A stretch of 64,000 nucleotides of DNA, from the NCBI RefSeq assembly GCF_024502345.1, contig NZ_JALDNN010000001.1; one strand, written 5' to 3'. Numbering within the stretch: position 1 is the first letter of the stretch; the number at the start of each line of letters is the position of its first letter. The notes under the pieces are model-generated. The model was not told where the DNA came from and made no database searches. It saw only the letters and a program-made list of their open reading frames with translations. Shown piece by piece: positions 1 to 64,000 of this stretch. This stretch comes from Escherichia coli (GTDB lineage: Bacteria > Pseudomonadota > Gammaproteobacteria > Enterobacterales > Enterobacteriaceae). The position numbers were made by a program, and so were the translations under genes.

Positions 1-1
1 T

Positions 2-193
2 CGTCGCAACGCTGGCGTCATCCTGAACACGCTCAACCAGAAGCGTAATGAGGCGGTTGGTAAGTACGTTCAGCAAAACGGTATCAAGCGAGTGGAAGCG
101 CCTCAGGCTTCTATAGATTACCTGAAGCAGCACCCCGAGCTGTCAATCGACTTCATTAATCGCTACGGATATCTTCCATCTTTGGGGCAGTAA
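2..193 (+). CDS. 3' end of a phage structural/ejection-type gene, truncated by the window edge
   Basis: Frame 2 is open from the window edge to a TAA at 191-193; the stop abuts the next gene's ATG (TAAATG), suggesting translational coupling. No family assignment possible from 63 aa. Confidence 0.35.
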   Translation, partial: RRNAGVILNTLNQKRNEAVGKYVQQNGIKRVEAPQASIDYLKQHPELSIDFINRYGYLPSLGQ

Positions 194-649
194 ATGGCTA
201 ATTACCGTGATTTGTTAGAGCAGGCTGGCGCACGTTACGGTGTGCCAGAAGGGTTGATGACTGCACTGGGTGCCAAGGAGTCTTCTTACAACCCTGCCGC
301 AGTAAGCTCCGCCGGGGCTGTAGGATTGACTCAGGTCATGCCTGGGACATGGCGTGATATGGGTTATACCGATGAGCAAATGCAAAACCCCGAATATCAA
401 GCTGACGCTGGCGCGCGCTATCTGGCAAAGATGTACCAGCAGTTTGGTAACTGGCGTGACGCTCTTCAGGCTTATCACGACGGTCCCGGCAACGTTATGA
501 AGGCAAAGCGTGGTGAATATACGCCAGGACCTGAAGGCCGCGGTTACGTTGATGATCGCTTTGCTCAATGGGCGGGTGACCCGGTGACAGACTCAACAGT
601 CGAACAGCGCGCCACCTCTGCAAAGGTACCTTTGCTGATTGTTATCTGA
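194..649 (+). CDS. Phage lytic transglycosylase (SLT-domain) protein, probably virion/ejection-associated
   Basis: 151-aa ORF with the SLT signature (GAKESSYNPAAVSSAGAVGLTQVMP, catalytic Glu-Ser context); sits in the prophage late region upstream of the mnt/tailspike module. Confidence 0.7.
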   Translation: MANYRDLLEQAGARYGVPEGLMTALGAKESSYNPAAVSSAGAVGLTQVMPGTWRDMGYTDEQMQNPEYQADAGARYLAKMYQQFGNWRDALQAYHDGPGNVMKAKRGEYTPGPEGRGYVDDRFAQWAGDPVTDSTVEQRATSAKVPLLIVI

Positions 650-1163
650 TGTTACTGCTACTGTTGCATGTTACCGTGTTTCCAAATCCTGAATTGCAGT
701 TTGTATATGTGTCAACGCGTGTTGGGTAAGGTTGAGTTATAACAGGCTGGCGCGCTTTTTGCTCGATCGCTTGCATTGTGTTTACAGCCTGATAATTCAA
801 TAAAGCCTGCTGGAATGCTTGGCTTTGTGCTATTTGTTGGGCTTGTTCTTGGCTTTGTAATTGAACATAAAGATTCTGAAGCTCAAGTCTTGCCTGTGCG
901 TCACTTATCTTGCCTTCATCGACACCTTGCCCGAGCATCTTTGCAGCAAGGACATACAGCTTAGGTGTTGGTGCTGATGCCATGCGTGAGTCGTTCTTCA
1001 CACTGGCATCAAGGCAATTAGCCATATCGCTAAGCTTTTGATAGCGTTGTTCGCAACTTGCTTGATAGTCACTTACTTTTGCGCATCCAACCAGCAGAAG
1101 CGGGATAATTAACAGTGATTTTTTCATATGGTTAACTCTCCTTAGTTTTTCACAGGATATCAT
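642..1163 (-). CDS. Prophage-encoded lipoprotein, candidate superinfection-exclusion or moron protein
   Basis: 173-aa ORF with an N-terminal signal peptide and lipobox (MKKSLLIIPLLLVG-C), followed by a Gln-rich, coiled-coil-like segment; RBS-like GGAGAG upstream; lies where sieA sits in P22 (next to mnt). Confidence 0.6.
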   Translation of the reverse strand: MISCEKLRRVNHMKKSLLIIPLLLVGCAKVSDYQASCEQRYQKLSDMANCLDASVKNDSRMASAPTPKLYVLAAKMLGQGVDEGKISDAQARLELQNLYVQLQSQEQAQQIAQSQAFQQALLNYQAVNTMQAIEQKARQPVITQPYPTRVDTYTNCNSGFGNTVTCNSSSNIR

Positions 1164-1197
1164 GAAGGCTATGCCATTTTAGCCGGAAACTAGATTT

Positions 1198-1497
1198 CTA
1201 TGTTTCCTTTTTATTATTGCTATACATGGTCTTAAGCGTTTCAAATACCATTTTCTTAACCATATCAGATTGTTGTTCTGCCATACGCTCTGCATCATCA
1301 ATGTAAACGGATGCAGAGCTTTGTTTAGCCAACGATTCTTCAATCGCTGCAATTATCTCTGAGTTCAGAGATCTGTTATTCATCTTCGCACGCTGCTTAA
1401 TTTTCGCGTGGAGTTCATGCGGAAGTCTCAAGTGAAACTGCGCCTCATCGTATTTGCTGTACATCCTTGATGCCTCACCAGTTGGGTGGAATGGCAT
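1198..1497 (-). CDS. mnt: Mnt-like ribbon-helix-helix repressor (Arc/MetJ superfamily)
   Basis: C-terminal segment [26 protein letters not shown] closely parallels P22 Mnt as I recall it, and the N-terminal RHH motif ([28 protein letters not shown]) is present. The true start may be the internal Met (MYSKYDE, ~1464). Divergent from the tailspike gene. Confidence 0.7.
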
Positions 1498-1584
1498 CGT
1501 AACCTACTGGATAAATACTCAATAGTACCATTTCGGTATGCAATCACATCATGGTTGCATCATATCATCGTCTGGAGCAATGAA

Positions 1585-1725
1585 ATGTCAGATATCACCG
1601 CAAATGTTGTGGTAAGCATGCCTTCGCAACTCTTCACTATGGCGCGTTCTTTTAAAGCGGTTGCCAATGGTAAAATTTATATCGGTAAAATTGACACTGA
1701 CCCGGTAAATCCTGAAAACCAGATT
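1585..1725 (+). pseudogene. P22-type tailspike gene, 5' fragment (head-binding domain), cut off by an IS insertion
   Basis: [47 protein letters not shown] matches the P22 gp9 N-terminus almost residue for residue; the frame then runs into IS-end sequence and stops. Confidence 0.8.
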
Positions 1726-1761
1726 GATCTTGACCCTCCATCTCCGAACAGCTTTTGTATC

Positions 1762-2643
1762 TTAAGTTAACGATGTCCGCTGCCGCCGGTATTCCCTCGG
1801 GGAGTGATATCCCAGCGCGCTGTGCGGGTGGTTTTCATTGTAATGCGTGAACGCTACTGCAAGGTTTCGCAGTGCTGTTCTCACATCCGGTTTTGGCATG
1901 AACGCGATATAGTCTTCTTTCATCGTTTTCACGAACCGTTCGGCCATGCCATTACTCTGCGGGCTGCTCACCGCTGTTGTGCAGGGCTCCAGATTCAGCT
2001 CTCTCGCGAACCTCCGCGTTTCATACGCGGTATACGCTGAACCGTTATCCGTCAGCCACTGCACCGCTGTGTCGGGCAACCTGTCGCCGAAGCGCTTTTC
2101 CACCGACCTCAGCATCACATCCTGCACGGTCGAACTGTCATAGCCTCCCGTGCTTGCTGCCCAGTCTATGGCCTCACGGTCGCAGCAGTCCAGCGCGAAC
2201 GTTACCCGCAGTTTTTCGCCGTTGTCGCAGCCGAACTCGAAGCCATCTGAACACCAGCGCATATCGCTTTCTGCCACCGCTATCTTGCCCTTATGTTCAC
2301 GCTTCGGTCGCTCTGGTTTGTGATGCAACAACAACAGGTTATGCTCGCTCATTATCCTGTAAAGCCGTTTGGCATTCACAGGTGGCTGTCCCTCTGTGCG
2401 ACGTTGCTTGCGCAGGATGCCCCACACGCGTCGATAACCATAACTCGGCATATCGCTGATAATGTTGAGGATAGCCGACAGTATTTCTGCGTCTGCTTCT
2501 TCATTACGCCGGTTACAGCGCCTGTCCTGCCAGTCGGCAGAACGGTTAATCCGCAGTGACAGTTGCGCACGCGACACGCCCATGGTCCGGCTGACCATGG
2601 CTATTCCCCGTCCTTTGGCAACAAGGGCGCGTGCGCTATCCAT
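1762..2643 (-). CDS. IS transposase OrfB (DDE integrase-like catalytic domain), IS2 InsD homologue
   Basis: 293 aa; motifs shared with IS2 InsD ([55 protein letters not shown]). Confidence 0.85.
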
Positions 2644-2996
2644 TTTCGCGACTGACCGTACTCCACGGCTTCTTTCAGGATCTCAACTTCCATCGTTTTC
2701 TTGCCCAGAAGGCGCTGAAGCTCCCGGACCTGCTTCAGAGCAGCAGTAAGCTCAGAAGCAGGAACGACTTCCTCTCCAGCCGCAACGGCGGTGAGGCTGC
2801 CTTCCTGATATTGCTTCTTCCACTTAAACAGCAGGCTGGGCTGGATACCATGCAGGCGGGCGACATGGGAGACATTCATACCCGGCTCCATCGTCTGCTG
2901 GATAATGGCGATCTTCTCCTGAGGAGTTTTACGTTTACGGACTTCTTGCCCTAACAGGATCCCGGTCATCTCAAAATTGGCGTTAGTGTTAGACAT
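2601..2996 (-). CDS. IS transposase OrfA (HTH DNA-binding), IS2 InsC homologue
   Basis: 131 aa; [61 protein letters not shown] closely parallels IS2 InsC; overlaps OrfB in the -1 frame. Confidence 0.85.
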
Positions 2997-3060
2997 ATAT
3001 TCAAGCCTATCTCTTATCTGGAGATACAGCTACTGTCCGGTGTTTCAGGGGGCTACATCA

Positions 3061-5026
3061 TCCTGAAAACCAGATTCAGGTTTATGTGGAGAATGAGGAT
3101 GGTTCTCACGTTCCTGTTTCGCAGCCAATCATCATTAACGCCGCTGGTTATCCTGTATATAACGGACAGATTGCCAAGTTCGTAACTGTGCAAGGCCACT
3201 CTATGGCTGTTTATGATGCATATGGTGCGCAGCAGTTTTATTTCCCTAATGTGCTGAAATACGACCCTGATCAGTTAAGGAAGGAAATTACATCCACAGG
3301 GAAAGGAAAAGGTGCGGATATGATCCCCCTTCAGCAGGGTGGAACAGTTCAAAGTGCTATATATTATGTTACGCCATCATCGGCAGGAATAACTGGTGAT
3401 GGGACAGATGAAGGAGAAAAATTAATCTATTTGCTAAATAGATATGATGGGTATGTTATCGACCTGTCTGGAATGACAATTAAAACAAGCGAGATGATTA
3501 GTGTTGTTTTCAACAAAAAAACAACAATAAGAAATGGAACTATTATCTATACTGGAGCAGTAAGTCCATTTGTTTTAAAAATAACGTGCTCATCCGTTCT
3601 TTCCATAGAGGATATTGCCATTGACGGCAAGAACAATGCTGCAAAGCTACTCTATGCGCTTTCATCCGATAACAACGCAAAAATATCTATTTCAGGCTAT
3701 TCTGGAAGAAACGCTAGGGAAGCAATTGACACAGGATTATCAACTGCTGCATATATTACGGCAGGCTCATTGTTTAGATGGAAAGAGATTAGGCTGTCAG
3801 ATTCCTCAGCTTATGATATTTCAAGCTCAGGTGGTTCTAATGTTGGTCGCGGGTTTATGGTTCAAAACTTTGAATATTGCTATGTTAGGAATATTTCAGT
3901 ATTCCGAGTTGGACCATATCAGGATGCGGATGGGATATATGCATCATCCCCTAACTATTTATCAGCAGTATTTGATATTAGTGATTCGTATTTTGAAGAC
4001 TGCCAGAAGAGATCAGTCAAATCACAGATAATGAACTCTCGGGTGAGCAATATTGTAGAGCGGCGCACACAGGCCTTTGCTGTTGCTGCTGGGCAGTCAG
4101 CAGTAGACTTGCAGGCAGGAGGTTCTCTAGACGGACTTAGTTGCTTCTATGCTGACGGAGCAGCCCCACAGTCAATCGTTTCAGGTGGTCTTGTCAGTGG
4201 AGCACCGACATTTCGAGGTATTTCTTTGCGAAATATTGACGTCAACTGCGAAGATCCGTCAGATATTATCTCTCGTCTGGTATCATTTTATAATAACTCG
4301 CCGAATACATATGATGGTTACATTGCTGAAAATATAAAATGTAATGCCATAATAGAGAATGTTGGATTTCTGTATAGCAATACAGGAAACACAAATTTTA
4401 ATGTATATCTCTTCAAAGAGGTTATCTTCAGAAACATTCAGTCGTCAGGAATGGCAGGAACGGTGCCAACTGCTGTAATTCAAATAAGCAGAGGTTCCTC
4501 TGCGTATGTGAAGGCTATAGTACGGGTGCAAAACCTCAATCTTGGCGATGGAAATATCGCACCATTGTATTATCTTGACCCATTGCCAGGGGTTACAACT
4601 TTTCTTGATGTTTTATTTCGTCAAGTAAGTAATTGCAGAGGGTTTGATACGCTAACTAACGTAAATTCCGATACATCTCAACGCATCTATGCAGTAACTG
4701 CAGACGTAGCTGAAAATGAATCTACAACACTTTTAATACCAATAAAGACAACAAATGGAAAAACGGCAGTAAAAATATCTGTAATGTATAACTCAAACAG
4801 GGATGAGCATGCAGCAAAGCTATTCACAGAAGGATACTGGTTCTTCGGGTTATCATTGCCATATTATATAGAATCAGTCGCTGGAGTAAAAACACAAACA
4901 AACGTTGGATCTATCGTGGTCACAGTTGCTGAAAACAATTTAGTTGTAAAAAAAATCGCTGGAACCACCGCTGCAAGCGGGCGGATGACAGTGATTATTG
5001 AGCATATATCATGCGTGAATATGTAG
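3061..5026 (+). pseudogene. P22-type tailspike gene, 3' portion (rest of head-binding domain plus a divergent beta-helix receptor-binding domain)
   Basis: Resumes …(PENQI)[50 protein letters not shown]… matching P22 gp9 residues ~45-110, then diverges; the six-frame ORF (3086..5026) starts at an internal Met. AT-rich relative to the flanks. Confidence 0.75.
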
Positions 5027-5160
5027 GTTAATCTGATAAATTGGGAATGGATTGGTTGCAGAATGGCGCCCTCTGTGAGACATCTGCTGCATTAGGAGTG
5101 ATAACATACATCATCAACGATGCGATGTGAGTTTGATTATTGCACGGTTTATAGGTGGCG

Positions 5161-6318
5161 CTATGCCACCCTCTCATCAATCCAGTCCGCCCACCACTGC
5201 ATCATTTCTCTGCGCTTATCGAGATACTGAGCATGGTTGTAAATCCCACGCACAGATCCGCCGTTGGCATGTGCCAGTTGCACTTCAATAGCGTCAGCAG
5301 GCCATTCGTGCTCGTTCATAATCGTGCTGAATTCATGTCTGAATCCGTGACCGCTATCCAGACCCTCATAGCCGATTTGTTTGATCACAAGTAGCACCGC
5401 GTTCTCGCAGATTGGCTTCTTCTTATCGTTGCGCCCGGCAAAAACAAATTCTGATACTGGTTTGGTGATGGAGCTTAACGTAGTGAGAAGTTCAACCACC
5501 TGGTCTGACATCGGGACCACATGAATTTTGCGTCCTTTCATCACACTGGCGTCGATGGTGATAATCCTGTTTTCAAAATCGACGTTCTTCCATAGCATAG
5601 AACGAAGCTCTTTCGTTCTTAGGGCTGTGTAGCGTAAAACTTTGGTCGCAATGAGCGATACAATACTTCCTGAAAATGTTGCCAGTGCTTTGTTGAATGC
5701 CGGGATCTGGTCTGCAGGAAGAAACGGGAAGTTCTTCTTGCGGTATCCCTTCATGGCGTCAGCAAGGTCAGGTGCCGGGTTATATTTAGCCCTACCAGTA
5801 ACAATAGCGTAACGGAAAACCTCGCCGCATCTTCTGCGGGCTTTGTTGGCTCTCTCCATTGCGCCGCGATCTTCAAATCTGCGGATTACTTCCAGCAGTT
5901 GCATCGGCTCAATATCCTGAATTTCAAGGCCGCCGATGATGGGTAAAATGTCGTCATCAAACATTTTGGCAAGTTCAGTTGCATAGCCTACTGACCAGAC
6001 TTGCTTCTTGTGCTCGTACCACTCCTTGTAAATCGCACTAAATGAATTGTTGTTAGACGAAGCCTTTTTCGCCTTTACCGGATCGATGCCAACCGAGATG
6101 TCTTTCCTCGCAGTCCATGCCTTATCCCTTGCTTCCTGCAAAGTCATAAGCGGATATTTTCCGACGGTCAGGATTTTCTCCTTACCGTCAATCTTGTAGC
6201 GAAGCTGCCATACCTTTTTCCCGGATACAGGAACATAAAGGTACAGGCCATTACCATCGAGAAGGCGGTATGGTTTTTCTTTCGGCTTTGCTGCTTCAAT
6301 CTGCTTAACGGTGAGCAT
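5161..6318 (-). CDS. intS: Prophage integrase, tyrosine recombinase (IntS / CPS-53 type)
   Basis: Near-identical by eye to E. coli IntS as I recall it (MLTVKQIEAAKPKEKPYRLLDGNGLYLYVPVSGKKVWQLRYKIDGKEK…HGFRHEF…); next to the tRNA. An in-frame upstream ATG at 6354 would give 397 aa; the annotated start is probably the MLTVKQ Met. Confidence 0.9.
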   Translation of the reverse strand: MLTVKQIEAAKPKEKPYRLLDGNGLYLYVPVSGKKVWQLRYKIDGKEKILTVGKYPLMTLQEARDKAWTARKDISVGIDPVKAKKASSNNNSFSAIYKEWYEHKKQVWSVGYATELAKMFDDDILPIIGGLEIQDIEPMQLLEVIRRFEDRGAMERANKARRRCGEVFRYAIVTGRAKYNPAPDLADAMKGYRKKNFPFLPADQIPAFNKALATFSGSIVSLIATKVLRYTALRTKELRSMLWKNVDFENRIITIDASVMKGRKIHVVPMSDQVVELLTTLSSITKPVSEFVFAGRNDKKKPICENAVLLVIKQIGYEGLDSGHGFRHEFSTIMNEHEWPADAIEVQLAHANGGSVRGIYNHAQYLDKRREMMQWWADWIDERVA

Positions 6319-6479
6319 GGGTAAAAATCCGGTGGGTAAAATTATTTTATCCACTTTTTACCCGTCATGGAGTGCGGCTGTCAACGATCTGAAGCGAACC
6401 ATGACGAACTGTTAGTTTCCGGGAGGCTTGATATTCTGGGGATTTTACGGACTGGTACGGATGGGAGCGAACTGATAAA

Positions 6480-6554
6480 TGGTGTCCCCTGCAGGAATCG
6501 AACCTGCAATTAGCCCTTAGGAGGGGCTCGTTATATCCATTTAACTAAGAGGAC
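6480..6554 (-). tRNA. argW: tRNA-Arg (anticodon CCU); prophage attachment site
   Basis: Reverse complement reads GTCCTCTTAGTTAAATGGATATAACGAGCCCCTCCTAAGGGCTAATTGCAGGTTCGATTCCTGCAGGGGACACCA, with a CCT anticodon in the loop, T-arm GGTTCGATTCC and 3' CCA. Confidence 0.9.
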
Positions 6555-6629
6555 AATGCGGCATGAGTATACCCGCTAATGGACTGCGGGGTAAGTACGC
6601 TGCCGCTCGATTGCTTAAACCCTCGCCAT

Positions 6630-7562
6630 TTATGCCGGGTTTTTATCATTTTTCTTAATGTTTTCCGCACGTTCTGCTTTTTGGCGTGCTTCTGCTTTGC
6701 GCTTGTTGCTCATGTCGTTACGGATCTGTGCATGACTCATTAACGCGAAGATAAAGGTGCCGCCGCAGATGTTCCCCGCTAAAGTAGGTAGTGCGAAGGG
6801 CCAGATGAAATCGCTCCAGTGCAGCGTACCGTTAAACACCAGATAGAGGATTTCAACAGAACCGACAACGATGTGAGTGGTGTCACCCAGGGCAATAAGC
6901 CAAGTCATCAATATAATCACCACAATCTTTGCCGCACCCGCTGCAGGAAACATCCATACCATAGTGGCGATCAGCCAGCCGGAAATGATCGCGTTGGCAA
7001 ACATCTCGCTGGGGGTGTTCTTCATCACATCCATGCCGATTTTGACAAATGCATCGCGAGTTTCTTCATTGAAGATTGGCATATATTCAAATGCCCACGC
7101 CGCAATACCTGTCCCGAGAATATTACCCAGCAGCACGACGCCCCATAACCGCATAAGTAAGCCAACGTTGCTCATTGTCGGTTTTTGCATGACGGGTAGT
7201 ACCGCAGTTACGGTGTTTTCGGTAAATAATTGCTGGCGGGCCATAATGACGATAATAAAACCAAAGGTATAACCGAGATTCTCCAGCAAGAAGCTGCCCG
7301 GCACACCTTCCAGTTCGACATGAAATATCCCTTTTGCCAGTAATGAAGCGCCCATCGACAGACCCGCCGCAATGGCTGACCACAGTAGTGCCATTGCGTC
7401 GCGTTCCAGCTCTTTTTCACCATCCTGGCGGATATGCTCATGAATTGCCATCGCCCGGGAGGGGAGTCGATCTTCATCTATTTCTATTTTTTTGCCACGC
7501 TCTTTTTCTTCGCTCTCAACTTCAATTTCGTCGCTGTGTTGATCAATTTTGTCGTTGTCCAT
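6630..7562 (-). CDS. yfdC: Formate/nitrite transporter (FNT) family inner-membrane protein
   Basis: 310-aa ORF, multi-pass membrane protein with an acidic N-terminus; conserved position between argW and mlaA. Confidence 0.85.
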   Translation of the reverse strand: MDNDKIDQHSDEIEVESEEKERGKKIEIDEDRLPSRAMAIHEHIRQDGEKELERDAMALLWSAIAAGLSMGASLLAKGIFHVELEGVPGSFLLENLGYTFGFIIVIMARQQLFTENTVTAVLPVMQKPTMSNVGLLMRLWGVVLLGNILGTGIAAWAFEYMPIFNEETRDAFVKIGMDVMKNTPSEMFANAIISGWLIATMVWMFPAAGAAKIVVIILMTWLIALGDTTHIVVGSVEILYLVFNGTLHWSDFIWPFALPTLAGNICGGTFIFALMSHAQIRNDMSNKRKAEARQKAERAENIKKNDKNPA

Positions 7563-7855
7563 GGTCTCTTCTCTTGAATTAGCACGTATAGCTAAAGCGT
7601 AGCGGCTTTTTTGCTCGCAACTGGCGGGAGTTACTCTGAAAATGAAGAAAAGGCCGCGATTGCCTTTTTCTGTTTCTATAGAATCAAGTAGCCTACAGGG
7701 CGGCGATTACCAGGCTATGATCAAATCAGCAAATCAGGGCGTCTGGACATCAGTTGACGTGCTGTTACAATCGCCCACACCTAAACAGGCGGATACGGTA
7801 TCGTTCCGTCATGGATGGCAAACTGCATAAGCCATAAAAAAACAGGGAGACATTT

Positions 7856-8611
7856 ATGAAGCTTCGCCTGTCGGCGCTTGCTCTGGGAACTACGCTTCTG
7901 GTGGGGTGTGCGAGTTCCGGTACAGATCAGCAAGGGCGTTCTGACCCGTTAGAAGGGTTCAACCGCACCATGTACAACTTCAACTTCAACGTACTAGACC
8001 CGTATATTGTTCGACCGGTCGCTGTCGCCTGGCGTGATTATGTTCCGCAACCGGCGCGTAACGGTTTGAGCAACTTTACCGGCAACCTTGAAGAACCCGC
8101 GGTGATGGTGAACTACTTCTTGCAGGGCGACCCTTATCAGGGGATGGTCCACTTTACCCGCTTTTTCCTGAACACCATTTTGGGGATGGGTGGTTTTATT
8201 GATGTTGCAGGGATGGCGAACCCGAAACTGCAACGGACTGAACCTCACCGCTTCGGTAGTACGCTTGGTCATTATGGCGTGGGTTATGGGCCTTACGTCC
8301 AGTTACCGTTCTACGGTAGCTTCACGCTGCGTGATGACGGTGGTGATATGGCGGATGGTCTTTACCCGGTTCTTTCCTGGCTGACCTGGCCGATGTCTGT
8401 GGGTAAATGGACGCTTGAAGGGATAGAAACTCGTGCGCAGTTGTTGGATTCCGACGGTCTGCTGCGTCAGTCGTCCGATCCTTATATTATGGTGCGCGAA
8501 GCGTACTTCCAGCGTCATGATTTCATCGCTAATGGCGGCGAACTCAAACCGCAGGAAAATCCGAACGCGCAAGCGATTCAGGATGATTTAAAAGATATCG
8601 ATTCTGAATAA
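7856..8611 (+). CDS. mlaA: Outer-membrane lipoprotein MlaA (VacJ), phospholipid asymmetry maintenance
   Basis: 251 aa; signal peptide with lipobox (LLVG-C); RBS AGGGAGA upstream. Confidence 0.9.
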   Translation: MKLRLSALALGTTLLVGCASSGTDQQGRSDPLEGFNRTMYNFNFNVLDPYIVRPVAVAWRDYVPQPARNGLSNFTGNLEEPAVMVNYFLQGDPYQGMVHFTRFFLNTILGMGGFIDVAGMANPKLQRTEPHRFGSTLGHYGVGYGPYVQLPFYGSFTLRDDGGDMADGLYPVLSWLTWPMSVGKWTLEGIETRAQLLDSDGLLRQSSDPYIMVREAYFQRHDFIANGGELKPQENPNAQAIQDDLKDIDSE

Positions 8612-8626
8612 GAAACAAATAAAAAA

Positions 8627-8655
8627 GGTGAGTCGCAATACTCACCTTTTTTGTT
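8627..8655. terminator. Rho-independent terminator between convergent mlaA and the yfdF-like gene
   Basis: Hairpin GGTGAGT-cgcaata-CTCACC flanked by an A-tract upstream and a T-tract downstream. Confidence 0.5.
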
Positions 8656-8822
8656 GTTATCCCTCAATTACCACAAGTAAAAGGAGATAAACCGACAATG
8701 ACCCGGACGTAATTATGTAAAAATACTGATGTTCGTCACTGACTATTTCCGATATTCAGCTGTTGAAAAATCAAAAAACTGGAAAAATAATTTTAAATAT
8801 CATCAAAATTAACACCTAGCGC

Positions 8823-18003: not shown

Positions 18004-20655
18004 ATGGATACGTGTATGCCTGACCATTCTCTTTTCCGACTGCGGGTGCTTCCCTGCTGCATTGCGCTGGCAATGTCAGGGTGTTATGTCAATGCCTGGG
18101 TTGAAGATGAAATTCAGTTTGATTCCCGTTTTCTGGAGTTAAAAGGCGACACAAAAATCGATCTGAAGCGATTTTCCAGCCAGGGATATGTCGAACCTGG
18201 TAAATACAATTTACAGGTTCAACTAAATAAACAGCCGCTGGCGGAAGAATACGATATTTACTGGTACGCCTCTGAGAACGATGCCAGTAAAACCTATGCC
18301 TGCCTGACGCCTGAACTGGTCGCGCAGTTTGGCTTAAAAGAGGATGTGGCAAAAAACCTGCAATGGATCCACGACGGCAAATGCCTGAAACCCGGTCAAC
18401 TGGAAGGCATTGATATTAAAGCTGACCTGAGTCAGTCAGCGTTAGTCATTTCATTACCCCAGGCTTACCTTGAATATACCGACATCAACTGGGATCCACC
18501 TTCACGCTGGGATGACGGTATTTCTGGTTTAATTGCTGACTACAGTATTACCGCCCAGACACGACATGAAGAAAATGGCGGGGATGACAGCAATGAAATC
18601 AGCGGCAACGGAACAGTTGGGGTTAACCTCGGCGCATGGCGTCTGCGAGCCGACTGGCAGACTGACTACCAGCACAGCAAAAGCAATGATGACGATGTTA
18701 TCAACGGTGATGACACGCAAAAAAACTGGGAGTGGAGCCGCTACTACGCCTGGCGGGCCTTACCGTCGCTAAAAGCCAAACTTGGCCTTGGCGAAGACTA
18801 CCTTAATTCTGATATTTTCGACGGCTTTAACTACGTGGGTGGCAGTATCAGCACCGACGATCAAATGTTGCCGCCGAATCTGCGCGGCTATGCGCCGGAT
18901 ATCTCCGGCGTGGCGCACACCACCGCGAAAGTGACCGTCAGCCAGATGGGCCGCGTGATTTACGAAACGCAGGTTCCGGCGGGGCCGTTCCGCATCCAGG
19001 ATCTTGGCGATTCTGTCTCCGGTACACTGCACATCCGCATTGAAGAACAGAACGGCCAGGTGCAGGAATATGACATCAACACCGCCTCGATGCCGTTCCT
19101 GACCCGCCCCGGCCAGGTGCGCTATAAGCTGATGATGGGCCGCCCGCAGGAGTGGGGGCATCATGTTGAGGGCGGTTTCTTCTCCGGCGGCGAAGCTTCA
19201 TGGGGGATTGCCAACGGCTGGTCGCTGTACGGCGGGGCGCTGGCAGATGAACACTATCAGTCGGCGGCGCTTGGCGTCGGTCGCGACCTGTCTGTCTTTG
19301 GCGCAGTCGCCTTTGATATCACCCACTCGCATACCCGCCTGGATAAAGAGACCGCCTACGGTAAAGGTTCACTGGACGGTAACTCGTTTCGCGTGAGCTA
19401 TTCCAAAGACTTCGATGAACTGAACAGCCGCGTCACTTTTGCCGGATACCGCTTCTCGGAAGAGAACTTCATGACCATGAGCGAGTATCTCGATGCCAGC
19501 GACAGCGAAATGGTGCGCACCGGCAACGACAAAGAGATGTACACCGCCACCTATAACCAGAACTTCAGGGATGCCGGTGTGTCTGTTTATCTCAACTACA
19601 CCCGCCATACCTACTGGGATCGCGACGAACAGACCAACTACAACGTCATGCTCTCGCACTACTTCAACCTGGGCAGTATCCGCAATATGAGCATTTCCAT
19701 GACCGGATACCGCTACGAGTATGATAACCAGGCCGATAAAGGTGTGTACATATCGCTCAGTATGCCGTGGGGTGACAGCAGCACCATCAGCTATAACGGC
19801 AACTACGGCAGCGGTTCGGACAGCAGCCAGGTGGGGTATTTCAGCCGTGTCGATGACGCAACTCACTACCAGCTGAACGTGGGGACCAGTGACAAACACT
19901 CCAGCGTTGACGGCTATTACAGCCACGATGGCTCGCTGGCGCAGGTGGACCTCAGCGCCAACTACCATGAAGGACAGTACACCTCGGCAGGTATTTCCTT
20001 ACAGGGCGGCGCGACGCTGACCGCGCAGGGTGGCGCGCTCCACCGTACCCAGAATATGGGCGGTACGCGCCTGCTGATTGATGCCGATGGCGTGGCTGGT
20101 GTTCCGGTGGAAGGAAATGGCGCGGCGGTTTACACCAATATGTTCGGTAAGACCGTGGTGGCAGACGTCAACAACTACTACCGCAATCAGGCCTATATCG
20201 ACCTTAACAACCTGCCGGAAAACGCCGAAGCCACCCAGTCCGTGGTGCAGGCGACGCTTACCGAAGGAGCCATTGGCTACCGTAAGTTTTCGGTTATCAG
20301 CGGGCAAAAAGCGATGGCGGTATTGCGCCTGCAAGATGGCAGTCATCCGCCGTTTGGCGCGGAAGTGAAAAATGACAACGCGCAGAACGTCGGTCTGGTT
20401 GATGATGACGGCAACGTCTACCTCGCGGGTGTCAAACCTGGCGAGCATATGATCGTTTCATGGGGCGGTGTGGCCCACTGTGATATTCATCTGCCGGACC
20501 CACTGCCAGCCGATCTGTTCAATGGCCTGTTACTACCATGTCAACAAACAGGGGCGATATCTCCTTCGATGCCTCATCAAATTAAGCCGGTGATCCAGGA
20601 GCAGACCCAGCAGGTGATGCCAACGGAAGCGCCGGTATCGGTATCCGCCAATTAA
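18004..20655 (+). CDS. yfcU: Fimbrial usher outer-membrane protein, apparently intact
   Basis: Uninterrupted 883-aa ORF of usher size and composition (Gly/Tyr/Asn-rich beta-barrel). Confidence 0.85.
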   Translation: MDTCMPDHSLFRLRVLPCCIALAMSGCYVNAWVEDEIQFDSRFLELKGDTKIDLKRFSSQGYVEPGKYNLQVQLNKQPLAEEYDIYWYASENDASKTYACLTPELVAQFGLKEDVAKNLQWIHDGKCLKPGQLEGIDIKADLSQSALVISLPQAYLEYTDINWDPPSRWDDGISGLIADYSITAQTRHEENGGDDSNEISGNGTVGVNLGAWRLRADWQTDYQHSKSNDDDVINGDDTQKNWEWSRYYAWRALPSLKAKLGLGEDYLNSDIFDGFNYVGGSISTDDQMLPPNLRGYAPDISGVAHTTAKVTVSQMGRVIYETQVPAGPFRIQDLGDSVSGTLHIRIEEQNGQVQEYDINTASMPFLTRPGQVRYKLMMGRPQEWGHHVEGGFFSGGEASWGIANGWSLYGGALADEHYQSAALGVGRDLSVFGAVAFDITHSHTRLDKETAYGKGSLDGNSFRVSYSKDFDELNSRVTFAGYRFSEENFMTMSEYLDASDSEMVRTGNDKEMYTATYNQNFRDAGVSVYLNYTRHTYWDRDEQTNYNVMLSHYFNLGSIRNMSISMTGYRYEYDNQADKGVYISLSMPWGDSSTISYNGNYGSGSDSSQVGYFSRVDDATHYQLNVGTSDKHSSVDGYYSHDGSLAQVDLSANYHEGQYTSAGISLQGGATLTAQGGALHRTQNMGGTRLLIDADGVAGVPVEGNGAAVYTNMFGKTVVADVNNYYRNQAYIDLNNLPENAEATQSVVQATLTEGAIGYRKFSVISGQKAMAVLRLQDGSHPPFGAEVKNDNAQNVGLVDDDGNVYLAGVKPGEHMIVSWGGVAHCDIHLPDPLPADLFNGLLLPCQQTGAISPSMPHQIKPVIQEQTQQVMPTEAPVSVSAN

Positions 20656-20677
20656 CAACGTGATTAAGGAATGATCC

Positions 20678-21436
20678 ATGACGAATCTATTTTGCTCTGC
20701 CAGAACGGCCGCAACGACGCTGGCGTTACTGATAACTGCCGCCAGCCTGTCAGCACAGGCCTCTGTCACGCCGGACCGTACACGCCTGATTTTTAACGAA
20801 AGTGATAAATCAATCAGCGTCACGCTGCGCAATAACGACCCGAAAATGCCGTATCTGGCACAAAGCTGGATGGAAGATGAACAGGGTAACAAGATTAGCT
20901 CGCCACTGACGGTACTGCCGCCGGTGCAGCGCATCGATTCCATGATGAACGGTCAGGTGAAGGTACAGGGCATGCCGGATATCAACAAGCTGCCTGCCGA
21001 CCGCGAGAGCGTGTTCTATTTCAACGTGCGTGAGATCCCGCCGAAATCGAACAAACCCAACACGTTACAGATTGCGCTGCAAACGCGCATCAAGCTGTTC
21101 TGGCGACCAAAGGCGCTGGAAAACGTCAGCATGAAAAATCCGTGGCAGCATAAGGTGACCTTAACCCGCAGCGGCCAGGAGTTTACAGTCAATAACCCGA
21201 CGCCGTACTTCGTGGTTATCAGTAACGCCAGTGCGCAGAAAAATGGTAATCCGGCAGCGGGATTTTCCCCGCTGGTGATATCGCCAAAAACCTCCGTACC
21301 GTTAAAGGTCAAAATGGATAGCGTCCCGGTGCTGACCTACGTCAACGACTATGGCGCGCGGATGCCGCTGTTCTTCACCTGTACGGGAAACACCTGCCAG
21401 GTGGATGAAAAGCAAAACAGCCAGGGCCAGGGATAG
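20678..21436 (+). CDS. yfcS: Periplasmic fimbrial chaperone (PapD-like)
   Basis: 252 aa with signal peptide and chaperone motifs (RLIFNESDKSISVTLRN, FYFNVREIPP). Confidence 0.85.
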   Translation: MTNLFCSARTAATTLALLITAASLSAQASVTPDRTRLIFNESDKSISVTLRNNDPKMPYLAQSWMEDEQGNKISSPLTVLPPVQRIDSMMNGQVKVQGMPDINKLPADRESVFYFNVREIPPKSNKPNTLQIALQTRIKLFWRPKALENVSMKNPWQHKVTLTRSGQEFTVNNPTPYFVVISNASAQKNGNPAAGFSPLVISPKTSVPLKVKMDSVPVLTYVNDYGARMPLFFTCTGNTCQVDEKQNSQGQG

Positions 21437-21446
21437 GAGCACTAAT

Positions 21447-21947
21447 ATGAAAGGATCTTATTCGGCTTGGGTGTGGTTATTGCTATGTAGTATTGTGAGC
21501 ACGCCTGTAATGGCGGGTAGCAAATCGGTTGCGATGGTCTTGCGGGTGCTCGTTGATGCCCCGCCGCCCTGTACGGTAACTGGTGCGAGCGTGGAGTTCG
21601 GTAATGTATTTATTTCTAAGATCGATGGGGTAAGTTACAAACGCCCCATTGACTACTCGCTTGTGTGCAACAATCTGGCAATGGACGACCTGCGCTTAAA
21701 TATGCAGGCAACTACAACCGTGATTAACGGAGAAACGGTAATCGATACGGGTATTGCCGGTTTTGGAATTCGGATTCAAAAAGCCAGCGATCACTCCATT
21801 CTGGATTTAACGCCTGGCACATGGTTACCGTTTAACTTTTCATCGGGCGCACCGGCACTGGAAGCGGTTCCTGTCGTGCAGAGCGGTGTAACTCTAACGG
21901 CGGCGGAATTTAGCGCCAGTGCCACTATTGTGGTGGATTATCAATGA
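21447..21947 (+). CDS. yfcR: Fimbrial minor subunit
   Basis: Start chosen at MKGSYSAWVWLLLCSIVSTPVMA (signal peptide, RBS GGAGCA); the longer ORF from 21351 overlaps yfcS and is unlikely. Confidence 0.75.
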   Translation: MKGSYSAWVWLLLCSIVSTPVMAGSKSVAMVLRVLVDAPPPCTVTGASVEFGNVFISKIDGVSYKRPIDYSLVCNNLAMDDLRLNMQATTTVINGETVIDTGIAGFGIRIQKASDHSILDLTPGTWLPFNFSSGAPALEAVPVVQSGVTLTAAEFSASATIVVDYQ

Positions 21948-22414
21948 AACGGATTTCTCTCTTAATGTTGTGGGGCATTAGCTCTATGGCGCTCTCGAAT
22001 ATTTCTTTTCATGGTTATTTAGTGCAGCCACCGAATTGCACAATTAGTAATGGAGAAAATATAGAGTTGACGTTTCGGGACGTGAATATTGATGACATTA
22101 ACGGCAGCAATTATGAGCAGTTTGTGCCATATGCCATTACCTGTGATACCACTGTTCGTGACCCTCAAATGGAAATGACATTGACCTGGAGTGGCACACA
22201 GAGTGACTTTGATGATGCGGCTGTAACCACCGATATCAATGGATTAGCAATACATCTTAAACAAGCCGGAAGCGATTTTAAGCTGAATACCCCCTTAGTG
22301 GTGAATGAAACAGCCCTTCCTGTGATAACAGCCGTTCCCGTAAAAAAGAGTGGTGTCGATTTACCAGAGGCGGACTTTGAGGCGTGGGCTACGCTACAGG
22401 TGGATTACCAATGA
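21944..22414 (+). CDS. yfcQ: Fimbrial minor subunit
   Basis: 156 aa with signal peptide; pilin-like C-terminus (ATLQVDYQ). Confidence 0.75.
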   Translation: MKRISLLMLWGISSMALSNISFHGYLVQPPNCTISNGENIELTFRDVNIDDINGSNYEQFVPYAITCDTTVRDPQMEMTLTWSGTQSDFDDAAVTTDINGLAIHLKQAGSDFKLNTPLVVNETALPVITAVPVKKSGVDLPEADFEAWATLQVDYQ

Positions 22415-22932
22415 AGAAAAACAGTGTGTTGGTGCTTATTTGTAGTCTGCTGTTATTTAGTGGGATAGTCTCCGCTGCCGATAATCTGCATTTTACCGGT
22501 AATTTGTTTGGGAAATCCTGTACTCCTGTAATCAATGGCAACTTACTTGCGGAAATCCATTTCCCCACAATTGCGGCCAGCGATTTAATGCTACGTGGTC
22601 AGTCAGAGCGTGTGCCATTAGTCTTTCAGTTGAAAGATTGCAAAAGTGCCACGGCGTTTAATGTCAAGGTGACCTTGACGGGGACAGAAGACACCGACTT
22701 ACCTGGATTTCTGTCGATTGATTCATCATCTTCTGCAACGGGTGTTGGGATTGGCATTGAAACTGCCGGAGGGGCGGCTGTACCTATTAACAGCAACACA
22801 GGTGCCACATTCCCGTTAAATCAGGGAAATAACAGTGTCAATTTTAATACGTGGTTACAGGCCGTAAATGGACGAGATGTTACGTCCGGAGATTTCACCG
22901 CCACGATGACGGTAACTTTTGAGTATTTTTGA
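22411..22932 (+). CDS. yfcP: Fimbrial minor subunit
   Basis: Start chosen at MKKNSVLVLICSLLLFSGIVSA; pilin-like C-terminus (TMTVTFEYF). Confidence 0.75.
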   Translation: MKKNSVLVLICSLLLFSGIVSAADNLHFTGNLFGKSCTPVINGNLLAEIHFPTIAASDLMLRGQSERVPLVFQLKDCKSATAFNVKVTLTGTEDTDLPGFLSIDSSSSATGVGIGIETAGGAAVPINSNTGATFPLNQGNNSVNFNTWLQAVNGRDVTSGDFTATMTVTFEYF

Positions 22933-23777
22933 ATATGAAAAAATGGACATTTTTTTTAGCGGCGCTTCTGTTACTTATAGTAAATGTGGGAACATCAAAG
23001 AGCTATGCTGGTAGTAAGCTCATGAGTTCAACTTTTAAAAGTACTGAGATTTATTATGGGATGAATAGAATATCGCCTGTGGGTGATTTGTTTTTTTATG
23101 TCACGGTGCTGACACCAGGAGAGGTAAGTTATGGTCAATATAATTCGGACGCTCGGCGTGGCGACATACTCCCGGTGATTTCCTGGACCGGTTCCGGGCC
23201 TGCACCACAGTTGAAATTGACCGACTATGGTCGGACTGATACCTCGAATTGTCCAGGTATAAATACGAAGAATTTTTACTGTGCATATATGACGTTTGAT
23301 GTCACTGTCGAGTCTGATAATTATGGTTGCCCATGGCAGGCGTCATTTTATTCAGTTTCAGAACAGGTAGGATTTGGTGTTTATACCAGTCCAACGGTAC
23401 ATGATTCCGCTTGCCCCACGATTCCGGTTGCTTCTTTTGATATATCATGGAGTGAGAATTACGTTAGCCATAATAAAGCGTTGCGGTTGCAATCCGATGG
23501 TTCGACTATCACGACTACGCTTTCGACCTACCTGATGGAAAGCGGCAAACTCTGTGATGGCAGTGTTTTTGATTCCAGAGGGGCATATTGTCGTGCTGTT
23601 TCGGACTTATTAACCTTTACCTCGTATGGTTGTGATAATGCAAAGGTGACAGTCACCCCCTCACGTCAACCGGTGACGGACAAAAAGCTACACGACATTG
23701 TGGTACAGGTGAATACCAGTAGCCGTGCGCCAATTGATTCTACATGCCGTTTCCAGTATGTACTGAATGAACTATAG
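22929..23777 (+). CDS. yfcO: Fimbrial operon distal protein (DUF2544), possible tip adhesin
   Basis: 282 aa with signal peptide, Cys-rich; last gene of the yfc cluster. Confidence 0.7.
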   Translation: MNMKKWTFFLAALLLLIVNVGTSKSYAGSKLMSSTFKSTEIYYGMNRISPVGDLFFYVTVLTPGEVSYGQYNSDARRGDILPVISWTGSGPAPQLKLTDYGRTDTSNCPGINTKNFYCAYMTFDVTVESDNYGCPWQASFYSVSEQVGFGVYTSPTVHDSACPTIPVASFDISWSENYVSHNKALRLQSDGSTITTTLSTYLMESGKLCDGSVFDSRGAYCRAVSDLLTFTSYGCDNAKVTVTPSRQPVTDKKLHDIVVQVNTSSRAPIDSTCRFQYVLNEL

Positions 23778-23781
23778 TTGT

Positions 23782-23922
23782 GCGCTGATGCCTGATGCGA
23801 CGTGAACGTCTTATCAGGCCTACAATTGAATCACAATCTATTGAATTTGCACACTTTGTAGGCCGGATAAGGCGTTCACGCCGCATCCGGCATTCGGTGC
23901 CAGTGCCACATCCGGCACTTAA
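23782..23922. repeat. REP/BIME palindromic elements
   Basis: GCCTGATGCGACG…CTTATCAGGCCTAC and GGATAAGGCGTTCACGCCGCATCCGGCA motifs. Confidence 0.6.
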
Positions 23923-23925
23923 TAT

Positions 23926-24477
23926 TCACGGCAATTCCGGCGGCAGCCACTCTTCCACTTCAATCAACACCAGCAACGCCGCATCACCACCGTACTCTTT
24001 CGGCGCCTGGTGAAATGCCATCACATGTGGATGTTGCGCCAGCCACAGCGGCGTTTGCTGTTTCAAAATATGCTTACCATGCCCATGCATCACACAGGCA
24101 CAAAACACATGTTCACGGCGGCAGGCGGCAATCAACGCCCCCAGTTCCTGCTTGGCCTGTAGCTGCGTCAGACCGTGTAAATCCAAAAACAATTCCGGCG
24201 AATAATCACCGCGTCGCAACTTCTTCGCTTCAAAATGACTCACATCCGGGCGGACATATTTCACTGGGCCTTCGGTATTCAGTAACGGCTGAAACTCATC
24301 TGAGAAATAATGGCTGGCATCAGCCTGCTCCTGGATCAAGCGTTTCACCGGCACTTCGCTGATTTTCTTACGCTGCGGTCGGTGGACAATTGTGTCCTGC
24401 TTAATCTTGCGAGTCCCCGCCATCAACTGGCGAAACAGAGCCTGGTCCTCCTCGCTAAGTGTTGTTTTCTTTTTCAT
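23926..24477 (-). CDS. smrB: Smr-domain ribosome-rescue endonuclease
   Basis: 183 aa; Smr domain ([44 protein letters not shown]). Confidence 0.9.
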
Positions 24478-24642
24478 TTATCTGTCTCTATTTCTAATTT
24501 TCCTACAGTTTACCCGACTCGTAGCGCAATCGATCGTTTTAAACGTATTTTTCCTCACTCACCGCGCGTGAATGCTGATTTATCGTCATCTTCATGGCAA
24601 ACTAGCCGCCGAAATTATTGCGATCATGCCCTGGAGGAATAC

Positions 24643-25575
24643 GTGGATAAAATTTTCGTTGATGAAGCAGTAAATGAGCTGCAAACCATTCAGGACATGT
24701 TGCGCTGGTCGGTAAGCCGCTTCAGCGCGGCAAATATCTGGTACGGTCACGGCACCGATAACCCGTGGGATGAAGCCGTGCAGCTGGTATTGCCGTCGCT
24801 CTACCTGCCGCTGGATATTCCGGAAGATATGCGCACCGCGCGTCTGACCTCCAGCGAAAAACACCGTATTGTTGAACGCGTGATCCGCCGCGTCAACGAA
24901 CGCATTCCGGTTGCTTACCTGACCAACAAAGCGTGGTTCTGCGGCCATGAATTTTACGTCGATGAACGTGTGCTGGTGCCGCGCTCGCCGATTGGTGAAC
25001 TGATCAACAATAAATTTGCCGGACTTATCAGCAAGCAACCGCAGCATATTTTAGATATGTGTACCGGTAGCGGCTGCATCGCCATTGCCTGTGCTTATGC
25101 CTTCCCGGATGCGGAAGTCGACGCGGTGGATATCTCTCCCGACGCGCTGGCGGTTGCCGAACAGAACATCGAAGAACACGGTCTGATCCACAACGTCATT
25201 CCGATTCGTTCCGATCTGTTCCGTGATTTGCCGAAAGTGCAGTACGACCTGATCGTCACTAACCCGCCGTATGTCGATGCGGAAGATATGTCCGACCTGC
25301 CAAACGAATACCGTCACGAGCCGGAACTGGGCCTGGCATCTGGCACCGACGGCCTGAAACTGACGCGTCGCATTCTCGGTAACGCGGCAGATTATCTTGC
25401 TGATGATGGCGTACTGATTTGTGAAGTCGGTAACAGCATGGTACATCTTATGGAACAATATCCGGATGTTCCGTTCACCTGGCTGGAGTTTGATAACGGC
25501 GGCGATGGTGTGTTTATGCTCACCAAAGAGCAGCTGCTGGCGGCCCGTGAACATTTCGCGATTTATAAAGATTAA
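24643..25575 (+). CDS. prmB: Ribosomal protein uL3 glutamine N5-methyltransferase
   Basis: GTG start with RBS GGAGGA ([14 protein letters not shown]…); NPPY motif (IVTNPPYV); the 421-aa upstream extension overlaps smrB and is rejected. Confidence 0.9.
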
Positions 25576-25609
25576 GTAAACACGCAAACACAACAATAAC
25601 GGAGCCGTG

Positions 25610-26695
25610 ATGGCTGGAAACACAATTGGACAACTCTTTCGCGTAACCACCTTCGGCGAATCGCACGGGCTGGCGCTCGGCTGCATCGTCGATGGTGTTC
25701 CGCCAGGCATTCCGCTGACGGAAGCGGACCTGCAACATGACCTCGACCGTCGTCGCCCTGGGACATCGCGCTATACCACCCAGCGTCGTGAGCCAGATCA
25801 GGTCAAAATTCTCTCCGGTGTTTTTGAAGGTGTTACTACCGGCACCAGCATTGGTTTGTTGATCGAAAATACCGATCAGCGTTCTCAGGATTATAGTGCG
25901 ATTAAGGACGTTTTCCGTCCTGGCCATGCCGATTACACCTACGAACAAAAATACGGTCTGCGCGATTATCGCGGCGGTGGACGTTCTTCCGCCCGCGAAA
26001 CCGCCATGCGCGTGGCGGCAGGGGCGATTGCCAAAAAATATCTCGCCGAGACATTTGGTATTGAAATCCGCGGCTGCCTGACCCAGATGGGCGACATTCC
26101 GCTGGAAATCAAAGACTGGTCGCAGGTTGAACAAAATCCGTTCTTCTGCCCGGACCCGGACAAAATCGACGCGTTAGATGAACTGATGCGCGCGCTGAAA
26201 AAAGAGGGCGACTCCATCGGCGCGAAAGTCACCGTTGTAGCCAGTGGTGTCCCCGCCGGACTTGGCGAGCCGGTCTTTGACCGCCTGGATGCCGACATCG
26301 CCCATGCGCTGATGAGCATCAACGCGGTGAAAGGCGTGGAAATTGGCGACGGTTTTGACGTAGTGGCGCTGCGCGGCAGCCAGAATCGCGACGAAATCAC
26401 CAAAGACGGTTTCCAGAGCAACCATGCGGGCGGCATTCTTGGCGGTATCAGCAGCGGGCAGCAAATCATTGCCCATATGGCGCTGAAACCGACCTCCAGC
26501 ATTACCGTGCCGGGGCGCACCATTAACCGCTTTGGCGAAGAAGTTGAGATGATCACCAAAGGCCGTCACGATCCTTGTGTCGGGATCCGCGCGGTGCCGA
26601 TCGCTGAAGCGATGCTGGCGATCGTATTAATGGATCACCTGTTACGGCAGCGGGCGCAAAATGCCGATGTGAAGACTGATATTCCACGCTGGTAA
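25610..26695 (+). CDS. aroC: Chorismate synthase
   Basis: [20 protein letters not shown]… (361 aa). Confidence 0.95.
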
Positions 26696-26698
26696 AAA

Positions 26699-27523
26699 AT
26701 GAACAAAACCGCGATTGCGCTGCTGGCCCTGCTTGCCAGTAGCGTCAGCCTGGCAGCGACGCCGTGGCAAAAAATAACCCAACCTGTGCCGGGTAGCGCA
26801 CAATCGATAGGCAGTTTTTCTAATGGCTGTATCGTCGGCGCTGATACGCTGCCGATACAGTCCGAACATTATCAGGTCATGCGTACCGATCAGCGTCGCT
26901 ATTTCGGTCACCCGGACCTGGTGATGTTTATCCAGCGTCTGAGTAGCCAGGTGAGCAATCTGGGCATGGGTACGGTGCTGATTGGCGATATGGGGATGCC
27001 CGCTGGTGGGCGTTTCAACGGCGGTCATGCCAGCCACCAGACCGGACTGGATGTCGATATCTTTCTGCAACTGCCGAAAACTCGCTGGACCTCCGCGCAG
27101 CTCTTGCGCCCGCAAGCACTGGACTTAGTTTCCCGCGACGGTAAACACGTTGTCTCCACGCTGTGGAAGCCAGAAATTTTCAGCTTGATCAAACTCGCCG
27201 CCCAGGACAAAGACGTCACGCGCATTTTTGTTAATCCGGCGATTAAACAACAACTTTGCCTTGATGCGGGCACCGATCGCGACTGGTTGCGCAAAGTGCG
27301 ACCCTGGTTCCAGCATCGCGCGCATATGCATGTACGATTACGTTGCCCTGCCGATAGTCTGGAGTGTGAAGATCAACCTTTACCGCCACCAGGCGATGGT
27401 TGCGGGGCAGAACTGCAAAGCTGGTTTGAACCTCCAAAACCGGGAACAACAAAGCCTGAGAAGAAGACACCGCCTCCGTTGCCGCCTTCCTGCCAGGCGC
27501 TACTGGATGAGCACGTGATCTAA
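26699..27523 (+). CDS. mepA: Penicillin-insensitive murein DD-endopeptidase
   Basis: 274 aa, signal peptide, metallopeptidase His motifs ([17 protein letters not shown]). Confidence 0.9.
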
Positions 27524-28332
27524 TGGAAACGTTTAATAGCCTGTTTATGGTTTCCCCGCTGTTGCTGGGAGTTCTCTTTTTTGTCGCCATGCTGGCGGGA
27601 TTTATCGACTCGATTGCCGGTGGTGGTGGGTTACTCACGATTCCGGCATTGATGGCGGCAGGGATGTCTCCCGCTAATGCGCTGGCAACCAATAAACTGC
27701 AAGCTTGCGGCGGCTCTATTTCCGCCACTATCTACTTTATTCGCCGCAAAGTGGTTAGTTTAAGCGATCAGAAACTCAATATCGCCATGACCTTTATCGG
27801 CTCAATGAGCGGCGCACTGCTGGTGCAATACGTTCAGGCTGATGTCTTACGGCAGATTTTGCCCATTCTGGTGATTTGTATCGGCCTCTATTTCTTGCTG
27901 ATGCCAAAGCTGGGTGAAGAAGATCGCCAGTGCCGGATGTACGGTTTACCCTTCGCGTTAATTGCCGGTGGCTGCATCGGTTTTTATGACGGATTCTTTG
28001 GTCCGGCAGCCGGATCGTTTTACGCGCTGGCCTTTGTTACGCTGTGCGGATTCAACCTCGCCAAAGCCACGGCTCACGCCAAATTACTCAACGCAACGTC
28101 AAATATCGGCGGTTTACTGCTGTTTATTCTCGGCGGCAAAGTGATTTGGGCGACGGGCTTTGTGATGCTGGTGGGGCAGTTCCTCGGCGCGCGCATGGGT
28201 TCACGACTGGTGTTGAGCAAAGGACAAAAGCTGATCCGCCCGATGATTGTTATCGTCTCCGCGGTGATGAGTGCCAAATTACTTTACGATAGCCACGGAC
28301 AGGAGATCCTCCACTGGTTGGGGATGAACTAA
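27523..28332 (+). CDS. yfcA: TauE/SafE-family inner-membrane protein
   Basis: 269-aa polytopic membrane protein; overlapping stop/start with mepA. Confidence 0.85.
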   Translation: METFNSLFMVSPLLLGVLFFVAMLAGFIDSIAGGGGLLTIPALMAAGMSPANALATNKLQACGGSISATIYFIRRKVVSLSDQKLNIAMTFIGSMSGALLVQYVQADVLRQILPILVICIGLYFLLMPKLGEEDRQCRMYGLPFALIAGGCIGFYDGFFGPAAGSFYALAFVTLCGFNLAKATAHAKLLNATSNIGGLLLFILGGKVIWATGFVMLVGQFLGARMGSRLVLSKGQKLIRPMIVIVSAVMSAKLLYDSHGQEILHWLGMN

Positions 28333-28880
28333 TGAACAGTACACACCACTATGAGCAGTTGATTGAAATTTTTAATAGCTGCTTTGCCGATGATTTTAAT
28401 ACCCGTCTGATTAAAGGCGACGACGAACCGATCTATCTTCCTGCTGATGCGGAAGTACCGTATAACCGAATCGTCTTTGCTCATGGCTTTTATGCCAGCG
28501 CAATTCATGAGATTTCGCACTGGTGTATTGCCGGGAAAGCGCGCCGCGAGCAGGTTGATTTCGGCTACTGGTATTGCCCGGACGGTCGCGATGCCCAAAC
28601 GCAAAGCCAGTTTGAAGATGTTGAAGTGAAGCCGCAGGCGCTCGACTGGTTGTTCTGCGTGGCGGCGGGATACCCGTTTAACGTCAGTTGCGACAATCTG
28701 GAAGGCGACTTCGAACCGGACCGCGTGGTGTTTCAACGGCGAGTACATGCGCAGGTGATGGATTATCTGACAAATGGCATTCCCGAGCGTCCGGCACGCT
28801 TCATTAAAGCACTACAAAATTATTATCACACGCCGGAACTTACGGCGGAACAGTTCCCGTGGCCGGAAGCGCTCAACTGA
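28332..28880 (+). CDS. epmC: Elongation factor P hydroxylase
   Basis: 182 aa; HEISHW motif; conserved position. Confidence 0.85.
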   Translation: MNSTHHYEQLIEIFNSCFADDFNTRLIKGDDEPIYLPADAEVPYNRIVFAHGFYASAIHEISHWCIAGKARREQVDFGYWYCPDGRDAQTQSQFEDVEVKPQALDWLFCVAAGYPFNVSCDNLEGDFEPDRVVFQRRVHAQVMDYLTNGIPERPARFIKALQNYYHTPELTAEQFPWPEALN

Positions 28881-28913
28881 AGCCGGTGCCACGTTTTACA
28901 ATGAGGAAAGAAG

Positions 28914-29192
28914 ATGATCGCGGAGTTTGAATCACGCATTCTGGCATTAATCGACGGTATGGTTGACCATGCCAGTGATGATGAGTTGTTTGCCAGTGGG
29001 TATTTGCGTGGCCACCTGACATTAGCCATCGCAGAACTGGAAAGTGGTGATGACCACTCCGCTCAGGCGGTGCATACGACCGTTAGCCAGAGTCTGGAAA
29101 AAGCCATTGGTGCTGGTGAATTGTCGCCGCGTGACCAGGCGCTGGTGACCGATATGTGGGAAAACCTGTTTCAGCAGGCGTCACAGCAGTAA
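28914..29192 (+). CDS. yfcL: Small conserved protein YfcL
   Basis: 92-aa ORF, acidic; conserved position. Confidence 0.8.
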
Positions 29193-29198
29193 GTTGCG

Positions 29199-29300
<102 letters not shown>

Positions 29301-29312
29301 TGCGAGAGCAGA

Positions 29313-31385
<2,073 letters not shown>

Positions 31386-31393
31386 CTATTAAT

Positions 31394-31430
31394 TGGCTGA
31401 TCGGACTTGTTCGGCGTACAAGTGTACGCT
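31394..31430. promoter_or_regulatory. fabB promoter operators: FadR site next to a FabR palindrome
   Basis: TGGCTGATCGGACTTGTTC (FadR-like) followed directly by GGCGTACAAGTGTACGCT (near-perfect FabR-type palindrome). Confidence 0.55.
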
Positions 31431-31477
31431 ATTGTGCATTCGAAACTTACTCTATGTGCGACTTACAGAGGTATTGA

Positions 31478-32698
31478 ATGAAACGTGCAGTGATTACTGG
31501 CCTGGGCATTGTTTCCAGCATCGGTAATAACCAGCAGGAAGTCCTGGCATCTCTGCGTGAAGGACGTTCAGGGATCACTTTCTCTCAGGAGCTGAAGGAT
31601 TCCGGCATGCGTAGCCACGTCTGGGGCAACGTAAAACTGGATACCACTGGCCTCATTGACCGCAAAGTTGTGCGCTTTATGAGCGACGCATCCATTTATG
31701 CATTCCTTTCTATGGAGCAGGCAATCGCAGATGCGGGCCTCTCTCCGGAAGCTTACCAGAATAATCCGCGCGTTGGCCTGATTGCAGGTTCTGGCGGCGG
31801 TTCCCCGCGTTTCCAGGTGTTCGGCGCTGACGCAATGCGCGGCCCGCGCGGCCTGAAAGCGGTTGGCCCGTATGTGGTCACCAAAGCGATGGCATCCGGC
31901 GTTTCTGCCTGCCTCGCCACCCCGTTTAAAATTCATGGCGTTAACTACTCCATCAGCTCCGCGTGTGCGACTTCCGCACACTGTATCGGTAACGCAGTAG
32001 AGCAGATCCAACTGGGCAAACAGGACATCGTGTTTGCTGGCGGCGGCGAAGAGCTGTGCTGGGAAATGGCTTGCGAATTCGACGCAATGGGTGCGCTGTC
32101 TACTAAATACAACGACACCCCGGAAAAAGCCTCCCGTACTTACGATGCTCACCGTGACGGTTTCGTTATCGCTGGCGGCGGCGGTATGGTGGTGGTTGAA
32201 GAGCTGGAACACGCGCTGGCGCGTGGTGCTCACATCTATGCTGAAATCGTTGGCTACGGCGCAACGTCTGATGGCGCAGACATGGTTGCTCCGTCTGGCG
32301 AAGGCGCAGTACGCTGCATGAAGATGGCGATGCATGGCGTTGATACCCCAATCGATTACCTGAACTCCCACGGTACTTCGACTCCGGTTGGCGACGTGAA
32401 AGAGCTGGCAGCTATCCGTGAAGTGTTCGGCGATAAGAGCCCGGCGATTTCTGCAACCAAAGCCATGACCGGTCACTCTCTGGGCGCTGCTGGCGTACAG
32501 GAAGCTATCTACTCTCTGCTGATGCTGGAACACGGCTTTATCGCCCCGAGCATCAACATTGAAGAGCTGGACGAGCAGGCGGCGGGTCTGAACATCGTGA
32601 CCGAAACGACCGATCGCGAACTGACCACTGTTATGTCTAACAGCTTCGGCTTCGGCGGCACCAACGCCACGCTGGTAATGCGCAAGCTGAAAGATTAA
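31478..32698 (+). CDS. fabB: 3-oxoacyl-ACP synthase I (KAS I)
   Basis: [22 protein letters not shown]…; active-site Cys context ([12 protein letters not shown]); 406 aa. Confidence 0.95.
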
Positions 32699-32818
32699 TT
32701 CGCAGTAGGTCGGAGTAGTCGGAGTAGGTCGGATAAGACGCGCCAGCGTCGCATCCGACATTACGCGCCAGCGTCGCATCCGACGTTACGCGCCAATGCG
32801 GCCTCCTGCACTAACGCC
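32699..32818. repeat. REP/BIME palindromic elements
   Basis: Repeated GTAGGTCGGA…GACGCGCCAGCGTCGCATCCGAC units. Confidence 0.6.
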
Positions 32819-33003
32819 AAAGGGAACCCGATGGTTCCCTTTTTCACATCATTGACAATCGCCGCCTGTTCCAGGCAAACTTCCCGCTTTGTCGATTTCC
32901 TTCTGAAAAGACGTACGCGTTAATTCCTGCCAACGCACCGTAACCCTGAAACCAGAGAGATGAGACGGGGATACTCCTCGCCTTGCGCTGCATTCTGGAG
33001 TAA

Positions 33004-35177
<2,174 letters not shown>

Positions 35178-35275
35178 TACGTATCCTTATACCTGAAATC
35201 TTCGCAAGTATGCCTGGCCGCGAGATTATGGCACACTTGTCCGGTTAACTCTCGTCTCATACAGGTAACACAAAC

Positions 35276-36412
35276 GTGAAAATCCTTGTTGATGAAAATA
35301 TGCCTTATGCCCGCGACTTATTTAGCCGTTTGGGTGAGGTGATCGCGGTTCCCGGGCGTCCAATCCCCGTCGCTCAACTGGCAGACGCGGATGCGCTGAT
35401 GGTGCGTTCGGTCACGAAAGTGAATGAATCTTTGCTGGCAGGAAAACCCATTAAATTTGTTGGCACTGCCACTGCGGGGACCGACCATGTCGATGAAGCA
35501 TGGTTGAAGCAGGCGGGAATTGGTTTTTCCGCTGCACCTGGCTGTAATGCGATTGCGGTGGTGGAATATGTTTTCTCCTCCCTGCTGATGCTTGCCGAAC
35601 GCGATGGATTTTCACTGCACGAGCGTACCGTGGGGATCGTGGGCGTTGGTAACGTTGGTCGGCGTTTACAGGCACGACTGGAAGCGTTAGGGATTAAAAC
35701 CTTACTTTGCGATCCGCCTCGCGCTGACCGTGGGGATGAGGGTGATTTCCGCTCGCTGGATGAGTTAGTCCAGCGCGCGGATATTCTGACTTTCCATACG
35801 CCACTCTTTAAAGATGGTCCGTACAAAACGCTACATCTGGCGGATGAAAAACTGATCCGTAGCCTGAAGCCCGGAGCGATTCTGATTAACGCCTGCCGTG
35901 GCGCAGTCGTCGATAATACCGCGCTGCTGACCTGCCTGAATGAAGGCCAGAAGTTAAGCGTGGTGCTGGATGTCTGGGAAGGCGAGCCGGAACTTAACGT
36001 GGAGTTGCTGACAAAAGTGGATATCGGCACGCCGCATATTGCAGGCTATACCCTGGAAGGTAAAGCACGCGGTACTACGCAAGTGTTTGAAGCCTATAGC
36101 AAGTTTATTGGGCATGAACAGCACGTTGCGCTGGATACATTACTGCCCGCGCCAGAGTTTGGTCGCATTACGTTGCATGGCCCGCTCGATCAACCGACGC
36201 TGAAAAGGCTGGTGCATTTGGTGTATGATGTGCGCCGCGATGACGCACCGCTGCGTAAAGTCGCCGGGATACCGGGTGAGTTCGATAAACTGCGCAAAAA
36301 CTATCTTGAGCGCCGTGAATGGTCATCTCTGTATGTAATTTGTGATGACGCCAGTGCGGCATCATTGCTGTGTAAACTGGGTTTTAACGCCGTTCATCAT
36401 CCGGCACGTTAA
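35276..36412 (+). CDS. pdxB: Erythronate-4-phosphate dehydrogenase
   Basis: GTG start; D-2-hydroxyacid dehydrogenase NAD fold ([12 protein letters not shown]). Confidence 0.9.
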
Positions 36413-36477
36413 TCTCTTCTTCATGCTCTCTGCTGTAACATTGGCAGGGAGCTTTGCTATTTCTGGAGTAAACCACC

Positions 36478-37491
36478 ATGTCTGAAGGCTGGAACATTGC
36501 CGTCCTGGGCGCAACTGGCGCTGTGGGCGAAGCCCTGCTTGAAACGCTGGCTGAACGTCAGTTCCCGGTTGGGGAAATTTATGCACTGGCACGTAACGAA
36601 AGCGCAGGCGAACAACTGCGCTTTGGTGGTAAGACAATCACCGTGCAGGATGCTGCTGAATTCGACTGGACGCAGGCGCAGCTGGCATTTTTTGTCGCAG
36701 GCAAAGAAGCTACCGCAGCCTGGGTTGAAGAAGCGACCAACTCAGGTTGCCTGGTGATCGACAGCAGCGGATTGTTTGCTCTCGAACCCGACGTACCGCT
36801 GGTGGTGCCGGAAGTAAACCCGTTTGTACTGACCGATTACCGCAACCGGAATGTCATCGCCGTACCAGACAGTCTGACCAGCCAGCTGCTGGCGGCACTG
36901 AAACCGTTAATCGATCAGGGCGGTTTGTCGCGTATCAGTGTTACCAGCCTGATTTCAGCCTCCGCCCAGGGCAAAAAAGCGGTCGATGCGTTAGCGGGGC
37001 AGAGTGCGAAATTGCTCAACGGCATTCCGATTGACGAAGAAGATTTCTTCGGGCGTCAGCTGGCGTTCAACATGCTGCCGTTACTGCCGGATAGCGAAGG
37101 TAGCGTGCGTGAAGAACGTCGTATCGTTGACGAAGTACGCAAAATCCTGCAGGACGAAGGGCTGATGATTTCGGCAAGCGTCGTCCAGGCACCGGTATTC
37201 TACGGTCATGCCCAGATGGTCAACTTTGAAGCACTGCGTCCGCTGGCGGCAGAAGAAGCGCGTGATGCGTTTTCTCAGGGCGAAGATATTGTGCTCTCTG
37301 AAGAGAACGAATTCCCGACTCAGGTAGGGGATGCTTCGGGTACGCCGCATCTTTCTGTTGGCTGTGTGCGTAATGACTACGGTATGCCGGAGCAAGTCCA
37401 GTTCTGGTCGGTGGCAGATAACGTTCGCTTTGGCGGCGCGCTGATGGCAGTAAAAATCGCCGAGAAACTGGTGCAGGAGTATCTGTACTAA
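36478..37491 (+). CDS. usg: Aspartate-semialdehyde dehydrogenase homologue
   Basis: 337 aa; N-terminal NAD motif ([18 protein letters not shown]). Confidence 0.85.
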
Positions 37492-38303
37492 TGTCCGACC
37501 AGCAACAACCTCCAGTTTATAAAATTGCGCTGGGCATTGAGTACGACGGCAGTAGGTATTACGGCTGGCAACGGCAGAATGAAGTCCGCAGTGTGCAGGA
37601 GAAGCTGGAAAAGGCGCTCTCCCAGGTGGCGAACGAACCGATCACCGTCTTCTGCGCCGGGCGTACTGACGCAGGGGTACACGGTACCGGGCAGGTGGTG
37701 CATTTCGAAACAACCGCGCAGCGCAAAGACGCTGCGTGGACGTTGGGCGTAAATGCGAATTTACCTGGTGACATCGCCGTGCGTTGGGTTAAAGCTGTAC
37801 CTGATGATTTTCATGCCCGATTTAGCGCCACGGCTCGCCGTTATCGCTACATCATCTACAATCATCGGCTGCGCCCGGCGGTACTGAGTAAAGGGGTAAC
37901 CCATTTTTACGAACCGCTGGACGCTGAACGGATGCATCGGGCTGCGCAATGCTTGCTGGGCGAGAATGATTTCACCTCGTTCCGTGCGGTGCAGTGCCAG
38001 TCCCGAACCCCGTGGCGCAACGTTATGCATATTAATGTCACGCGTCACGGTCCTTATGTGGTGGTTGATATCAAAGCGAATGCCTTTGTACATCATATGG
38101 TCAGGAATATTGTCGGCAGCCTGATGGAAGTCGGTGCCCACAACCAGCCGGAGAGCTGGATAGCAGAGTTGCTGGCGGCAAAGGACAGAACGCTGGCGGC
38201 AGCAACGGCAAAAGCGGAAGGGCTGTATCTGGTCGCGGTGGATTACCCTGACCGGTATGATCTTCCAAAACCGCCAATGGGCCCGCTATTTCTGGCGGAC
38301 TAA
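37491..38303 (+). CDS. truA: tRNA pseudouridine(38-40) synthase
   Basis: 270 aa; catalytic Asp context ([12 protein letters not shown]). Confidence 0.9.
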
Positions 38304-38385
38304 CGAGAATAATGCTCGGAACATTTCAGGCTGTAGCCAACGTAGTTACAGCCTGAAAGATGACGAGTACAAGGCATAGGCAAAT

Positions 38386-39045
38386 ATGGACCTGATTTAT
38401 TTCCTCATCGATTTTATCCTGCACATTGACGTGCATCTGGCAGAGCTGGTCGCGGAGTACGGCGTCTGGGTTTATGCCATTTTGTTCTTAATTTTGTTCT
38501 GTGAAACCGGTCTGGTGGTAACGCCGTTTTTACCGGGTGATTCATTGCTGTTTGTTGCCGGAGCGTTGGCATCACTGGAAACCAACGATCTCAACGTCCA
38601 TATGATGGTGGTGCTGATGCTGATCGCCGCGATTGTGGGTGACGCGGTCAATTACACTATCGGGCGGTTGTTCGGTGAAAAGTTATTCAGTAATCCCAAT
38701 TCGAAAATTTTCCGTCGCAGTTATCTCGACAAAACCCATCAGTTTTATGAGAAACATGGCGGCAAAACGATTATTCTCGCCCGTTTTGTGCCGATCGTCA
38801 GAACGTTCGCCCCGTTTGTTGCGGGAATGGGCCACATGTCGTACCGTCATTTCGCTGCTTATAACGTGATCGGCGCACTGTTGTGGGTACTGCTTTTTAC
38901 CTACGCAGGCTATTTCTTCGGTACAATCCCGATGGTTCAGGATAACCTTAAGCTGCTGATCGTCGGGATTATTGTGGTTTCTATTTTGCCGGGCGTCATC
39001 GAAATAATCCGTCACAAACGCGCTGCGGCACGCGCCGCAAAATAA
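38386..39045 (+). CDS. dedA: DedA-family inner-membrane protein
   Basis: 219-aa membrane protein. Confidence 0.85.
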
Positions 39046-39200
39046 AAAGTAACTCCGCGGTTCGACCACTTTTTTATCCAAAGTTTCGGGCTGTTATGTT
39101 TTAATGTGCAACATTCATGGTCTGTTGGGGGCAAAAATGGCATTATGCGTCCCCAAAGATAAAACTGGCATCGAACCAGGTTCAGACAGAAAGGTCCCTA

Positions 39201-40115
39201 ATGAGCTGGATTGAACGAATTAAAAGCAACATTACTCCCACCCGCAAGGCGAGCATTCCTGAAGGGGTGTGGACTAAGTGTGATAGCTGCGGTCAGGTTT
39301 TATACCGCGCTGAGCTGGAACGTAATCTTGAGGTCTGTCCGAAGTGTGACCATCACATGCGTATGACAGCGCGTAATCGCCTGCATAGCCTGTTAGATGA
39401 AGGAAGCCTTGTGGAGCTGGGTAGCGAGCTTGAGCCGAAAGATGTGCTGAAGTTTCGTGACTCCAAGAAGTATAAAGACCGTCTGGCATCTGCGCAGAAA
39501 GAAACCGGCGAAAAAGATGCGCTGGTGGTGATGAAAGGCACTCTGTATGGAATGCCGGTTGTCGCTGCGGCATTCGAGTTCGCCTTTATGGGCGGTTCAA
39601 TGGGGTCTGTTGTGGGTGCGCGTTTCGTGCGTGCCGTTGAGCAGGCGCTGGAAGATAACTGCCCGCTGATCTGCTTCTCCGCCTCTGGTGGCGCACGTAT
39701 GCAGGAAGCACTGATGTCGCTGATGCAGATGGCGAAAACCTCTGCGGCACTGGCAAAAATGCAGGAGCGCGGCTTGCCGTACATCTCCGTGCTGACCGAC
39801 CCGACGATGGGCGGTGTTTCTGCAAGTTTCGCCATGCTGGGCGATCTCAACATCGCTGAACCGAAAGCGTTAATCGGCTTTGCCGGTCCGCGAGTTATCG
39901 AACAGACCGTTCGCGAAAAACTGCCGCCAGGATTCCAGCGCAGTGAATTCCTGATCGAGAAAGGCGCGATCGACATGATCGTCCGTCGTCCGGAAATGCG
40001 CCTGAAACTGGCGAGCATTCTGGCGAAGTTGATGAATCTGCCAGCGCCGAATCCTGAAGCGCCGCGTGAAGGCGTAGTGGTACCCCCGGTACCGGATCAG
40101 GAACCTGAGGCCTGA
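39201..40115 (+). CDS. accD: Acetyl-CoA carboxylase carboxyltransferase beta subunit
   Basis: MSWIERIK…; Zn-ribbon CDSCGQVLY…CPKCDHH; 304 aa; upstream ORF extension rejected. Confidence 0.9.
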
Positions 40116-40123
40116 TAACTGAT

Positions 40124-40153
40124 AAGGGCAGGGCCACTGGCTCTGCCCTTTTG
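40124..40153 (+). terminator. Possible rho-independent terminator after accD
   Basis: AAGGGCAGGGCC-actg-GCTCTGCCCTT followed by TTG; imperfect stem and weak U-tract. Confidence 0.4.
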
Positions 40154-40184
40154 CTATTCTCACCGTAACGAATCAGCGGATACC

Positions 40185-41453
40185 ATGATTATCAAACGCA
40201 CTCCTCAAGCCGCGTCGCCTCTGGCTTCGTGGCTTTCTTATCTGGAAAACCTGCACAGTAAAACTATCGATCTCGGCCTTGAGCGCGTGAGCCAGGTCGC
40301 GGCGCGTCTTGGCGTCCTGAAACCAGCGCCATTTGTATTTACCGTTGCGGGTACGAATGGCAAAGGCACCACCTGCCGTACGCTGGAGTCGATTCTGATG
40401 GCGGCAGGGTACAAAGTGGGCGTCTACAGTTCGCCGCATCTGGTGCGTTATACCGAGCGCGTACGTGTGCAGGGTCAGGAATTGCCGGAATCGGCCCACA
40501 CCGCCTCTTTTGCGGAGATTGAATCGGCACGCGGTGATATTTCCCTGACCTATTTCGAGTACGGTACGCTGTCGGCGTTGTGGCTGTTCAAACAGGCACA
40601 ACTTGACGTGGTGATTCTGGAAGTAGGGCTGGGCGGTCGTCTGGACGCAACCAATATTGTCGACGCCGATATCGCGGTAGTAACCAGTATTGCGCTGGAT
40701 CATACCGACTGGCTGGGGCCAGATCGCGAAAGTATTGGTCGCGAGAAAGCAGGCATCTTTCGCAGCGAAAAACCGGCAATTGTCGGTGAGCCGGAAATGC
40801 CTTCTACCATTGCTGATGTGGCGCAGGAAAAAGGTGCACTGTTACAACGTCGGGGCGTTGAGTGGAACTATTCCGTCACCGATCATGACTGGGCGTTTAG
40901 CGATGCTCACGGCACGCTGGAAAACCTGCCGTTGCCGCTTGTCCCGCAACCGAATGCCGCAACGGCGCTGGCGGCACTGCGTGCCAGCGGGCTGGAGGTC
41001 AGTGAAAATGCCATTCGTGACGGGATTGCCAGCGCAATTTTGCCGGGACGTTTCCAGATTGTGAGCGAGTCGCCACGCGTTATTTTTGATGTCGCGCATA
41101 ATCCACATGCGGCGGAATATCTCACCGGGCGTATGAAAGCGCTACCGAAAAACGGGCGCGTGCTGGCGGTTATCGGTATGCTACATGATAAAGATATTGC
41201 CGGAACTCTGGCCTGGTTGAAAAGCGTGGTTGATGACTGGTATTGTGCGCCACTGGAAGGGCCGCGCGGTGCTACGGCAGAACAACTGCTTGAGCATTTG
41301 GGTAACGGCAAATCATTAGATAGCGTTGCGCAGGCATGGGATGCCGCAATGGCGGACGCTAAAGCGGAAGATACCGTGCTGGTGTGTGGTTCTTTCCACA
41401 CGGTCGCACATGTCATGGAAGTGATTGACGCGAGGAGAAGCGGTGGCAAGTAA
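40185..41453 (+). CDS. folC: Dihydrofolate synthase / folylpolyglutamate synthase
   Basis: 422 aa; P-loop (VAGTNGKGTT). Confidence 0.9.
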   Translation: MIIKRTPQAASPLASWLSYLENLHSKTIDLGLERVSQVAARLGVLKPAPFVFTVAGTNGKGTTCRTLESILMAAGYKVGVYSSPHLVRYTERVRVQGQELPESAHTASFAEIESARGDISLTYFEYGTLSALWLFKQAQLDVVILEVGLGGRLDATNIVDADIAVVTSIALDHTDWLGPDRESIGREKAGIFRSEKPAIVGEPEMPSTIADVAQEKGALLQRRGVEWNYSVTDHDWAFSDAHGTLENLPLPLVPQPNAATALAALRASGLEVSENAIRDGIASAILPGRFQIVSESPRVIFDVAHNPHAAEYLTGRMKALPKNGRVLAVIGMLHDKDIAGTLAWLKSVVDDWYCAPLEGPRGATAEQLLEHLGNGKSLDSVAQAWDAAMADAKAEDTVLVCGSFHTVAHVMEVIDARRSGGK

Positions 41454-42105
41454 GTTTCAGAATCGGTTAGTGGGCACGATCGTGCTGGTGGCGCTGGGGG
41501 TGATTGTACTTCCAGGGCTGCTGGACGGGCAGAAAAAACATTATCAGGATGAGTTTGCGGCTATCCCGCTGGTTCCAAAAGCGGGCGATCGCGATGAGCC
41601 TGATATGATGCCAGCCGCCACCCAGGCGTTGCCGACGCAGCCGCCGGAAGGCGCAGCGGAAGAGGTGCGGGCAGGTGATGCCGCAGCACCGTCGCTCGAT
41701 CCGGCCACTATTGCAGCCAATAACACCGAGTTTGAACCGGAACCTGCACCGGTCGCCCCACCGAAGCCGAAACCGGTGGAGCCGCCTAAGCCGAAGGTTG
41801 AAGCACCACCTGCGCCGAAGCCAGAACCGAAGCCGGTCGTGGAAGAAAAAGCAGCGCCAACGGGTAAAGCCTATGTTGTGCAACTGGGCGCGCTGAAAAA
41901 TGCCGATAAAGTGAATGAGATTGTCGGTAAGCTGCGCGGTGCCGGTTATCGGGTTTATACGTCGCCATCCACGCCAGTGCAGGGTAAAATTACCCGTATT
42001 CTGGTTGGGCCAGATGCCTCGAAAGATAAGCTGAAAGGTTCGCTTGGCGAACTGAAGCAGATCTCTGGTTTGAGCGGCGTGGTGATGGGCTACACGCCGA
42101 ATTAA
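41443..42105 (+). CDS. dedD: Cell-division protein DedD (SPOR domain)
   Basis: GTG start (VASKFQNRLVGTIVLVALGVIVL…); Pro/Ala/Lys/Glu-rich linker; C-terminal SPOR-like domain. Confidence 0.85.
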   Translation: MASKFQNRLVGTIVLVALGVIVLPGLLDGQKKHYQDEFAAIPLVPKAGDRDEPDMMPAATQALPTQPPEGAAEEVRAGDAAAPSLDPATIAANNTEFEPEPAPVAPPKPKPVEPPKPKVEAPPAPKPEPKPVVEEKAAPTGKAYVVQLGALKNADKVNEIVGKLRGAGYRVYTSPSTPVQGKITRILVGPDASKDKLKGSLGELKQISGLSGVVMGYTPN

Positions 42106-42114
42106 TACGGTTTT

Positions 42115-42478
<364 letters not shown>

Positions 42479-42564
42479 GCACGATGCCGCAAAGGCATAA
42501 AAAGTCGATGGCGTTGAATATTTTTTCAGCGCCATTTTTATTGATGCGCGGGAAGGAAATCCCT

Positions 42565-42580
42565 ACGCAAACGTTTTCTT
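42565..42580. promoter_or_regulatory. PurR operator (pur box) of the cvpA-purF promoter
   Basis: ACGCAAACGTTTTCTT matches the PurR consensus ACGCAAACGTTTGCGT; a TAGAAT -10-like hexamer lies just downstream (42588-42593). Confidence 0.6.
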
Positions 42581-42636
42581 TTTCTGTTAGAATGCGCCCC
42601 GAACAGGATGACAGGGCGTAAAATCGTGGGACACAT

Positions 42637-43125
42637 ATGGTCTGGATTGATTACGCCATAATCGCGGTGATTGCTTTTTCCTCTCTGGTTAGCCTGATCC
42701 GCGGCTTTGTTCGTGAAGCGTTATCGCTGGTGACATGGGGGTGTGCTTTCTTTGTTGCCAGTCATTACTACACTTACCTGTCAGTCTGGTTTACGGGCTT
42801 TGAAGACGAACTGGTTCGAAATGGGATTGCCATCGCGGTACTATTTATCGCTACCCTGATCGTTGGTGCTATCGTGAACTTCGTGATAGGCCAGCTGGTG
42901 GAGAAAACGGGGTTGTCAGGCACCGATCGGGTGCTGGGCGTCTGTTTCGGTGCGTTGCGCGGTGTGTTGATTGTTGCTGCCATTCTCTTCTTTCTCGACT
43001 CCTTTACCGGGGTGTCGAAAAGCGAAGACTGGAGCAAATCACAGCTGATCCCGCAGTTCAGTTTTATCATCAGATGGTTTTTTGATTATCTGCAAAGCTC
43101 GTCAAGTTTCTTGCCCAGAGCGTAA
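42637..43125 (+). CDS. cvpA: Colicin V production membrane protein
   Basis: 162-aa membrane protein immediately upstream of purF. Confidence 0.9.
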   Translation: MVWIDYAIIAVIAFSSLVSLIRGFVREALSLVTWGCAFFVASHYYTYLSVWFTGFEDELVRNGIAIAVLFIATLIVGAIVNFVIGQLVEKTGLSGTDRVLGVCFGALRGVLIVAAILFFLDSFTGVSKSEDWSKSQLIPQFSFIIRWFFDYLQSSSSFLPRA

Positions 43126-43161
43126 GTGCTCTGAGATGTGGCTTAACGAGGAAAAAGACGT

Positions 43162-44679
43162 ATGTGCGGTATTGTCGGTATCGCCGGTGTTATGCCGGTT
43201 AACCAGTCGATTTATGATGCCTTAACGGTGCTTCAGCATCGCGGTCAGGATGCCGCCGGCATCATCACCATAGATGCCAATAACTGCTTCCGATTGCGTA
43301 AAGCGAACGGGCTGGTGAGCGATGTATTTGAAGCTCGCCATATGCAGCGTTTGCAGGGCAATATGGGCATTGGTCATGTGCGTTACCCTACGGCTGGCAG
43401 CTCCAGCGCCTCTGAAGCGCAGCCGTTTTACGTTAACTCCCCGTATGGCATTACGCTTGCCCACAACGGCAATCTGACCAACGCTCACGAGTTGCGTAAA
43501 AAACTGTTTGAAGAAAAACGCCGCCACATCAACACCACTTCCGACTCGGAAATTCTGCTTAATATCTTCGCCAGCGAGCTGGACAATTTCCGCCACTACC
43601 CGCTGGAAGCCGACAATATTTTCGCTGCCATTGCTGCCACAAACCGCTTAATCCGCGGCGCGTATGCCTGTGTGGCGATGATTATCGGCCACGGTATGGT
43701 TGCTTTCCGCGATCCAAACGGGATTCGTCCGCTGGTACTGGGAAAACGTGATATTGACGAGAACCGTACAGAATATATGGTCGCTTCCGAAAGCGTAGCG
43801 CTCGATACGCTGGGCTTTGATTTTCTGCGTGACGTCGCGCCGGGCGAAGCGATTTACATCACTGAAGAAGGGCAGTTGTTTACCCGTCAATGTGCTGACA
43901 ATCCGGTCAGCAATCCGTGCCTGTTTGAGTATGTATACTTTGCCCGCCCGGACTCGTTTATCGACAAAATTTCCGTTTACAGCGCGCGTGTGAATATGGG
44001 CACGAAACTGGGTGAGAAAATTGCCCGCGAATGGGAAGATCTGGATATCGACGTGGTGATCCCGATCCCGGAAACCTCGTGTGATATCGCGCTGGAAATT
44101 GCTCGTATTCTGGGCAAGCCGTACCGCCAGGGCTTCGTTAAAAACCGCTATGTTGGCCGCACCTTCATCATGCCGGGCCAGCAGCTGCGTCGTAAGTCCG
44201 TGCGCCGTAAACTGAACGCCAACCGCGCCGAGTTCCGCGATAAAAACGTCCTGCTGGTCGACGACTCCATCGTCCGTGGCACCACTTCTGAGCAGATTAT
44301 CGAGATGGCACGCGAAGCCGGAGCGAAGAAAGTGTACCTCGCTTCTGCGGCACCGGAAATTCGCTTCCCGAACGTTTATGGTATTGATATGCCGAGCGCC
44401 ACGGAGCTTATCGCTCACGGTCGCGAAGTTGATGAAATTCGCCAGATCATCGGTGCTGACGGGTTGATTTTCCAGGATCTGAACGATCTGATCGACGCCG
44501 TTCGCGCTGAAAATCCGGATATCCAGCAGTTTGAATGCTCGGTGTTCAACGGCGTCTACGTCACCAAAGATGTTGATCAGGGCTACCTCGATTTCCTCGA
44601 TACGTTACGTAATGATGACGCCAAAGCAGTGCAACGTCAGAACGAAGTGGAAAATCTCGAAATGCATAACGAAGGATGA
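43162..44679 (+). CDS. purF: Amidophosphoribosyltransferase
   Basis: MCGIVGI… (Ntn catalytic Cys after Met); 505 aa. Confidence 0.95.
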
Positions 44680-44773
44680 TGCCTTCGCTGAGGGTGCCGG
44701 TCTGGCACCCTGACTTGCAACTCCCGCCGAAATCCTGCAAAGTCTGCCTGCAAGTCTGACAGGGCAACTATTT

Positions 44774-45343
44774 ATGAAACGACTCATTGTAGGCATCAGC
44801 GGTGCCAGCGGCGCGATTTATGGCGTGCGCTTATTACAGGTTCTGCGCGATGTCACAGATATCGAAACGCATCTGGTGATGAGCCAGGCAGCGCGCCAGA
44901 CCTTATCCCTCGAAACGGATTTTTCTCTGCGCGAAGTGCAGGCATTAGCCGATGTCACGCACGATGCGCGCGATATTGCCGCCAGCATCTCTTCCGGTTC
45001 TTTCCAGACGCTGGGGATGGTGATTTTACCCTGTTCAATCAAAACCCTTTCCGGCATTGTCCATAGCTATACTGATGGCTTACTGACCCGTGCGGCAGAT
45101 GTGGTGCTGAAAGAGCGTCGCCCGTTGGTGCTCTGCGTGCGTGAAACACCATTGCACTTAGGCCATCTGCGTTTAATGACTCAGGCGGCAGAAATCGGTG
45201 CGGTGATTATGCCTCCCGTTCCGGCGTTTTATCATCGCCCGCAATCCCTTGATGATGTGATAAATCAGACGGTTAATCGTGTTCTTGACCAGTTTGCAAT
45301 AACCCTTCCTGAAGATCTCTTTGCCCGCTGGCAGGGCGCATAA
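44774..45343 (+). CDS. ubiX: Flavin prenyltransferase UbiX
   Basis: MKRLIVGISGASGAIYGVRLL…; 189 aa. Confidence 0.9.
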   Translation: MKRLIVGISGASGAIYGVRLLQVLRDVTDIETHLVMSQAARQTLSLETDFSLREVQALADVTHDARDIAASISSGSFQTLGMVILPCSIKTLSGIVHSYTDGLLTRAADVVLKERRPLVLCVRETPLHLGHLRLMTQAAEIGAVIMPPVPAFYHRPQSLDDVINQTVNRVLDQFAITLPEDLFARWQGA

Positions 45344-45524
45344 CTCCGCTGTTGCCCTGTTTCAGGGCAATTTTGCAACCGCGATCAAATCCTCGACATT
45401 TTGTTTCTGCCATTCAATCGAAACGCTGCGATTCAACCGCTATACCTGCTATCTTCAACTTCAGGACAATAATGCAACGTCTTATTAACATATTTAACGT
45501 TGAATGTTACTGTTGTCGTCAAGA

Positions 45525-45540
45525 TGGCATAAGACCTGCA
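45525..45540 (+). promoter_or_regulatory. Putative sigma-54 (-24/-12) promoter for argT
   Basis: TGGCAT-aagac-CTGCA has the GG…GC dinucleotides at the canonical spacing; argT is known to be nitrogen-regulated. Confidence 0.45.
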
Positions 45541-45608
45541 TGAAAGAGCCTGCAAACACACAACACAATACACAACATAAAAAAGCCATTTTCACTTGAG
45601 GGTTATGT

Positions 45609-46391
45609 ATGAAGAAGTCGATTCTCGCTCTGTCTTTGTTAGTCGGTCTCTCCGCAGCGGCTTCCAGCTATGCGGCGCTACCGGAGACGGTACGTATCGG
45701 AACCGATACCACCTATGCGCCGTTCTCGTCGAAAGATGCTAAAGGTGATTTTGTTGGCTTTGATATCGATCTCGGTAACGAGATGTGCAAACGGATGCAG
45801 GTGAAATGTACCTGGGTTGCCAGTGACTTTGACGCGCTGATCCCCTCACTGAAAGCGAAAAAAATCGACGCCATTATTTCGTCGCTTTCCATTACCGATA
45901 AACGTCAGCAGGAGATTGCCTTCTCCGACAAGCTGTACGCCGCAGATTCTCGTTTGATTGCTGCCAAAGGTTCACCGATTCAGCCAACGCTGGATTCACT
46001 GAAAGGTAAACATGTTGGTGTGCTGCAGGGATCAACCCAGGAAGCTTACGCTAACGAGACCTGGCGTAGCAAAGGCGTGGATGTGGTGGCCTATGCCAAC
46101 CAGGATTTGGTCTATTCCGATCTGGCTGCAGGACGTCTGGATGCTGCGTTACAAGATGAAGTTGCTGCCAGCGAAGGATTCCTCAAGCAACCTGCTGGTA
46201 AAGATTTCGCCTTTGCTGGCTCATCAGTAAAAGACAAAAAATACTTCGGTGATGGCACCGGTGTAGGGCTACGTAAAGATGATGCTGAACTGACGGCTGC
46301 CTTCAATAAGGCGCTTGGCGAGCTGCGTCAGGACGGCACCTACGACAAGATGGCGAAAAAGTATTTCGACTTTAATGTCTACGGTGACTGA
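45609..46391 (+). CDS. argT: Lysine/arginine/ornithine periplasmic binding protein
   Basis: 260 aa, signal peptide; paralogue of the downstream hisJ. Confidence 0.9.
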
Positions 46392-46611
46392 TACGTCGCT
46401 GGGAAGTTGTACCTGATGGAATGATCATCATGGTGCACGCCAGGTTTGTTGCACTATCGTGGTGCATTGAAATGCATACTTAAGCATTTTTAATGAAAAA
46501 TAATACGTCTAACGGGGCGGGATATTTTGCCTTGATGGTCAATTTTATGGCACGATAAGTGTAACAAACCTGTAAATATTCCCTATAAAAAGACTGTCAG
46601 TTGAGGACATT

Positions 46612-47394
46612 ATGAAAAAACTGGTGCTATCGCTCTCTCTGGTTCTGGCCTTCTCCAGCGCAACTGCGGCGTTTGCTGCGATTCCGCAAAACATCCGCAT
46701 CGGTACCGACCCGACCTATGCGCCATTTGAATCAAAAAATTCACAAGGCGAACTGGTTGGCTTCGATATCGATCTGGCAAAGGAATTATGCAAACGCATC
46801 AATACGCAATGTACGTTTGTCGAAAATCCGCTGGATGCGTTAATCCCGTCCTTAAAAGCGAAGAAGATTGACGCCATCATGTCATCGCTTTCCATTACGG
46901 AAAAACGTCAGCAAGAAATAGCCTTCACCGACAAACTGTACGCTGCCGATTCTCGTTTGGTGGTGGCGAAAAATTCTGACATTCAGCCGACAGTCGAGTC
47001 GCTGAAAGGCAAACGGGTAGGCGTATTGCAGGGCACCACCCAGGAGACGTTCGGTAATGAACATTGGGCACCAAAAGGCATTGAAATCGTCTCGTATCAG
47101 GGGCAGGACAACATTTATTCTGACCTGACTGCCGGACGTATTGATGCCGCGTTCCAGGATGAGGTCGCTGCCAGCGAAGGTTTCCTCAAACAACCTGTCG
47201 GTAAAGATTACAAATTCGGTGGCCCGTCTGTTAAAGATGAAAAACTGTTTGGCGTAGGGACCGGCATGGGCCTGCGTAAAGAAGATAACGAACTGCGCGA
47301 AGCACTGAACAAAGCCTTTGCCGAAATGCGCGCTGACGGTACTTACGAGAAATTAGCGAAAAAGTACTTCGATTTTGATGTTTATGGTGGCTAA
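46612..47394 (+). CDS. hisJ: Histidine periplasmic binding protein
   Basis: 260 aa, signal peptide; roughly 70% identical to argT by eye. Confidence 0.9.
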
Positions 47395-47483
47395 TCGCCA
47401 TCGGTGAAAGAAAGCCCGCTCCCTTCGGGTAACCGGAGGGAGACAAGAGGCGGTAATTCACCACACACGACAGGACAGGCAGC

Positions 47484-48170
47484 ATGTTGTATGGGTTTTC
47501 AGGTGTTATTTTACAGGGTGCGCTCGTCACGCTGGAGCTGGCTATCAGCTCTGTAGTGCTCGCTGTAATCATCGGTTTAATTGGCGCTGGCGGTAAGCTC
47601 TCGCAAAATCGGCTTTCGGGGCTGATTTTCGAAGGGTACACCACGCTGATTCGTGGCGTGCCGGACTTAGTGTTGATGCTGCTGATTTTCTACGGTTTGC
47701 AGATTGCGCTAAACACGGTGACGGAGGCGATGGGCGTCGGGCAGATTGATATCGATCCGATGGTCGCTGGTATTATCACTCTCGGTTTTATCTACGGTGC
47801 TTATTTTACCGAAACGTTCCGTGGTGCTTTTATGGCAGTGCCGAAAGGACATATAGAGGCGGCGACGGCGTTCGGTTTTACTCGTGGGCAAGTGTTTCGG
47901 CGGATCATGTTTCCGGCGATGATGCGTTACGCCCTGCCAGGCATTGGCAACAACTGGCAGGTGATCCTCAAATCTACCGCACTGGTTTCGTTACTCGGCC
48001 TGGAAGATGTGGTCAAAGCCACCCAACTGGCAGGCAAAAGTACCTGGGAACCGTTCTATTTCGCCATCGTCTGTGGCGTGATTTACCTGGTTTTCACCAC
48101 TGTTTCCAATGGTGTGCTGCTGTTCCTTGAGCGCCGCTACTCCGTGGGTGTGAAGAGGGCTGACCTGTGA
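47484..48170 (+). CDS. hisQ: Histidine ABC transporter permease
   Basis: 228-aa permease. Confidence 0.9.
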   Translation: MLYGFSGVILQGALVTLELAISSVVLAVIIGLIGAGGKLSQNRLSGLIFEGYTTLIRGVPDLVLMLLIFYGLQIALNTVTEAMGVGQIDIDPMVAGIITLGFIYGAYFTETFRGAFMAVPKGHIEAATAFGFTRGQVFRRIMFPAMMRYALPGIGNNWQVILKSTALVSLLGLEDVVKATQLAGKSTWEPFYFAIVCGVIYLVFTTVSNGVLLFLERRYSVGVKRADL

Positions 48171-48883
48171 TCGAAATCTTACATGAATACTGGAAACCGC
48201 TGCTGTGGACCGACGGTTATCGCTTTACTGGTGTGGCGATCACTCTGTGGCTGCTTATTTTGTCGGTAGTGATAGGCGGAGTCCTGGCGCTGTTTCTGGC
48301 GATTGGTCGTGTCTCCAGTAATAAATACATCCAGTTTCCAATCTGGTTATTTACCTATATTTTTCGCGGTACGCCGCTGTATGTTCAGTTGCTGGTGTTC
48401 TATTCCGGCATGTACACGCTTGAGATTGTTAAGGGAACCGAATTCCTTAACGCTTTCTTCCGCAGTGGCCTGAACTGTACCGTGCTGGCGCTGACGCTTA
48501 ACACCTGCGCTTACACTACCGAGATTTTTGCTGGGGCAATCCGTTCGGTTCCGCATGGGGAAATTGAAGCCGCCAGAGCCTATGGCTTCTCGACTTTTAA
48601 AATGTATCGTTGCATTATTTTGCCTTCTGCGCTGCGTATTGCGTTACCGGCATACAGCAACGAAGTGATCCTGATGCTGCACTCTACTGCGCTGGCGTTT
48701 ACGGCCACTGTGCCGGATCTGCTGAAAATAGCCCGCGATATTAACGCCGCCACGTATCAACCTTTTACCGCCTTCGGCATTGCCGCGGTGCTCTATTTAA
48801 TCATCTCTTATGTCCTGATCAGCCTCTTTCGCAGAGCGGAAAAACGCTGGTTGCAGCATGTGAAACCTTCTTCAACGCACTGA
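48167..48883 (+). CDS. hisM: Histidine ABC transporter permease
   Basis: 238-aa permease; 4-bp overlap with hisQ. Confidence 0.9.
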
Positions 48884-48890
48884 GAATACG

Positions 48891-49664
48891 ATGTCCGAGA
48901 ATAAATTAAACGTTATCGATTTGCACAAACGCTACGGCGAACACGAAGTGCTGAAAGGGGTCTCACTACAAGCGAATGCCGGAGATGTAATAAGCATCAT
49001 CGGATCGTCGGGCTCGGGAAAAAGTACCTTTCTGCGCTGCATTAACTTCCTCGAAAAACCGAGCGAAGGATCGATCGTGGTCAATGGCCAGACGATCAAT
49101 CTGGTGCGCGACAAAGACGGTCAACTCAAAGTCGCCGATAAAAATCAACTGCGCTTACTGCGCACACGCCTGACGATGGTATTCCAGCACTTCAATCTCT
49201 GGAGCCATATGACGGTGCTGGAAAACGTCATGGAAGCGCCGATTCAGGTGTTGGGCCTGAGCAAGCAGGAAGCGCGCGAGCGGGCGGTGAAGTATCTGGC
49301 AAAAGTCGGGATAGACGAACGTGCACAGGGGAAATATCCGGTGCATCTTTCCGGCGGTCAGCAACAGCGTGTTTCTATCGCGCGGGCGCTGGCGATGGAA
49401 CCGGAAGTTTTACTGTTTGATGAACCTACCTCGGCGCTCGATCCTGAACTGGTAGGCGAAGTGCTGCGCATTATGCAGCAGCTGGCGGAAGAGGGAAAAA
49501 CCATGGTGGTAGTGACTCACGAAATGGGCTTTGCTCGTCATGTTTCTACTCACGTCATTTTCCTCCATCAGGGGAAAATAGAGGAAGAAGGCGCGCCGGA
49601 GCAGTTATTTGGCAACCCGCAAAGCCCTCGTCTGCAACAGTTCCTTAAAGGTTCGCTGAAATAA
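48891..49664 (+). CDS. hisP: Histidine ABC transporter ATP-binding protein
   Basis: Walker A (GSSGSGKST), ABC signature (LSGGQQQR), Walker B ([11 protein letters not shown]). Confidence 0.9.
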
Positions 49665-49668
49665 TTGC

Positions 49669-49700
49669 CTCTCCGGTGGCTAACGCCGCCGGAGTATTTT
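49669..49700 (+). terminator. Rho-independent terminator after hisP
   Basis: CTCCGGTGGC-taac-GCCGCCGGAG followed by TATTTT. Confidence 0.6.
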
Positions 49701-49860
49701 CAAGGGGAATTTGCGAGTCAGCTTCCGCTGAAATGTAAAAGTTGCAGTCCGCTAAAAATAGTTCTGAATTCGCTGTCCAAAGATAAAAACTGCCTGCTGC
49801 ATTGGGTGTTAATCGTGGTTATTGTCGCGTCATCTTAAATTTGAGGGGTGACGGAACGCC

Positions 49861-50751
49861 ATGACAATATCGACAACTTCCACGCCGCATGATGCGGTAT
49901 TTAAATCTTTTTTACGCCATCCAGACACCGCGCGGGATTTTATTGATATTCATCTTCCCGCGCCGCTGCGCAAACTGTGTGATTTAACGACGCTTAAACT
50001 GGAACCAAACAGTTTTATTGATGACGACCTGCGGCAATATTATTCCGACCTCTTGTGGTCTGTGAAAACGCAGGAGGGAGTGGGTTATATTTATGTAGTG
50101 ATAGAGCACCAAAGTAAGCCGGAAGAATTAATGGCTTTTCGCATGATGCGTTATTCCATTGCGGCAATGCAAAACCATCTTGATGCGGGCTATAAAGAGC
50201 TTCCATTGGTGATCCCGATGCTGTTTTATCATGGTTGCAGAAGTCCTTATCCTTATTCACTCTGCTGGCTTGATGAATTTGCCGAGCCTGCTATAGCCCG
50301 CAAAATATATTCATCAGCGTTTCCGTTGGTGGATATTACCGTGGTGCCGGATGACGAGATTATGCAACACCGCAAAATGGCGCTGTTGGAGTTAATTCAG
50401 AAACATATTCGTCAGCGCGATCTGTTGGGATTAGTCGACCAAATTGTTTCGCTGCTAGTTACAGGGAACACTAATGACAGACAGCTAAAAGCCCTGTTTA
50501 ATTACGTATTACAAACAGGGGATGCCCAGCGTTTTCGTGCATTTATTGGTGAGATAGCGGAACGCGCACCACAAGAAAAGGAGAAACTGATGACCATTGC
50601 TGACAGATTACGTGAAGAAGGCGCAATGCAGGGCAAACACGAAGAAGCCCTGCGTATTGCTCAGGAGATGCTGGATAGAGGTTTAGACAGAGAGTTAGTT
50701 ATGATGGTGACCCGACTTTCACCAGACGATCTTATCGCGCAAAGCCACTAA
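49861..50751 (+). CDS. rpnB: Rpn-family recombination-promoting nuclease (PD-(D/E)XK, transposase_31-like)
   Basis: 296 aa; N-terminal [11 protein letters not shown]… typical of Rpn/YhgA-like proteins; K-12 yfcI position. Confidence 0.85.
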
Positions 50752-50798
50752 TCCTGTAACACCGGGAGTTAACTGGCGGATGTTTGCTGTAAACCACA

Positions 50799-51692
50799 TC
50801 AGCGAACGACATCCGCCAGCGCCTCTTCTAAATCGTACCAGCGAAACGCAAAACCCGCTTCTTCCAGCCGTTTAGGCAGCGCGCGTTGTCCACCTAATAC
50901 CAGTACTGAAGATTCGCCCATTAACAGTCGAATGGCGGTCGCGGGGACGCGCAAAATGGCCGGGCGATGCAGCGCATGACCGAGCGCATGGGCAAATTGT
51001 TCATTGCGTACCGGGTAGGGCGAAACCATATTAAATGGCCCGCGCAGCTCGTTATCCAGCAGCCAGAGAATACCGTTGACCATATCATCAATATGAATCC
51101 AGGCCAGATACTGCCGACCAGAGCCAATCGGCCCGCCCAGGCCAAGACGAAACGGCGGCAGCATTTTACCGAGAATACCGCCATCCGGTGCCAGCACTAC
51201 ACCGGTACGCAGCAGGCACACTCGCGTTTTGTCACTTTGCGCCCGGCAGGCAATTTCTTCCCAGCGGGCGCAGAGTTTATGGGTAAATTCGTTATGCGGC
51301 GGTTCCTCTTCGGTAACCACCACTTCACCTAAGTCGCCATAATAGCCCGTTGCCGAGCCGGAAATGAGTACCGACGGTGGCGTGTCGCTGGCATTAATCA
51401 AATCGACCAGTTTTTGCGTGATATTCCAGCGGCTTTGGCAGAGACGCTCTTTTTGCTCGTGAGTCCAGCGTTTATCAGCAATCGGTTCTCCGGCCAGGTT
51501 GATTACCGCATCAACGCCGTTGAGGTTGCTTTGATCGGCAAGCCCTTGCCATAGTGTCACCCGAGGGCCGAGAACGGAACTGGCTTTCTGCGGGTTACGC
51601 GTCACTACCGTGATTTGATGGCCCAACTCCAGCAAACGCGGGATTAAATGGCGACCAATTAATCCTGTCCCTCCGGTGATCACTATATTCAT
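50799..51692 (-). CDS. yfcH: NAD-dependent epimerase/dehydratase-family protein
   Basis: [16 protein letters not shown]… Rossmann motif; 297 aa. Confidence 0.85.
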
Positions 51693-51712
51693 GCAGCCTC
51701 CCGATATGGCGG

Positions 51713-52075
51713 TTAACGCTGCCAGCTCAAGGTCATGGATACCGAATCGGCGTAGCGCAGCGCGTGTAGTTTATCGATCTCCACTTCAGCATACGTCACC
51801 CAGTGATGTTCACGTGCGATATCGAGCACATCCTGAGTTAATTTTTCCAGCAAAGAGAAACGGTTATTCTCTACATGCTGAATAATGTTTTTCGTTACGG
51901 TGCGATAATTCAGCGCATCGTTGATATCTTCGCTAGTGCGCGCTTTATCGGCGGGGTAGTGGATCGTCACATTGATAACAATATCCTGACGGTTGTTAAT
52001 TTCTTCTTCCTTAATTCCGATAAACGTACGCAAACGAAGGTTCTTTATACGAATAATAGCGGCAGGTTGTGCCAT
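51713..52075 (-). CDS. folX: Dihydroneopterin triphosphate 2'-epimerase
   Basis: 120 aa ([25 protein letters not shown]…). Confidence 0.9.
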
Positions 52076-52131
52076 TGCAGGTTCTCCGTTGTTTTACTTA
52101 GGATGAAATAATACACGAGAACCTGTTTCTG

Positions 52132-53608
<1,477 letters not shown>

Positions 53609-53611
53609 TGA

Positions 53612-54166
53612 GTGATGAAACTGATGTTTGCATCGGACATTCATGGGTCGTTACCGGCGACGGAACGTGTTCTGGAGTTGTTTGCCCAAAGCGGTGCCCA
53701 GTGGCTGGTGATCCTTGGCGACGTGTTGAATCACGGCCCGCGTAATGCTTTACCGGAGGGTTACGCGCCAGCCAAAGTCGCTGAACGGCTTAATGAAGTG
53801 GCACATAAGGTTATCGCTGTGCGCGGCAACTGCGACAGCGAAGTGGATCAAATGCTGCTGCATTTCCCGATAACCGCGCCGTGGCAACAGGTATTACTGG
53901 AAAAACAACGTCTGTTTTTGACGCATGGTCATCTTTTTGGCCCGGAAAATCTACCTGCTTTAAACCAGAACGATGTGCTGGTGTACGGTCATACCCATCT
54001 GCCAGTGGCAGAACAGCGGGGGGAGATTTTCCACTTCAACCCCGGCTCGGTGAGTATTCCGAAAGGCGGTAATCCGGCGAGTTATGGCATGCTGGATAAT
54101 GACGTACTTAGTGTAATCGCACTCAATGATCAAAGTATCATTGCGCAGGTCGCGATTAATCCGTAA
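53612..54166 (+). CDS. yfcE: Mn-dependent phosphodiesterase (calcineurin-like)
   Basis: 184 aa metallophosphoesterase motifs (ASDIHGS, GDVLNHGPRN, THGH). Confidence 0.85.
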   Translation: MMKLMFASDIHGSLPATERVLELFAQSGAQWLVILGDVLNHGPRNALPEGYAPAKVAERLNEVAHKVIAVRGNCDSEVDQMLLHFPITAPWQQVLLEKQRLFLTHGHLFGPENLPALNQNDVLVYGHTHLPVAEQRGEIFHFNPGSVSIPKGGNPASYGMLDNDVLSVIALNDQSIIAQVAINP

Positions 54167-54223
54167 TTTACCCACAACTCAAAATGCGCCGTAAGAGCGC
54201 CAGAAAAAGAAGGTTTCCTGATA

Positions 54224-54766
54224 ATGGAACAGCGTCGTTTGGCAAGTACTGAATGGGTGGATATTGTCAATGAAGAGAACGAAGTCATTGCACAAGCCAG
54301 CCGGGAACAAATGCGGGCACAGTGTCTGCGTCATCGTGCAACTTACATCGTCGTGCATGATGGCATGGGCAAAATTCTGGTCCAGCGTCGTACCGAGACA
54401 AAAGACTTTTTACCCGGCATGTTAGATGCGACCGCAGGCGGTGTGGTTCAGGCCGATGAGCAACTGCTGGAATCCGCGCGTCGCGAAGCGGAAGAAGAGT
54501 TGGGCATTGCCGGTGTCCCCTTTGCCGAGCACGGGCAGTTCTATTTCGAAGATAAAAATTGCCGTGTCTGGGGCGCGTTGTTCAGCTGCGTCTCTCACGG
54601 TCCCTTCGCCCTACAGGAAGATGAAGTCAGTGAAGTTTGCTGGCTGACGCCGGAAGAAATCACCGCACGCTGCGATGAGTTCACTCCAGACTCGCTGAAA
54701 GCGCTGGCGTTGTGGATGAAGCGCAATGCCAAAAATGAAGCCGTAGAGACTGAAACGGCAGAATGA
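54224..54766 (+). CDS. yfcD: Nudix hydrolase
   Basis: 180 aa; Nudix box (REAEEELGI). Confidence 0.8.
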
Positions 54767-54800
54767 AAAAAGAGCCGCAATTGCGGCTCTTAACATTTTT
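54766..54800. terminator. Bidirectional rho-independent terminator between convergent yfcD and yfcC
   Basis: AAAAAA-GAGCCGCAA-TTGCGGCTC-TTAACATTTTT. Confidence 0.55.
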
Positions 54801-56319
54801 AGTGGTAGCCCATCAACTGAGCGCCGATCACTACGACGCTGGACATAATAAACAGCAGTCCAAGTAGGGTCGCGCCCACCTTCAGCCAGTTACGGAAGTC
54901 CACCCTGCACACACCGAGAGTTGCCATTAACGAAGCTGAGGTTGGGTAAATGATGTGACTGAAGCCATCACCAAACTGGAATGCCAGCACGGTAACCTGA
55001 CGGTTAACACCGACCAGATCGCCAAGCGGTGCCAGTAACGGCATGGTTAACGCCGCCTGACCAGAACCGGACGTCACGAAGAAATTAAATACCGCCTGGA
55101 AGAGCAACATAAACCAGGCCGCGACCGCGTTGTCCAGACCGCTAATGGCATTGGCAATGCTGTTGAGGATGGTATTTAACACGCTGGCATCACCCGCTTC
55201 ACCATTACCGACCAGCAGCAAAATCCCTTTGGCGAAACCCACCAGCAGGGCAGGGGCGATCATCATTCGCGCCCCTTCGGTAAAGGATGAAGCCATGGTA
55301 TTAACCGTCATGCCGTTAAGGCGGAAAACAACGCCGATGATGCCAATCACCAGACCCATGGTGAAGAACTGGCTGGCAATTTCTGGAATAAACCAGGCAT
55401 TAACGATCACGCCCCAAATCACCCAGACCATTACGGCGGTCAGGACAATCAATACCAGCCAGTCACCAAAGGTAAACGGACGTTGTTCAACATCCGCCTG
55501 CTTTTCACGAAAGAAGCGGTCGGACTCATGCACGCGTGACAGAAGAGGATTCTTTTTCACTCGTGAGGCGTACACCATGGTAAAGATCAGGCCAATCATA
55601 GTGGCGATAACCCACACCACGATGCGCAACCCGGAGCCAGAAAGCACCGGAACGCCGGCAATCCCCTGAGCAACGACCACACAAAACGGGTTCATCCACG
55701 AACTGGCAAAACCGATTTGCGTGGCAATATAGGTCACCAGGACGGTGGTAATACTGTCATAGCCCAGCCGGACCATTAGCGGTGCGATGATAATGGCAAA
55801 GGCGACGGCCTCTTCTCCCATACCAAATACCGCGCCGCCAAGTGAAAACAGAATAAACAGCGCAGGAATAAAGAGAATTTCATTCCCGCGGGTATGGCGA
55901 ATAAGCGCCAGGATACCGTTATCAATGGTTCCTGTACGCATCACAATGCCAAACGCGCCGCCAATCACCAGCATAAACATGATGATGCCAACAGCTGTCC
56001 CGTATTTCGATCCTGAGGTTAACCCTTCAAACGGGAAGTTCATCAGGCCCGGGCGTTCATCGCCCGTCGTGAACAGCTGTACGCGGTGATACTCAGGTTC
56101 GCCTGCTTCGTTAGTCAGAATGCGAAATGAGTGTGGATCTACGACTTTGCGTGTTTTTGTTTGACCATCAACCTGATACTGCACTTCCTGACTGTCAAAC
56201 ATCCCCACCGGAACTACCCAGGTGGCAAGGCTGGTTAAAATAGCAACAAAAAAGATAATCACCAACGTATCGGGCATTGCCCATCTTCTGGTTGGTTTAG
56301 ATTCAGTGATTGCGGACAT
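54799..56319 (-). CDS. yfcC: Inner-membrane transporter-like protein (YfcC/C4-dicarboxylate anaerobic carrier family)
   Basis: Polytopic membrane protein; start taken at MSAITESKPTRRW (506 aa); the ORF extends to 56340. Confidence 0.85.
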   Translation of the reverse strand: MSAITESKPTRRWAMPDTLVIIFFVAILTSLATWVVPVGMFDSQEVQYQVDGQTKTRKVVDPHSFRILTNEAGEPEYHRVQLFTTGDERPGLMNFPFEGLTSGSKYGTAVGIIMFMLVIGGAFGIVMRTGTIDNGILALIRHTRGNEILFIPALFILFSLGGAVFGMGEEAVAFAIIIAPLMVRLGYDSITTVLVTYIATQIGFASSWMNPFCVVVAQGIAGVPVLSGSGLRIVVWVIATMIGLIFTMVYASRVKKNPLLSRVHESDRFFREKQADVEQRPFTFGDWLVLIVLTAVMVWVIWGVIVNAWFIPEIASQFFTMGLVIGIIGVVFRLNGMTVNTMASSFTEGARMMIAPALLVGFAKGILLLVGNGEAGDASVLNTILNSIANAISGLDNAVAAWFMLLFQAVFNFFVTSGSGQAALTMPLLAPLGDLVGVNRQVTVLAFQFGDGFSHIIYPTSASLMATLGVCRVDFRNWLKVGATLLGLLFIMSSVVVIGAQLMGYH

Positions 56320-56435
56320 AGCGCAAATATTCCCTTGCACAAAACAAAGTGGTAAGTATGCAAAGTGAGATGGCGCAATTCATTGATGCAGCGCAGTTAA
56401 GCAAGATAATCAGAAAGGATTAATGCAGATTAAGA

Positions 56436-56470
56436 GAATAAAAAACCGGAAATAGTGATTATTTCCGGTT
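56436..56470 (-). terminator. Rho-independent terminator downstream of pta
   Basis: AACCGGAAAT-agtgatt-ATTTCCGGTT with a U-tract on the minus-strand side. Confidence 0.5.
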
Positions 56471-56508
56471 CAGATATCCGCAGCGCAAAGCTGCGGATGA
56501 TGACGAGA

Positions 56509-58653
56509 TTACTGCTGCTGTGCAGACTGAATCGCAGTCAGCGCGATGGTGTAGACGATATCGTCAACCAGTGCGCCACGGGACAGGTCGTTAACCGGCT
56601 TGCGCATACCCTGCAGCATCGGCCCGATGGAGATCAGGTCGGCAGAACGCTGTACCGCTTTGTAGGTGGTGTTACCGGTGTTCAGATCCGGGAAGATGAA
56701 CACGGTAGCGCGACCTGCAACCGGAGAGTTCGGCGCTTTGGATTTCGCAACGTCAGCCATTACCGCAGCGTCGTACTGCAGCGGACCGTCGATCATCAGG
56801 TCAGGACGTTTTTCCTGCGCCAGACGAGTTGCTTCGCGAACTTTTTCTACGTCGCTACCTGCACCAGAAGTACCGGTGGAGTAGGAGAGCATAGCAACGC
56901 GCGGTTCGATACCGAAGGCCGCAGCGGAATCAGCGGACTGAATCGCGATTTCTGCCAGCTGTTCAGCGGTCGGATCCGGGTTGATCGCACAGTCACCGTA
57001 AACGTAAACCTGTTCCGGCAGCAGCATGAAGAACACGGAAGATACCAGGGAGCTGCCCGGTGCAGTTTTGATCAGCTGCAGCGCCGGACGGATGGTGTTT
57101 GCGGTAGTGTGAACAGCACCGGAAACCAGACCATCAACTTCATCCTGTTCCAGCATCAGCGTACCGAGCACCACGTTGTCTTCCAGCTGTTCGCGGGCAA
57201 CGGTTTCGGTCATGCCTTTGTTCTTACGCAGTTCGACCAGACGACCAACATAGCTTTCGCGAACCACTTCTGGATCAACGATTTCAATCCCTGCACCCAG
57301 TTCTACACCCTGAGACGCTGCAACACGGTTGATCTCTGCCGGATTACCCAGCAGTACGCAAGTTGCGATACCACGTTCAGCACAGATAGCGGCTGCTTTA
57401 ACGGTACGCGGTTCGTCACCTTCCGGCAGTACGATACGTTTGCCCGCTTTGCGCGCAAGTTCAGTCAGCTGATAACGGAACGCAGGCGGAGACAGACGAC
57501 GGCTGCGCTCAGAAGTGGCAGTCAGAGATTCGATCCAGTCAGCGTTGATGTAGTTAGCAACGTATTCCTGAACTTTCTCGATACGTTCGTGATCGTCAAC
57601 CGGAACTTCCAGGTTGAAGCTCTGCAGGCTCAGAGAGGTCTGCCAGGTGTTGGTGTTCACCATAAATACCGGCAGGCCGGTAGCGAAAGCACGTTCGCAC
57701 AGTTTAGAAATGCGCGCGTCCATTTCGTAGCCGCCAGTCAGCAGCAGGGCACCGATTTCTACGCCGTTCATGGCTGCCAGGCAAGCGGCCACCAGCACGT
57801 CAGGACGGTCTGCGGAAGTCACCAGCAGAGAACCGGCACGGAAGTGCTCCAGCATGTGCGGAATGCTGCGTGCGCAGAAAGTGACGGATTTAACGCGGCG
57901 AGTATTGATGTCGCCTTCGTTGATGATGGTCGCATTCAGGTGGCGAGCCATATCGATCGCACGAGTCGCGATCAGGTCAAAGCTCCACGGCACAGCGCCG
58001 AGAACCGGCAGCGGGCTGGATTCTTGCAGCTTCGCCGGATCAACATTGTTTACTTTAGCTTTGGAAGAGTCGTCGAAAATCTCGGACAGATCCGGGCGAG
58101 TACGACCCTGTTCATCAACCGGTGCGTTCAGTTTGTTAACGATAACGCCGGTGATGTTGGTGTTTTTGGCACCGCCGAAGCTGTTGCGGGTCAGTTCGAT
58201 ACGCTCTTTCAGCTGTTCCGGGGTGTCAGTGCCCTGAGACATAACGAAGACGATTTCCGCATTCAGCGTTTTAGCGATTTCGTAGTTCAGAGACTGGGCA
58301 AACTGGTGCTTACGTGTCGGGACCAGACCTTCAACCAGAACGACTTCAGCGTCTTTGGTGTTAGCGTGGTAGTTTGCGACGATCTCTTCCATCAGCACAT
58401 CTTTCTGATTGCTGGAAAGCAGACCTTCAACGTAGCTCATTTTCAGCGGTTCAGCGGCCGTCGTGGTGGAAGAGTTCGCACGCACGATAGTCGTAGTCTG
58501 ATCGGGCGCATCGCCACCGGTACGCGGCTGAGCGATAGGTTTGAAAACGCTCAGACGAACGCCTTTGCGTTCCATTGCACGGATCACGCCAAGGCTGACG
58601 CTGGTCAGACCGACGCTGGTTCCGGTAGGGATCAGCATAATAATACGGGACAC
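56509..58653 (-). CDS. pta: Phosphate acetyltransferase
   Basis: 714 aa ([43 protein letters not shown]…). Confidence 0.95.
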
Positions 58654-58727
58654 GGTTTATCCTCTTTCGTTACCGCCGATTTGGCGGGTTACAAAACAGC
58701 ACCGCCAGCTGAGCTGGCGGTGTGAAA

Positions 58728-59930
58728 TCAGGCAGTCAGGCGGCTCGCGTCTTGCGCGATAACCAGTTCTTCGTTGGTTGGGATAACCACCGCAGGACGG
58801 GTACCTTCTTTGTTGATGAAACCAGATTTGCCGAAACGTGCAGCCAGGTTGCGTTCATGATCAACTTCAAAGCCCAGCACGCCCAGTTTGCCCAGAGACA
58901 GTTCACGAACCATCGCGGCATTTTCACCGATACCACCAGTGAATACAACAGCGTCCAGACGACCATCCATCAGCGCAGTGTAGGCACCGATGTATTTCGC
59001 CAGGCGGTGGCAGTAAACGTCCATTGCGCGCTTCGCGTCTTCTTTCGTCGCGTAGTTGTCTTCAACATAGCGGCAGTCGCTGGTCACTTCGGTCAGACCC
59101 AGCAGGCCAGACTCTTTGGTCAGCAGTTTGTTGATTGCGTCAACGCTCATGCCCAGGGTGTCGTGCAGGTGGAAGATGATCGCCGGATCGATATCACCAG
59201 AACGGGTACCCATGACCAGACCTTCCAGCGGGGTCAGGCCCATAGAGGTGTCAACGCATTTACCGTTGCGGATAGCAGAAACGGAACCACCGTTGCCCAG
59301 GTGGCAGGTGATGATGTTCAGTTCTTCTACCGGTTTGTTCAGCATTTTTGCCGCTTCCTGGGTTACATAGAAGTGGCTGGTGCCGTGCGCGCCGTAACGA
59401 CGGATGCCGTGCTCTTTGTACAGGTTGTACGGCAGGGCGTAGAGGTAAGACTCTTCCGGCATAGTCTGGTGGAACGCGGTGTCAAATACAGCAACGTTTT
59501 TGTCTTTCAGCTGTGGGAAAGATTTCAGAGCTTCTTCGATACCGATCAGGTGAGCCGGGTTGTGCAGCGGTGCAAAAGAAGCTGCATCTTTGATACCCTG
59601 AATAACAGACTCATCGATCACTACGGAGCTGGTATACTTTTCGCCGCCGTGTACGATACGGTGACCGATAGCAGTCAGCTGCGCAGACAGTTCTGGTTTT
59701 TGTGCCAGAATAGTATTAACGATAAAGTTGAGCGCTTCGCTGTGAGCGGCGCCTGCACCTAAAGCCGCTTCCTGTTTATTGCCGTCCATTTTCCATTTGA
59801 TACGTGCTTCGGGCAGGTGAAAACATTCGGCTAAACCAGAAAGGTACTCTTCACCATTTACTGCATCGATGATGGCAAATTTCAGTGAAGAACTACCGCA
59901 GTTCAGAACCAGTACTAACTTACTCGACAT
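58728..59930 (-). CDS. ackA: Acetate kinase
   Basis: 400 aa ([23 protein letters not shown]…). Confidence 0.95.
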
Positions 59931-60267
59931 GGAAGTACCTATAATTGATACGTGGCTAAAAAAACGTCAGGGAGCCATAGAGCGTAGCGCATGATGACAC
60001 CGACATTTATGATTAACATCATGCACTGCAAATTTTTTTTGCATGATGGAAGAAATATCTTGAGTCTATGCCATTTTGCGTAATTTTCAGCCAATGGCAT
60101 AATGTATATGAATTTGACGACTCAATGAATATGTACTACTTAGGCCTTCAGGCTGCTAAAGGATACCTGATAGTGGGTATGGAAGACAAAATGTTTTGAA
60201 CGTTGTCCCGCTGAGTTGTGAATTTGCACAAATTTTTGAATCTTTATATGTGAAGTTGAGGTGAAGC

Positions 60268-60723
60268 ATGTCAACGCCGGATAATCGTTCTGTTAATTTT
60301 TTTAGCTTGTTTCGCCGGGGACAGCATTACTCAAAGACGTGGCCGCTGGAAAAACGCCTTGCCCCGGTCTTTGTCGAAAATCGCGTTATCAAGATGACGC
60401 GTTATGCGATCCGTTTTATGCCGCCGATCGCCGTATTTACTCTCTGCTGGCAGATTGCCCTGGGCGGTCAGCTTGGGCCGGCAGTTGCCACTGCGCTGTT
60501 CGCCTTAAGTTTACCCATGCAGGGATTATGGTGGCTGGGCAAGCGTTCTGTAACGCCATTACCCCCTGCTATCCTCAACTGGTTTTATGAAGTTCGCGGT
60601 AAATTGCAGGAGTCTGGACAGGTGTTGGCACCCGTTGAAGGCAAGCCTGATTACCAGGCATTAGCTGACACGCTTAAGCGCGCCTTCAAACAACTGGATA
60701 AAACTTTCCTTGATGATTTGTAA
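60268..60723 (+). CDS. yfbV: UPF0208-family inner-membrane protein
   Basis: 151-aa ORF divergent from ackA. Confidence 0.85.
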
Positions 60724-60727
60724 TTGA

Positions 60728-61300
<573 letters not shown>

Positions 61301-61310
61301 GGAGGCCCGC

Positions 61311-64000: not shown

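Follow-up and report, generated by a model that had tools for sequence, protein, structure and literature searches.

The P22-like element beside argW in an Escherichia coli genome is probably the integrase-proximal end of a cryptic prophage remnant

The 64,000-nucleotide stretch of Escherichia coli DNA that we analyzed (GCF_024502345.1, NZ_JALDNN010000001.1; hereafter the window) opens with genes resembling those of phage P22 that lead up to the tRNA gene argW. A preliminary description regarded them as one end of a P22-like prophage with an unusual organization. Does the locus depart from that of related prophages, and does it belong to a complete prophage? As set out below, positions 1–6554 very probably belong to a cryptic, non-viable P22-like (Lederbergvirus) remnant, of which they form the integrase-proximal end and which is integrated in argW in the manner of Sf6, HK620 and CPS-53. 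The view of the region as a P22-like, integrase-proximal element, with mnt alone in its immunity region (immI) and no conversion gene, was sustained, but the view that this arrangement is unusual was not. Nucleotide identity to Lederbergvirus phages such as IME10, Sf6 and N7 is 94–99.8%.

The argW gene, which encodes tRNA-Arg(CCU), is located at 6480–6554 on the minus strand (ARAGORN; anticodon CCT). Next to it and in the same orientation, as the preliminary description had it, is an IntS-type integrase gene, whose full open reading frame spans 5161–6354 (minus strand) and whose likely product, a P4-type tyrosine integrase (phrog_1) of 385 residues, corresponds to 5161–6318. The protein is identical to IntS of K-12 at 381 of 384 residues (99%), and the 5′ end of its gene is separated from the 3′ end of the tRNA gene by 161 bp. 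When aligned to the window, the annotated attP cores of HK620 and Sf6 mapped at about 6479–6494, which places an att core at the 3′ end of argW (6480–6494; CTGCAGGGGACACCA on the minus strand), and matches to phage sequence end at this core, at 6494. Two features of the KplE1-type argW module, an IntS orthologue beside argW and an att core of 15–16 bp, are present. The window contains this single copy of the core and no second one; if the element is a remnant, another copy, CTGCAGGGGACAC(C/T)A, would be expected to the left of position 1.

On its other side intS faces the tailspike gene, with which it is convergent. The tailspike stop codon ends at 5026, leaving a spacer of 134 bp (5027–5160), in agreement with the earlier estimate that the tailspike gene ends about 135 bp from the integrase gene with no gtrABC-like genes in between. 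No gene was called in the spacer, no inverted repeat was found there and no terminator was detected in a consensus scan, and the predicted RNA fold was no better than that of shuffled sequence (z = −0.23). The argW prophage of strain HCP6S3_I2 has the same spacer (98.5% identity) and the same junction with intS, whereas strain ZY22049 shares only 5098–5160. We regard the spacer as an empty conversion-gene (moron) slot, a variable site that can be occupied in different elements by gtr genes, an acyltransferase gene, an O-antigen-polymerase-like gene or nothing. The preliminary description had counted the discovery of gtr-like genes elsewhere in the element as evidence against its account; none was found in the element as it exists in the sibling contigs described below, where no called gene matched a GtrA, glycosyltransferase or acyltransferase Pfam family. 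An empty slot is often seen in argW Lederbergviruses, a reason for caution in inferring serotype conversion from the presence of a prophage.

The earlier comparison had been with P22 and CPS-53, both said to carry gtr genes at the end where tailspike and integrase meet. In CPS-53 the gtr genes do follow intS. For the P22 prophage the comparison is misplaced in its topology. In P22, attP is located between gtrA and int, so that in the prophage the tailspike and gtr genes come to lie at the end opposite int. Elements of the Sf6/HK620/CPS-53 type have their attP upstream of int, and the tailspike end stays beside int. Because of this position of attP, integration yields the order argW, int, an optional conversion gene and then the tailspike gene on the opposite strand. 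The element resembles Sf6, HK620, P22 and Kapi1 in its head-binding tailspike module and in its ejection genes of the gp20/gp16 type, and it resembles Sf6, HK620 and Kapi1 in having an IntS-type integrase and an attP on the upstream side of int. It differs from Sf6, which has oac between tailspike and int, and from HK620, which has an O-antigen-polymerase-like gene there (for this reason HK620 was rejected as an earlier example of an empty slot). It also differs from P22, which has gtrCBA, an attP downstream of int, a different integrase, and arc and ant in addition to mnt. Kapi1, a viable phage, has a similar, near-empty slot, a gap of 171 bp that holds only a 34-codon open reading frame (bioRxiv 10.1101/2021.04.09.439263); unlike the element studied here, it has a full mnt-arc-ant region.

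At its left edge the window begins within a gene for a P22 gp20-like DNA-ejection protein, of which only the 3′ end is present (2–193, plus strand, 63 codons; phrog_2534, profile positions 387–435 of 435) and which is 99.8% identical in nucleotide sequence to gene 20 of IME10 and 99.7% identical to that of the prophage of strain JX2. It is followed by a gene for an ejection protein with a lytic-transglycosylase (SLT) domain, the equivalent of gene 16 (194–649, plus strand; phrog_21143, positions 1–145 of 576). As in P22-like phages, the two genes lie immediately upstream of the immI/tailspike region, but the second is truncated: 151 residues are left of the 797 encoded by the full-length open reading frames of IME10 and JX2. 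From overlapping BLAST segments and direct comparison with the JX2 sequence (locus L007), which the window matches at 3001–3629 and again from 5649 onward, we mapped a deletion of about 2,019 bp, which took away part of the ejection gene together with spacer sequence downstream of it. The junction lies at a short imperfect repeat at 616–629. The remaining stump had no match in PADLOC.

How much of the prophage lies beyond position 1 can be judged from sibling contigs of commensal E. coli. Eight independent contigs share the 151-residue stump and, apart from an insertion sequence considered below, show 99.88–100% identity to the window over the shared stretches; for one of them (L014) there were no mismatches in 1,725 nucleotides and one in 8,941. 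Three contigs (L014, L015 and L016) reach far enough to the left to show the whole order: cscB, attR, torI, early genes, a KilA-N gene, a lambda/HK97-type immunity region (cI, cro, cII), a fusion gene and then the genes of the window. Three others (L018, L019 and L021) have the gene order of L014 as far left as they go. The fusion gene encodes 381 residues and joins the start of an O-like gene to gene 20, with the junction at gp20 residue 97. In L014 the torI product matches that of K-12 at 100% identity, and attR (4877–4891 of that contig), whose core has one mismatch, sets the length of the element at 10,074 bp. Replication, lysis and head genes are all missing from it; the P22-type portal, scaffold, coat and head-completion genes, which would fall outside the window in our genome, are deleted in the near-identical siblings. 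The expectation that the remainder of the prophage would be found upstream of position 1 is therefore borne out only in part: the gp20-like gene does continue leftward, but the siblings hold only about 5 kb more phage DNA there.

The second lesion in the window is in the tailspike gene, which the preliminary description had treated as a single intact gene. It is split at codon 47 by an IS3-family (IS2-group) insertion sequence of 1,336 bp (1725–3060, minus strand), which has ends of TGAT...ATCA and two overlapping genes, orfA (2601–2996) and orfB (1762–2643). The 5′ fragment of the tailspike gene (1585–1724, plus strand; 140 nucleotides) comprises codons 1–46 and two bases of codon 47, part of the head-binding domain, and its reading frame now runs into the insertion and stops at 1770. 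The 3′ part (3076–5026, plus strand), otherwise open, encodes the rest of the head-binding domain and the receptor-binding domain. On both sides the insertion is flanked by a direct repeat of 15 bp, TCCTGAAAACCAGAT, at 1710–1724 and 3061–3075, and removal in silico of the insertion and one copy of the repeat restored an open reading frame of 696 codons. The transposase matched the NCBIfam IS3-family model NF033516 (199 bits; cut-off, 160); the IS2 TnpA and TnpB models were the best subfamily matches, with scores below their own cut-offs. RefSeq labels identical copies as IS3-family transposases with a programmed frameshift. IS3-family elements normally generate target-site duplications of 3–5 bp, and the 15 bp seen here depart from that expectation. 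Wrongly set boundaries or a two-step event were considered as the source of the long duplication and rejected, as copies in E. coli chromosomes and plasmids that are 100% identical end at exactly the bases corresponding to 1725 and 3060, and at three other independent sites the same element is flanked by duplications of 15–16 bp.

Could the insertion, or the deletions, be mis-joins in the source assembly? Copies of insertion sequences are a frequent cause of mis-assembly, and the tailspike insertion was found in this genome alone among those examined. Exact look-ups with the two products of the split gene, an N-terminal fragment of 61 residues and a C-terminal one of 646, yielded no match, and a 42-nucleotide sequence spanning the junction of insertion and tailspike gene had no exact match in a collection of species-representative genomes. 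Nonetheless, a perfect duplication of uninterrupted tailspike sequence is the signature of a real transposition, it has the length seen around the other copies, and the deletion in the SLT gene recurs in all eight independent sibling assemblies. We consider an artefact of assembly extremely improbable.

To the left of the tailspike gene are two genes on the minus strand. The first (642–1127) encodes a predicted lipoprotein of 161 residues (phrog_6067, a family of unknown function; E = 2e-110), whose N-terminus, MKKSLLIIPLLLVGC, reads by eye as a lipoprotein signal. It occupies the place of sieA/orf59a in P22. The second (1198–1464) encodes an Mnt-like ribbon-helix-helix repressor of 88 residues, or 99 if translation starts at 1497 (phrog_795 and Arc-like families); the identical protein of the sibling contigs matched the Pfam families Repressor_Mnt and Arc. 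The preliminary description was right that mnt is directly divergent from the tailspike gene with neither arc nor ant. Only 87–120 bp, depending on the mnt start, separate it from the tailspike start codon at 1585, and no open reading frame was found there. Within this divergent region an inverted repeat, ATGCAATCA-N5-TGGTTGCAT (1538–1560), is a candidate operator.

Is this arrangement, with an empty slot and mnt alone, exceptional? Five complete E. coli genomes (JX2, ZY22049, B7A, H3 and T43) have annotations in the order ejection gene, lipoprotein gene, mnt, tailspike, intS, argW, with gaps of 76–398 bp between tailspike and intS, without arc, ant or a conversion gene, and with yfdC following argW; the lipoprotein gene is in the same place in all five. 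JX2 and ZY22049 are 97.6–98.8% identical to the window in nucleotide sequence over the lipoprotein gene, mnt and the head-binding module. Unlike the element studied here, the five prophages have full-length equivalents of gene 16 (665–797 codons) and tailspike genes free of the insertion, which encode proteins of 631–794 residues with other receptor-binding domains. Among the best 25 E. coli matches to a 9-kb query, a sample ranked by similarity rather than a census, about seven leave no room for a conversion gene. Isolated phages point the same way: IME10 matches the stretch from mnt to the start of the tailspike gene at 96%, and phage Gally has an annotated Mnt without arc or ant. Counting Kapi1 separately, at least six E. 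coli genomes besides this one share the layout, and as judged from these sequences, the empty slot and the Mnt-only immI are recurrent variants among related E. coli prophages.

These comparisons bear on whether the window could contain one end of a full-length, possibly functional P22-like prophage that lacks gtr, arc and ant and whose attL end is unusually organized, perhaps representing a distinct sub-lineage with another strategy for superinfection or for the O antigen. All the genes listed in the preliminary description are indeed present in the order given, and the tailspike reading frame, the insertion aside, is open. The receptor-binding part of the tailspike is, moreover, shared with a prophage that retains head and lysis genes, the apparently near-complete argW prophage of HCP6S3_I2: the reconstructed protein and the HCP6S3_I2 tailspike agree at 693 of 697 positions (including the stop), the four residue differences all falling within the first 59 and the receptor-binding part being identical. 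That prophage has Q and a complete mnt-arc-ant immI, and lacks the insertion (the annotation marks its SLT ejection gene as a pseudogene). Against a full-length prophage are the disrupted tailspike gene, the reduction of the gene 16 equivalent to 151 codons, the near-identical contigs that keep only about 10 kb in total, and the recurrence of a layout held to be unusual. It is highly improbable and already largely refuted by the insertion and the truncation. The preliminary description had recognized that its genes might instead be isolated remnants, and the lesions in the window and the 10-kb gutted element of the siblings go most of the way toward that view.

A close parallel for such a remnant is CPS-53 (KplE1) of K-12. 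CPS-53 likewise is a gutted remnant of about 10 kb bounded by att repeats, has lost its replication, lysis and head genes, uses the 3′ end of argW, and has an IntS that is 99% identical and an attP between int and the gene for the recombination directionality factor; as judged from the sibling contig, TorI is identical and the attR end is 94% identical in nucleotide sequence. Its order is argW, intS, gtr genes ... torI, attR. CPS-53 differs in having gtrA, gtrB and gtrS (yfdGHI) directly after intS together with tail-fibre-assembly remnants, and in having neither a tailspike gene nor mnt; in the element described here the slot is empty, and there are a P22-type tailspike, mnt, the lipoprotein gene and, in the sibling, the lambda/HK97-type immunity region.

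The decay of the element involved at least three steps. The first would be a large deletion with loss of the replication, late-control, lysis and head genes, which left the beginning of the O-like replication gene joined to gene 20 at codon 97 of the latter. The window holds 193 nucleotides of the end of gene 20, and both this deletion and attR are known from the siblings, from which the loss is extrapolated to this genome. The second is the deletion of about 2 kb that shortened the SLT ejection protein, and the third and most recent is the insertion at codon 47 of the tailspike gene; both are visible in the window. Because near-identical relatives free of the insertion are available for comparison, the locus illustrates clearly how a prophage decays step by step. 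By analogy with KplE1/CPS-53, the element might still be excised by IntS acting with TorI, whose gene is at the opposite end, and by analogy with P22 its repressor genes could still confer immunity. The importance of this ordinary cryptic remnant beyond its correct annotation is small. It is best annotated as the remnant of a cryptic P22-like prophage at argW, analogous in position to CPS-53, with the tailspike gene given as a pseudogene disrupted by an insertion sequence and the ejection gene as truncated, rather than an unusual or intact prophage.

Might some of what is left have been kept because it serves the host? A cluster of lipoprotein, mnt and tailspike genes (or cI) could be a domesticated module that might benefit the host by supplying a depolymerase for the O antigen, a lipoprotein that acts in exclusion, or immunity to phages. 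At least 24 contigs, some from isolates and some from metagenomes, carry the same remnant with the tailspike gene uninterrupted. The empty slot would then matter, and the O antigen could be changed by non-canonical genes, as reported for Kapi1, whose lysogeny alters the lipopolysaccharide without recognizable conversion genes (bioRxiv 10.1101/2021.04.09.439263). But the tailspike gene is knocked out here, which argues against strong selection; the contigs, being nearly identical, may represent one recent clone and so say little about retention; and the lipoprotein and Mnt have no match to a defence family (none in PADLOC for either, and none in NCBIfam for the lipoprotein). A domesticated module is very unlikely, and it is just as doubtful that the remnant is retained for any host benefit, be it exclusion or immunity conferred by the lipoprotein or by Mnt/cI, an alteration of the O antigen like that of Kapi1, or a new glycan specificity of the tailspike.

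Finally, we note that the reconstructed tailspike combines a common N-terminus with a rare remainder. The Pfam Head_binding domain (PF09008) covers residues 1–113 (E = 5e-67), and sequence matches in the PDB, limited to residues 1–118, are to the N-termini of Sf6, P22 and other tailspikes. When residues 116–696 were compared with all phage records by tblastn, only the first 60 residues of the query matched, and neither the 50,697 phage records nor the search of PDB sequences yielded a counterpart of the receptor-binding domain. A match to phrog_8280 ("colanic acid degradation") covers residues 1–374 only and was dropped as a guide to specificity; we claim none. The domain, which could define a new glycan specificity, is present in one of 5,426 complete E. 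coli genomes.

The prophage end at argW is that of a P22-like remnant with the integration module of CPS-53 (KplE1), the cryptic prophage of K-12. The sole tRNA gene found by ARAGORN, encoding tRNA-Arg (anticodon CCT), is argW (6480-6554, minus strand). It is adjoined by a co-oriented integrase ORF (5161-6354, minus strand), whose probable product (5161-6318, 385 aa) is identical at 381 of 384 positions to IntS of CPS-53, so that the preliminary description was correct in placing an IntS-type integrase at this tRNA gene. To the right of argW follow yfdC, mlaA, yfdF, and fadL, the argW neighbourhood of E. coli. In a megablast search of 50,697 phage records the best matches were to members of Lederbergvirus, the P22-like phages (IME10, N7, Sf6, HZ41, and Kapi1), and every phage match stopped at 6494, within the 3' end of argW. 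Alignment of the phage sequences to the window likewise placed the annotated attP cores of HK620 and Sf6 at the argW 3' end. An IntS-type module was used for integration at this site.

The absence of O-antigen conversion genes between tailspike and integrase had been contrasted with P22 and CPS-53. In CPS-53 the order argW, intS, yfdGHI does place gtr genes after intS, but the comparison with P22 has to be corrected. The P22 map runs 9, gtrCBA, attP, int; because attP lies between the gtr genes and int, a P22 prophage has its tailspike and gtr genes at the other end from int. In the IntS type (HK620 and Sf6), attP is upstream of int, and therefore tailspike, conversion-gene slot, and int remain a whole block beside argW, the slot being filled by oac in Sf6 and by an O-antigen-polymerase-like gene in HK620. 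In Sf6, HK620, KplE1, and Kapi1, attP is located between int and xis, which puts int and xis at opposite prophage ends (bioRxiv 10.1101/2021.04.09.439263).

In the window the slot is empty: the tailspike and integrase stops are separated by a spacer of 134 bp (5027-5160) with nothing coding within, as had been described. This layout had been considered unusual, but it is not. Five complete E. coli genomes share the order ejection gene, 161-aa hypothetical gene (minus strand), 88-aa Arc-family/Mnt gene (minus), head-binding tailspike gene (plus), intS (minus), tRNA-Arg, and yfdC, and none of the five has arc, ant, or a conversion gene. The gap between the tailspike and intS stops is 76 bp in JX2, 81 bp in B7A, 91 bp in H3, 352 bp in T43, and 398 bp in ZY22049. 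(Within the ZY22049 gap, 56 bp from the 3' end of intS are repeated [L006 9075-9130; 89% identical, equivalent to 5166-5221 of the window], and this repeat may have been left behind by recombination or by the loss of a gene from the slot.) When the 25 E. coli matches ranking highest for the first 9 kb were scored from listed features or record spans, the slot held an acyltransferase gene in about nine, a glucosyltransferase gene in six, and an O-antigen-polymerase-like gene in two, and was too small for any conversion gene in about seven. This tailspike and the 134-bp spacer (98.5% identical) recur in the prophage of E. coli HCP6S3_I2, which in addition carries genes for antiterminator, lysis, terminase, portal, and coat and the complete mnt-arc-ant set. 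Kapi1, an isolated temperate phage that integrates at argW, has a 34-aa ORF alone between tailspike and integrase, and its authors report no recognisable seroconversion gene (bioRxiv 10.1101/2021.04.09.439263).

Mnt without arc or ant, divergent from the tailspike, had likewise been read correctly (1198-1464/1497, minus strand). The same Mnt-only state occurs in two isolated phages: IME10, which matches the stretch from mnt to the tailspike start at 96%, and Gally, which has an annotated Mnt and neither arc nor ant. By analogy with K-12 KplE1 and P22, Mnt is probably the repressor of a promoter within the 87-120-bp divergent region, where a 9-nt inverted repeat (1538-1560) is a candidate operator; arc and ant being absent, this promoter would read into the tailspike.

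Two of the genes left of the slot are inactivated, those for the tailspike and the gp16 equivalent. At its left end the window has the 3'-terminal 63 codons of an ejection gene like that for P22 gp20 (2-193, plus strand), followed by an SLT-domain ORF of 151 aa (194-649, plus) and a predicted lipoprotein gene of 161 aa (642-1127, minus; phrog_6067, function unknown). The SLT ORF is a stump of a gene of 797 codons in both phage IME10 and the prophage of E. coli JX2. Sequence comparison with the JX2 locus (L007) gave a match that runs to L007 position 3629 and picks up again at 5649, the two segments overlapping by 14 nt at an imperfect repeat, CCAC(C)TCTGCA(A/T)AGG...TAC; thus, about 2,019 bp were deleted from the SLT gene region. 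P22 gene 16, which occupies this position, encodes a protein ejected with the DNA during infection. With its gene 16 equivalent cut to a stump, the phage would probably be non-infectious even if its tailspike were intact. The HCP6S3_I2 annotation gives the SLT ejection-protein gene as a pseudogene with both termini missing (L005 15491-17957), followed by about 1.3 kb without annotation, and this prophage, too, may be defective.

Alignment with the uninterrupted HCP6S3_I2 homologue revealed that the tailspike gene is broken at 1724/3076. Its first 140 nt (1585-1724, plus strand) are separated by an insertion sequence (1725-3060) from the body of the gene, a long plus-strand ORF ending at 5026. 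Identical copies at other E. coli loci align to query positions 36-1371, that is, 1725-3060 of the window, which fixes the length of the element at 1,336 bp. It encodes IS3-family, IS2-like orfA and orfB and is flanked by a perfect 15-bp target duplication, TCCTGAAAACCAGAT. Removal of the element and one repeat copy restored a 2,091-nt ORF for a protein of 696 aa, which shows only four differences from the HCP6S3_I2 tailspike, none of them beyond residue 59. As interrupted, the gene yields a 61-aa N-terminal fragment and a large fragment whose head-binding domain has lost approximately its first 50 residues. Target duplications in the IS3 family are usually 3-5 bp; those of this element are unusually long, also at three other independent insertion sites (16, 16, and 15 bp; L008, L010, and L011). 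RefSeq names it only "IS3 family transposase," without an ISfinder name, and matches to it occur on chromosomes and plasmids in 942 of 5,426 complete E. coli genomes (near full length in 162).

The left part of the element could be read in sibling contigs. An exact-sequence look-up with the 151-aa stump as a unique marker gave at least 24 contigs, of isolate and metagenome origin. Eight were fetched, and all were 99.88-100% identical to the window on either side of the insertion sequence; L014 had no mismatch in 1,725 nt and one in 8,941 nt. L014 (E. coli ccpm3962) and L017 (ccpm3961) derive from commensals of a healthy child (PMC7133007). None of the eight has the insertion in its tailspike gene, and because the target duplication is also still perfect, we infer that the insertion was the most recent event. 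The three contigs that reach far enough (L014, L015, and L016) have the order cscR-A-K-B (host), att copy (L014 4877-4891, one mismatch), torI (a 66-aa product 100% identical to TorI), a few early genes, KilA-N, lambda/HK97-type cI, cro, and cII, a 381-aa ORF, and then the window genes; L018, L019, and L021 agree for as far left as they extend. An in-frame fusion, the 381-aa ORF (L014 8855-10000) begins with about 34 residues from an O-like replication gene and continues as gp20 from residue 97; it marks the extensive deletion by which the prophage was gutted. In the siblings, a second att repeat and further phage genes lie to the left, as the preliminary description had supposed, but their element, 10,074 bp from att to att and comparable to CPS-53 at the same site (10,215 bp), contains no genes for replication, late control, lysis, or head, and none of its genes has a GtrA, glycosyltransferase, or acyltransferase Pfam match on record. 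The near-identity of the siblings makes it likely that the left part is the same in the window genome, with the insertion sequence added. From what is known of KplE1 and P22, the element could still be excised by IntS with the TorI encoded at its far end, and cI and Mnt might confer immunity. Beside cI lie short ORFs that match the Pfam family BstA_C weakly and come after a 113-aa KilA-N ORF (L014 6435-7194; L015 5797-5964; L016 6435-6602), a stretch that looks like a broken bstA-type abortive-infection gene; the PADLOC match to the KilA-N part was weak (PDC-S22, E 2.5e-5).

The one part of the element without a match is the receptor-binding domain of the tailspike (3430-5026, residues ~120-696). 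It had no tblastn match in the 50,697 phage records, a PDB sequence search matched the head-binding domain and nothing beyond it, and among the 5,426 complete E. coli genomes only HCP6S3_I2 has it (100% identical at the protein level). Rare receptor-binding domains are the norm for tailspikes, and we therefore do not count this as a finding. All other parts already have close annotated counterparts, and the case is an ordinary one, a decayed cryptic prophage of common layout. IntS at argW, the short gap, and the lone Mnt stand as first described, but the split tailspike and the SLT stump had been missed, and the reading as an unusual organisation is not supported.

Finally, we note two regions near the prophage site that are divergent alleles, since flanking core genes are 96-97% identical: in the yfdF to fadL-distal region (9675-11087) the window is only 87% identical to HCP6S3_I2, and in the yfcV-yfcU fimbrial region (17203-21414) only 84%. 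The yfdF ORF of the window (8823-10043) encodes 406 aa, as compared with the 1,059-nt (352-aa) gene of K-12 and other E. coli.

Follow-up and report, generated by a model that had tools for sequence, protein, structure and literature searches.

The question raised by the left end of this 64,000-nucleotide stretch of Escherichia coli DNA (GCF_024502345.1, NZ_JALDNN010000001.1), referred to here in its entirety as the window, is what an overlap between two convergent genes means. Close to the first letter lies an open reading frame (ORF) with an SLT domain, which starts directly behind the stop codon of an upstream gene and ends within the 3' end of a lipoprotein gene on the opposite strand. The initial annotation of this region took the first junction to suggest translational coupling and the second to imply possible transcriptional interference between a late-operon gene and a lipoprotein gene expressed in the lysogen. 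The comparisons described below lead with high confidence to a different reading, in which the SLT-domain ORF is the stump of an ejection gene in a decayed prophage and the overlap is accidental, the scar of a deletion. They establish directly that the SLT gene is truncated, at which junction this occurs, that intact relatives do not have the overlap, and that the lipoprotein gene is intact. The features concerned are:

1..193, + strand: 3' end of a gene for a gp20-like DNA-ejection protein (the second ejection gene); the window begins inside this gene
191..196, + strand: TAAATG stop/start abutment with a 0-nt spacer, preceded by GGGG (184-187) as a weak Shine-Dalgarno-like run
194..649, + strand: truncated SLT-domain ejection gene in the position of P22 gp16, consisting of 145 native codons, a junction codon, and a foreign tail
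615..629, unstranded: deletion junction region, with the imperfect repeat CCTCTGCAAAGGTAC (SLT gene) resembling CCTCTGCATAGGCGATAC (spacer) and the breakpoint 629/630 within or after TAC
620..635, unstranded: perfect 16-bp palindrome GCAAAGGTACCTTTGC, created by the deletion
630..641, unstranded: last 12 nt of an ancestral 90-bp convergent spacer, as aligned to Gally, VSe13, the L004 locus, and GPEC1292
642..1127, - strand: intact lipoprotein gene, 161 aa, phrog_6067; the stop codon TAA lies on 644-642

The Two Junctions

Both junctions are present as originally described. The TAA at 191-193 stands directly before the ATG at 194-196 on the + strand, and the + strand ORF 194-649 and the - strand lipoprotein gene 642-1127 share 8 bp (642-649), inside which both stop codons lie. 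What was made of these junctions is only partly supported, in that coupling at the first is plausible while the gene model of the SLT ORF and the meaning given to the overlap are wrong.

A run of G residues lies 6 nt upstream of the SLT ORF start. The TAAATG junction is identical in five Sf101-type loci (Sf101, GPEC1292, strain 1190, CEA601S, and L006, one of the sister contigs described below), and its upstream context TTTGGGGCAG is common to every Sf101-type relative. Two divergent allele types of the gp20-like gene and the gene in the SLT position are joined by TAATG or TGATG, a 1-nt overlap. Abutted or overlapping stop and start codons are a native, conserved trait of the ejection-gene cluster. 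Since the tight arrangement is conserved across divergent alleles, the gp20-like and SLT-domain genes of the intact phages in this family may reasonably be supposed to be translationally coupled.

The segment of the upstream gene in the window is 99.5-99.8% identical to genes annotated as “DNA injection” or “phage DNA ejection protein” in Sf101, IME10, and GPEC1292, and the gp20-like ORF matches Pfam PF16928 (Inj_translocase) in sister contigs with 100% identity to the window. The SLT ORF follows this gene directly, as does the third ejection protein of the Sf101 type (phrog_21143), whose gene comes right after those of the gp7-like and gp20-like ejection proteins.

The SLT-Domain ORF as a Gene Fragment

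The SLT ORF encodes 151 aa, ends with the TGA at 647-649, and carries the C-terminal tail PLLIVI. Its Pfam SLT match (PF01464) scores 92.6 bits over a cut-off of 21.3 (E = 1.6e-26) and extends over residues 7-110, corresponding to model positions 2-110 of 117. Slt70-type enzymes contain a catalytic Glu-Ser motif and conserved motifs downstream of it. The translation contains E29-S30 within GAKESSYNP, followed by GLTQVM and AYHDGPG, and the best sequence match in the PDB is Slt70 itself (1qsa, E = 2.3e-11). A literature search combining Sf101 and transglycosylase returned nothing relevant to the SLT-domain ejection gene.

Comparison with full-length relatives revealed how little of the gene is left. 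Residues 1-145 are identical at 145 of 145 positions to four proteins of 781, 797, 797, and 911 aa. The Sf101 gene with this ATG as its start codon encodes 911 aa, is annotated as a transglycosylase, and stands third in the ejection-protein cluster; the product is 781 aa long in CEA601S and 797 aa in both GPEC1292 and strain 1190. Past residue 145 the long homologues continue with VHPQQDPNNPF, where the window has VPLLIVI and then its stop codon. The profile of phrog_21143 has 576 positions, of which 1-145 alone align, to residues 1-145. The ORF thus lacks 82-84% of the full-length protein, or ~640-770 C-terminal residues of the Sf101-type third ejection protein. These lengths were obtained from DNA searches of complete genomes and from annotated loci; a word-indexed protein search returned only short or partial clusters, missed the long SLT forms, and was set aside. 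The ORF is thus a pseudogene fragment that retains roughly one sixth of an ejection-protein gene, from its 5' end. The initial annotation had treated it as a gene with a stop of its own and had named another true stop in homologues as an outcome that would refute its reading; the homologues run 636-766 codons further, which is just that outcome.

The exact 151-aa product has a GenBank record as a “hypothetical protein” (KUG73479.1) and is encoded by at least 24 contigs that come from independent samples, so it is real and not an assembly artefact. Because the SLT domain is complete, the fragment may retain residual enzymatic activity. It is nevertheless likely to be functionless, as it lacks both a signal peptide and the C-terminal ~650 residues of a virion ejection protein.

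The completeness of the domain raises the alternative that the 151-aa product has been domesticated as a stand-alone lytic transglycosylase and is kept by the host. The catalytic motifs are preserved, the domain matches the N-terminal transglycosylase module of T7 gp16 (PDB 7eyb_I, E = 3e-4), and the ORF is unbroken in all of those contigs, which come from different samples. The N-terminus (MANYRDLLEQAGARYG...), on the other hand, contains neither a signal peptide nor a lipobox, so that the enzyme would not reach the peptidoglycan; a promoter scan of the + strand (1-1800) found no promoter that the ORF could call its own, and the surrounding prophage is decaying. The product is also rare next to the intact lipoprotein (at least 24 vs. 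at least 1000 contigs). The short allele is 100% identical in every known copy; relaxed selection therefore cannot show itself in substitutions, and persistence reflects recent clonal descent rather than selection. Domestication of the fragment is accordingly very unlikely.

A Deletion Junction at 629/630

In a megablast search of window 1-1600 against phage genomes, the matches fall into two distinct sets. Positions 1-629 are 99.4-99.8% identical to Sf101, IME10, Dewey, Huey, and others, and all of these Sf101-type matches end at base 629. Positions 615-1144 and beyond match other phages, namely Gally, vB_EcoP-720R6, and VSe13, with the homology to the lipoprotein module beginning at 612-616. 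Both flanks occur in cis in the GPEC1292 prophage (locus L005), where window 1-629 corresponds to L005 1854-2482 (99.5%) and window 615-1725 to L005 4501-5615. The GPEC1292 interval between them holds the remainder of the SLT-domain gene, followed by a spacer of 90 bp that reaches to the lipoprotein stop. Relative to GPEC1292, the implied deletion is 2,036 bp and comprises codons 146 to the end together with 78 of the 90 nt of the spacer. A search for the deleted 2-kb segment elsewhere in the window found no match.

The left breakpoint reads CCACCTCTGCAAAGGTAC/ATCC and the right one CCCTCTGCATAGGCGATAC/CTTTGCTG, and the window joins CCACCTCTGCAAAGGTAC to CTTTGCTG. Both breakpoints in GPEC1292 contain the exact 8-mer CCTCTGCA, within a repeat of the form CCTCTGCA(A/T)AGG(CGA)TAC. 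In the SLT ORF, codon 146 is the junction codon; its first base, 629, is native, and five fully foreign codons and the TGA follow. Stop codons occur 2, 32, and 5 codons from the junction in the three frames, and the frame actually used is the one with 5 whole codons after the junction codon. The presence and the length of the overlap are hence a matter of which frame the deletion left open.

These observations lead to the following course of events. A deletion of 2,036 bp occurred between the in-gene repeat CCTCTGCAAAGGTAC and its look-alike CCTCTGCATAGGCGATAC in the spacer, probably through short-homology illegitimate recombination or slippage. The broken frame then crosses the remaining 12 nt of spacer, enters the 3' end of the lipoprotein gene, and terminates at the TGA at 647-649, which accounts for both the six-residue tail and the 8-bp overlap. 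A third DNA-ejection gene of 781-911 codons in relatives has thereby been reduced to 145 codons with its SLT domain complete. As the SLT gene was cut by a 2-kb deletion, the overlap is read as an accidental scar and not as regulatory design.

The same joint could also have arisen by illegitimate recombination between two P22-like genomes, one contributing an Sf101-type ejection gene and the other a lipoprotein module of the Gally/Sf6 type, leaving a failed mosaic joint. The best relatives of the left and right flanks do differ, and the right flank is closer to L004, a locus with the other type of ejection gene (99.0%), than to GPEC1292 (97.9%). Moreover, homology among prophages breaks repeatedly at base 612-616, and the ant moron, which in P22-like genomes separates the tailspike gene from the ejection genes, is described as having unusually high genetic flux (ε34 genome; Villafane et al., 2008; PMC2629481), which also makes a deletion border at this place unsurprising. 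In GPEC1292, however, the Sf101-type N-terminus is already linked in cis to the lipoprotein gene, with the same 90-bp spacer in place, so that a single intragenomic deletion between repeat copies suffices, and a second large deletion in the prophage (described below) fits stepwise decay. An origin by exchange between two phages is therefore considered improbable, and deletion within one genome is preferred.

The use of GPEC1292 as an undeleted reference is confined to the SLT/lipoprotein junction, and it is not taken as an intact phage. Its prophage is rearranged upstream, where a partial ral pseudogene (L005 640-756) abuts and overlaps the start of the gp20-like gene (715-2046).

The junction region also contains the palindrome at 620-635. 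At the corresponding site in the ancestral spacer, the hairpin is imperfect and its loop reads CGATA. A pattern scan flagged the palindrome as terminator-like, but the count of terminator-like patterns did not exceed that in shuffled sequences. Folding energies were no better than those of shuffles (z = +0.58 and -0.37), whichever strand was folded, and the ancestral spacer hairpin likewise folds no better than shuffled sequence. The palindrome is therefore rejected as a meaningful structure.

Distribution of the Overlap

A survey of 5,426 complete E. coli genomes found window 194-629 in 67, each of which loses homology at 629; another 147 match the right-hand side only. A match spanning the junction was found in none of these 214 genomes that match window 194-700 and in none of 14 phage records. 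Where the two sides face each other in intact relatives, they are separated. The convergent spacer is 90 bp in Gally, VSe13, Z142-1, and GPEC1292, 24 bp in CEA601S, 17 bp in Sf101 (where the gene faces mnt), and 14 bp in an O26 prophage. Conservation in related prophages had been proposed as a check; the overlap is absent from every intact relative and is not kept in homologous loci of diverged relatives as a functional one would be.

This distribution bears on the reading of the initial annotation, in which two intact genes are packed tail-to-tail and the overlap mediates interference between a late SLT gene and a lysogenic lipoprotein gene. The overlap is physically there, the SLT domain is complete, the lipoprotein gene lies downstream of mnt on the same strand, which makes its expression in the lysogen plausible, and the palindrome at 620-635 has the terminator-like look noted above. 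Against this reading stand the far longer SLT homologues, the 214 matching genomes of which none spans the junction, and the spacers of 14-90 bp in intact relatives. The further evidence on this point concerns transcription and is considered with the prophage below.

The Lipoprotein Gene

The other partner in the overlap is intact. Its stop codon has the same position in the annotated loci of Gally, VSe13, L004, GPEC1292 (L005), and L016. As the start, ATG 1127 is favored over 1163, since it has AAGGAG 8 nt upstream and gives the 161-aa form that PGAP annotates in relatives, a change that leaves the overlap unaffected. The exact 161-aa protein is encoded on at least 1000 contigs. Its N-terminus MKKSLLIIPLLLVGC is a signal peptide ending in the lipobox LVGC, with Cys15 as the predicted site of lipidation, and Cys15 is invariant among 37 homologues from many Enterobacterales. 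The protein is 50-99% identical across E. coli, Citrobacter, Serratia, Klebsiella, Yersinia, Pectobacterium, Morganella, and Providencia, and its invariant cysteines are Cys15, Cys25, Cys38, and Cys154.

Sequence searches of Pfam, NCBIfam, PADLOC, and the PDB gave nothing significant that would indicate the function of the lipoprotein, and its PHROGs match, phrog_6067, is annotated as of unknown function. An AlphaFold2 model built from an alignment of the 37 sequences reached a pLDDT of 63, with residues 18-94 helical, and a Foldseek search of this model against the PDB returned no match with E < 1. Searching the literature for “ant moron” together with “lipoprotein” found nothing. From its position next to mnt, a surface or exclusion function expressed in the lysogen, such as superinfection exclusion, might be guessed.

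The Prophage Remnant and Its Transcription

The features to the right of the lipoprotein gene place the locus in its wider setting:

1198..1497, - strand: gene for a Mnt/Arc-family repressor, 99 aa from ATG 1497 (PGAP prefers 88 aa from ATG 1464)
1585..5026, + strand: tailspike gene with a P22-type head-binding N-terminus, split by an insertion sequence (IS) at about codon 47
1725..3060, - strand: IS3-family IS of 1,336 bp with TG...CA ends, flanked by a 15-bp direct repeat
5161-6354, - strand: prophage integrase gene, at the right end of the remnant
6480-6554, - strand: tRNA-Arg(CCT), at the right end of the prophage remnant

The repressor ORF 1198-1497 matches Pfam Arc (1.1e-14) and Repressor_Mnt (3.9e-12). 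The first 6.5 kb of the window make up the right-hand part of a P22-like (Lederbergvirus-type) prophage that has decayed beside tRNA-Arg(CCT) (argW). A set of sister contigs matches window 1-1725 with 100% identity and window 3060-8000 with 99.8-100%, and such near-identity to both flanks marks them as the same lineage without the IS. In these contigs the tailspike gene is uninterrupted and encodes 696 aa with PF09008, and the order of the integrase, Form_Nir_trans, and MlaA genes is the same as in the window.

The sister contigs also reveal what lies to the left of the point at which the window begins. They carry DUF551, KilA-N, a CI-type repressor, Cro, CII, a 53-aa gene (gp53), and a 381-aa “Inj_translocase” ORF, after which come the SLT stump, the lipoprotein, Mnt, the 696-aa tailspike, the integrase, and chromosomal genes. 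In one of them (L006), positions 4350-4958 are 99% identical to cII-gp53-O of HK97 and the gp20-like gene begins at 4956. A second deletion has therefore removed the replication, late-regulator, lysis, and head genes from these contigs. For the window this upstream deletion is taken from the identical sister contigs, because the window starts inside the gp20-like gene; its upstream side very probably is the same, with the late operon lost. The 381-aa ORF itself (L006 4855-6000) is an in-frame fusion of ~34 codons of an HK97-like O gene with the gp20-like gene, which follows from codon ~96.

If the SLT fragment is transcribed at all, the early right promoter rather than a late promoter would then drive it, and the description of the ORF as a late-operon gene very probably no longer holds for a lineage in which the late operon has given way to an O'-'gp20 fusion. 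With the late operon missing from identical contigs, there is probably no late transcription left that could interfere with the lipoprotein gene. In intact P22-like phages, too, the spacing would not matter. [quoted passage not shown] Taken with a truncated SLT gene, an overlap confined to the deletion lineage, and a hairpin no stabler than shuffles, these points make interference borne by a purpose-built overlap extremely improbable.

The promoter position gives the domestication idea a more elaborate form, in which the fragment is a free-standing, active SLT muramidase that is driven by the early right promoter through the O'-'gp20 fusion, is produced only upon SOS induction, and has been domesticated along with the repressor, Mnt, and the lipoprotein. 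This form, too, is very unlikely; if it were true, a free SLT muramidase module could serve, for example, in envelope remodelling or abortive lysis. Apart from such a case, in which the stump proves active, the locus has no wider biological consequence. The deletion-scar reading carries a lesson chiefly for annotation: a tidy 151-aa “SLT-domain protein” that overlaps its neighbor invites regulatory stories, when the ORF is what remains of an ~800-aa virion ejection protein, and the prophage around it has lost the ability to form particles. Odd gene overlaps in prophages should be tested as deletion scars first.

Comparison with Known Systems

The closest known counterparts of the SLT fragment are full-length ejection proteins. 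Sf101 gp13, annotated “transglycosylase” (AII27837.1, 911 aa), has the same start codon, the same TAAATG junction, and the same first 145 residues, and the same likeness extends to 781-797-aa “lytic transglycosylase domain-containing” proteins of E. coli prophages (WP_462068854.1, WP_096057900.1). From all of these the window copy differs by its truncation after residue 145 and its six-residue foreign tail.

A more distant counterpart is T7 gp16 (PDB 7eyb), to which SLT residues 3-112 align over gp16 positions 11-126 at the E-value given above. In both cases the largest ejection protein, encoded last, carries the SLT domain at its very N-terminus, and an N-terminal lytic transglycosylase domain is part of the described architecture of gp16 (PMC8954989). 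T7 gp16 is longer (1,318 aa, compared to 781-911 aa for the Sf101 type), and the window fragment lacks everything past the enzymatic domain.

The Sf101-type protein in the gp16 position (L001 2694-5429, L005 2047-4440, and window 194-628) has its SLT domain at the N-terminus, as does T7 gp16. The generalisation about ejection proteins in the literature holds for P22 and Sf6 and not for this Sf101-type subgroup. The L004 locus carries, at 2443-4440, a 665-aa third ejection protein of the Gally/Sf6 type that PGAP names “lytic transglycosylase domain-containing”. Pfam SLT does not match this protein at E <= 0.001; phrog_2013, which represents the L004-type family, has an SLT-like stretch at profile positions 468-570 of 657.

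The module that contains the lipoprotein gene resembles the ant moron, or immI region, known from P22-like phages. Like that region, it follows the ejection genes and precedes the tailspike gene (here starting at 1585), encodes a Mnt-type repressor, and has an extra gene of unknown function oriented opposite to the late operon. It differs in lacking arc, ant, and sieA, in carrying the phrog_6067 lipoprotein as cargo, and in having a left border that is eroded into the ejection gene. A search for arc, ant, and sar found no ORF between mnt and the tailspike start, and L004 and GPEC1292 are without them as well.

With two large deletions, an IS-broken tailspike gene, and retained repressor, integrase, and moron genes, the remnant is like other cryptic prophages of E. 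coli. It differs from them in nothing of principle and is one more example, beside tRNA-Arg(CCT). The overlap is an ordinary deletion scar in such a prophage, already present in public data.

The Insertion Sequence in the Tailspike Gene

The direct repeat flanking the IS, TCCTGAAAACCAGAT, occupies 1710-1724 and 3061-3075 and is single-copy in the IS-free sister contigs. Other copies of the element were compared at loci L019, L020, and L021. Identical copies at two other independent sites are flanked by repeats of 16 bp and 15 bp, and a plasmid copy has no flanking repeat. Target duplications of IS3-family elements are normally 3, 4, or 5 bp, and duplications of ~15 bp are found only in some IS481/IS1202 elements (PMC10045372). 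Given its 15-16-bp repeats against this 3-5-bp norm, the IS in the tailspike gene appears to make unusually long target duplications.

What the first reader, a model, noticed from the sequence alone, without database searches (positions are those of the whole stretch)
642..1163. Lipoprotein in the sieA-equivalent prophage position: candidate superinfection-exclusion factor
This 173-aa ORF has a signal peptide and lipobox (LLVGC) and a Gln-rich coiled-coil-like region. It lies directly downstream of the Mnt-like repressor on the same strand, the slot P22 uses for superinfection exclusion (sieA). Small phage lipoproteins such as Cor and Llp block receptors; this could be an analogous but unrelated protein expressed from the prophage.
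Basis: inference. Interest (0 to 1): 0.55.

Follow-up and report, generated by a model that had tools for sequence, protein, structure and literature searches.

The report
Prophage lipoprotein replacing P22 sieA
This is a real, strongly conserved but uncharacterised lipoprotein gene that P22-like prophages carry in exactly the place where phage P22 keeps its superinfection-exclusion gene sieA, and it is transcribed in lysogens, so it is a good untested candidate for a new envelope-level phage-exclusion factor.

Summary
The ORF is real. Its likely start is the ATG at 1127, giving 161 aa (642-1127, minus strand) rather than 173. It encodes a lipoprotein: signal peptide, lipobox LVGC, Ala at +2. 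A 4-5-helix N-terminal domain carries a conserved Cys pair, followed by a long Gln-rich helix and a disulfide-closed C-terminal beta-hairpin.

It belongs to PHROG 6067 (function unknown) and matches no Pfam, NCBIfam, PADLOC or PDB family. Orthologues occur in P22-like prophages of at least 10 Enterobacterales genera, always between the last ejection-protein gene (gene 16) and the tailspike gene, antisense to the late operon.

- In 13 IMG/VR prophages, 92-98% nucleotide identity to P22 runs through mnt/orf59a and the annotated sieA promoter. It stops about 10 nt before the lipoprotein ATG, so the ORF replaces sieA exactly.
- The two genes never co-occur (0 of 80 and 0 of 31 loci).
- Published RNA-seq of a 97.5%-identical orthologue (Gally prophage, E. 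coli LF82) shows lysogen transcription about 5-80-fold above the adjacent late gene.
- dN/dS is about 0.05.

The function is untested. Superinfection exclusion at the envelope is the best-supported inference, with a host-fitness moron as the main rival. The window's own prophage is defective, yet this gene is intact.

The parts
642..1127 (-). Lipoprotein CDS: 161 aa plus stop. Start ATG at 1125-1127, stop TAA at 642-644.
   Evidence: ORF. Start supported by the RBS, by homologues that all begin MKK and by the PGAP annotation of 486 nt in L009. PHROG 6067 full length. dN/dS about 0.05.
1083..1127 (-). Signal peptide with lipobox: residues 1-15, MKKSLLIIPLLLVGC. The lipobox LVGC is encoded at 1083-1094. 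Cys15 is the predicted lipidated residue and Ala16 is at +2.
   Evidence: Read directly from the sequence. Cys15 is invariant in 88 diverse family members. The +2 residue is never Asp in 213 family members.
840..1076 (-). Conserved N-terminal helical domain (about residues 18-95) with the invariant Cys25/Cys38 pair.
   Evidence: Alignments A1 and A3. AlphaFold model ma6e76d2c4341 has pLDDT 94-98 over this region.
753..902 (-). Long helix, residues 76-125. Its distal part (residues 84-125) is 33% Gln.
   Evidence: AlphaFold secondary structure; composition.
645..713 (-). C-terminal beta-hairpin (residues 139-159) closed by the invariant Cys144/Cys154 pair, followed by a short tail.
   Evidence: The motif T-x-C-x3-G-x4-C is seen across distant family members.
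1136..1166 (-). 5' leader block TTCATGATATCCTGTGAAAAACTAAGGAGAG. It includes the RBS (1136-1143) and a TGnTATCCT extended -10-like motif (1154-1162), and is homologous to the sequence just upstream of P22 sieA.
   Evidence: Alignment of upstream regions. P22 reads TTCATGGTATCCTGCACAAAACTAAGGAGG upstream of sieA. Promoter activity is inferred, not shown.
1198..1497 (-). Arc/Mnt-family ribbon-helix-helix repressor gene. PGAP-style start at 1464, giving 88 aa. It lies 70 nt upstream of the lipoprotein gene with no predicted terminator between them.
1564..1591 (-). Sigma-70 promoter-like site upstream of the mnt-like gene (CTGACA-16-GATGAT). It is a candidate Pmnt driving mnt plus the lipoprotein gene.
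   Evidence: Consensus scan only. The number of sites found equals the chance expectation, so this is weak.
620..635 (.). Palindromic hairpin GCAAAGGTACCTTTGC between the convergent ejection-protein and lipoprotein genes. It is followed by a T-rich run on the plus strand only.

Best explanation
The gene is a prophage accessory ('moron'-type) gene of P22-like phages. It is the alternative occupant of the sieA cassette.

It is transcribed in the lysogen, against the direction of the late operon. Transcription probably comes from the mnt promoter and/or a sieA-like promoter-leader.

[quoted passage not shown] A disulfide-stabilised helical domain would sit under the membrane. A roughly 50-residue helix would project a small disulfide-closed hairpin into the periplasm.

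The most likely role is superinfection exclusion. The protein would bind a conserved envelope component, or the incoming ejection apparatus. It would block the step at which a superinfecting, probably P22-like, phage crosses the outer membrane and periplasm. This would make it a functional counterpart of the inner-membrane protein SieA.

Shown here: gene reality, lipoprotein features, conserved slot, exact replacement of sieA, mutual exclusivity, purifying selection. Shown by others for a 97.5%-identical orthologue: transcription in lysogens. Inferred: localisation, exclusion function, target.
For: Slot.
- The gene lies between gene 16 and the tailspike gene, antisense, in phages VSe13 and Gally.
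- It also holds in 80 IMG/VR prophages carrying three different gene-16 types.

Exact replacement. In 13 loci, 92-98% identity to P22 runs from mnt/orf59a through the annotated sieA promoter to 7 nt before the sieA start. It ends about 10 nt before the lipoprotein ATG. The window keeps about 30 nt of that leader.

Mutual exclusivity.
- 0 of 80 lipoprotein loci have a P22-SieA hit.
- 0 of 78 have any SieA-like polytopic ORF in the interval.
- 0 of 31 sieA loci have the lipoprotein.

Expression. LF82_138/GALLYPH_13 reads log2(fpkm+5) 6.0-6.3 in LB, 7.9-8.2 in medium and 8.5-10.3 in macrophages, against 3.6-4.15 for the adjacent gene 16 in all conditions (PMC9928086 tables).

Lipoprotein features. 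Cys15 and both Cys pairs are invariant in 88 sequences, and no family member has Asp at +2.

Selection. dN/dS is 0.03-0.05.

Precedent. SieA in this slot is an exclusion protein acting on the gp16/gp20 conduit, and only 22 of 66 P22-like phages carry it (PMC10883804).

The window's prophage has lost most of gene 16 and has an IS in the tailspike gene, yet the lipoprotein ORF is intact and 100% identical to alleles in apparently intact prophages.
Against: - No exclusion phenotype has been measured for any family member, and no paper mentions the protein.
- PADLOC has no match.
- Sharing a slot does not prove sharing a function, because moron slots hold unrelated cargo. A second, unrelated lipoprotein (Gally gp14) sits beside this gene in some loci.
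- The authors of the LF82 study did not class the gene as a moron. It was 4.5-fold above background, against their 5-fold cut-off.
- Very strong purifying selection is not what one expects of a protein in an arms race with phage proteins. It fits a conserved host partner, which is equally compatible with a non-defence role.
- Three of 8 sampled distant relatives lie in chromosomal-looking neighbourhoods.
Confidence: 0.42

Rival explanations
1. It is a host-fitness or lysogenic-conversion moron. On this reading the envelope lipoprotein changes outer-membrane or periplasmic properties for the benefit of the lysogen and has no role against phages. Candidate effects are stress, serum or macrophage survival, vesiculation and permeability. 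Lambda Bor is the precedent.
For: - It is transcribed in lysogens and up-regulated in macrophages: log2FC 2.55, q=4.7e-27 at 6 h, with the highest level at 1 h.
- Very strong purifying selection across genera fits a conserved host partner.
- Chromosomal-looking relatives exist outside phages.
- There is no match to any defence-system model.
Against: - It precisely replaces a proven exclusion gene behind the same promoter and is mutually exclusive with it.
- In the LF82 paper the Gally prophage had no detected effect on survival in macrophages (PMC9928086).
- The neighbouring genes mnt, tailspike and gp14/gp17 rise together in macrophages, so the induction is regional rather than specific.
- Half of the sampled distant relatives sit beside genes for large injected phage proteins.
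Confidence: 0.27
2. It is a periplasmic inhibitor ('immunity'-type protein) of a peptidoglycan-degrading activity carried by incoming virions. It would act like T4 Spackle, which blocks the gp5 lysozyme. This is a specific sub-mechanism of exclusion.
For: - Many carrier phages have a lytic transglycosylase domain in the gene-16 protein.
- The protein is a small, disulfide-bonded, helical periplasmic domain.
- One AFDB structural neighbour is annotated 'Lysozyme inhibitor LprI N-terminal domain' at E=7e-7.
- NCBIfam gives a weak sub-threshold hit of one distant member to a 'T6SS immunity periplasmic lipoprotein' model, E=0.007.
Against: - No member of 88, nor P0131, matches Pfam LprI/DUF1311.
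- The gene also accompanies gene-16 proteins with no detected transglycosylase domain. These include P22-type gp16 in 11 or more loci and the Yersinia, Providencia and Pectobacterium prophages with PF26808 only.
- The polyvalent proteins beside distant members show no listed muralytic domain.
Confidence: 0.1
3. It serves the phage's own lytic cycle. Examples would be preventing progeny from adsorbing or ejecting into debris of the lysed cell (as proposed for T5 Llp and Cor), or a lysis or assembly helper. On this reading it does not protect the lysogen.
For: - Llp- and Cor-type lipoproteins are encoded near receptor-binding genes, and this gene lies within 0.5 kb of the tailspike gene.
- It is retained in phages isolated as free virions, VSe13 and 720R6.
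Against: - It is transcribed antisense to the late operon, and in uninduced lysogens while late genes stay at background.
- It is absent from many P22-like phages, including P22 itself, so it is not needed for growth.
- It is not in the lysis cassette, has no i-spanin partner, and Gally has its own Rz.
- It is retained intact in the defective prophage of the window.
Confidence: 0.08
4. It is not a functional gene but a chance or decaying ORF.
For: The prophage in the window is defective.
Against: - It matches a PHROG over its full length.
- dN/dS is about 0.05 over 54 alleles.
- All five Cys are invariant over 88 diverse sequences.
- RNA-seq shows expression of the orthologue.
Confidence: 0.01

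Closest known systems
P22 SieA (superinfection exclusion protein A, types A-C; Leavitt et al. 2024, PMC10883804)
   Same: - It occupies the same genomic slot in P22-like prophages, between gene 16 and gene 9 and antisense to the late operon.
- In 13 loci it has the same promoter and leader.
- It is of similar size (161 vs 164 aa).
- It is expressed from the prophage.
- The two are mutually exclusive occupants.
   Different: - There is no sequence similarity.
- SieA is a polytopic inner-membrane protein with 4 hydrophobic segments and a cytoplasmic FxRYPxEAxxFNK motif.
- This protein has only a cleavable lipoprotein signal peptide and a soluble, disulfide-bonded periplasmic body, probably anchored in the outer membrane.
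- Its function is untested.
T5 Llp and the Cor proteins of T1/phi80/N15 (receptor-blocking outer-membrane lipoproteins)
   Same: It is a small phage-encoded lipoprotein predicted to sit in the inner leaflet of the outer membrane, encoded close to the host-recognition gene.
   Different: - Only the signal peptide aligns to Llp (PDB 8a60, E=0.06, residues 1-30), and no PHROG, Pfam or NCBIfam link exists.
- It is about twice as long, with a helical domain, a long helix and a hairpin instead of Llp's small beta fold (the Llp fold is from my own knowledge).
- P22-like phages use O-antigen plus, for Sf6, OmpA/OmpC rather than FhuA (own knowledge).
- No receptor is known for this protein.
T4 Spackle (Sp), periplasmic inhibitor of the gp5 tail lysozyme
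   Same: It is a small, helical, disulfide-containing periplasmic protein made by a resident phage (the Spackle description is from my own knowledge). Many carrier phages here have a muralytic domain on an ejected protein.
   Different: - No sequence or fold match was found.
- Spackle is not a lipoprotein.
- The gene also occurs with ejection proteins that lack a detected muralytic domain.
Lambda Bor / TraT-type moron lipoproteins
   Same: It is a prophage-borne outer-membrane lipoprotein expressed in lysogens.
   Different: No homology was found; Pfam and NCBIfam scans are negative. Bor sits elsewhere in lambdoid genomes. No serum-resistance data exist for this protein.
PHROG 6067 (function unknown)
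   Same: The match is full-length, 1-161 of 161, E=1.6e-110. This is the family the gene belongs to.
   Different: The family carries no annotation. The wider superfamily found here is not captured by any curated model. It comprises 250 clusters at 50% identity, mostly lipoproteins of 125-140 aa.

Membership tests
Bacterial lipoprotein (Lgt/LspA/Lnt substrate) | N-terminal signal peptide with a basic n-region, a hydrophobic h-region and a lipobox [LVI][ASTVI][GAS]C | tested here: met
   The sequence reads MKKSLLIIPLLLVGC, with the lipobox L-V-G-C at residues 12-15. Cys15 is invariant in 88 diverse members, and 129 of 142 distant members have a lipobox.
Bacterial lipoprotein (Lgt/LspA/Lnt substrate) | Actual acylation and sorting (outer vs inner membrane) | not testable with these tools
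   The only indication is the +2 rule: Ala at +2 here, and Asp at +2 in 0 of 213 family members. This predicts outer-membrane sorting by E. coli rules (established knowledge of Lol avoidance).
SieA (P22-like superinfection exclusion protein, types A-C) | Sequence similarity to SieA, including the FxRYPxEAxxFNK motif | tested here: not met
   BLASTP against P22 SieA finds no alignment at E<=100. tblastn of P22 SieA finds nothing in 80 lipoprotein loci. The motif described in PMC10883804 is absent from the 161-aa sequence by inspection.
SieA (P22-like superinfection exclusion protein, types A-C) | Polytopic inner-membrane topology (4-5 transmembrane helices) | tested here: not met
   P22 SieA gives 4 hydrophobic segments in the same scan. 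By inspection, the lipoprotein's only hydrophobic stretch is the signal peptide (residues 4-14). The rest is predicted as amphipathic or polar helices and a hairpin.
SieA (P22-like superinfection exclusion protein, types A-C) | Location between genes 16 and 9 of a P22-like prophage, with prophage expression | tested here: met
   Location. Orthologue RNA-seq.
SieA (P22-like superinfection exclusion protein, types A-C) | Blocks DNA delivery by P22-like phages when expressed alone | not testable with these tools
   This needs plating and DNA-ejection assays.
Llp/Cor receptor-blocking lipoproteins | Homology to Llp or Cor | tested here: not met
   The profile search against PDB aligns only residues 1-30 (the signal peptide) to T5 Llp 8a60_B, E=0.06. 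No PHROG other than 6067 scores better than E=0.009.
Llp/Cor receptor-blocking lipoproteins | Binds and inactivates the phage's outer-membrane receptor | not testable with these tools
   No receptor is known and no complex prediction was available.
Moron (autonomously expressed prophage accessory gene) | Present or absent among otherwise similar phages, and dispensable for lytic growth | tested here: met
   It is absent from P22 and from 31 sieA-type loci. It is present in 128 IMG/VR loci. Its flanks are mosaic.
Moron (autonomously expressed prophage accessory gene) | Transcribed in the lysogen independently of late genes | tested here: inconclusive
   The orthologue in LF82 is about 5-fold above the adjacent late gene and the prophage background in LB, and 16-80-fold above it in other conditions. 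It fell just under the authors' 5-fold cut-off (70.2 vs 78.1). No data exist for the window's own strain. The promoter assignment rests on consensus matches and homology only.
DUF1311 / LprI N-terminal domain (PF07007) | Significant match to the Pfam model | tested here: not met
   No hit in the query, in 32 members, in 88 members or in P0131. The only link is one AFDB structural neighbour that carries this annotation.
o-spanin (Rz1-type lysis lipoprotein) | Encoded in the lysis cassette, embedded in or next to an i-spanin gene, and expressed late | tested here: not met
   The gene lies between the ejection-protein and tailspike genes, antisense to the late operon. Gally has a separate Rz in its lysis cassette, and the gene is expressed without late transcription.

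The most novel reading that the evidence does not exclude
The lipoprotein founds a new class of periplasm-facing exclusion factors that act on the trans-envelope ejection machinery itself. It would act on the ejected proteins or their passage, rather than on a surface receptor or at the inner membrane.

Such a role would explain three observations.
- It swaps with sieA.
- It is linked to three different gene-16 types.
- In unrelated phages and mobile elements, distant relatives lie convergent with, and 0-19 nt from, genes for giant MuF/polyvalent proteins of the kind that are packaged and injected.

Chromosomal relatives would then be domesticated or ancestral envelope proteins with the same binding module.
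Probability: 0.15. Interest if true: 0.75.

Novelty: new variant of a known kind. Interest (0 to 1): 0.5.

Why it matters
Only about a third of sequenced P22-like phages carry sieA (PMC10883804), and what the others keep in that slot has not been described. This lipoprotein is one answer, and it appears to be common.
- IMG/VR holds 128 confirmed loci for it. The same kind of scan found 32 loci for P22-type sieA, although that scan detects only close relatives of sieA.
- 428 of 5,426 complete E. coli genomes match the 1.6-kb query that contains it, but that query also covers the mnt-like gene and the start of the tailspike gene, so the count is only an upper bound for the lipoprotein.

If it excludes phages, it would do so from the opposite side of the periplasm to SieA. 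That would give a second genetic handle on how the gp7/gp20/gp16 ejection conduit crosses the envelope, which is still poorly understood.

It would also matter for phage therapy and typing of Enterobacterales, because the gene is spread across E. coli, Salmonella phages, Citrobacter, Serratia, Klebsiella aerogenes, Yersinia, Pectobacterium, Proteus, Providencia and Morganella.

If it is instead a host-fitness factor, its induction in macrophages in an adherent-invasive E. coli would be the point of interest.

Tried and rejected
- **Curated family searches.** Pfam was run on the query and on 32 + 88 + 1 relatives. NCBIfam and PADLOC were also run. Nothing was significant. Weak GspK, TraV and 'T6SS immunity lipoprotein' hits lie far below the cut-offs and mostly cover the signal peptide or the Gln-rich helix.
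- **Solved structures by sequence.** PDB searches returned only signal-peptide or coiled-coil noise.
- **First structure model.** The first AlphaFold model (32 sequences, pLDDT 64) gave no Foldseek PDB match.
- **DUF1311/LprI lysozyme-inhibitor idea.** Rejected as a membership claim, because no Pfam hit was found.
- **Spanin or lysis role.** Rejected on position, orientation and expression.
- **Scan with the 88-sequence alignment.** The related-loci scan failed because no conserved stretch was available. It was repeated with the 32-sequence alignment.
- **Exact swap with the window's own arrangement.** I looked for a sieA locus with mnt directly adjacent, matching the window. sieA loci with the same mnt type exist, but they are only about 81% identical and not adjacent. 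The exact-replacement evidence therefore comes from the P22-type arrangement only.
- **Literature.** Searches for the protein, its accession numbers or a P22-like exclusion lipoprotein found nothing.
- **Scans not run.** The genome contigs and metagenome-contig scans were skipped, because source names and encoding contigs already established the taxonomic spread and context.
Full report
**Observation**

The ORF reported at 642-1163 (minus strand, 173 aa) is present. Its N-terminus contains MKKSLLIIPLLLVGC, a textbook lipoprotein signal peptide with the lipobox L-V-G-C. The first 12 codons of the 173-aa reading are unlikely to be translated, for four reasons.
- The sequence AAGGAGAG lies 8 nt upstream of the internal ATG at 1125-1127.
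- All 94 homologues begin at that Met.
- The upstream ATG lies inside a conserved leader.

The gene is therefore 642-1127, 161 aa. An Arc/Mnt-family ribbon-helix-helix gene lies 70 nt upstream on the same strand (1198-1497). No terminator-like site is predicted between the two genes. The Gln-rich stretch is real, at 33% Gln over residues 84-125.

**Is it a real gene?**

Yes, on the following evidence.
- It matches PHROG 6067 (function unknown) end to end, E=1.6e-110.
- It has 94 relatives in the 90%-clustered protein collection, all named 'hypothetical', 'lipoprotein' or, wrongly, 'GspK'. They come from E. coli, Citrobacter, Serratia, Cronobacter, Klebsiella aerogenes, Pectobacterium, Yersinia, Morganella, Providencia, Tatumella and Symbiopectobacterium.
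- Five sequenced phages carry it: Gally, vB_EcoP-720R6, VSe13, MS2 LVA and Proteus phage Brookers.
- Against 54 distinct alleles, dN/dS is 0.03-0.05 while dS reaches 0.65. That is unusually strong constraint for prophage cargo.

**Anatomy**

A profile search of 1.84 billion cluster representatives found 250 clusters at E<=1e-3. Most are lipoproteins of 125-140 aa with the same plan.
- A lipobox.
- A conserved domain of about 80 residues that starts x-Q-x-x-C-E and holds a second Cys 12-13 residues later.
- A variable linker.
- A C-terminal T-x-C-x3-G-x4-C-x2-3 motif.

In an 88-sequence alignment, the five Cys (15, 25, 38, 144, 154) are the only invariant columns. With that alignment, AlphaFold gives a confident model (mean pLDDT 88).
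- Short helices span 18-28, 32-45, 47-51 and 53-70.
- One long helix spans 76-125. Its first part packs on the bundle and its Gln-rich part projects.
- A beta-hairpin spans 139-159.

The residue after the lipid Cys is Ala here and is never Asp in 213 family members. By the E. coli Lol-avoidance rule this predicts an outer-membrane anchor. That is an inference, not a measurement.

No curated family claims the protein.
- Pfam is negative.
- NCBIfam is negative.
- PADLOC is negative.
- PDB sequence searches are negative.

Fold searches find nothing of known function.
- Foldseek against PDB finds nothing at E<=0.001.
- AFDB50 returns family members, one neighbour annotated 'LprI N-terminal domain' and one annotated DUF2799.

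**Genomic context**

The left 6.4 kb of the window is the end of a P22-like prophage. In order it holds:
- the tail of an ejection-protein gene;
- a gene-16-type gene with a lytic transglycosylase domain (194-649);
- the lipoprotein gene;
- the mnt-like gene;
- a tailspike gene (from 1585) interrupted by an IS3-family, IS2-like element (about 1726-3059);
- an integrase gene (5161-6354);
- tRNA-Arg(CCT) (6480-6554).

In P22 the same interval reads gene 16 -> | <- sieA (own promoter) <- orf59a <- mnt | arc -> ant -> gene 9. The lipoprotein gene sits where sieA sits, convergent with gene 16.

That position is conserved widely.
- Phages VSe13 and Gally.
- Morganella and Yersinia ruckeri prophages that have no mnt, arc or ant at all.
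- Providencia and Pectobacterium.
- 80 IMG/VR prophages, out of 128 confirmed loci.

In those 80 loci the gene is always adjacent to the 3' end of gene 16. Gene 16 occurs there in three forms: the P22 type, the VSe13 type, and a 797-aa type with an N-terminal transglycosylase domain. The tailspike-proximal neighbours are mosaic.

**Exact replacement of sieA**

In 13 IMG/VR loci, nucleotide identity of 92-98% to P22 runs from mnt/orf59a through the mnt terminator and the annotated sieA promoter. It extends to 7 nt before the sieA start codon and ends about 10 nt before the lipoprotein ATG. Similarity resumes inside gene 16. In those loci the lipoprotein ORF has been swapped for the sieA ORF behind the same promoter and leader.

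The two genes exclude each other.
- No lipoprotein locus has a P22-SieA hit (0 of 80).
- None has any SieA-like polytopic ORF between the tailspike and lipoprotein genes (0 of 78).
- No sieA locus has the lipoprotein (0 of 31).

The same neighbour sets occur with either gene.

**Expression**

Gally, a prophage of adherent-invasive E. coli LF82, carries a 97.5%-identical orthologue (GALLYPH_13 = LF82_138). The supplementary tables of Misson et al. 2023 (PMC9928086) give the following values in log2(fpkm+5).

| Condition | Lipoprotein orthologue | Adjacent gene 16 |
|---|---|---|
| Stationary LB | 6.29 / 5.96 | 3.6-4.15 in every condition |
| Medium controls | 7.9-8.2 | |
| 1 h in macrophages | 10.3 | |
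| 6 h in macrophages | 8.5-8.7 | |

- In overnight LB, the gene's normalised count (70.2) is second only to the C2 repressor within the prophage.
- That is 4.5 times the prophage median (15.6) and just under the authors' 5-fold moron cut-off (78.1). This is why they wrote that Gally has no morons.
- The lipoprotein gene is expressed above mnt in every condition, so in Gally it has its own promoter.
- This is direct evidence that the family is transcribed in lysogens independently of late genes. It comes from another strain with a different upstream arrangement.

**What it most likely does**

[quoted passage not shown] Escape mutations map to the ejection proteins gp16 and gp20, and only 22 of 66 P22-like phages carry it (PMC10883804). 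The present gene is a lysogen-expressed envelope protein installed under the same control, never together with sieA, and kept intact in a prophage that has lost two virion genes. The simplest reading is that it is a functional alternative to SieA: a superinfection-exclusion factor working from the outer-membrane or periplasmic side. I put this at about 0.4.

The strong purifying selection and the conservation across genera suggest that its partner is a conserved envelope component rather than a fast-evolving phage protein. That fits an Llp/Cor-like mode, binding a host outer-membrane protein from the periplasmic side. It fits a non-defence envelope role equally well, and that is the main rival (about 0.27).

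A Spackle-like inhibitor of the ejected transglycosylase is attractive, but no family or fold evidence supports it. The gene also occurs with gene-16 types that lack a detected muralytic domain (about 0.1).

A lytic-cycle or spanin role is unlikely on orientation, expression and dispensability.

**An unexpected recurrence**

I sampled 8 distant family members on longer contigs.
- Four lie beside genes for giant MuF/polyvalent proteins of 2,483-4,839 aa. Three of these are convergent with a gap of 0-19 nt (L012, L093, L129). The fourth is 2.6 kb away in an element with a small terminase and an MmeI-type restriction enzyme (L011).
- One lies in an integrase-bearing element.
- Three lie among housekeeping genes.

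Polyvalent MuF proteins are thought to be packaged and injected (my own knowledge of the polyvalent-protein literature). The geometry 'lipoprotein gene convergent with the gene for a large injected protein' therefore mirrors the gene-16 arrangement. This may only reflect cargo accumulating at convergent module ends. It is nonetheless the basis of the most novel reading that remains open.

**Novelty and verdict**

Phage-encoded exclusion or moron lipoproteins are a known kind (Llp, Cor, Ltp, Bor). This family is unrelated to all of them, is not in Pfam or NCBIfam, and has no literature.

I rate it a new variant of a known kind with moderate interest (0.5). It is a cheap and well-posed experiment for any laboratory that already runs the SieA assays.

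Noticed in passing
window 194-649 (+); junction about 615-629: The gene-16-type ejection-protein gene is truncated. It holds the first 145 or so codons (the lytic transglycosylase domain) of a 797-aa protein that is intact in L046. A deletion of about 2.3 kb runs between two short similar sequences, CTCTGCA(A/T)AGG..TAC. The identical junction occurs in IMG/VR contig L021. No complete E. coli genome in the collection has it.
   Followed up: yes
window about 1726-3059 (IS); tailspike 1585-1725 and 3060-5026: An IS3-family, IS2-like insertion sequence splits the tailspike gene after its head-binding domain. Its orfA is at 2601-2996 and orfB at 1762-2643, both on the minus strand, and both score below the NCBIfam IS2 cut-offs. 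Together with the gene-16 deletion, this makes the prophage defective, while the mnt and lipoprotein genes stay intact.
   Followed up: partly
window 5161-6354 (-) and 6480-6554 (-): A tyrosine integrase gene lies next to tRNA-Arg(CCT). This is presumably the attachment site and prophage end. The host genome beyond it was not examined.
   Followed up: no
L002 4651-5070 (Gally GALLYPH_14); also about 8 IMG/VR loci: A second, unrelated lipoprotein gene (139 aa, MKRIIGVVAGAILLSGC...) lies between the lipoprotein gene and mnt on the opposite strand in Gally-type prophages. In LF82 RNA-seq it reaches log2(fpkm+5) 9.4-11 in the medium-control and macrophage conditions, which exceeds the lipoprotein studied here in all four, but only 4.8-6.2 in stationary LB. 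It has no family assignment; there is only a weak LEPBI_I2678 hit.
   Followed up: partly
L012 416-811, L093 212-589, L129 617-1015, L011 8001-8390: Distant relatives of the lipoprotein lie next to genes for giant polyvalent proteins of 2,483-4,839 aa carrying MuF_C, ddrB-ParB and ART-PolyVal domains. Three are convergent with gaps of 0-19 nt. This echoes the convergent gene-16 arrangement in P22-like phages.
   Followed up: partly
L039 2550-2795 and L043 5889-6134: In two prophages, an 81-aa ORF with two hydrophobic segments (MEQQQGSPLSLIIMVIFFVFIFF...) lies between the tailspike and lipoprotein genes. It is another small membrane-protein cargo gene in the same slot.
   Followed up: no
window 1486-1600, both strands: There is no arc or ant gene between the mnt-like gene and the tailspike gene. 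Only about 90-120 bp separate them. It is therefore unclear what this Mnt-like repressor controls. The promoter-like site at 1564-1591 (minus strand) overlaps the tailspike start.
   Followed up: no
AFDB A0A1C7W7E9 and A0A521GR68: Two structural neighbours of the model carry the annotations 'Lysozyme inhibitor LprI N-terminal domain' and 'DUF2799'. No family member tested matches the LprI Pfam model. A remote link to DUF1311-type periplasmic helical domains remains possible but unshown.
   Followed up: partly

Follow-up and report, generated by a model that had tools for sequence, protein, structure and literature searches.

A P22/Sf6-like prophage at argW in Escherichia coli whose tailspike gene is split by an IS2-group insertion sequence with a 15-bp target duplication

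In the usual picture of prophage decay, a late structural gene of the integrated phage is inactivated by a mobile element, and a gene next to it suffers a deletion. The locus that we describe here, a tailspike gene split by an insertion sequence (IS), is an ordinary case of this kind with one unusual detail, a target duplication of 15 bp. It resembles the IS-disrupted genes of cryptic and defective enterobacterial prophages, and differs from them in nothing essential. The nearest described counterparts of the gene itself are the tailspikes of P22 (gp9), Sf6 (gp14) and HK620, with which it shares a head-binding N-terminus over residues 1-118 and a position as the last late gene beside int/att. 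The Sf6 prophage is, like ours, located at argW. Unlike these three tailspikes, the gene is interrupted here, and the sequence of its receptor-binding part is dissimilar to theirs. As for the mobile element, a 5-bp target-site duplication is given for the IS2 subgroup, and the duplications of IS481EU elements fall into discrete classes of ~4, ~15 and ~25 bp (PMC10045372).

The analysed window is a stretch of 64,000 nucleotides, inside which ~6.4 kb of the prophage lies. The tailspike gene is cleanly split, in codons 43-47, by an intact IS2-group IS. Its 5′ fragment (1585..1724, plus strand) covers codons 1-47, all within the head-binding domain; the final base of codon 47 is position 1725, which is common to the IS end. 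Read from the ATG at 1585, the frame consists of 47 native codons followed by 14 from the IS; the stop is at 1768-1770 and the product 61 aa long. The 3′ fragment (3062..5026, plus strand) repeats codons 43-47 and continues with codons 48-696 and the stop codon at 5024-5026; it supplies what is left of the head-binding domain, together with a receptor-binding domain predicted to be a parallel beta-helix. A first-pass annotation had required, for its reading to hold, that removal of the IS and of a single copy of the repeat leave one continuous tailspike ORF. This is borne out, as 1585-1725 joined to 3077-5026 yields 2,091 nt, that is 696 codons, with zero internal stops. The frame also resumes after the IS as was claimed, although not at 3061: the repeated codons start at 3062 and new sequence at 3077, a trivial slip.

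The N-terminal fragment is gp9-like, as had been recognized. The Pfam Head_binding model (PF09008) matches residues 1-113 of the joined protein over all 113 model positions (E = 5e-67), and the N-terminus matches PDB entries for Sf6 gp14 (7sg7, E = 6e-65) and P22 gp9 (2vky, 8tvr and 2xc1; 1e-50). The first 118 residues of the joined ORF align without gaps to both proteins across the junction. Tailspikes of the gp9 family act as trimers on the tail hub, where they bind or cleave a surface polysaccharide. For the C-terminal part a right-handed parallel beta-helix receptor-binding/depolymerase domain is predicted. In an AlphaFold2 model residues ~150-550 are all-beta, with pLDDT mostly 80-98, and a Foldseek search with this model returns the tailspikes of Sf6, P22, HK620 and Phi92 and capsule-depolymerase tailspikes at a probability of 1.0, with low TM-scores of 0.2-0.4. 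Sequence similarity between the receptor-binding domain and solved tailspikes was not detectable, and searches of 50,697 GenBank phage records with blastn and tblastn gave zero matches to it. This type of receptor-binding domain is also rare among complete E. coli genomes, as it was found in one of 5,426.

The interrupting IS (1725..3060, minus strand) is 1,336 bp long, and the earlier description of a ~1.33 kb IS2-group element was correct. Its ends read 5′-TG...CA-3′ (TGATCTTGACCC... and ...GGGGGCTACATCA) and are unchanged across copies with unrelated flanks. They lie within imperfect terminal inverted repeats of ~28 bp, IRR at ~1725-1752 and IRL at ~3033-3060. Two genes are encoded on the minus strand: orfA (2996-2601) for a 131-aa HTH protein with IS2 TnpA as its best NCBIfam match, and orfB (2643-1762) for a 293-aa protein with an rve integrase-core (DDE) domain and IS2 TnpB as its best match. 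The two share 43 nt, orfB being read in the -1 frame with respect to orfA, and in identical IS copies RefSeq annotates a single programmed-frameshift transposase (WP_089617520.1). The transposase thus appears to have the IS3-family organization of two overlapping ORFs joined by a -1 programmed frameshift. OrfB passes the IS3-family equivalog NF033516 (199 bits, cut-off 160) and is matched by the Pfam models rve, rve_3 and HTH_21, as well as weakly by an IS481 model. The scores against the IS2 subfamily models are both below their cut-offs (TnpB 416.5 bits against 597, TnpA 201.2 against 229), and the element is a relative of IS2 rather than IS2 proper. With IS2 and ISEc48 it shares the overlapping ORFs with orfB in -1, the rve (DDE) domain, the TG...CA ends and the imperfect inverted repeats. 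The nucleotide identity to elements annotated as ISEc48-like is ~78%, and 100% identical copies are found on chromosomes as well as plasmids of other E. coli. A scan of GTDB representative genomes with the IS end gave just two remnants of that end, each of 114 bp, in Klebsiella grimontii and Kluyvera ascorbata; duplications cannot be measured from them.

An exact direct repeat of 17 nt surrounds the element (1709-1725 is the same as 3060-3076). One base on each side is common to the IS ends, and the other 15 of the 17 (TCCTGAAAACCAGAT) are an unambiguous target-site duplication, with a left copy at 1710..1724 and a right copy at 3061..3075, both abutting the IS. By chance, an exact repeat of 17 nt would occur within 1.8 kb with a probability of roughly 1e-4, and here the repeat lies precisely at the two ends of the IS. 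We also considered whether the 15-mer could be part of the IS itself; this was ruled out, as the repeat sequence differs at every insertion site. Because the duplication is perfect, the insertion is suggested to be evolutionarily recent.

The 15 bp found at the tailspike copy, and the 15-16 bp found at most copies, differ from the 5 bp that is described for the IS2 subgroup (PMC10045372). The assignment of the element to the IS2 group still holds, since it is based on the proteins. Among the distinct insertions of the IS lineage the duplication is 15-16 bp at 20, including the tailspike copy, and 5 bp at three; a 25-bp class was not seen among the measured insertions. For the insertions L012 and L019, the possibility that 5-bp duplications are chance matches was ruled out, as removal of the IS and 5 bp leaves a fully open frame across the junction. 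A tentative interpretation, which may well prove wrong, is that the lineage (the tailspike copy, relatives at 91% identity or above, and ISEc48-like elements at ~78%) has two discrete staggers, one of 5 bp and a far more frequent one that is longer by one helical turn, at 15-16 bp. In IS481EU/Banshee and some IS481-family elements the duplication lengths are likewise discrete and spaced by about one helical turn, as are the 5 and 15-16 bp of our lineage. The DDE transposases of IS481EU/Banshee are related to that of our element; however, these elements belong to a different family, have a single-ORF transposase and reside in eukaryotic or archaeal hosts. A literature search on 15-16 bp duplications in IS3-family and IS2-group elements, and on ISEc48, which did not cover ISfinder, returned nothing relevant beyond the IS481EU paper (PMC10045372).

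The multicopy nature of the IS also bears on the assembly. Repeats are a classic source of misassembly, and a repeat that is present on chromosomes and plasmids could have been misplaced into a tailspike gene that is intact in the real genome. We regard this as extremely improbable. A misassembly would not make a perfect 15-bp duplication exactly at both ends of the IS, the duplication fits the 15-16 bp signature of 19 other independent insertions of the lineage, and the 64-kb window contains a single copy of the element.

Uninterrupted alleles, whose existence in other E. coli had been proposed as a check, do exist. E. coli HCP6S3_I2 has one, with 98.8% nucleotide identity, at the same argW/intS/yfdC locus, and another is carried by a metagenomic P22-like phage contig (690/696 aa). 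When our gene is compared with the HCP6S3_I2 allele the 5′ fragment is only ~89% identical and the 3′ part 98.5%, as might be expected if the fragments came from different genes that had been joined by recombination between two IS copies. This is scarcely credible in view of the identical 15-bp copies on both sides, which indicate a single simple insertion; recombination between two IS copies would leave unlike flanks. In addition, joining the fragments leaves an unbroken ORF that continues to match Sf6 and P22 through the junction. Mosaic breaks of identity inside the conserved head-binding domain are ordinary for P22-like tailspikes, with 1,110 genomes that match only the first ~350 nt of the gene. 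The interrupted locus is absent from the 5,426 complete E. coli genomes, and the insertion is likewise absent from the sampled IS copies on metagenomic and viral contigs.

Could the separated 3′ fragment still be expressed? Its first possible start codon is a GTG at 3086 (646 aa), with none upstream. As there is no earlier start, the product would at best lack residues 1-50 of the 113-residue head-binding domain. P22 tailspikes with a shortened N-terminus are known to fold and to retain their activity, for example the deltaN constructs behind the crystal structures. By analogy, translation from GTG 3086 or read-through from the IS could yield a free polysaccharide depolymerase that is deficient in head binding and enzymatically active, in which case the tailspike would be converted rather than destroyed. 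The 646-codon frame is indeed fully open, 99% identical to intact alleles and free of decay. A recent insertion, however, explains the lack of decay equally well. The adjoining IS end is IRL, whose promoter faces the interior of the IS, the direction opposite to the fragment, there is no promoter-like site between the IS and 3086, and no start codon has an obvious ribosome-binding site. In a promoter and terminator scan that covered 1100-5300, sites stayed at chance level and promoter-like sites showed no excess over shuffled sequence, which gives no support to an outward IS promoter or to expression of the fragment. We therefore consider such a conversion very unlikely, and loss of the tailspike remains our preferred reading.

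The surrounding gene order in the window is ejection protein, SLT protein, lipoprotein, Arc/Mnt, tailspike, intS and argW, and relatives show the same order. The tailspike gene is positioned as in the gp9 family: it is the last of the late genes, behind those for the ejection proteins and the immI region, and adjoins int/att. Directly upstream is a gene for an Arc/Mnt-family repressor in an immI-like region (1198..1497, minus strand). Downstream is the gene for the prophage integrase IntS (5161..6354, minus strand; these coordinates take the ORF from its earliest start codon, and a start at 6318 would correspond to the 385-aa form that is annotated in relatives). It is followed by the integration site, argW, the gene for tRNA-Arg(CCU) (6480..6554, minus strand), with the host genes yfdC and mlaA next. 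Strain O125ac C 236-04A is 100% identical over a core segment, but the prophage at its argW is a different one, of myovirus-like type.

A second lesion lies in the gene for an SLT-domain (lytic-transglycosylase) DNA-ejection protein, in the position of P22 gene 16 (194..649, plus strand). This gene is truncated to 151 codons, compared with 665-797 in relatives. Window positions 1-629 are 99.8% identical to the 5′ end of the 797-aa SLT ejection-protein gene of strain STEC711, and positions 615-1725 are 99% identical to strain Z142-1, beginning 61 nt past the stop of its 665-aa SLT gene. The deletion, of ~1.5-2 kb, thus has its junction at 615-629, at a short microhomology, and this junction was found in no complete E. 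coli genome. It had been suggested that the prophage should not produce adsorption-competent virions unless the IS excises precisely. With respect to adsorption this stands, and it is reasonable to expect from the sequence that loss of the tailspike leaves no adsorption-competent virions. With respect to infectivity the suggestion was overstated: because the SLT ejection-protein gene is also truncated, precise excision of the IS alone would probably not restore infectious phage.

Taken together, we hold with high confidence that an apparently active IS2-group IS moved into tailspike codons 43-47 of a P22/Sf6-like argW prophage that is now defective, with at least two lesions. The intact element would have transposed by the copy-out/paste-in route, as expected from what is known of the IS3 family, and its insertion carries the 15-bp staggered-cut duplication that is typical of its lineage. 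The gene is split into a 61-codon stub and a 3′ piece that lacks a promoter and a start. With no functional trimeric tailspike on the tail hub, any particles that are made would not adsorb. In the same prophage most of the SLT ejection-protein gene has been lost by deletion at a microhomology, and the IS would then be one of at least two inactivating lesions in a decaying prophage.

The length of the duplication is a modestly interesting side observation. If the two staggers are real, the lineage would parallel, within the IS3 family and its copy-out/paste-in mechanism, the discrete duplication lengths reported for IS481EU, and would imply two alternative target-DNA geometries in one transpososome. 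In that case a long duplication might also raise the frequency of precise excision by slippage, and so make insertional knock-outs more reversible than usual. The 15-16 bp duplications of this lineage in Enterobacteriaceae matter for any IS annotation software that assumes 3-5 bp in the IS3 family, and may also be of consequence for the way in which a copy-out/paste-in transpososome engages its target DNA.

For the phage, the locus provides a rare receptor-binding type without a representative among isolated phages, and intact alleles exist for work on its specificity. When inducible or transducing phages are predicted for this genome, the prophage should be counted as defective. The locus illustrates a further route of prophage domestication or decay, in which an IS disrupts the gene for the receptor-binding protein and a deletion truncates an ejection-protein gene.

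The tailspike gene is carried on the plus strand in two parts. The 5′ part opens with an ATG at 1585 and, from the ORF list and direct reading, continues for 47 native codons and a further 14 unrelated codons to a stop at 1768-1770. In the 3′ part the frame picks up after a direct repeat and runs to a stop at 5024-5026 (ORF list). The repeat is an exact 17-nt match, ATCCTGAAAACCAGATT, at 1709-1725 and 3060-3076, and between its copies lies a 1,336-bp insertion sequence (IS) at 1725-3060. Joining 1585-1725 to 3077-5026 gives 2,091 nt, or 696 codons, with no internal stops, and the gene has a G+C content of 40% versus 54% for the inserted segment. The first-pass annotation had described a P22-type tailspike interrupted by an IS of about 1.33 kb, whose fragments should align as a single gene once the IS and one repeat copy are removed; the measured length and the stop-free reconstruction agree with this. 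Its match to P22 gp9 also holds. The Pfam Head_binding domain (PF09008) covers residues 1-113 (E = 5e-67), a PDB sequence search finds Sf6 gp14 (7sg7, E = 6e-65) as well as P22 gp9 (2vky, 8tvr, 2xc1, 1lkt), and these alignments are ungapped at the insertion point. The target, at 3062-3080, is a small inverted repeat, CCTGAA-AACCAGA-TTCAGG, inside the conserved coding sequence for head binding. Other genomes showed no recurrent insertion there, hence no evidence of a hotspot.

The ORF list places the transposase of the IS on the minus strand, with orfA at 2996-2601 (131 aa) and orfB at 2643-1762 (293 aa), the latter overlapping orfA in the -1 frame. The ends of the IS read TGATCTTGACCC... and ...GGGGGCTACATCA and bear imperfect inverted repeats of ~28 bp. 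OrfB exceeds the NCBIfam IS3-family equivalog cut-off (199 bits vs 160) and contains the Pfam domains rve, rve_3 and HTH_21. Its top NCBIfam match is IS2 TnpB, at 416 bits against a subfamily cut-off of 597, while OrfA best matches IS2 TnpA (201 bits vs a 229 cut-off), so the earlier label of 'IS2-group' was right. The window holds one copy. Copies with 100% identity occur on several E. coli chromosomes and plasmids, their transposase annotated there as an IS3-family protein with a programmed frameshift, and the IS is ~78% identical to elements labelled ISEc48-like in RefSeq. Together, these scores and matches indicate an intact IS2-group element that is not IS2 itself.

The IS is flanked by 15-bp duplication copies at 1710-1724 and 3061-3075. 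As duplications of the IS2 subgroup have been described as 5 bp (PMC10045372), we examined what flanks the IS elsewhere, with each distinct insertion counted once, at loci carrying copies, relatives or remnants of the IS (L002-L014, L018-L023 and L026-L096). Across the lineage, 20 insertions have duplications of 15-16 bp, 3 have 5 bp and 7 have none. The 15-16 bp class is made up of the window copy, 8 of the 100%-identical copies in complete E. coli genomes (5 bp in 1, none in 1), 1 of the 93-98% variants in E. coli (5 bp in 2, none in 1) and 10 full-length copies on metagenomic and viral contigs (5 bp in 0, none in 5). A 15-bp duplication also flanks two ISEc48-like relatives of ~78% identity, in one case with a single mismatch. 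For two of the 5-bp insertions, removing the IS and 5 bp leaves a fully open frame over the junction. The possibility that the 15-bp repeat is part of the IS is ruled out, since its sequence is different at every insertion site; the repeats are therefore target duplications. Given these counts, a 15-bp duplication is the normal signature of this lineage, and at the tailspike it is strong evidence of a genuine, simple transposition event. The lineage has two discrete duplication classes, 5 bp and 15-16 bp, which differ by one helical turn. These parallel the classes reported for IS481EU; for IS3-family elements we found no description of such a pattern in the literature searched, ISfinder aside.

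Four IMG/VR contigs classed as viral (L089, L090, L095 and L096) each carry the same IS at full length with a 15-bp duplication; the lineage therefore lands in prophage DNA repeatedly. The species representatives of Klebsiella grimontii (L008) and Kluyvera ascorbata (L009) hold just 114-bp remnants of the IRR end, 96-98% identical, with the rest of the IS absent.

The two modules of the tailspike have different distributions. The head-binding module (the first ~350 nt) is common to 1,110 of 5,426 complete E. coli genomes, and the receptor-binding domain (3410-5023, residues ~160-696) is found in one. That genome, strain HCP6S3_I2, supplies the unbroken allele sought in other E. coli: the whole gene, uninterrupted and 98.8% identical, in the same locus order (late genes, Arc-family genes, tailspike, intS, tRNA-Arg, yfdC, mlaA). 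Used as a protein query, the C-terminal 581 residues also yielded P0001, a protein of 696 aa from a metagenomic P22-like phage contig of 17.8 kb, identical to the reconstruction at 690/696 positions, and 18 other homologues, 30-63% identical, with different N-terminal adaptor domains (PF18668, PF03906, PF12708, PF12218). Homologues at 42-63% identity to the receptor-binding domain come from metagenomic contigs and Enterobacter hormaechei, joined to other adaptors. Such variety of adaptors is ordinary modular shuffling. Neither blastn nor tblastn finds a match to the receptor-binding domain among 50,697 GenBank phage records, and residues ~120-696 match no sequence in PDB, NCBIfam or Pfam. In PHROGs, the first ~370 residues match phrog_8280, annotated as a colanic-acid-degrading tailspike. 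An AlphaFold2 model from 20 homologues (mean pLDDT 78; 80-98 in the central repeats) predicts an all-beta solenoid, for which Foldseek against PDB returns the Sf6, P22, HK620, Phi92 colanidase and capsule-depolymerase tailspikes with probability 1.0 and low TM-scores. We conclude that the protein is a standard P22-type tailspike of two modules, with a putative receptor-binding domain.

The 5′ stub would encode 47 native and 14 IS-encoded residues. An ORF and start-codon scan found no start codon for the 3′ fragment upstream of GTG 3086, and promoter-like sites around the split gene are at chance level only. The adjoining IS end is IRL, whose promoter faces the IS interior. At best, a 3′ product would lack the first 50 of the 113 head-binding residues. 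P22 heads without tailspikes fail to adsorb, which makes sound the first-pass inference that the split gene would yield no adsorption-competent virions.

A further lesion lies upstream. The ORF at 194-649 (151 aa) matches just positions 1-145 of a 576-position SLT-domain 'lytic tail' PHROG; the gene has 151 codons here versus 665-797 in relatives. An SLT ejection-protein gene of 797 aa in E. coli STEC711 has a 5′ end with 99.8% identity to window 1-629, and window 615-1725 is 99% identical to E. coli Z142-1, beginning 61 nt 3′ of the stop of a 665-aa SLT gene. Because these matches meet at 615-629, where there is imperfect microhomology, CCTCTGCA(A/T)AGG...TAC, ~1.5-2 kb has been lost from the gene that occupies the position of P22 gene 16. 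The same junction occurs in no complete E. coli genome, and no record covers >=80% of 1-1724. The deletion is a second inactivating lesion of the same prophage. As gene 16 is needed for P22 infectivity, precise excision of the IS alone would probably not restore a viable phage.

The prophage ends with intS (5161-6354, minus strand), followed by tRNA-Arg(CCU) argW (6480-6554), the Sf6/CPS-53 integration site, with yfdC and then mlaA beyond; the remainder of the prophage extends past the upstream edge of the window. The host is E. coli: one core segment agrees at 100% identity with an O125ac:H10 strain, which has another prophage at argW. For the intS-yfdC-mlaA-fadL flank (5027-12000), identity to complete E. 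coli genomes peaks at ~97-98%, whereas 30000-34000 matches one strain at 100%; this contrast suggests local recombination or mosaicism beside argW. At 42168-42420, on the plus strand, are three tandem matches to Rfam naRNA4 (RF02564, REP-type), ~91 nt apart; tandem REP-type repeats are typical of E. coli intergenic repeat architecture.

In summary, the split tailspike is ordinary prophage decay by IS insertion, with an adjoining deletion. Two minor features stand out from this picture: the receptor-binding domain is rare, and this IS2-group lineage habitually makes 15-16 bp duplications.

Follow-up and report, generated by a model that had tools for sequence, protein, structure and literature searches.

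Target-site duplications of 15–16 bp in the IS3-family element ISEcl1 and its relatives, with a case in a P22-like tailspike gene of Escherichia coli

Introduction

In a 64-kb stretch of Escherichia coli chromosomal DNA (hereafter the window), a P22-like prophage tailspike gene is interrupted by an insertion sequence of the IS3 family, and a perfect direct repeat flanks the element. The IS3 family is described as conserved in the length of its target-site duplications (TSDs), which are 5 bp in the IS2 subgroup (PMC10045372); the same source sets this family against IS481-type families with their discrete classes. A preliminary description of the locus gave the repeat a length of 15–17 bp and offered three readings: that the cut was staggered in an unusual way, that a secondary rearrangement took place, or that the element behaves differently from IS2. 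The locus raises the question of how much of the repeat is duplicated target and which of these readings accounts for it.

The Insertion Site and the Length of the Duplication

The direct repeat was confirmed. The 17-mer ATCCTGAAAACCAGATT was present without mismatches at 1709–1725 and 3060–3076, and with up to two mismatches allowed these were still its only two sites in the window, with a chance expectation of 0.01. It adjoins a core of 1334 bp, and many copies of an IS3-family element match this core at 100% identity. The base preceding the core was T and the base following it was A regardless of the flanks (23/23 of the distinct full-length copies first examined); because both are invariant across copies, the element is 1336 bp long (1725–3060). 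The outer T at 1725 and the outer A at 3060 in the 17-mer are therefore bases of the element, and the duplicated target is 15 bp. The range of 15–17 bp given earlier stems from a coincidence, in that the 15 target bp are preceded by A and followed by T, which match the tips of the element: the 15 bp stand, and the outer two bases are shared with the element. The features of the locus were as follows.

1585–1724, plus strand: 5′ fragment of the P22-like tailspike gene (head-binding domain, codons 1 to ~47); the open reading frame starts with MSDITANVV and is interrupted by the element
1710–1724, no strand: left copy of the TSD, 15 bp, TCCTGAAAACCAGAT; a single copy is present in the empty sites L007–L009
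1725–3060, transposase genes on the minus strand: ISEcl1, 1336 bp, IS3 family, closest to IS2, with TG...CA termini
1725–1768, plus strand: right inverted repeat (IRR, the end distal to orfB), TGATCTTGACCCTCCATCTCCGAACAG..., aligning position for position with the IS2 IRR TGGATTTGCCCCTATATTTCCAGACA
1762–2643, minus strand: orfB, 293 codons, with HTH_21 and the rve DDE catalytic domain, DD(35)E (Pfam HTH_21, rve, rve_3)
2601–2996, minus strand: orfA, 131 codons, HTH_Tnp_1, an open reading frame overlapping orfB in the −1 frame
3017–3060, minus strand: left inverted repeat (IRL, the end proximal to orfA), TGATGTAGCCCCCTGAAACACCGGACAG... read inward, aligning with the IS2 IRL TAGACTGGCCCCCTGAATCTCCAGACA but with the tip TG, not TA
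3061–3075, no strand: right copy of the TSD, 15 bp, TCCTGAAAACCAGAT, matching the left copy
3061–5026, plus strand: remaining 3′ part of the tailspike gene (the other portion of the head-binding domain and the receptor-binding part), cut off from its start codon

Uninterrupted alleles of the gene, annotated as ‘phage head-binding domain-containing protein’ or ‘tailspike’, were available for comparison. Three of them (L007, L008, L009) carried the 17-mer once and were colinear with the window after in silico excision of the element; no uninterrupted allele with two natural copies was encountered, in contrast to one possibility raised beforehand. The join left by the excision was matched by 1139 E. 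coli genomes. After removal of the element and one TSD copy, the open reading frame at 3086–5026 was in frame with the 5′ fragment. We conclude that the repeat is very probably the TSD of a simple ISEcl1 insertion at codon 46/47 of a P22-like prophage tailspike gene in the E. coli chromosome, made by a transposase whose clade joins the element's ends to target positions 15–16 bp, occasionally 4–5 bp, apart. Since the gene is split after codon 46/47, the prophage probably cannot make functional tailspikes unless the element is lost.

Identity of the Element

ISEcl1 is an ISfinder name, and the element is much cited beside mcr-8.2 and in IncF plasmids, the name occurring in about 70 papers. The name was assigned here on the basis of 100% identity to the copy that the depositors of OV141395.1 label ISEcl1tnpA / ISEcl1like. 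Copies 100% identical to the window element were found in E. coli chromosomes and on many enterobacterial plasmids. Its ends (5′-TGATCTTGACC...GGGGGCTACATCA-3′) were unchanged in all copies and fit the imperfect terminal inverted repeats of IS3 elements, ending 5′-TG...CA-3′.

The two-ORF layout of IS3 elements was present, and identical copies are labelled in RefSeq as ‘IS3 family transposase, programmed frameshift’. The slippery run for the orfA/orfB frameshift, as judged from the sequence, is probably A4 (plus-strand TTTT, 2643–2646). The DD(35)E spacing of orfB was read off the sequence. The curated IS3 model of NCBIfam (NF033516) matched with 267.8 bits against a cutoff of 160. The closest subfamily models were those of the IS2 TnpA and TnpB proteins, both below their cutoffs (NF006918, 414.9 against 597; NF006928, 167.5 against 229). 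The IS481 model (NF033577) scored 112 against a cutoff of 224, and IS481 elements have a single ORF, whereas ISEcl1 has two ORFs and a frameshift. By its orfA/orfB layout and its match to the IS3 model, ISEcl1 would also fall outside the IS1202 family, which is a behavioural analogue only. One property of IS3 elements, a short and fixed TSD of 3–5 bp (5 bp in the IS2 subgroup), does not hold for the ISEcl1 clade. Transposition by copy-out-paste-in, via a circular intermediate with abutted ends, is assumed for ISEcl1 by homology with IS2 and IS911.

Duplication Lengths across the ISEcl1 Clade

The survey covered 62 distinct insertions, of ISEcl1 itself and of four related lineages, with OrfB identities of 76–100% (ISEcl1, L077-type, ISEc48, P0083-type, and P0063-type). 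The set was drawn from the longest contigs and from database matches, with identical insertions collapsed; it comprised 59 sites (49 with long TSDs, 4 with short TSDs, and 6 with none), to which 3 sites of 15 bp were then added. A scan of genome contigs for the ends of the element gave 2 loci, neither usable for both flanks. Of 52 metagenome loci, most broke off within the element, and both flanks were available in 7. All clade members (ISEcl1, ISEc48, and at least three further lineages) were 1336 bp in length with TG...CA ends.

The TSD was 15 bp in 38 insertions, 16 bp in 14, and 4–5 bp in 4, and it was absent in 6. No abutting repeats of 6–14 bp or longer than 16 bp occurred among the 62 insertions. 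The long class thus accounted for 52/56 of the TSD-bearing insertions (~93%) and the class of 4–5 bp for the remainder, a 93:7 ratio that is rough because the sampling was opportunistic. Both classes were produced by copies 100% identical to the reference (short in L005 and L021, long in L002 and L003). The copies without a TSD were scanned again for repeats of up to 39 bp with mismatches allowed, and none was found; a class of about 25 bp is therefore without evidence.

Empty sites supported both classes. They were clean, with 100% identity across the join, for the 15-bp duplication in ydeE and the 16-bp duplication in ydjK. Within the short class, one insertion was confirmed in the same way (ISEcp1 target; 5 bp, 100% identity across the join). 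Two others (L075, L021), for which empty sites were not found in the collections searched, were assessed by reading-frame continuity, and uninterrupted frames were restored on removal of the element. The fourth, an ISEc48 case (L107), is a candidate member of the class.

The long TSD is a regular property of ISEcl1 and its close relatives, not an oddity of one insertion. The earlier view that the repeat is atypically long for the IS3 family was borne out by this survey, and the unusual staggered cut proposed for it is supported, since the empty site holds the sequence once.

Several further relatives were uninformative on TSD length. In L129 the IRL was ISEc48-like and the IRR IS2-like; in L130–132, which lay in an IS110-family context, an ISEcl1-like IRL was paired with a different IRR. 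These mosaics had no duplication. Duplications were also absent from a copy in Symbiopectobacterium (L134, 90%) and from L138–146 (93%; one site seen in many samples).

Other Explanations of the Repeat

A TSD length set by recognition of a particular ~15-bp motif or hairpin is very improbable. The tailspike target does hold a small dyad (CCTGAA...TTCAGG), and a weak symmetric preference was noted just outside the TSD, where position −1 on the left was A in 41%, position +1 on the right was T in 39%, and position −3 was A/T in 69–84%. Against such targeting, no target consensus emerged from the surveyed sites (at most 0.39 bit at any position), dyad symmetry centred on the TSD was at background level (0.29 versus 0.25), the AT content of the TSD equalled that of the flanks, and the target genes were unrelated to one another. 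Site targeting is known from other elements: IS1397 inserts into REP palindromes, and some members of the IS1202 family insert into XerCD sites.

The secondary rearrangement suggested in the preliminary description would involve two elements inserted in sister prophages at positions ~10–15 bp from each other, both with a normal TSD of 3–5 bp, followed by homologous recombination between them. The lack of a duplication in 6/62 copies, together with two pairs of copies that had one flank in common and the other different (L038/L056 and L101/L093), indicates that recombination or adjacent deletion between copies happens in this family. As a source of the repeat, however, rearrangement would have to give exactly 15–16 bp at 52 independent sites in various genes, replicons, and species. 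The window itself contains a single ISEcl1 copy, and empty sites were perfectly restored by removing the element and one repeat. The clade survey and the clean empty sites thus exclude this reading for practical purposes, leaving it extremely improbable. Misplaced boundaries, with most of the repeat belonging to the element and a true TSD of 3–5 bp, can be dismissed as having virtually no likelihood: two outermost bases of the 17-mer, the T at 1725 and the A at 3060, are indeed part of the element, but the 15–16 bp differ at every site and occur once per empty site, the T/A ends are invariant, and the tips match those of IS2 base for base, each with 7 nt ahead of the GCCCCC / G(A/C)CCC block. 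This positional homology rules out a boundary artefact as the source of the extra length.

Comparison with IS2

IS2 and ISEcl1 share a length of ~1.33 kb, a −1 frameshift between orfA and orfB, the domains HTH_Tnp_1 and HTH_21, and a rve core of the DD(35)E type, and their imperfect inverted repeats have a common GCCCCC block 7 nt from each tip. Identity between the two is 63% for OrfB and 69.5% for DNA. In the same pipeline, IS2 gave 5 bp in 9/11 copies and a long TSD in none; with 11 copies analyzed, rare long duplications by IS2 may exist. The TSD of IS2 corresponds to the minor 4–5-bp class of the ISEcl1 clade, while the main class of the clade is 15–16 bp. This difference agrees with the earlier suggestion that the element behaves unlike IS2. 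A 5-bp TSD was also seen in a relative whose OrfB is 67% identical and whose tips are IS2-like.

Two further differences were found. The IRL tip is TA in IS2, where it belongs to the −10 box of the junction promoter, and in the P0120-type element with its 5-bp TSD, whereas ISEcl1 has TG at both tips. The ISEcl1 clade also differs from IS2 by small clade-specific indels of the transposase, in the linker before the catalytic core, where LLLLH.KP--.RP stands against -LLLERKPxxxx; between the two elements there is also an indel of 1–2 residues at RRNEEADAE. Both characters mark a single branch of the tree, and so neither can be tied to the long TSD.

Proposed Mechanism

As in other copy-out-paste-in elements of the IS3 family, the two 3′-OH ends of the excised circular copy would attack opposite strands of the target. 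In the ISEcl1 clade the attacked phosphates would be separated by 15–16 bp in a 5′-staggered arrangement, and the stretch between them would be duplicated by gap repair; the minor class of 4–5 bp would represent the ancestral IS2-type spacing. We infer this geometry from the insertion products. The long and short classes are 10–11 bp apart, i.e., one turn of B-DNA, so that both pairs of phosphates would lie on the same side of the helix. The pattern suggests one transpososome with two discrete modes of target engagement. The longer spacing could come from the use of catalytic subunits in other positions, from another oligomer, or from bending or looping of the target.

We give about even chances to the reading that an IS3-family clade comprising ISEcl1, ISEc48, and their relatives switched from a fixed stagger of 3–5 bp to one of 15–16 bp and kept a minor 4–5-bp mode, with either length available to identical copies. 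A rival for the mechanism only, which we regard as unlikely although worth weighing, places the determinant of spacing outside the core geometry of the transposase, in a host DNA-bending protein, a target loop induced by the transposase, or the use of ‘outer’ instead of ‘inner’ subunits of a tetramer. The production of both lengths by reference-identical copies fits two alternative assemblies or target conformations, and the same alternatives have been discussed for IS481EU (PMC10045372). On the other hand, TSD length tracks the lineage of the element and not the host, as IS2 gives 5 bp and ISEcl1 15–16 bp, both in E. coli; this argues against a purely host-determined spacing.

Discrete Duplication Classes in Other Families

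Classes of TSD spaced by ~10 bp, and their reading as helical turns, have precedent in related DDE families (PMC10045372; bioRxiv 10.1101/2022.12.17.520857). Discrete TSDs of about 4–6, 15–16, and 24–25 bp were described for IS481EU, IS481, and Banshee, and IS481EU-7_TV alone yields TSDs of 4, 15, and 24 bp (PMC10045372). These elements resemble the ISEcl1 clade in belonging to the retroviral-integrase-like DDE superfamily, in having classes ~10 bp apart, and in producing more than one class from a single element; they differ in family and in having a single ORF without a frameshift. The ISEcl1 clade differs from IS481-type elements in turn by the dominance of its long class and by the lack of a ~25-bp class in 62 sites.

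In the IS1202 family, TSDs vary by subgroup: 5–6 bp in ISAba32, 15–17 bp in ISTde1, and 27–28 bp in IS1202; subgroup-specific indels of the transposase were named by the authors as possible determinants (bioRxiv 10.1101/2022.12.17.520857). The duplication classes are spaced as in the ISEcl1 clade, but the family and gene layout are different, and the classes are split by subgroup and do not co-occur in one element as far as reported. In addition, the 5-bp subgroup of the IS1202 family targets XerCD sites, whereas no site specificity emerged in the ISEcl1 clade.

No report of ISEcl1 or ISEc48 with a 15- or 16-bp duplication was found in the literature, where the sole match concerned a xerC site, and none of the papers searched gives a duplication length for ISEcl1; the ISfinder record was outside this search, and the duplication length of ISEcl1 may already stand there.

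Significance

ISEcl1 is common on resistance plasmids, e.g., beside mcr-8.2. Annotators who expect repeats of 3–5 bp will misplace its boundaries or miss its duplications, and the 15–16-bp signature separates simple insertions from rearranged copies.

To our knowledge, the way in which retroviral integrases and DDE transposases set the distance between their two strand-transfer sites is understood for short staggers only, and we know of no experimental system for the discrete classes one helical turn apart in IS481, IS1202, and IS481EU. For IS2, both genetics and a purified transposase already exist. If the proposed reading is true, the IS3 family would show quantised target spacing of one helical turn, as in IS481, IS1202, and IS481EU. 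IS2 and ISEcl1, with 63% OrfB identity, the same host, and the same architecture, would then form a tractable E. coli pair for the determinants of target spacing, in which a close relative of IS2 with a different, bimodal spacing would make domain and residue swaps directly designable.

Boundaries of the Element and Its Target Duplication

The 17-mer ATCCTGAAAACCAGATT was found at 1709-1725 and 3060-3076 and nowhere else in the window, even with up to 2 mismatches allowed (chance expectation 0.01). The two copies enclosed a core of 1334 bp with two overlapping ORFs:

2996..2601, minus strand, orfA
2643..1762, minus strand, orfB

The core was preceded by T and followed by A in every full-length copy, whatever the flank; thus, the element (ISEcl1, present once in the window) is 1336 bp long (1725-3060) with TG...CA ends. 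Its tips match those of IS2 base for base and lie 7 nt ahead of the GCCCCC / G(A/C)CCC block at both ends; the IRL (orfA-proximal end) of IS2 is also given in PMC3219604. Since the terminal T and A have to be excluded from the 17-mer, the window carries a target-site duplication (TSD) of 15 bp (TCCTGAAAACCAGAT); the two additional bases are the IS termini, which match the adjoining target bases by chance. The repeat of 15–17 bp reported in the preliminary description is therefore long and genuine, with its exact length corrected to 15 bp.

The empty tailspike site, reconstructed in silico by joining 1400-1725 to 3077-3500, aligned without a break at the junction with tailspike genes of 1139 E. 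coli genomes and also with P22-like phages. The 17-mer was present exactly once in each of three uninterrupted tailspike alleles (L007-L009), none of which carried two natural copies. As neither two-copy alleles nor IS termini lying further out were found, the repeat represents a true target-site duplication, as had been supposed.

The window backbone belongs to E. coli (99.9% identity to a complete genome over mnmC-fabB). The tailspike gene lies at the end of a P22-like prophage, and the prophage-chromosome junction just downstream is marked by the following pair:

5161-6354, minus strand, integrase gene beside tRNA-Arg(CCT), adjoining the tailspike gene
6480-6554, minus strand, tRNA-Arg(CCT), directly beside the integrase gene

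ISEcl1 splits the first 46–47 codons of the tailspike head-binding domain from the remainder of the gene. No complete E. coli genome covered at least 80% of the reconstructed 750-nt tailspike 5' region; the best allele was WP_475694501.1 (95% identical). The conserved head-binding part (with an upstream Arc-family gene) and the receptor-binding part (3086-5026) matched different genomes, a pattern of module exchange that is common among P22-like tailspikes.

Identity of the Element

Plasmids from Klebsiella, Enterobacter, Citrobacter, Salmonella, and Proteus, as well as E. coli chromosomes, harbour copies that share 100% identity with the core. Identical copies are annotated in RefSeq as "IS3 family transposase, programmed frameshift"; the ISEcl1 label comes from one record, OV141395.1. 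The fused transposase scored above the cutoff of the curated IS3-family model (268 bits against 160) and below that of the IS481 model (112 against 224). Its nearest subfamily models were those of IS2, with scores under the IS2 cutoffs. ISEcl1 shares 69.5% (DNA) and 63% (OrfB) identity with IS2 of E. coli K-12, with indels of just 1–2 residues.

Survey of Target-Site Duplications

Independent insertions of ISEcl1 and its relatives were drawn from plasmids and E. coli genomes, metagenome and viral contigs, and exact-protein look-ups; after identical junctions were collapsed, 62 distinct sites remained.

Target-site duplications of ISEcl1 and related lineages (number of sites)
Element; OrfB identity to ISEcl1; 15 bp; 16 bp; 4–5 bp; none
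ISEcl1 (DNA at least 93.6% identical); about 95–100%; 22; 9; 3; 4
L077-type; about 76%; 7; 2; 0; 2
ISEc48; about 77%; 7; 3; 1; 0
P0083-type; 77%; 1; 0; 0; 0
P0063-type; 83%; 1; 0; 0; 0
Total (62 sites); 38; 14; 4; 6

Abutting repeats of 6–14 bp or above 16 bp were absent from the 62 sites, and a re-scan of the copies without a duplication revealed no longer or degenerate repeats. Two long duplications had one mismatch between copies. If the IS terminal bases are counted as target-derived, the long class reads 15–17 bp and two short cases read 4–6 bp. Reconstructed empty sites at ydeE (clean 15 bp) and ydjK (clean 16 bp) were 100% identical to the intact genes across the join. The same held for the 5-bp duplication at ISEcp1, where the empty site was matched in >3000 plasmids, and uninterrupted reading frames were restored in two further short-TSD cases. 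Copies 100% identical to the reference produced both classes (L005 and L021, short; L002 and L003, long).

IS2, analyzed by the same procedure, had duplicated exactly 5 bp in 9 of its 11 copies, and none of the 11 showed a long repeat; the suspicion that the length was atypical for an IS3-family element was thus well placed. Comparison with other copies gave 15–16 bp as the usual length: a duplication of this size is what ISEcl1 and its relatives normally leave and not an accident at the tailspike locus.

Origin of the Long Duplication

At 67% OrfB identity, a relative whose tips resemble those of IS2 (IRL ending in TA) generated 5 bp, and long TSDs were found from about 76%; the switch therefore falls within the interval of roughly 67–76% OrfB identity to ISEcl1, on the branch that gave rise to the ISEcl1/ISEc48 clade. 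Compared with IS2 and the 5-bp relative, this branch had an indel pattern of +1/-2 residues in the linker immediately before the catalytic core, a 1–2-residue indel further upstream, 31 fixed transposase substitutions, and an IRL tip of TG instead of TA. Because one and the same branch carries all these features, they are regarded as leads, not as causes.

Target Choice

Among 49 long-TSD sites aligned from either end, no consensus position exceeded 0.39 bit. A weak symmetric preference was observed in the bases bordering the duplication (on the left, A at -1 in 41%; on the right, T at +1 in 39%; A/T at -3). The duplication had no AT bias, its AT content being equal to that of the flanks. In the tailspike target, a 6-bp-stem dyad (CCTGAA-AACCAGA-TTCAGG, 3062-3080) overlaps the 15-bp duplication; across targets, dyad symmetry about the centre of the duplication was at background level (0.29 vs 0.25), so this small dyad is coincidental. 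Flanking target bases matched the IS terminal bases on both sides at 9 of 35 "15-bp" sites, above expectation, owing to the A at -1 and T at +1. This excess could reflect a preference for particular target bases at the scissile positions or a slightly imprecise joining position.

Rearranged and Mosaic Copies

Many plasmids of E. coli, Salmonella, Klebsiella, and Citrobacter share one ISEcl1 insertion that disrupts a RepA gene (L001, NZ_CP026578.2; database matches H2, H8, H9, H15, H16, H18, H74-H80, H98, H105). The copy read, L001, had no target duplication, which suggests that this widely spread junction derives from adjacent deletion or IS-mediated rearrangement and not from simple insertion. 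Several copies (H1, H20, H22, H24; e.g., NZ_CP171637.1 1441377-1443876) were interrupted by an IS110-family element that leaves two pieces about 1.17 kb apart, and in three metagenome contigs (L130-L132) an IS110-family gene abuts the IRR (orfB-distal end) of a mosaic relative of ISEcl1; an IS110-type element may specifically target ISEcl1.

In a plasmid contig of GCA_041421435.1 (L092), the left flank of ISEcl1 contained the IS2 IRL end (...TGGAGATTCAGGGGGCCAGTCTA) 1 bp from the ISEcl1 terminus, the two elements being abutted end to end without duplication. The mosaic L129 (E. coli AAQWQF010000014.1) combined an ISEc48-like IRL and left part with an IS2-like IRR, and L130-L132 an ISEcl1-like IRL with a different IRR (GGGGCCAAACCA). 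These mosaics, all lacking a duplication, probably arose by recombination between related IS elements.

Mechanism and Significance

The survey shows that TSD length follows the element lineage, being 15–16 bp and rarely 4–5 bp at unrelated sites. Spacing determined purely by the host is unlikely, because IS2 and ISEcl1 differ in TSD length within the same species. IS3-family elements are copied out into a circular form in which the two ends abut; these ends are cleaved to 3'-OH and attack the two target strands, and the duplication arises from repair of the staggered gaps (PMC3219604). In the ISEcl1 clade, the attacked phosphates would be 15–16 bp apart, judging from the products. The two spacings differ by 10–11 bp, one turn of B-DNA, so the scissile phosphates would lie on the same helix face in both configurations. 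The extra turn could be spanned by catalytic subunits in different positions, by another type of oligomer, or by bending or looping of the target; the same three alternatives were raised for IS481EU (PMC10045372).

Discrete TSDs of about 4–6, 15–16, and 24–25 bp, ~10 bp apart and sometimes in one element, are described for IS481EU, IS481, and Banshee (PMC10045372), and classes of 5–6, 15–17, and 27–28 bp, separated by subgroup, for the IS1202 family, whose subgroups carry specific indels (bioRxiv 10.1101/2022.12.17.520857). The ISEcl1 clade resembles them in having discrete classes ~10 bp apart and differs in belonging to the IS3 family, which was contrasted as TSD-conserved (IS407 subgroup, 4 bp; IS2 subgroup, 5 bp; others, 3 bp; PMC10045372). 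Thus, the behaviour is of a known kind in a family where it was unexpected. We found no duplication length for ISEcl1 or ISEc48 in the searchable literature; the ISfinder record may already give it. The 15–16-bp signature is useful for annotation, and the ISEcl1 clade represents a tractable system for the study of target spacing.

Follow-up and report, generated by a model that had tools for sequence, protein, structure and literature searches.

A conserved A_AAA tetramer and downstream stem-loop as the probable frameshift signal of an IS2-group insertion sequence lacking the A6G motif

How does an insertion sequence of the IS2 group produce its transposase when the slippery heptamer expected in its orfA/orfB overlap is missing? 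The question is raised by an element in the stretch of Escherichia coli DNA analyzed here (the window; 64,000 nucleotides [nt] of contig NZ_JALDNN010000001.1, assembly GCF_024502345.1). A first-pass annotation of the window had stated that OrfB lies in the −1 frame relative to OrfA, as in IS2, that the canonical A6G motif is absent from the overlap, and that orfB has its own in-frame ATG right at this point; it predicted inefficient production of the OrfAB fusion or reliance on independent initiation of OrfB. The reading frames bear out the first of these statements, and the overlap indeed reads only CGA_AAA at the place where A6G would be expected. The ATG (2643-2641) is present as well and is formed by the last A of AAA and the UG of UGG. 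The annotation had also given A-AAA-AAG (AKKW) as the shift site of IS2, and this is right according to both the alignment with IS2A of E. coli K-12 and the description of its A6G motif (PMC3219604).

The boundaries of the element were set by 100%-identical 1,336-bp copies found across many E. coli replicons, and its alignment with IS2A of E. coli K-12 (L005) extends over the whole length. The start of orfA chosen by PGAP is the second ATG, 27 nt downstream of the start given in Table 1. OrfB contains the domains PF00665 (rve, E = 2.8e-17), PF13683 (rve_3), and PF13276 (HTH_21) and is 63% identical to InsD of IS2. The terminal inverted repeats end in 5'-TG...CA-3' (TGATGTAG...CAAGATCA). A pair of overlapping ORFs with orfB in the −1 frame, the HTH and rve domains, the TG...CA termini, and closest relatives in the IS2 group place the element in the IS3 family, IS2 group; the 5-bp target-site duplication listed for this group (PMC10425158, Table 8) is the one group character that differs from what the window element has.

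The length of 1,336 bp is also the length reported for ISEcl1 (ISfinder; Enterobacter cloacae, AF342826), which shares family, group, and habitat with the window element. A 1,336-bp ISEcl1-like element (IS3 family, IS2 group) has been described on IncF plasmids of Klebsiella pneumoniae and likewise on a plasmid of Pantoea agglomerans pv. betae, and near copies of the window element were found on plasmids of both kinds. The element is probably ISEcl1, a name given here from the matching length, group, and habitat. Two other names were considered and dropped: ISEcl2, for which no usable description was found, and ISEhe3, which is listed under the IS51 group rather than the IS2 group.

Table 1. 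Features of the insertion sequence, its overlap region, and its insertion site in the window
Feature	Position	Strand	Remarks
Complete insertion sequence, IS3 family, IS2 group	1725..3060	-	1336 bp, ends 5'-TGATG...GATCA-3'
orfA, HTH_Tnp_1 DNA-binding protein	2601..2996	-	131 aa; PF01527, E=6.5e-19
orfB, rve DDE catalytic domain	1762..2643	-	293 codons from ATG; −1 frame relative to orfA
Proposed −1 shift site, tetramer A_AAA	2643..2646	-	0-frame CGA AAA UGG; A-site half of the A_AAA_AAR heptamer of relatives
Second candidate shift site, A_AAG	2613..2616	-	0-frame CCA AAG GAC; 27 nt past A_AAA, within the inner hairpin 1 loop
Shine-Dalgarno-like GGAG, possible upstream stimulator	2661..2664	-	14 nt upstream of A_AAA
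Branched stem-loop	2565..2636	-	72 nt; begins 6 nt past the shift site; predicted fold −36.7 kcal/mol
Closing stem	2636-2628 and 2573-2565	-	GCGCACGCG pairs with CGCGUGCGC; 99.3% paired over 17 diverse elements
Inner hairpin 2	2600-2580	-	CCAUGGUC/GACCAUGG; predicted fold
Target-site duplication, left copy	1710..1724	.	15 bp, TCCTGAAAACCAGAT; exact direct repeat
Target-site duplication, right copy	3061..3075	.	15 bp; exact direct repeat
P22-like tailspike gene, split by the element	1585-1724 and 3061-5026	+	Pfam Head_binding positions 1-46 and 51-113

In the minus-strand mRNA, the region in question reads GUG GAG UAC GGU CAG UCG CGA AAA UGG AUA GCG, with an A run of four A's only, and the homologous columns of IS2A of E. 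coli K-12 read GCA AAA AAG UGG (...RAKKW...). The slippage window of IS2 is the A6G motif, at which OrfAB is made at low frequency (PMC3219604). The −1 frame opens at position 2682, behind a TGA, and stays open as far as the stop codon of orfA (2603-2601). A systematic scan of this overlap (2682-2601) for Z_ZZN motifs returned A_AAA and A_AAG and no further shift motif. Transcriptional slippage at the four A's was dropped from consideration, since it requires longer homopolymer runs. Reading off these sequences needs no chance test; the part that lies above chance is the conservation and the placement of the A_AAA that remains.

For the conservation of the motif, 160 related loci were gathered from genomes and viral contigs, and the overlap region was extracted from each. 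A_AAA occupies alignment columns 12 to 15, which hold the last four bases of the heptamers of the relatives: A_AAA_AAG in IS2 and in a Klebsiella michiganensis-type element and A_AAA_AAA in the elements of Aeromonas, Pluralibacter, Entomohabitans, and Lonsdalea. OrfB identity for these heptamer carriers is 62 to 68%. Every closer element, from E. coli, Klebsiella plasmids, Yersinia, Citrobacter, Pantoea, Enterobacter, Rahnella, and “Candidatus Sodalis,” has CGA AAA UGG, and so do two lineages with about 78% DNA identity (L105/L104 and L167), one of which is represented by a copy with intact ORFs and a 16-bp target duplication (L105) and by a second copy elsewhere (L104). The subclade with the tetramer spans 77 to 100% nucleotide identity, and A_AAA followed by UGG is the sole Z_ZZN common to all its lineages (the window element, L166, Yersinia, Pantoea, Rahnella, L105, and L167). 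Between the two sets, the P-site codon changes from AAA in the heptamer relatives to CGA in the tetramer elements; the 6-nt spacer UGGAUA that follows the motif is the same in both. PGAP labels copies of the element “programmed frameshift,” and an exact look-up of the two candidate 402-amino-acid OrfAB fusions found neither. Nonsense mutations at the shift site were seen in two copies: in L098 the codon preceding AAA is UGA in place of CGA, and in L045 the codon following AAA is UAG in place of UGG. Both copies are probably dead.

A Shine-Dalgarno-like GGAG lies upstream of the motif (Table 1). The GUG GAG that contains it is invariant in the A_AAA and A_AAA_AAA lineages, and the A_AAA_AAG elements have GUU GAA or GUU GAG at this place. 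GGAG may be a compensating upstream stimulator of the Shine-Dalgarno type, a reading drawn from a pattern that is confounded by phylogeny.

Downstream of the motif, the mRNA is predicted to fold into a long branched stem-loop. By the published criteria, a stimulator is a hairpin of 17 to 140 nt that starts 4 to 10 nt past the motif with a G-C first pair and takes at least 7.6 kcal/mol to unfold (PMC4066793). The window's structure has 72 nt, a 6-nt spacer, a G-C first pair, and a predicted energy of −36.7 kcal/mol; per nucleotide this is 0.51 kcal/mol, within the 0.452 ± 0.124 kcal/mol given for stimulators of the IS3 family (PMC4066793), and the equivalent structure of IS2 totals −36.8 kcal/mol. 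As for a tetramer signal, A_AAA is a Z_ZZN in the 0 frame within the overlap (at −3 relative to UGG), and motif and structure are both conserved in relatives. An Rfam scan of the element at E ≤ 1 returned no match, including to the IS1222 and dnaX frameshift elements.

The closing stem carries the evidence for selection on the RNA. Among the 17 elements compared (Table 1), pairing is retained, with one compensatory pair, through changes of C-G to U-A in 3 and of C-G to U-G in 8. Its 3' arm lies within coding sequence that belongs to orfB only, and there all 13 elements compared have CGU for R25, and any change in S24 is matched by one in its pairing partner; past orfB codon 40, a single codon is kept in just 1 of the 69 invariant four-fold amino acid columns. 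Such frozen synonymous sites in the 3' arm are the signature of RNA constraint; for the 5' arm, dual coding accounts for part of the high conservation. Pairing in inner hairpin 1 stands at 92%, with many G-U pairs. For inner hairpin 2, 50% of the cells are paired in the register of the window, and the register shifts between lineages; a single register fixed throughout the family was dropped in favor of hairpins belonging to each lineage (for example, UUAAGGGCU/GGCCCUUAA in Aeromonas). Because these registers are lineage specific, our claim of conservation is limited to the closing stem. The fold of minimum free energy is branched; its finer architecture is tentative, and it may or may not form a three-way junction.

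The data establish the sequence, the positional homology and conservation of the motif, a stem that is conserved and covaries, and the independent insertion of identical copies at many sites. We think it fairly likely that A_AAA is the main −1 shift site for OrfAB and is stimulated by the stem-loop; the literature searched yielded no experiment on this element, and the ribosomal shift itself is what we infer. Lysyl-tRNA on AAA would re-pair with the overlapping AAA one base back, and reading would continue with AUG GAU AGC, placing the OrfAB junction at ...SRK followed by MDSAR.... Re-pairing with GCG is not open to the tRNA-Arg that occupies CGA in the P site, so this would be slippage of a single tRNA, in contrast to the tandem slippage on the A_AAA_AAG of IS2. 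The conserved 72-nt branched stem-loop 6 nt downstream would stimulate the shift, possibly together with the GGAG 14 nt upstream. Efficiency would be expected to be low, far below that of the A6G heptamer, so that transposase would be kept scarce, yet evidently at a level that is enough for spread.

Measurements on similar signals give an idea of this level. In E. coli, tetramers alone stay at background, and six of them work when a strong 3' pseudoknot is present, at 0.26 to 5.6% and in the order A_AAG >> U_UUC > U_UUU > C_CCU = C_CCC > A_AAA (PMC4066793). Among the IS1- and IS3-family entries of that survey, 87 are tetramer users and 403 heptamer users, with A_AAA “well represented,” and its authors hold that the “right” amount of product may be a low one (PMC4066793). 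What the overlap holds is thus no defect but a weak frameshift signal of a recognized, already known kind. Of the prediction of inefficient OrfAB synthesis, the expectation of a weak signal is reasonable, as A_AAA is the weakest of the working tetramers; the accompanying idea that the site is missing finds no support, and neither does the implied defect, since a recognized motif is placed where the relatives have the A-site half of their heptamers, 6 nt before a conserved structure. Copies with the exact sequence, at many distinct sites and each with a fresh target duplication, also speak against a defect and are the kind of evidence that the first-pass annotation had itself named as refuting its prediction.

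The distribution of the element bears on its activity. Matches were found in 622 of 5,426 complete E. coli genomes, at up to 15 places per genome, and 162 E. coli genomes have a place that covers at least 80% of the query. Near-full-length copies are present on 1,557 plasmids, mostly as a 98.4% variant in Klebsiella. Identical copies occur in E. coli chromosomes, plasmids, and prophages, and copies that have intact ORFs and the exact overlap sequence occupy different sites and are each flanked by a 15- to 16-bp duplication of their own. Judged by these copies, the window element is intact and actively spreading. “Candidatus Sodalis endolongispinus” (NZ_JAFJYC01, L011-L080) holds about 65 copies of a 92% identical version, all with the tetramer. 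Both ORFs are intact in only 1 of 63 of them, and the others mostly have disrupted ORFs or small deletions; about 39 copies, mostly from Sodalis, have no flanking duplications. This suggests an old burst followed by decay and by recombination between copies. The Sodalis expansion was rejected as proof of current activity, given that single intact copy, and is taken to document past proliferation only.

Three other readings of the overlap compete with a main shift at A_AAA. The main site could have moved to A_AAG, which would leave the length of OrfAB unchanged and place its junction at ...LLPK followed by GRGIAM.... With the same stimulator, A_AAG stands at the top and A_AAA at the bottom of the 0.26 to 5.6% range (PMC4066793), and A_AAG lies inside the overlap, so some or most OrfAB could arise there. 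It occurs in the ISEcl1-like and Rahnella lineages, in the same broad clade that is without the heptamer, and relatives have CCC or CCG GGG instead. We nevertheless find a relocation of the main site doubtful. A_AAG is absent from L105 and L167, both of which have A_AAA, and it falls at a residue that is variable in both frames. The motif is part of the hairpin 1 loop, and for a ribosome at that point the next closed hairpin starts 12 nt downstream, outside the 4- to 10-nt rule (PMC4066793); tetramers that have no stimulator remain at background (PMC4066793). A_AAG might contribute some shifting in the window element.

Alternatively, no fusion would be needed if OrfB started independently at the ATG (2643-2641) and acted with a separate OrfA, as the presence of an orfB-frame ATG exactly at the shift site could indicate. 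A precedent is at hand in IS911, whose OrfB, from the work of Polard et al. in 1991, reportedly starts at an AUU codon in the frameshift region, near the shift site. However, an ATG or GTG arises automatically from AAR-UGG and is found equally in the heptamer-bearing relatives, and the window's ATG has no Shine-Dalgarno sequence 5 to 10 nt upstream, the nearest GGAG being 17 nt away. OrfB alone is without the HTH_Tnp_1 domain, the conserved structure 6 nt from the A run is what a frameshift stimulator is expected to look like, and the OrfAB fusion is the transposase in IS2 and IS911 (PMC3219604). That no fusion is needed seems to us highly improbable, and independent OrfB initiation is an unlikely route to transposase; the reliance on it suggested by the first-pass annotation loses its basis with an automatic ATG and no usable Shine-Dalgarno sequence. 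Finally, loss of the heptamer could have crippled the element and left it immobile or dependent on a heptamer-bearing relative acting in trans. A_AAA does belong to the weakest class of working motif, and the ORFs are broken in most of the approximately 65 copies from Sodalis. Against this, the tetramer is fixed across lineages that are 77 to 100% identical, the enterobacterial copies have intact ORFs, and fresh duplications flank 100%-identical copies at many sites. The ends TGATGTAG... and the 15- to 16-bp duplications also differ from the TAGACTGG... and 5 bp of the IS2 and Aeromonas types, and because both ends and duplication lengths differ, a relative's transposase is not the agent. A crippled element is scarcely credible.

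With A_AAA as the preferred site, the element can be set beside the named systems. IS2 (K-12 IS2A; InsC/InsD) resembles it in having an HTH orfA, an rve orfB in the −1 frame, and a length of about 1.33 kb, and also in the UGGAUA spacer, in both arms of the closing stem, which are identical, and in the position of the orfA stop. IS2 has A_AAA_AAG, a left end in TA, 5-bp duplications, and no upstream GGAG, whereas the window element has CGA_AAA, TG...CA at both ends, 15- to 16-bp duplications, and the GGAG. IS3 provides the tetramer model of the IS3 family; there, as proposed for the window element, slippage depends mostly on the A-site codon, and the 3' RNA structure is essential in IS3. Its motif is an A_AAG preceded by C_CA and combined with a pseudoknot, in place of the weaker A_AAA and the predicted long branched stem-loop of the window. 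IS911 combines an A_AAA_AAG heptamer with an upstream Shine-Dalgarno sequence, a three-way-junction stimulator, and an AUU start of OrfB at the site. The window element is like it in the predicted branched 3' stimulator, in an upstream GGAG at a plausible distance, and in an OrfB start codon in the shift region; the stimulators of IS911 have been tested by experiment and that of the window is predicted, and the two signals share no sequence similarity. The users of A_AA.A tetramers among the IS1- and IS3-family ISfinder entries (Sharma et al. 2014, PMC4066793) represent the same, less efficient motif class and are given in that survey as a count only.

As one more IS3-family element with a short weak motif and a 3' structure, a design that has already been surveyed and measured, the frameshift finding carries little weight. 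It is of use in annotation, where it speaks for joining orfA and orfB at A_AAA instead of labeling the pair a pseudogene. The element itself is a very common insertion sequence of resistance plasmids, present on about 1,500 Klebsiella plasmids and, if it is ISEcl1, found near mcr-8.

The target duplications are of more interest than the frameshift, as a difference of 15 to 16 bp versus 5 bp points to an altered transpososome geometry among close relatives. At the window's insertion site, the uninterrupted tailspike gene of phage Sf101 served as an empty-site control and contains a single copy of the 15-bp sequence, and the repeat flanking the element is for this reason a true target duplication. 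Exact duplications flank 33 insertions of the subclade, with 15 bp in 21 and 16 bp in 12, including L105 (the loci concerned are the window element, L001, L002, L007, L009, L010, L015, L021, L022, L034-L036, L041, L045, L053, L057, L059, L064, L065, L067, L086-L103, and L105). The IS2, K. michiganensis-type, and Aeromonas-type elements have 5 bp in every clear case, and the duplications of the subclade are about one helical turn longer than the 5 bp of IS2 and the heptamer-bearing relatives sampled. An otherwise normal copy, L092 (IMGVR_UViG_646564529_000008), has a 5-bp repeat, ATGCC, instead of 15 to 16 bp; the element may occasionally cut with an IS2-like stagger, or the repeat may have arisen by chance, and with about 80 sites the probability of one or more such coincidences is about 8%.

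The length of the duplications is solid in itself, and its link to the weakened frameshift signal is uncertain. A_AAA, TG...CA at both ends, and 15- to 16-bp duplications occur together in one subclade (ISEcl1-like, Rahnella, L105, and L167). It is possible, and we put this forward tentatively and with some doubt, that this is a distinct subclade of the IS2 group in which, if it is undescribed, the distance between the two strand-transfer sites on the target jumped by about 10.5 bp. The searchable literature yielded no report of duplications of 15 or 16 bp for ISEcl1 or for the IS3 family; ISfinder may record them. If the jump is true and undescribed, the subclade and its relatives would offer matched transposase pairs for studying what sets the target stagger in transpososomes of the IS3 family and those resembling retroviral integrases.

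Two further observations concern single insertions. In L166 (K. pneumoniae plasmid NZ_OP378659.1), positions 1530-1565 of the locus contain the right end ..CAAGATCA, a single C, and then the left end of an IS2-type element, TAGACTGGCCCCCTGAATCTCCAGA, so that two different IS2-group elements meet there with a 1-bp spacer between their ends, in a copy that is common on Klebsiella IncF plasmids. In the window, the tailspike gene split by the element (Table 1) belongs to a Lederbergvirus prophage of the Sf101/IME10 type, which probably no longer makes a functional tailspike.

Follow-up and report, generated by a model that had tools for sequence, protein, structure and literature searches.

A tailspike gene at the right end of a P22-like prophage in Escherichia coli very probably encodes a spike of the P22 type, in which a conserved head-binding anchor carries a β-helix module that binds or cleaves a glycan; the module is an exchanged cassette, and the gene is broken by an insertion sequence in the genome analyzed here. 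The overall architecture of such proteins (a head-binding anchor, a swapped β-helix, and recombination at the junction) is already well established, and the module itself represents a small protein family without a characterized member. Tailspike receptor-binding modules set the host range of phages, and they are used as serotyping reagents, as parts for the retargeting of pyocins and phages, and as anti-virulence depolymerases. The module is a legitimate target for depolymerase discovery, and to characterize it would extend what is catalogued by one glycan specificity and perhaps by one family of enzymes. The general understanding of tailspikes is left unchanged, and the gene present here is a pseudogene in a decaying prophage.

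The Tailspike Gene Is Located at the Right End of a Prophage Remnant

We analyzed a 64-kb stretch of E. coli DNA, referred to below as the window. Positions 1 to about 6400 of the window represent the right end of a P22-like prophage inserted at argW, with the gene order mnt/arc, tailspike, intS, and argW; yfdC and mlaA follow intS along the window. The relevant features of this region are as follows.

1585–1725, plus strand: 5′ fragment of the tailspike gene (codons 1–47, ending in NPENQI) with the start of the head-binding domain, severed by the IS element; collinear with intact 696-aa alleles after removal of the IS together with one copy of the repeat
1725–3060, minus strand: IS3-family element of 1336 bp with TG...CA ends, identical copies of which occur elsewhere in E. 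coli
3077–3277, plus strand: rest of the head-binding (virion-anchor) domain, full-length residues 48 to ~114, conserved in P22-like tailspikes (PF09008; Sf6 gp14 and P22 chains)
3278–5026, plus strand: exchanged receptor-binding and putative depolymerase module, full-length residues ~115–696 and the stop codon, delimited by composition, mosaic borders, homologues over the whole module, and predicted fold
5027–5160, plus strand: spacer from the tailspike stop codon to int, whose first ~70 bp are part of the exchanged module
5161–6354, minus strand: gene for the prophage integrase IntS (intS), from the list of open reading frames and a PHROG match
6480–6554, minus strand: argW, tRNA-Arg(CCU), the prophage attachment site, from a tRNA call

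The same tailspike is present at two further loci, L020 and L001 (E. coli HCP6S3_I2; loci used for comparison carry L numbers), where the late region reads gp4-gp10-gp26-gp7-gp20-gp16-mnt/arc-ant-tailspike-int. In the window as well, the tailspike gene terminates a P22-like late region and adjoins int and the attachment site. The prophage of the window shows signs of decay beyond the IS insertion: the gene for an SLT-domain ejection protein has lost about 2 kb in comparison with L023 and now encodes just 151 amino acids (194–649). At near-identical sister loci, cI-cro-cII is fused to a fragment of gene 20. HCP6S3_I2 harbors a fuller prophage in which the homologue of gene 16 carries the annotation of an incomplete pseudogene, and a P22-like, apparently complete set of late genes accompanies the same tailspike in GCA_042164615.1.

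The Tailspike Gene of the Window Is a Recent IS-Generated Pseudogene

The element that splits the tailspike gene after codon 47 carries two open reading frames, both on the minus strand (orfA, 2601–2996; orfB, 1762–2643), which match PHROG transposase families. Many E. coli genomes harbor identical copies of this IS in other, unrelated locations, with the annotation IS3 family transposase. In the window, a target duplication of 15–17 bp, allowing for the IS ends, flanks the element: TCCTGAAAACCAGAT is found at 1710–1724 and 3061–3075, and the direct repeat extends to ATCCTGAAAACCAGATT at 1709–1725 and 3060–3076. We considered whether a 17-bp repeat was an anomaly of this locus and rejected the idea, since three other copies of the same IS carry duplications of 15–16 bp; the long repeat is therefore characteristic of the element rather than of the locus.

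The tailspike gene resumes at position 3077 and ends with a stop codon at 5024–5026. When positions 1726–3076 were deleted in silico, the resulting sequence gave a gap-free match of 99.96% (2 mismatches in 4706 bp) to the intact allele of GCA_050022275.1 (L006), and the gene of the window is thus a recent pseudogene created by the IS. Intact alleles of 696 amino acids (e.g., WP_060659378.1) are present at L001, L005–L014, and L020. The cluster of the 696-aa protein comprises about 40 sequences, and its carriers include GCA_050022275.1, GCA_001484235.1, GCA_001484085.1, GCA_042164615.1, and GCF_056269865.1. The 3′ piece retains an open reading frame at 3086–5026 on the plus strand, which ends at the very position that the earlier note on this DNA had given as the end of the region. 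No promoter-like site for this piece was detected upstream of 3086, where site counts equaled those expected from shuffled sequence. Judged from its sequence, the module is not expected to function in this particular genome.

Similarity to P22-Type Tailspikes Ends With the Head-Binding Domain

To define how far the likeness to known tailspikes extends, we compared the 3′ open reading frame with sequences of the PDB. Only its residues 1–68 (full-length residues 51–118) matched, namely to the Sf6 gp14 and P22 tailspike chains; these chains were open to matching at full length (623–667 aa), so that the short match is not due to truncated targets. A Pfam search of the 3′ piece returned the P22-type Head_binding domain PF09008 alone (E 8.9e-35). 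BLASTP against the tailspike of the argW prophage L023 gave 84% identity over residues 1–134, and likeness was lost beyond approximately residues 113–134. The suggestion from the earlier note that the resemblance to P22 ends near residue 120 is borne out by these searches, which place the limit at about 113–118.

The window protein has several traits in common with the P22-type (Lederbergvirus-like) tailspikes P22 gp9, Sf6 gp14, and HK620 gp9: the N-terminal head-binding domain (PF09008; 7sg7, 2xc1, 8tvr), a gene that closes the late operon and adjoins int/att, and a common plan that consists of an anchor, a right-handed β-helix, and a C-terminal β domain. It differs from them in that no sequence likeness is detectable after residues 113–118.

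The Receptor-Binding Module Moves as a Cassette

The GC content of positions 3300–5026 is 39.8%. The whole window has 50.7%, int 47.6%, the adjacent core genes 49.7%, and the IS 54.6%; within the tailspike gene itself, the head-binding part reaches 43.6%. Only 2.2% of 1727-bp segments in the 64 kb are as AT-rich or more so, and all of these belong either to the present locus or to the yfdF region. The GC content at third codon positions (GC3) is 31% in the module, as opposed to 53% in int and 0.44 in the head-binding part; the bias hence resides in the nucleotides and not in the choice of amino acids alone. The module is rich in Ser (10.8%), Gly (8.7%), Ile (8.7%), and Asn (7.1%). Both the AT-richness relative to the flanks and this amino acid composition had been remarked upon from the sequence by the earlier note, and our figures agree with it.

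In comparisons with the P22-like argW prophages L002, L022, and L023, DNA likeness ends at 3270–3280 (about residue 114) and resumes at 5098–5175, immediately beyond the tailspike stop codon and at the 3′ terminus of int. A region of 3300–5026 had been proposed for the divergent domain; its end holds, since the open reading frame terminates at 5026, but the start has to be moved slightly upstream, to about 3270–3280. When the window is compared with HCP6S3_I2, the module shows 0 mismatches in 1749 positions, whereas identity falls to 89.3% and 94.5% in the two head-binding segments and to 97.1% in int. The corresponding figures for L020 are 99.4% (module), 91–95% (head-binding segments), and 96.5% (int). 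A module that is 100% identical where its flanks differ by 3–11% has been exchanged horizontally as a cassette. What had been a conjecture about horizontal exchange, here between diverged backbones, is seen directly, both from this comparison and from the fusion of the module to several different N-termini. The locus neatly illustrates how a cassette is exchanged where the head-binding part joins the receptor-binding part.

Pas et al. (2023; PMC10408124) describe the receptor-binding proteins of E. coli phages, including Lederberg-, Kaguna-, and Kutterviruses, as modular and serogroup-specific, with a conserved anchor and a horizontally swapped receptor-binding domain. The window protein follows the same principle, and the swap can be observed directly for its module.

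The Module Belongs to a Small Family Without Studied Relatives

Relatives of the module form 19 clusters among 5.8 billion proteins, with 30–63% identity over 94–100% of the length, and a profile search of the same set recovered these 19 clusters and added none. Among 1.84 billion proteins, 32 representatives were found; homologues share 25–63% identity across the family. The cluster listings contain no cultured phage. “Hypothetical protein,” “phage head-binding domain-containing protein,” and “MAG TPA: tailspike protein” are the only names on the family records, no functional name was found for any member in the sources searched, and the named hosts are E. coli and Enterobacter hormaechei. 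An accession search of the literature found no mention of the family accessions, and they do not occur in the supplements to PMC10408124, which surveys E. coli tailspikes and serogroups. A single carrier (HCP6S3_I2) was found in a set of 5426 complete E. coli genomes, also when a sensitive blastn search was used.

In its relatives the module is preceded by PF09008 (P22 type), PF18668 (TSP1/gp66 type), PF03906 plus PF18668 (T7 fiber type), PF12708, or PF12218-type N-termini, and it hence occurs on no fewer than four kinds of virion anchor. As to which phages carry the domain, a question raised by the earlier note, a megablast search of 50,697 phage records with the module gave zero nucleotide matches, and tblastn (E 1e-3) returned just one match of 55 amino acids at the module start.

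Two alignments were used for profile searches of the PDB. The first (A1) retained the foreign N-terminal anchors of the homologues, and its matches were confined to these anchors. The second (A2) contained the receptor-binding domain only (22 sequences, 25–62% identity); its matches were confined to a “GDGvTDD” N-cap motif, present in GH55 glucanases, the Phi92 gp150 colanidase, AlgE4/AlgE6, and endosialidases. Of the 22 family members, four reach PF12708 or PF12218 in Pfam searches; the window protein does not. No sequence match of the receptor-binding domain to the characterized types (the P22 and Sf6 endorhamnosidases, the HK620 endo-N-acetylglucosaminidase, and endosialidases) was found beyond the head-binding domain or the N-cap. 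Near-identity to an already characterized tailspike, which would have spoken against a new module, is consequently not observed: the PDB matches are limited to these two elements. A match of residues 1–374 of the full protein to PHROG 8280 (“tail spike protein with colanic acid degradation activity”) was rejected as a clue to function; the module alone matches no PHROG, which indicates that the match was carried by the head-binding domain.

The Module Is Predicted to Fold Into a β-Helix

An AlphaFold2 monomer model of the module, computed from a 19-sequence alignment, has a mean pLDDT of 85.6 and a pTM of 0.75. It comprises a short helical N-cap (helices at module residues 27–30 and 40–49), about ten three-stranded coils, and a C-terminal all-β domain. 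The predicted elements map to the window as follows.

3374–3442, plus strand: β-helix N-cap, module residues ~27–49, a diverged “GAxGDGvTDD” start of the Pectate_lyase_3 type (PF12708), from the A2 profile against the PDB and the model
3455–4585, plus strand: predicted right-handed parallel β-helix body of ~10 coils, module residues ~54–430, full-length residues ~174–550
3644–4096, plus strand: stretch with the invariant polar residues K237 to Q387, candidate substrate groove, from invariance in A2
4604–5023, plus strand: C-terminal all-β domain, module residues ~437–576, with strand-only secondary structure in the model and pLDDT 60–85

Foldseek searches with the model returned Acinetobacter phage tailspikes, the Phi92 colanidase, HK620, and Sf6. 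The top structural neighbors in the PDB are K5 lyase, RbmB, and the Klebsiella K1 lyases; these matches are generic to the β-helix fold (at most 14% identity), and lyases, epimerases, and hydrolases score almost equally. The best predicted viral structure (BFVD) is a 954-aa protein without a name that shares 29% identity. The β-helix-like character that had been read from the sequence by eye is thus supported by the model and the Foldseek matches, and a right-handed parallel β-helix is predicted for the C-terminal part of the protein, as in P22-type tailspikes.

This predicted fold is shared with β-helix polysaccharide lyases (K5 lyase KflA, PL6, and RbmB); the individual lyases and epimerases used for comparison were the coliphage K5A lyase KflA (2x3h), RbmB (9ozd), the Klebsiella K1 lyases (7w1c/9k4a), and AlgE4 (2pyg). 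With the Pectate_lyase_3 or “Rhamnogalacturonase A/epimerase, pectate lyase-like” superfamily (PF12708), the module has in common an N-terminal “GDG.TD(D/E)” cap followed by a predicted β-helix; the window protein differs in that it reaches no Pfam threshold except that of PF09008. The C-terminal domain is conserved across the module family (e.g., YNSNRD and KLFTEG), and by analogy with other tailspikes it probably has a trimer-stabilizing or distal role.

Invariant Residues Outline a Candidate Substrate Groove

Across the 22 sequences of alignment A2, with 25–62% identity, 24 columns are invariant. The polar residues among them are, in full-length numbering, K237, R305, D330, D332, K358, R359, K362, Q364, Q387, and R519. 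According to the strand map of the model, invariant polar residues fall into the third to seventh coils with a spacing of approximately one coil, a pattern that would be expected of a longitudinal substrate groove.

Only two of the invariant residues are acidic, D330 and D332, and both are located in one loop. P22, Sf6, and HK620 possess two or three carboxylates on adjacent coils, and the Asp-x-Asp and Lys/Arg cluster of the module does not appear to correspond to the Glu/Asp pairs of these endoglycosidases. Searches for a recognized catalytic motif in the module (Pfam, the A2 profile against the PDB, and Pfam searches of family members) found none. Beta-helix lyases combine metal ligands with a basic catalyst, and GH28 enzymes use a “DD ... 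RIK” arrangement that grips the carboxylate of a uronate. D330/D332 together with K358, R359, K362, and R305 are compatible with a catalytic set of the lyase type, and hydrolases score similarly in the structure search; by analogy, these residues would fit either a metal-assisted β-elimination or a GH28-like hydrolase that holds a uronate carboxylate. Since two loop aspartates and a Lys/Arg cluster resemble both arrangements, the most likely function of the module is endolytic cleavage of an acidic surface polysaccharide. That the substrate is acidic is weakly suggested by the invariant Asp-x-Asp and Lys/Arg residues.

In an intact spike, residues 1 to ~114 would anchor the protein, presumably as a trimer, to the phage tail, and the remainder would form the right-handed parallel β-helix with its Pectate_lyase_3-like N-cap, followed by the C-terminal β domain. 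The module would bind a repeating polysaccharide of the host surface and most likely cleave it endolytically in a groove putatively lined by D330, D332, K237, R305, K358, R359, and K362, with Q364 and Q387. Such cleavage would allow the virion to work its way down to the outer membrane.

Alternative Explanations

It could be argued that the low GC content of the module merely follows from the Ser/Asn/Ile/Tyr-rich composition of a β-helix and that the module is ancestral to the prophage lineage. Ser, Asn, Ile, and Tyr, with their AT-rich codons, are indeed enriched 1.45- to 1.9-fold, and the GC content is just moderately low at codon positions 1 (0.455) and 2 (0.429). This explanation is nevertheless very improbable in view of the low GC3, the sharp breaks in identity at both module borders, the complete identity of the module on backbones that are 3–11% apart, and its presence on unrelated anchors. 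We regard it as still more improbable, to the point of being negligible, that the protein is a close variant of a characterized tailspike (P22, Sf6, HK620, CUS-3, or others) with a specificity that is already known: the shared head-binding domain, and nothing more, argues for this, and against it stand the failure of the module, as single sequence or as profile, to match PDB sequences outside the N-cap motif, the low identity to its best structural neighbors in the PDB and the BFVD, the results from the phage records, and the lack of hits to the family accessions in the literature searched and in the supplements of PMC10408124.

A module that binds its glycan without catalysis, as an adhesin-like β-helix, would be in keeping with the lack of a recognized catalytic motif in our searches. 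However, D330, D332, K358, R359, K362, R305, and K237 are strictly invariant over 25–62% identity, as is typical of an active site, and the characterized β-helix tailspikes of the P22 type (P22, Sf6, and HK620) are enzymes; we consider mere binding unlikely. A stronger contender is a depolymerase directed against a capsule (K antigen), colanic acid, or another exopolysaccharide instead of the O-antigen. The top structural neighbors of the module (K5 lyase, RbmB, and the Klebsiella K1 lyases) are capsule or exopolysaccharide enzymes, the Phi92 colanidase appears in both the Foldseek and the N-cap motif matches, the invariant basic residues suggest an acidic polymer, and some family members possess T7-type fiber anchors (PF03906), which are typical of capsule-targeting podophages. 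There is also a precedent for a P22-like phage with a capsule-specific spike, the endosialidase of CUS-3. On the other hand, the colanic acid match to PHROG vanishes when the module is searched alone, the structural matches are at the level of the fold only, and relatives with the same anchor adjoin genes that modify the O-antigen. Many O-antigens of E. coli are themselves acidic, so that charge cannot discriminate between capsule and O-antigen. Taken together, a capsule or exopolysaccharide target is a possibility to be reckoned with, but not the one we favor.

The O-Antigen as the Probable Target

The O-antigen is most probably the polysaccharide recognized by the module, an assignment that we infer from genes adjacent to related tailspikes. 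In P22-like phages, the receptor altered by a conversion gene is usually the one that the phage itself binds with its spike, as exemplified by P22 gtr and Sf6 oac. A homologue of the module with 50% identity and the same P22-type anchor (P0015) adjoins a gene for an OafA-like protein (Acyl_transf_3 plus SGNH), and the slot between tailspike and int is occupied in other P22-like argW prophages by an O-antigen polymerase gene (L002) or an acyltransferase gene (L023). In the window, the spacer at 5027–5160 contains no seroconversion gene (nothing coding of note in the list of open reading frames), and the argument for the O-antigen therefore rests on the relatives.

As a tentative proposal, which we hold with considerable reserve, the module might found a new family of polysaccharide-degrading proteins, in which a GPYQDxDG loop and a CQKRSxKSQ strand are catalytic, with specificity for a rare, possibly unnamed O-antigen encoded by a cluster of the order galF-wzx-mnaA-GT-GT-wzy-GT-gnd. 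If this is true, typing and decapsulation directed at that glycan could make use of the protein as a reagent. NCBIfam matches on the O-antigen cluster of HCP6S3_I2, which reads galF-wzx-wecB/mnaA-GT4-GT-wzy-GT4-gnd, were uninformative as to the serogroup, and the publication on this strain reports no serotype. A cluster of this type is present in only 2 of the 5426 complete E. coli genomes, and its pairing with the tailspike in HCP6S3_I2 is a single, suggestive observation.

Genomic context of the tailspike module and its homologues

Among 5426 complete E. coli genomes, that of strain HCP6S3_I2 is the only one that carries the tailspike module, and we therein located the O-antigen gene cluster:

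L004 (O-antigen region of HCP6S3_I2) 9390-16472, corresponding to NZ_CM149867.1 1759389-1766471: O-antigen gene cluster

This cluster comprises wzx, wecB/mnaA, three or four glycosyltransferase genes, and wzy, and it is rare, being present in only two of the 5426 genomes. In the window prophage, no O-antigen-modifying gene is found between the tailspike gene and int (5027-5160). Elsewhere, in other argW P22-like prophages and at the locus of the 50%-identical module homologue, this slot is occupied by a gene for either an O-antigen polymerase or an acyltransferase (OafA-like):

L002 (argW P22-like prophage) 8891-10972: slot gene
L023 (argW P22-like prophage) 11895-12887: slot gene
L024 (locus of the 50%-identical homologue) 8164-9996: slot gene

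Metagenomic contigs with a length of about 43 kb also carry homologous modules (P0006, P0010, P0060, and P0061, on contigs of 42.7-44.2 kb), which lie downstream of PF18668 or T7-fibre-type anchors; P0009 and P0013 are further homologues of this kind. The occurrence of these modules behind such anchors on contigs of this size suggests that each contig is the complete genome of an uncultured siphophage or podophage possessing the same receptor-binding family.

Decay of the prophage and the inserted IS element

The prophage is a decaying remnant (window 1-1500). Its SLT-domain ejection-protein gene (window 194-649) is reduced to 151 amino acids through a deletion of about 2 kb relative to L023 6629-8648. 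In the near-identical sister strains (loci L006 and L011), cI-cro-cII is fused to a gene-20 fragment; the tailspike ORF is nevertheless still intact in these strains.

1725-3060: IS3-family element of 1336 bp with IS2-like orfA/orfB and TG...CA ends

Target duplications generated by IS3-family elements usually comprise 3-5 bp. In contrast, this element is surrounded by a much longer duplication of 15-17 bp (copies at 1710-1724 and 3061-3075), as are its copies at three unrelated E. coli sites (L025, L026, and L027; 15-16 bp).

Other reading frames

642-1163 (-): ORF of 173 amino acids with a lipoprotein-like signal (LLVGC)
8823-10043 (-): yfdF allele of 406 amino acids, very AT-rich (about 33% GC)

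The 173-amino-acid ORF, which matches phrog_6067 (unknown function), is positioned between the SLT remnant and an mnt/arc-like gene. Related prophages conserve this ORF at the same position, and it may represent a moron or exclusion gene. The yfdF product, which matches PHROG 29678 (unknown function), exceeds that of the HCP6S3_I2 allele (352 amino acids) by 54 residues. It seems to contain a duplicated segment, which bears the repeated motif I(G/D)xxSNDTDxIT..IxNQEPIxxPxN.
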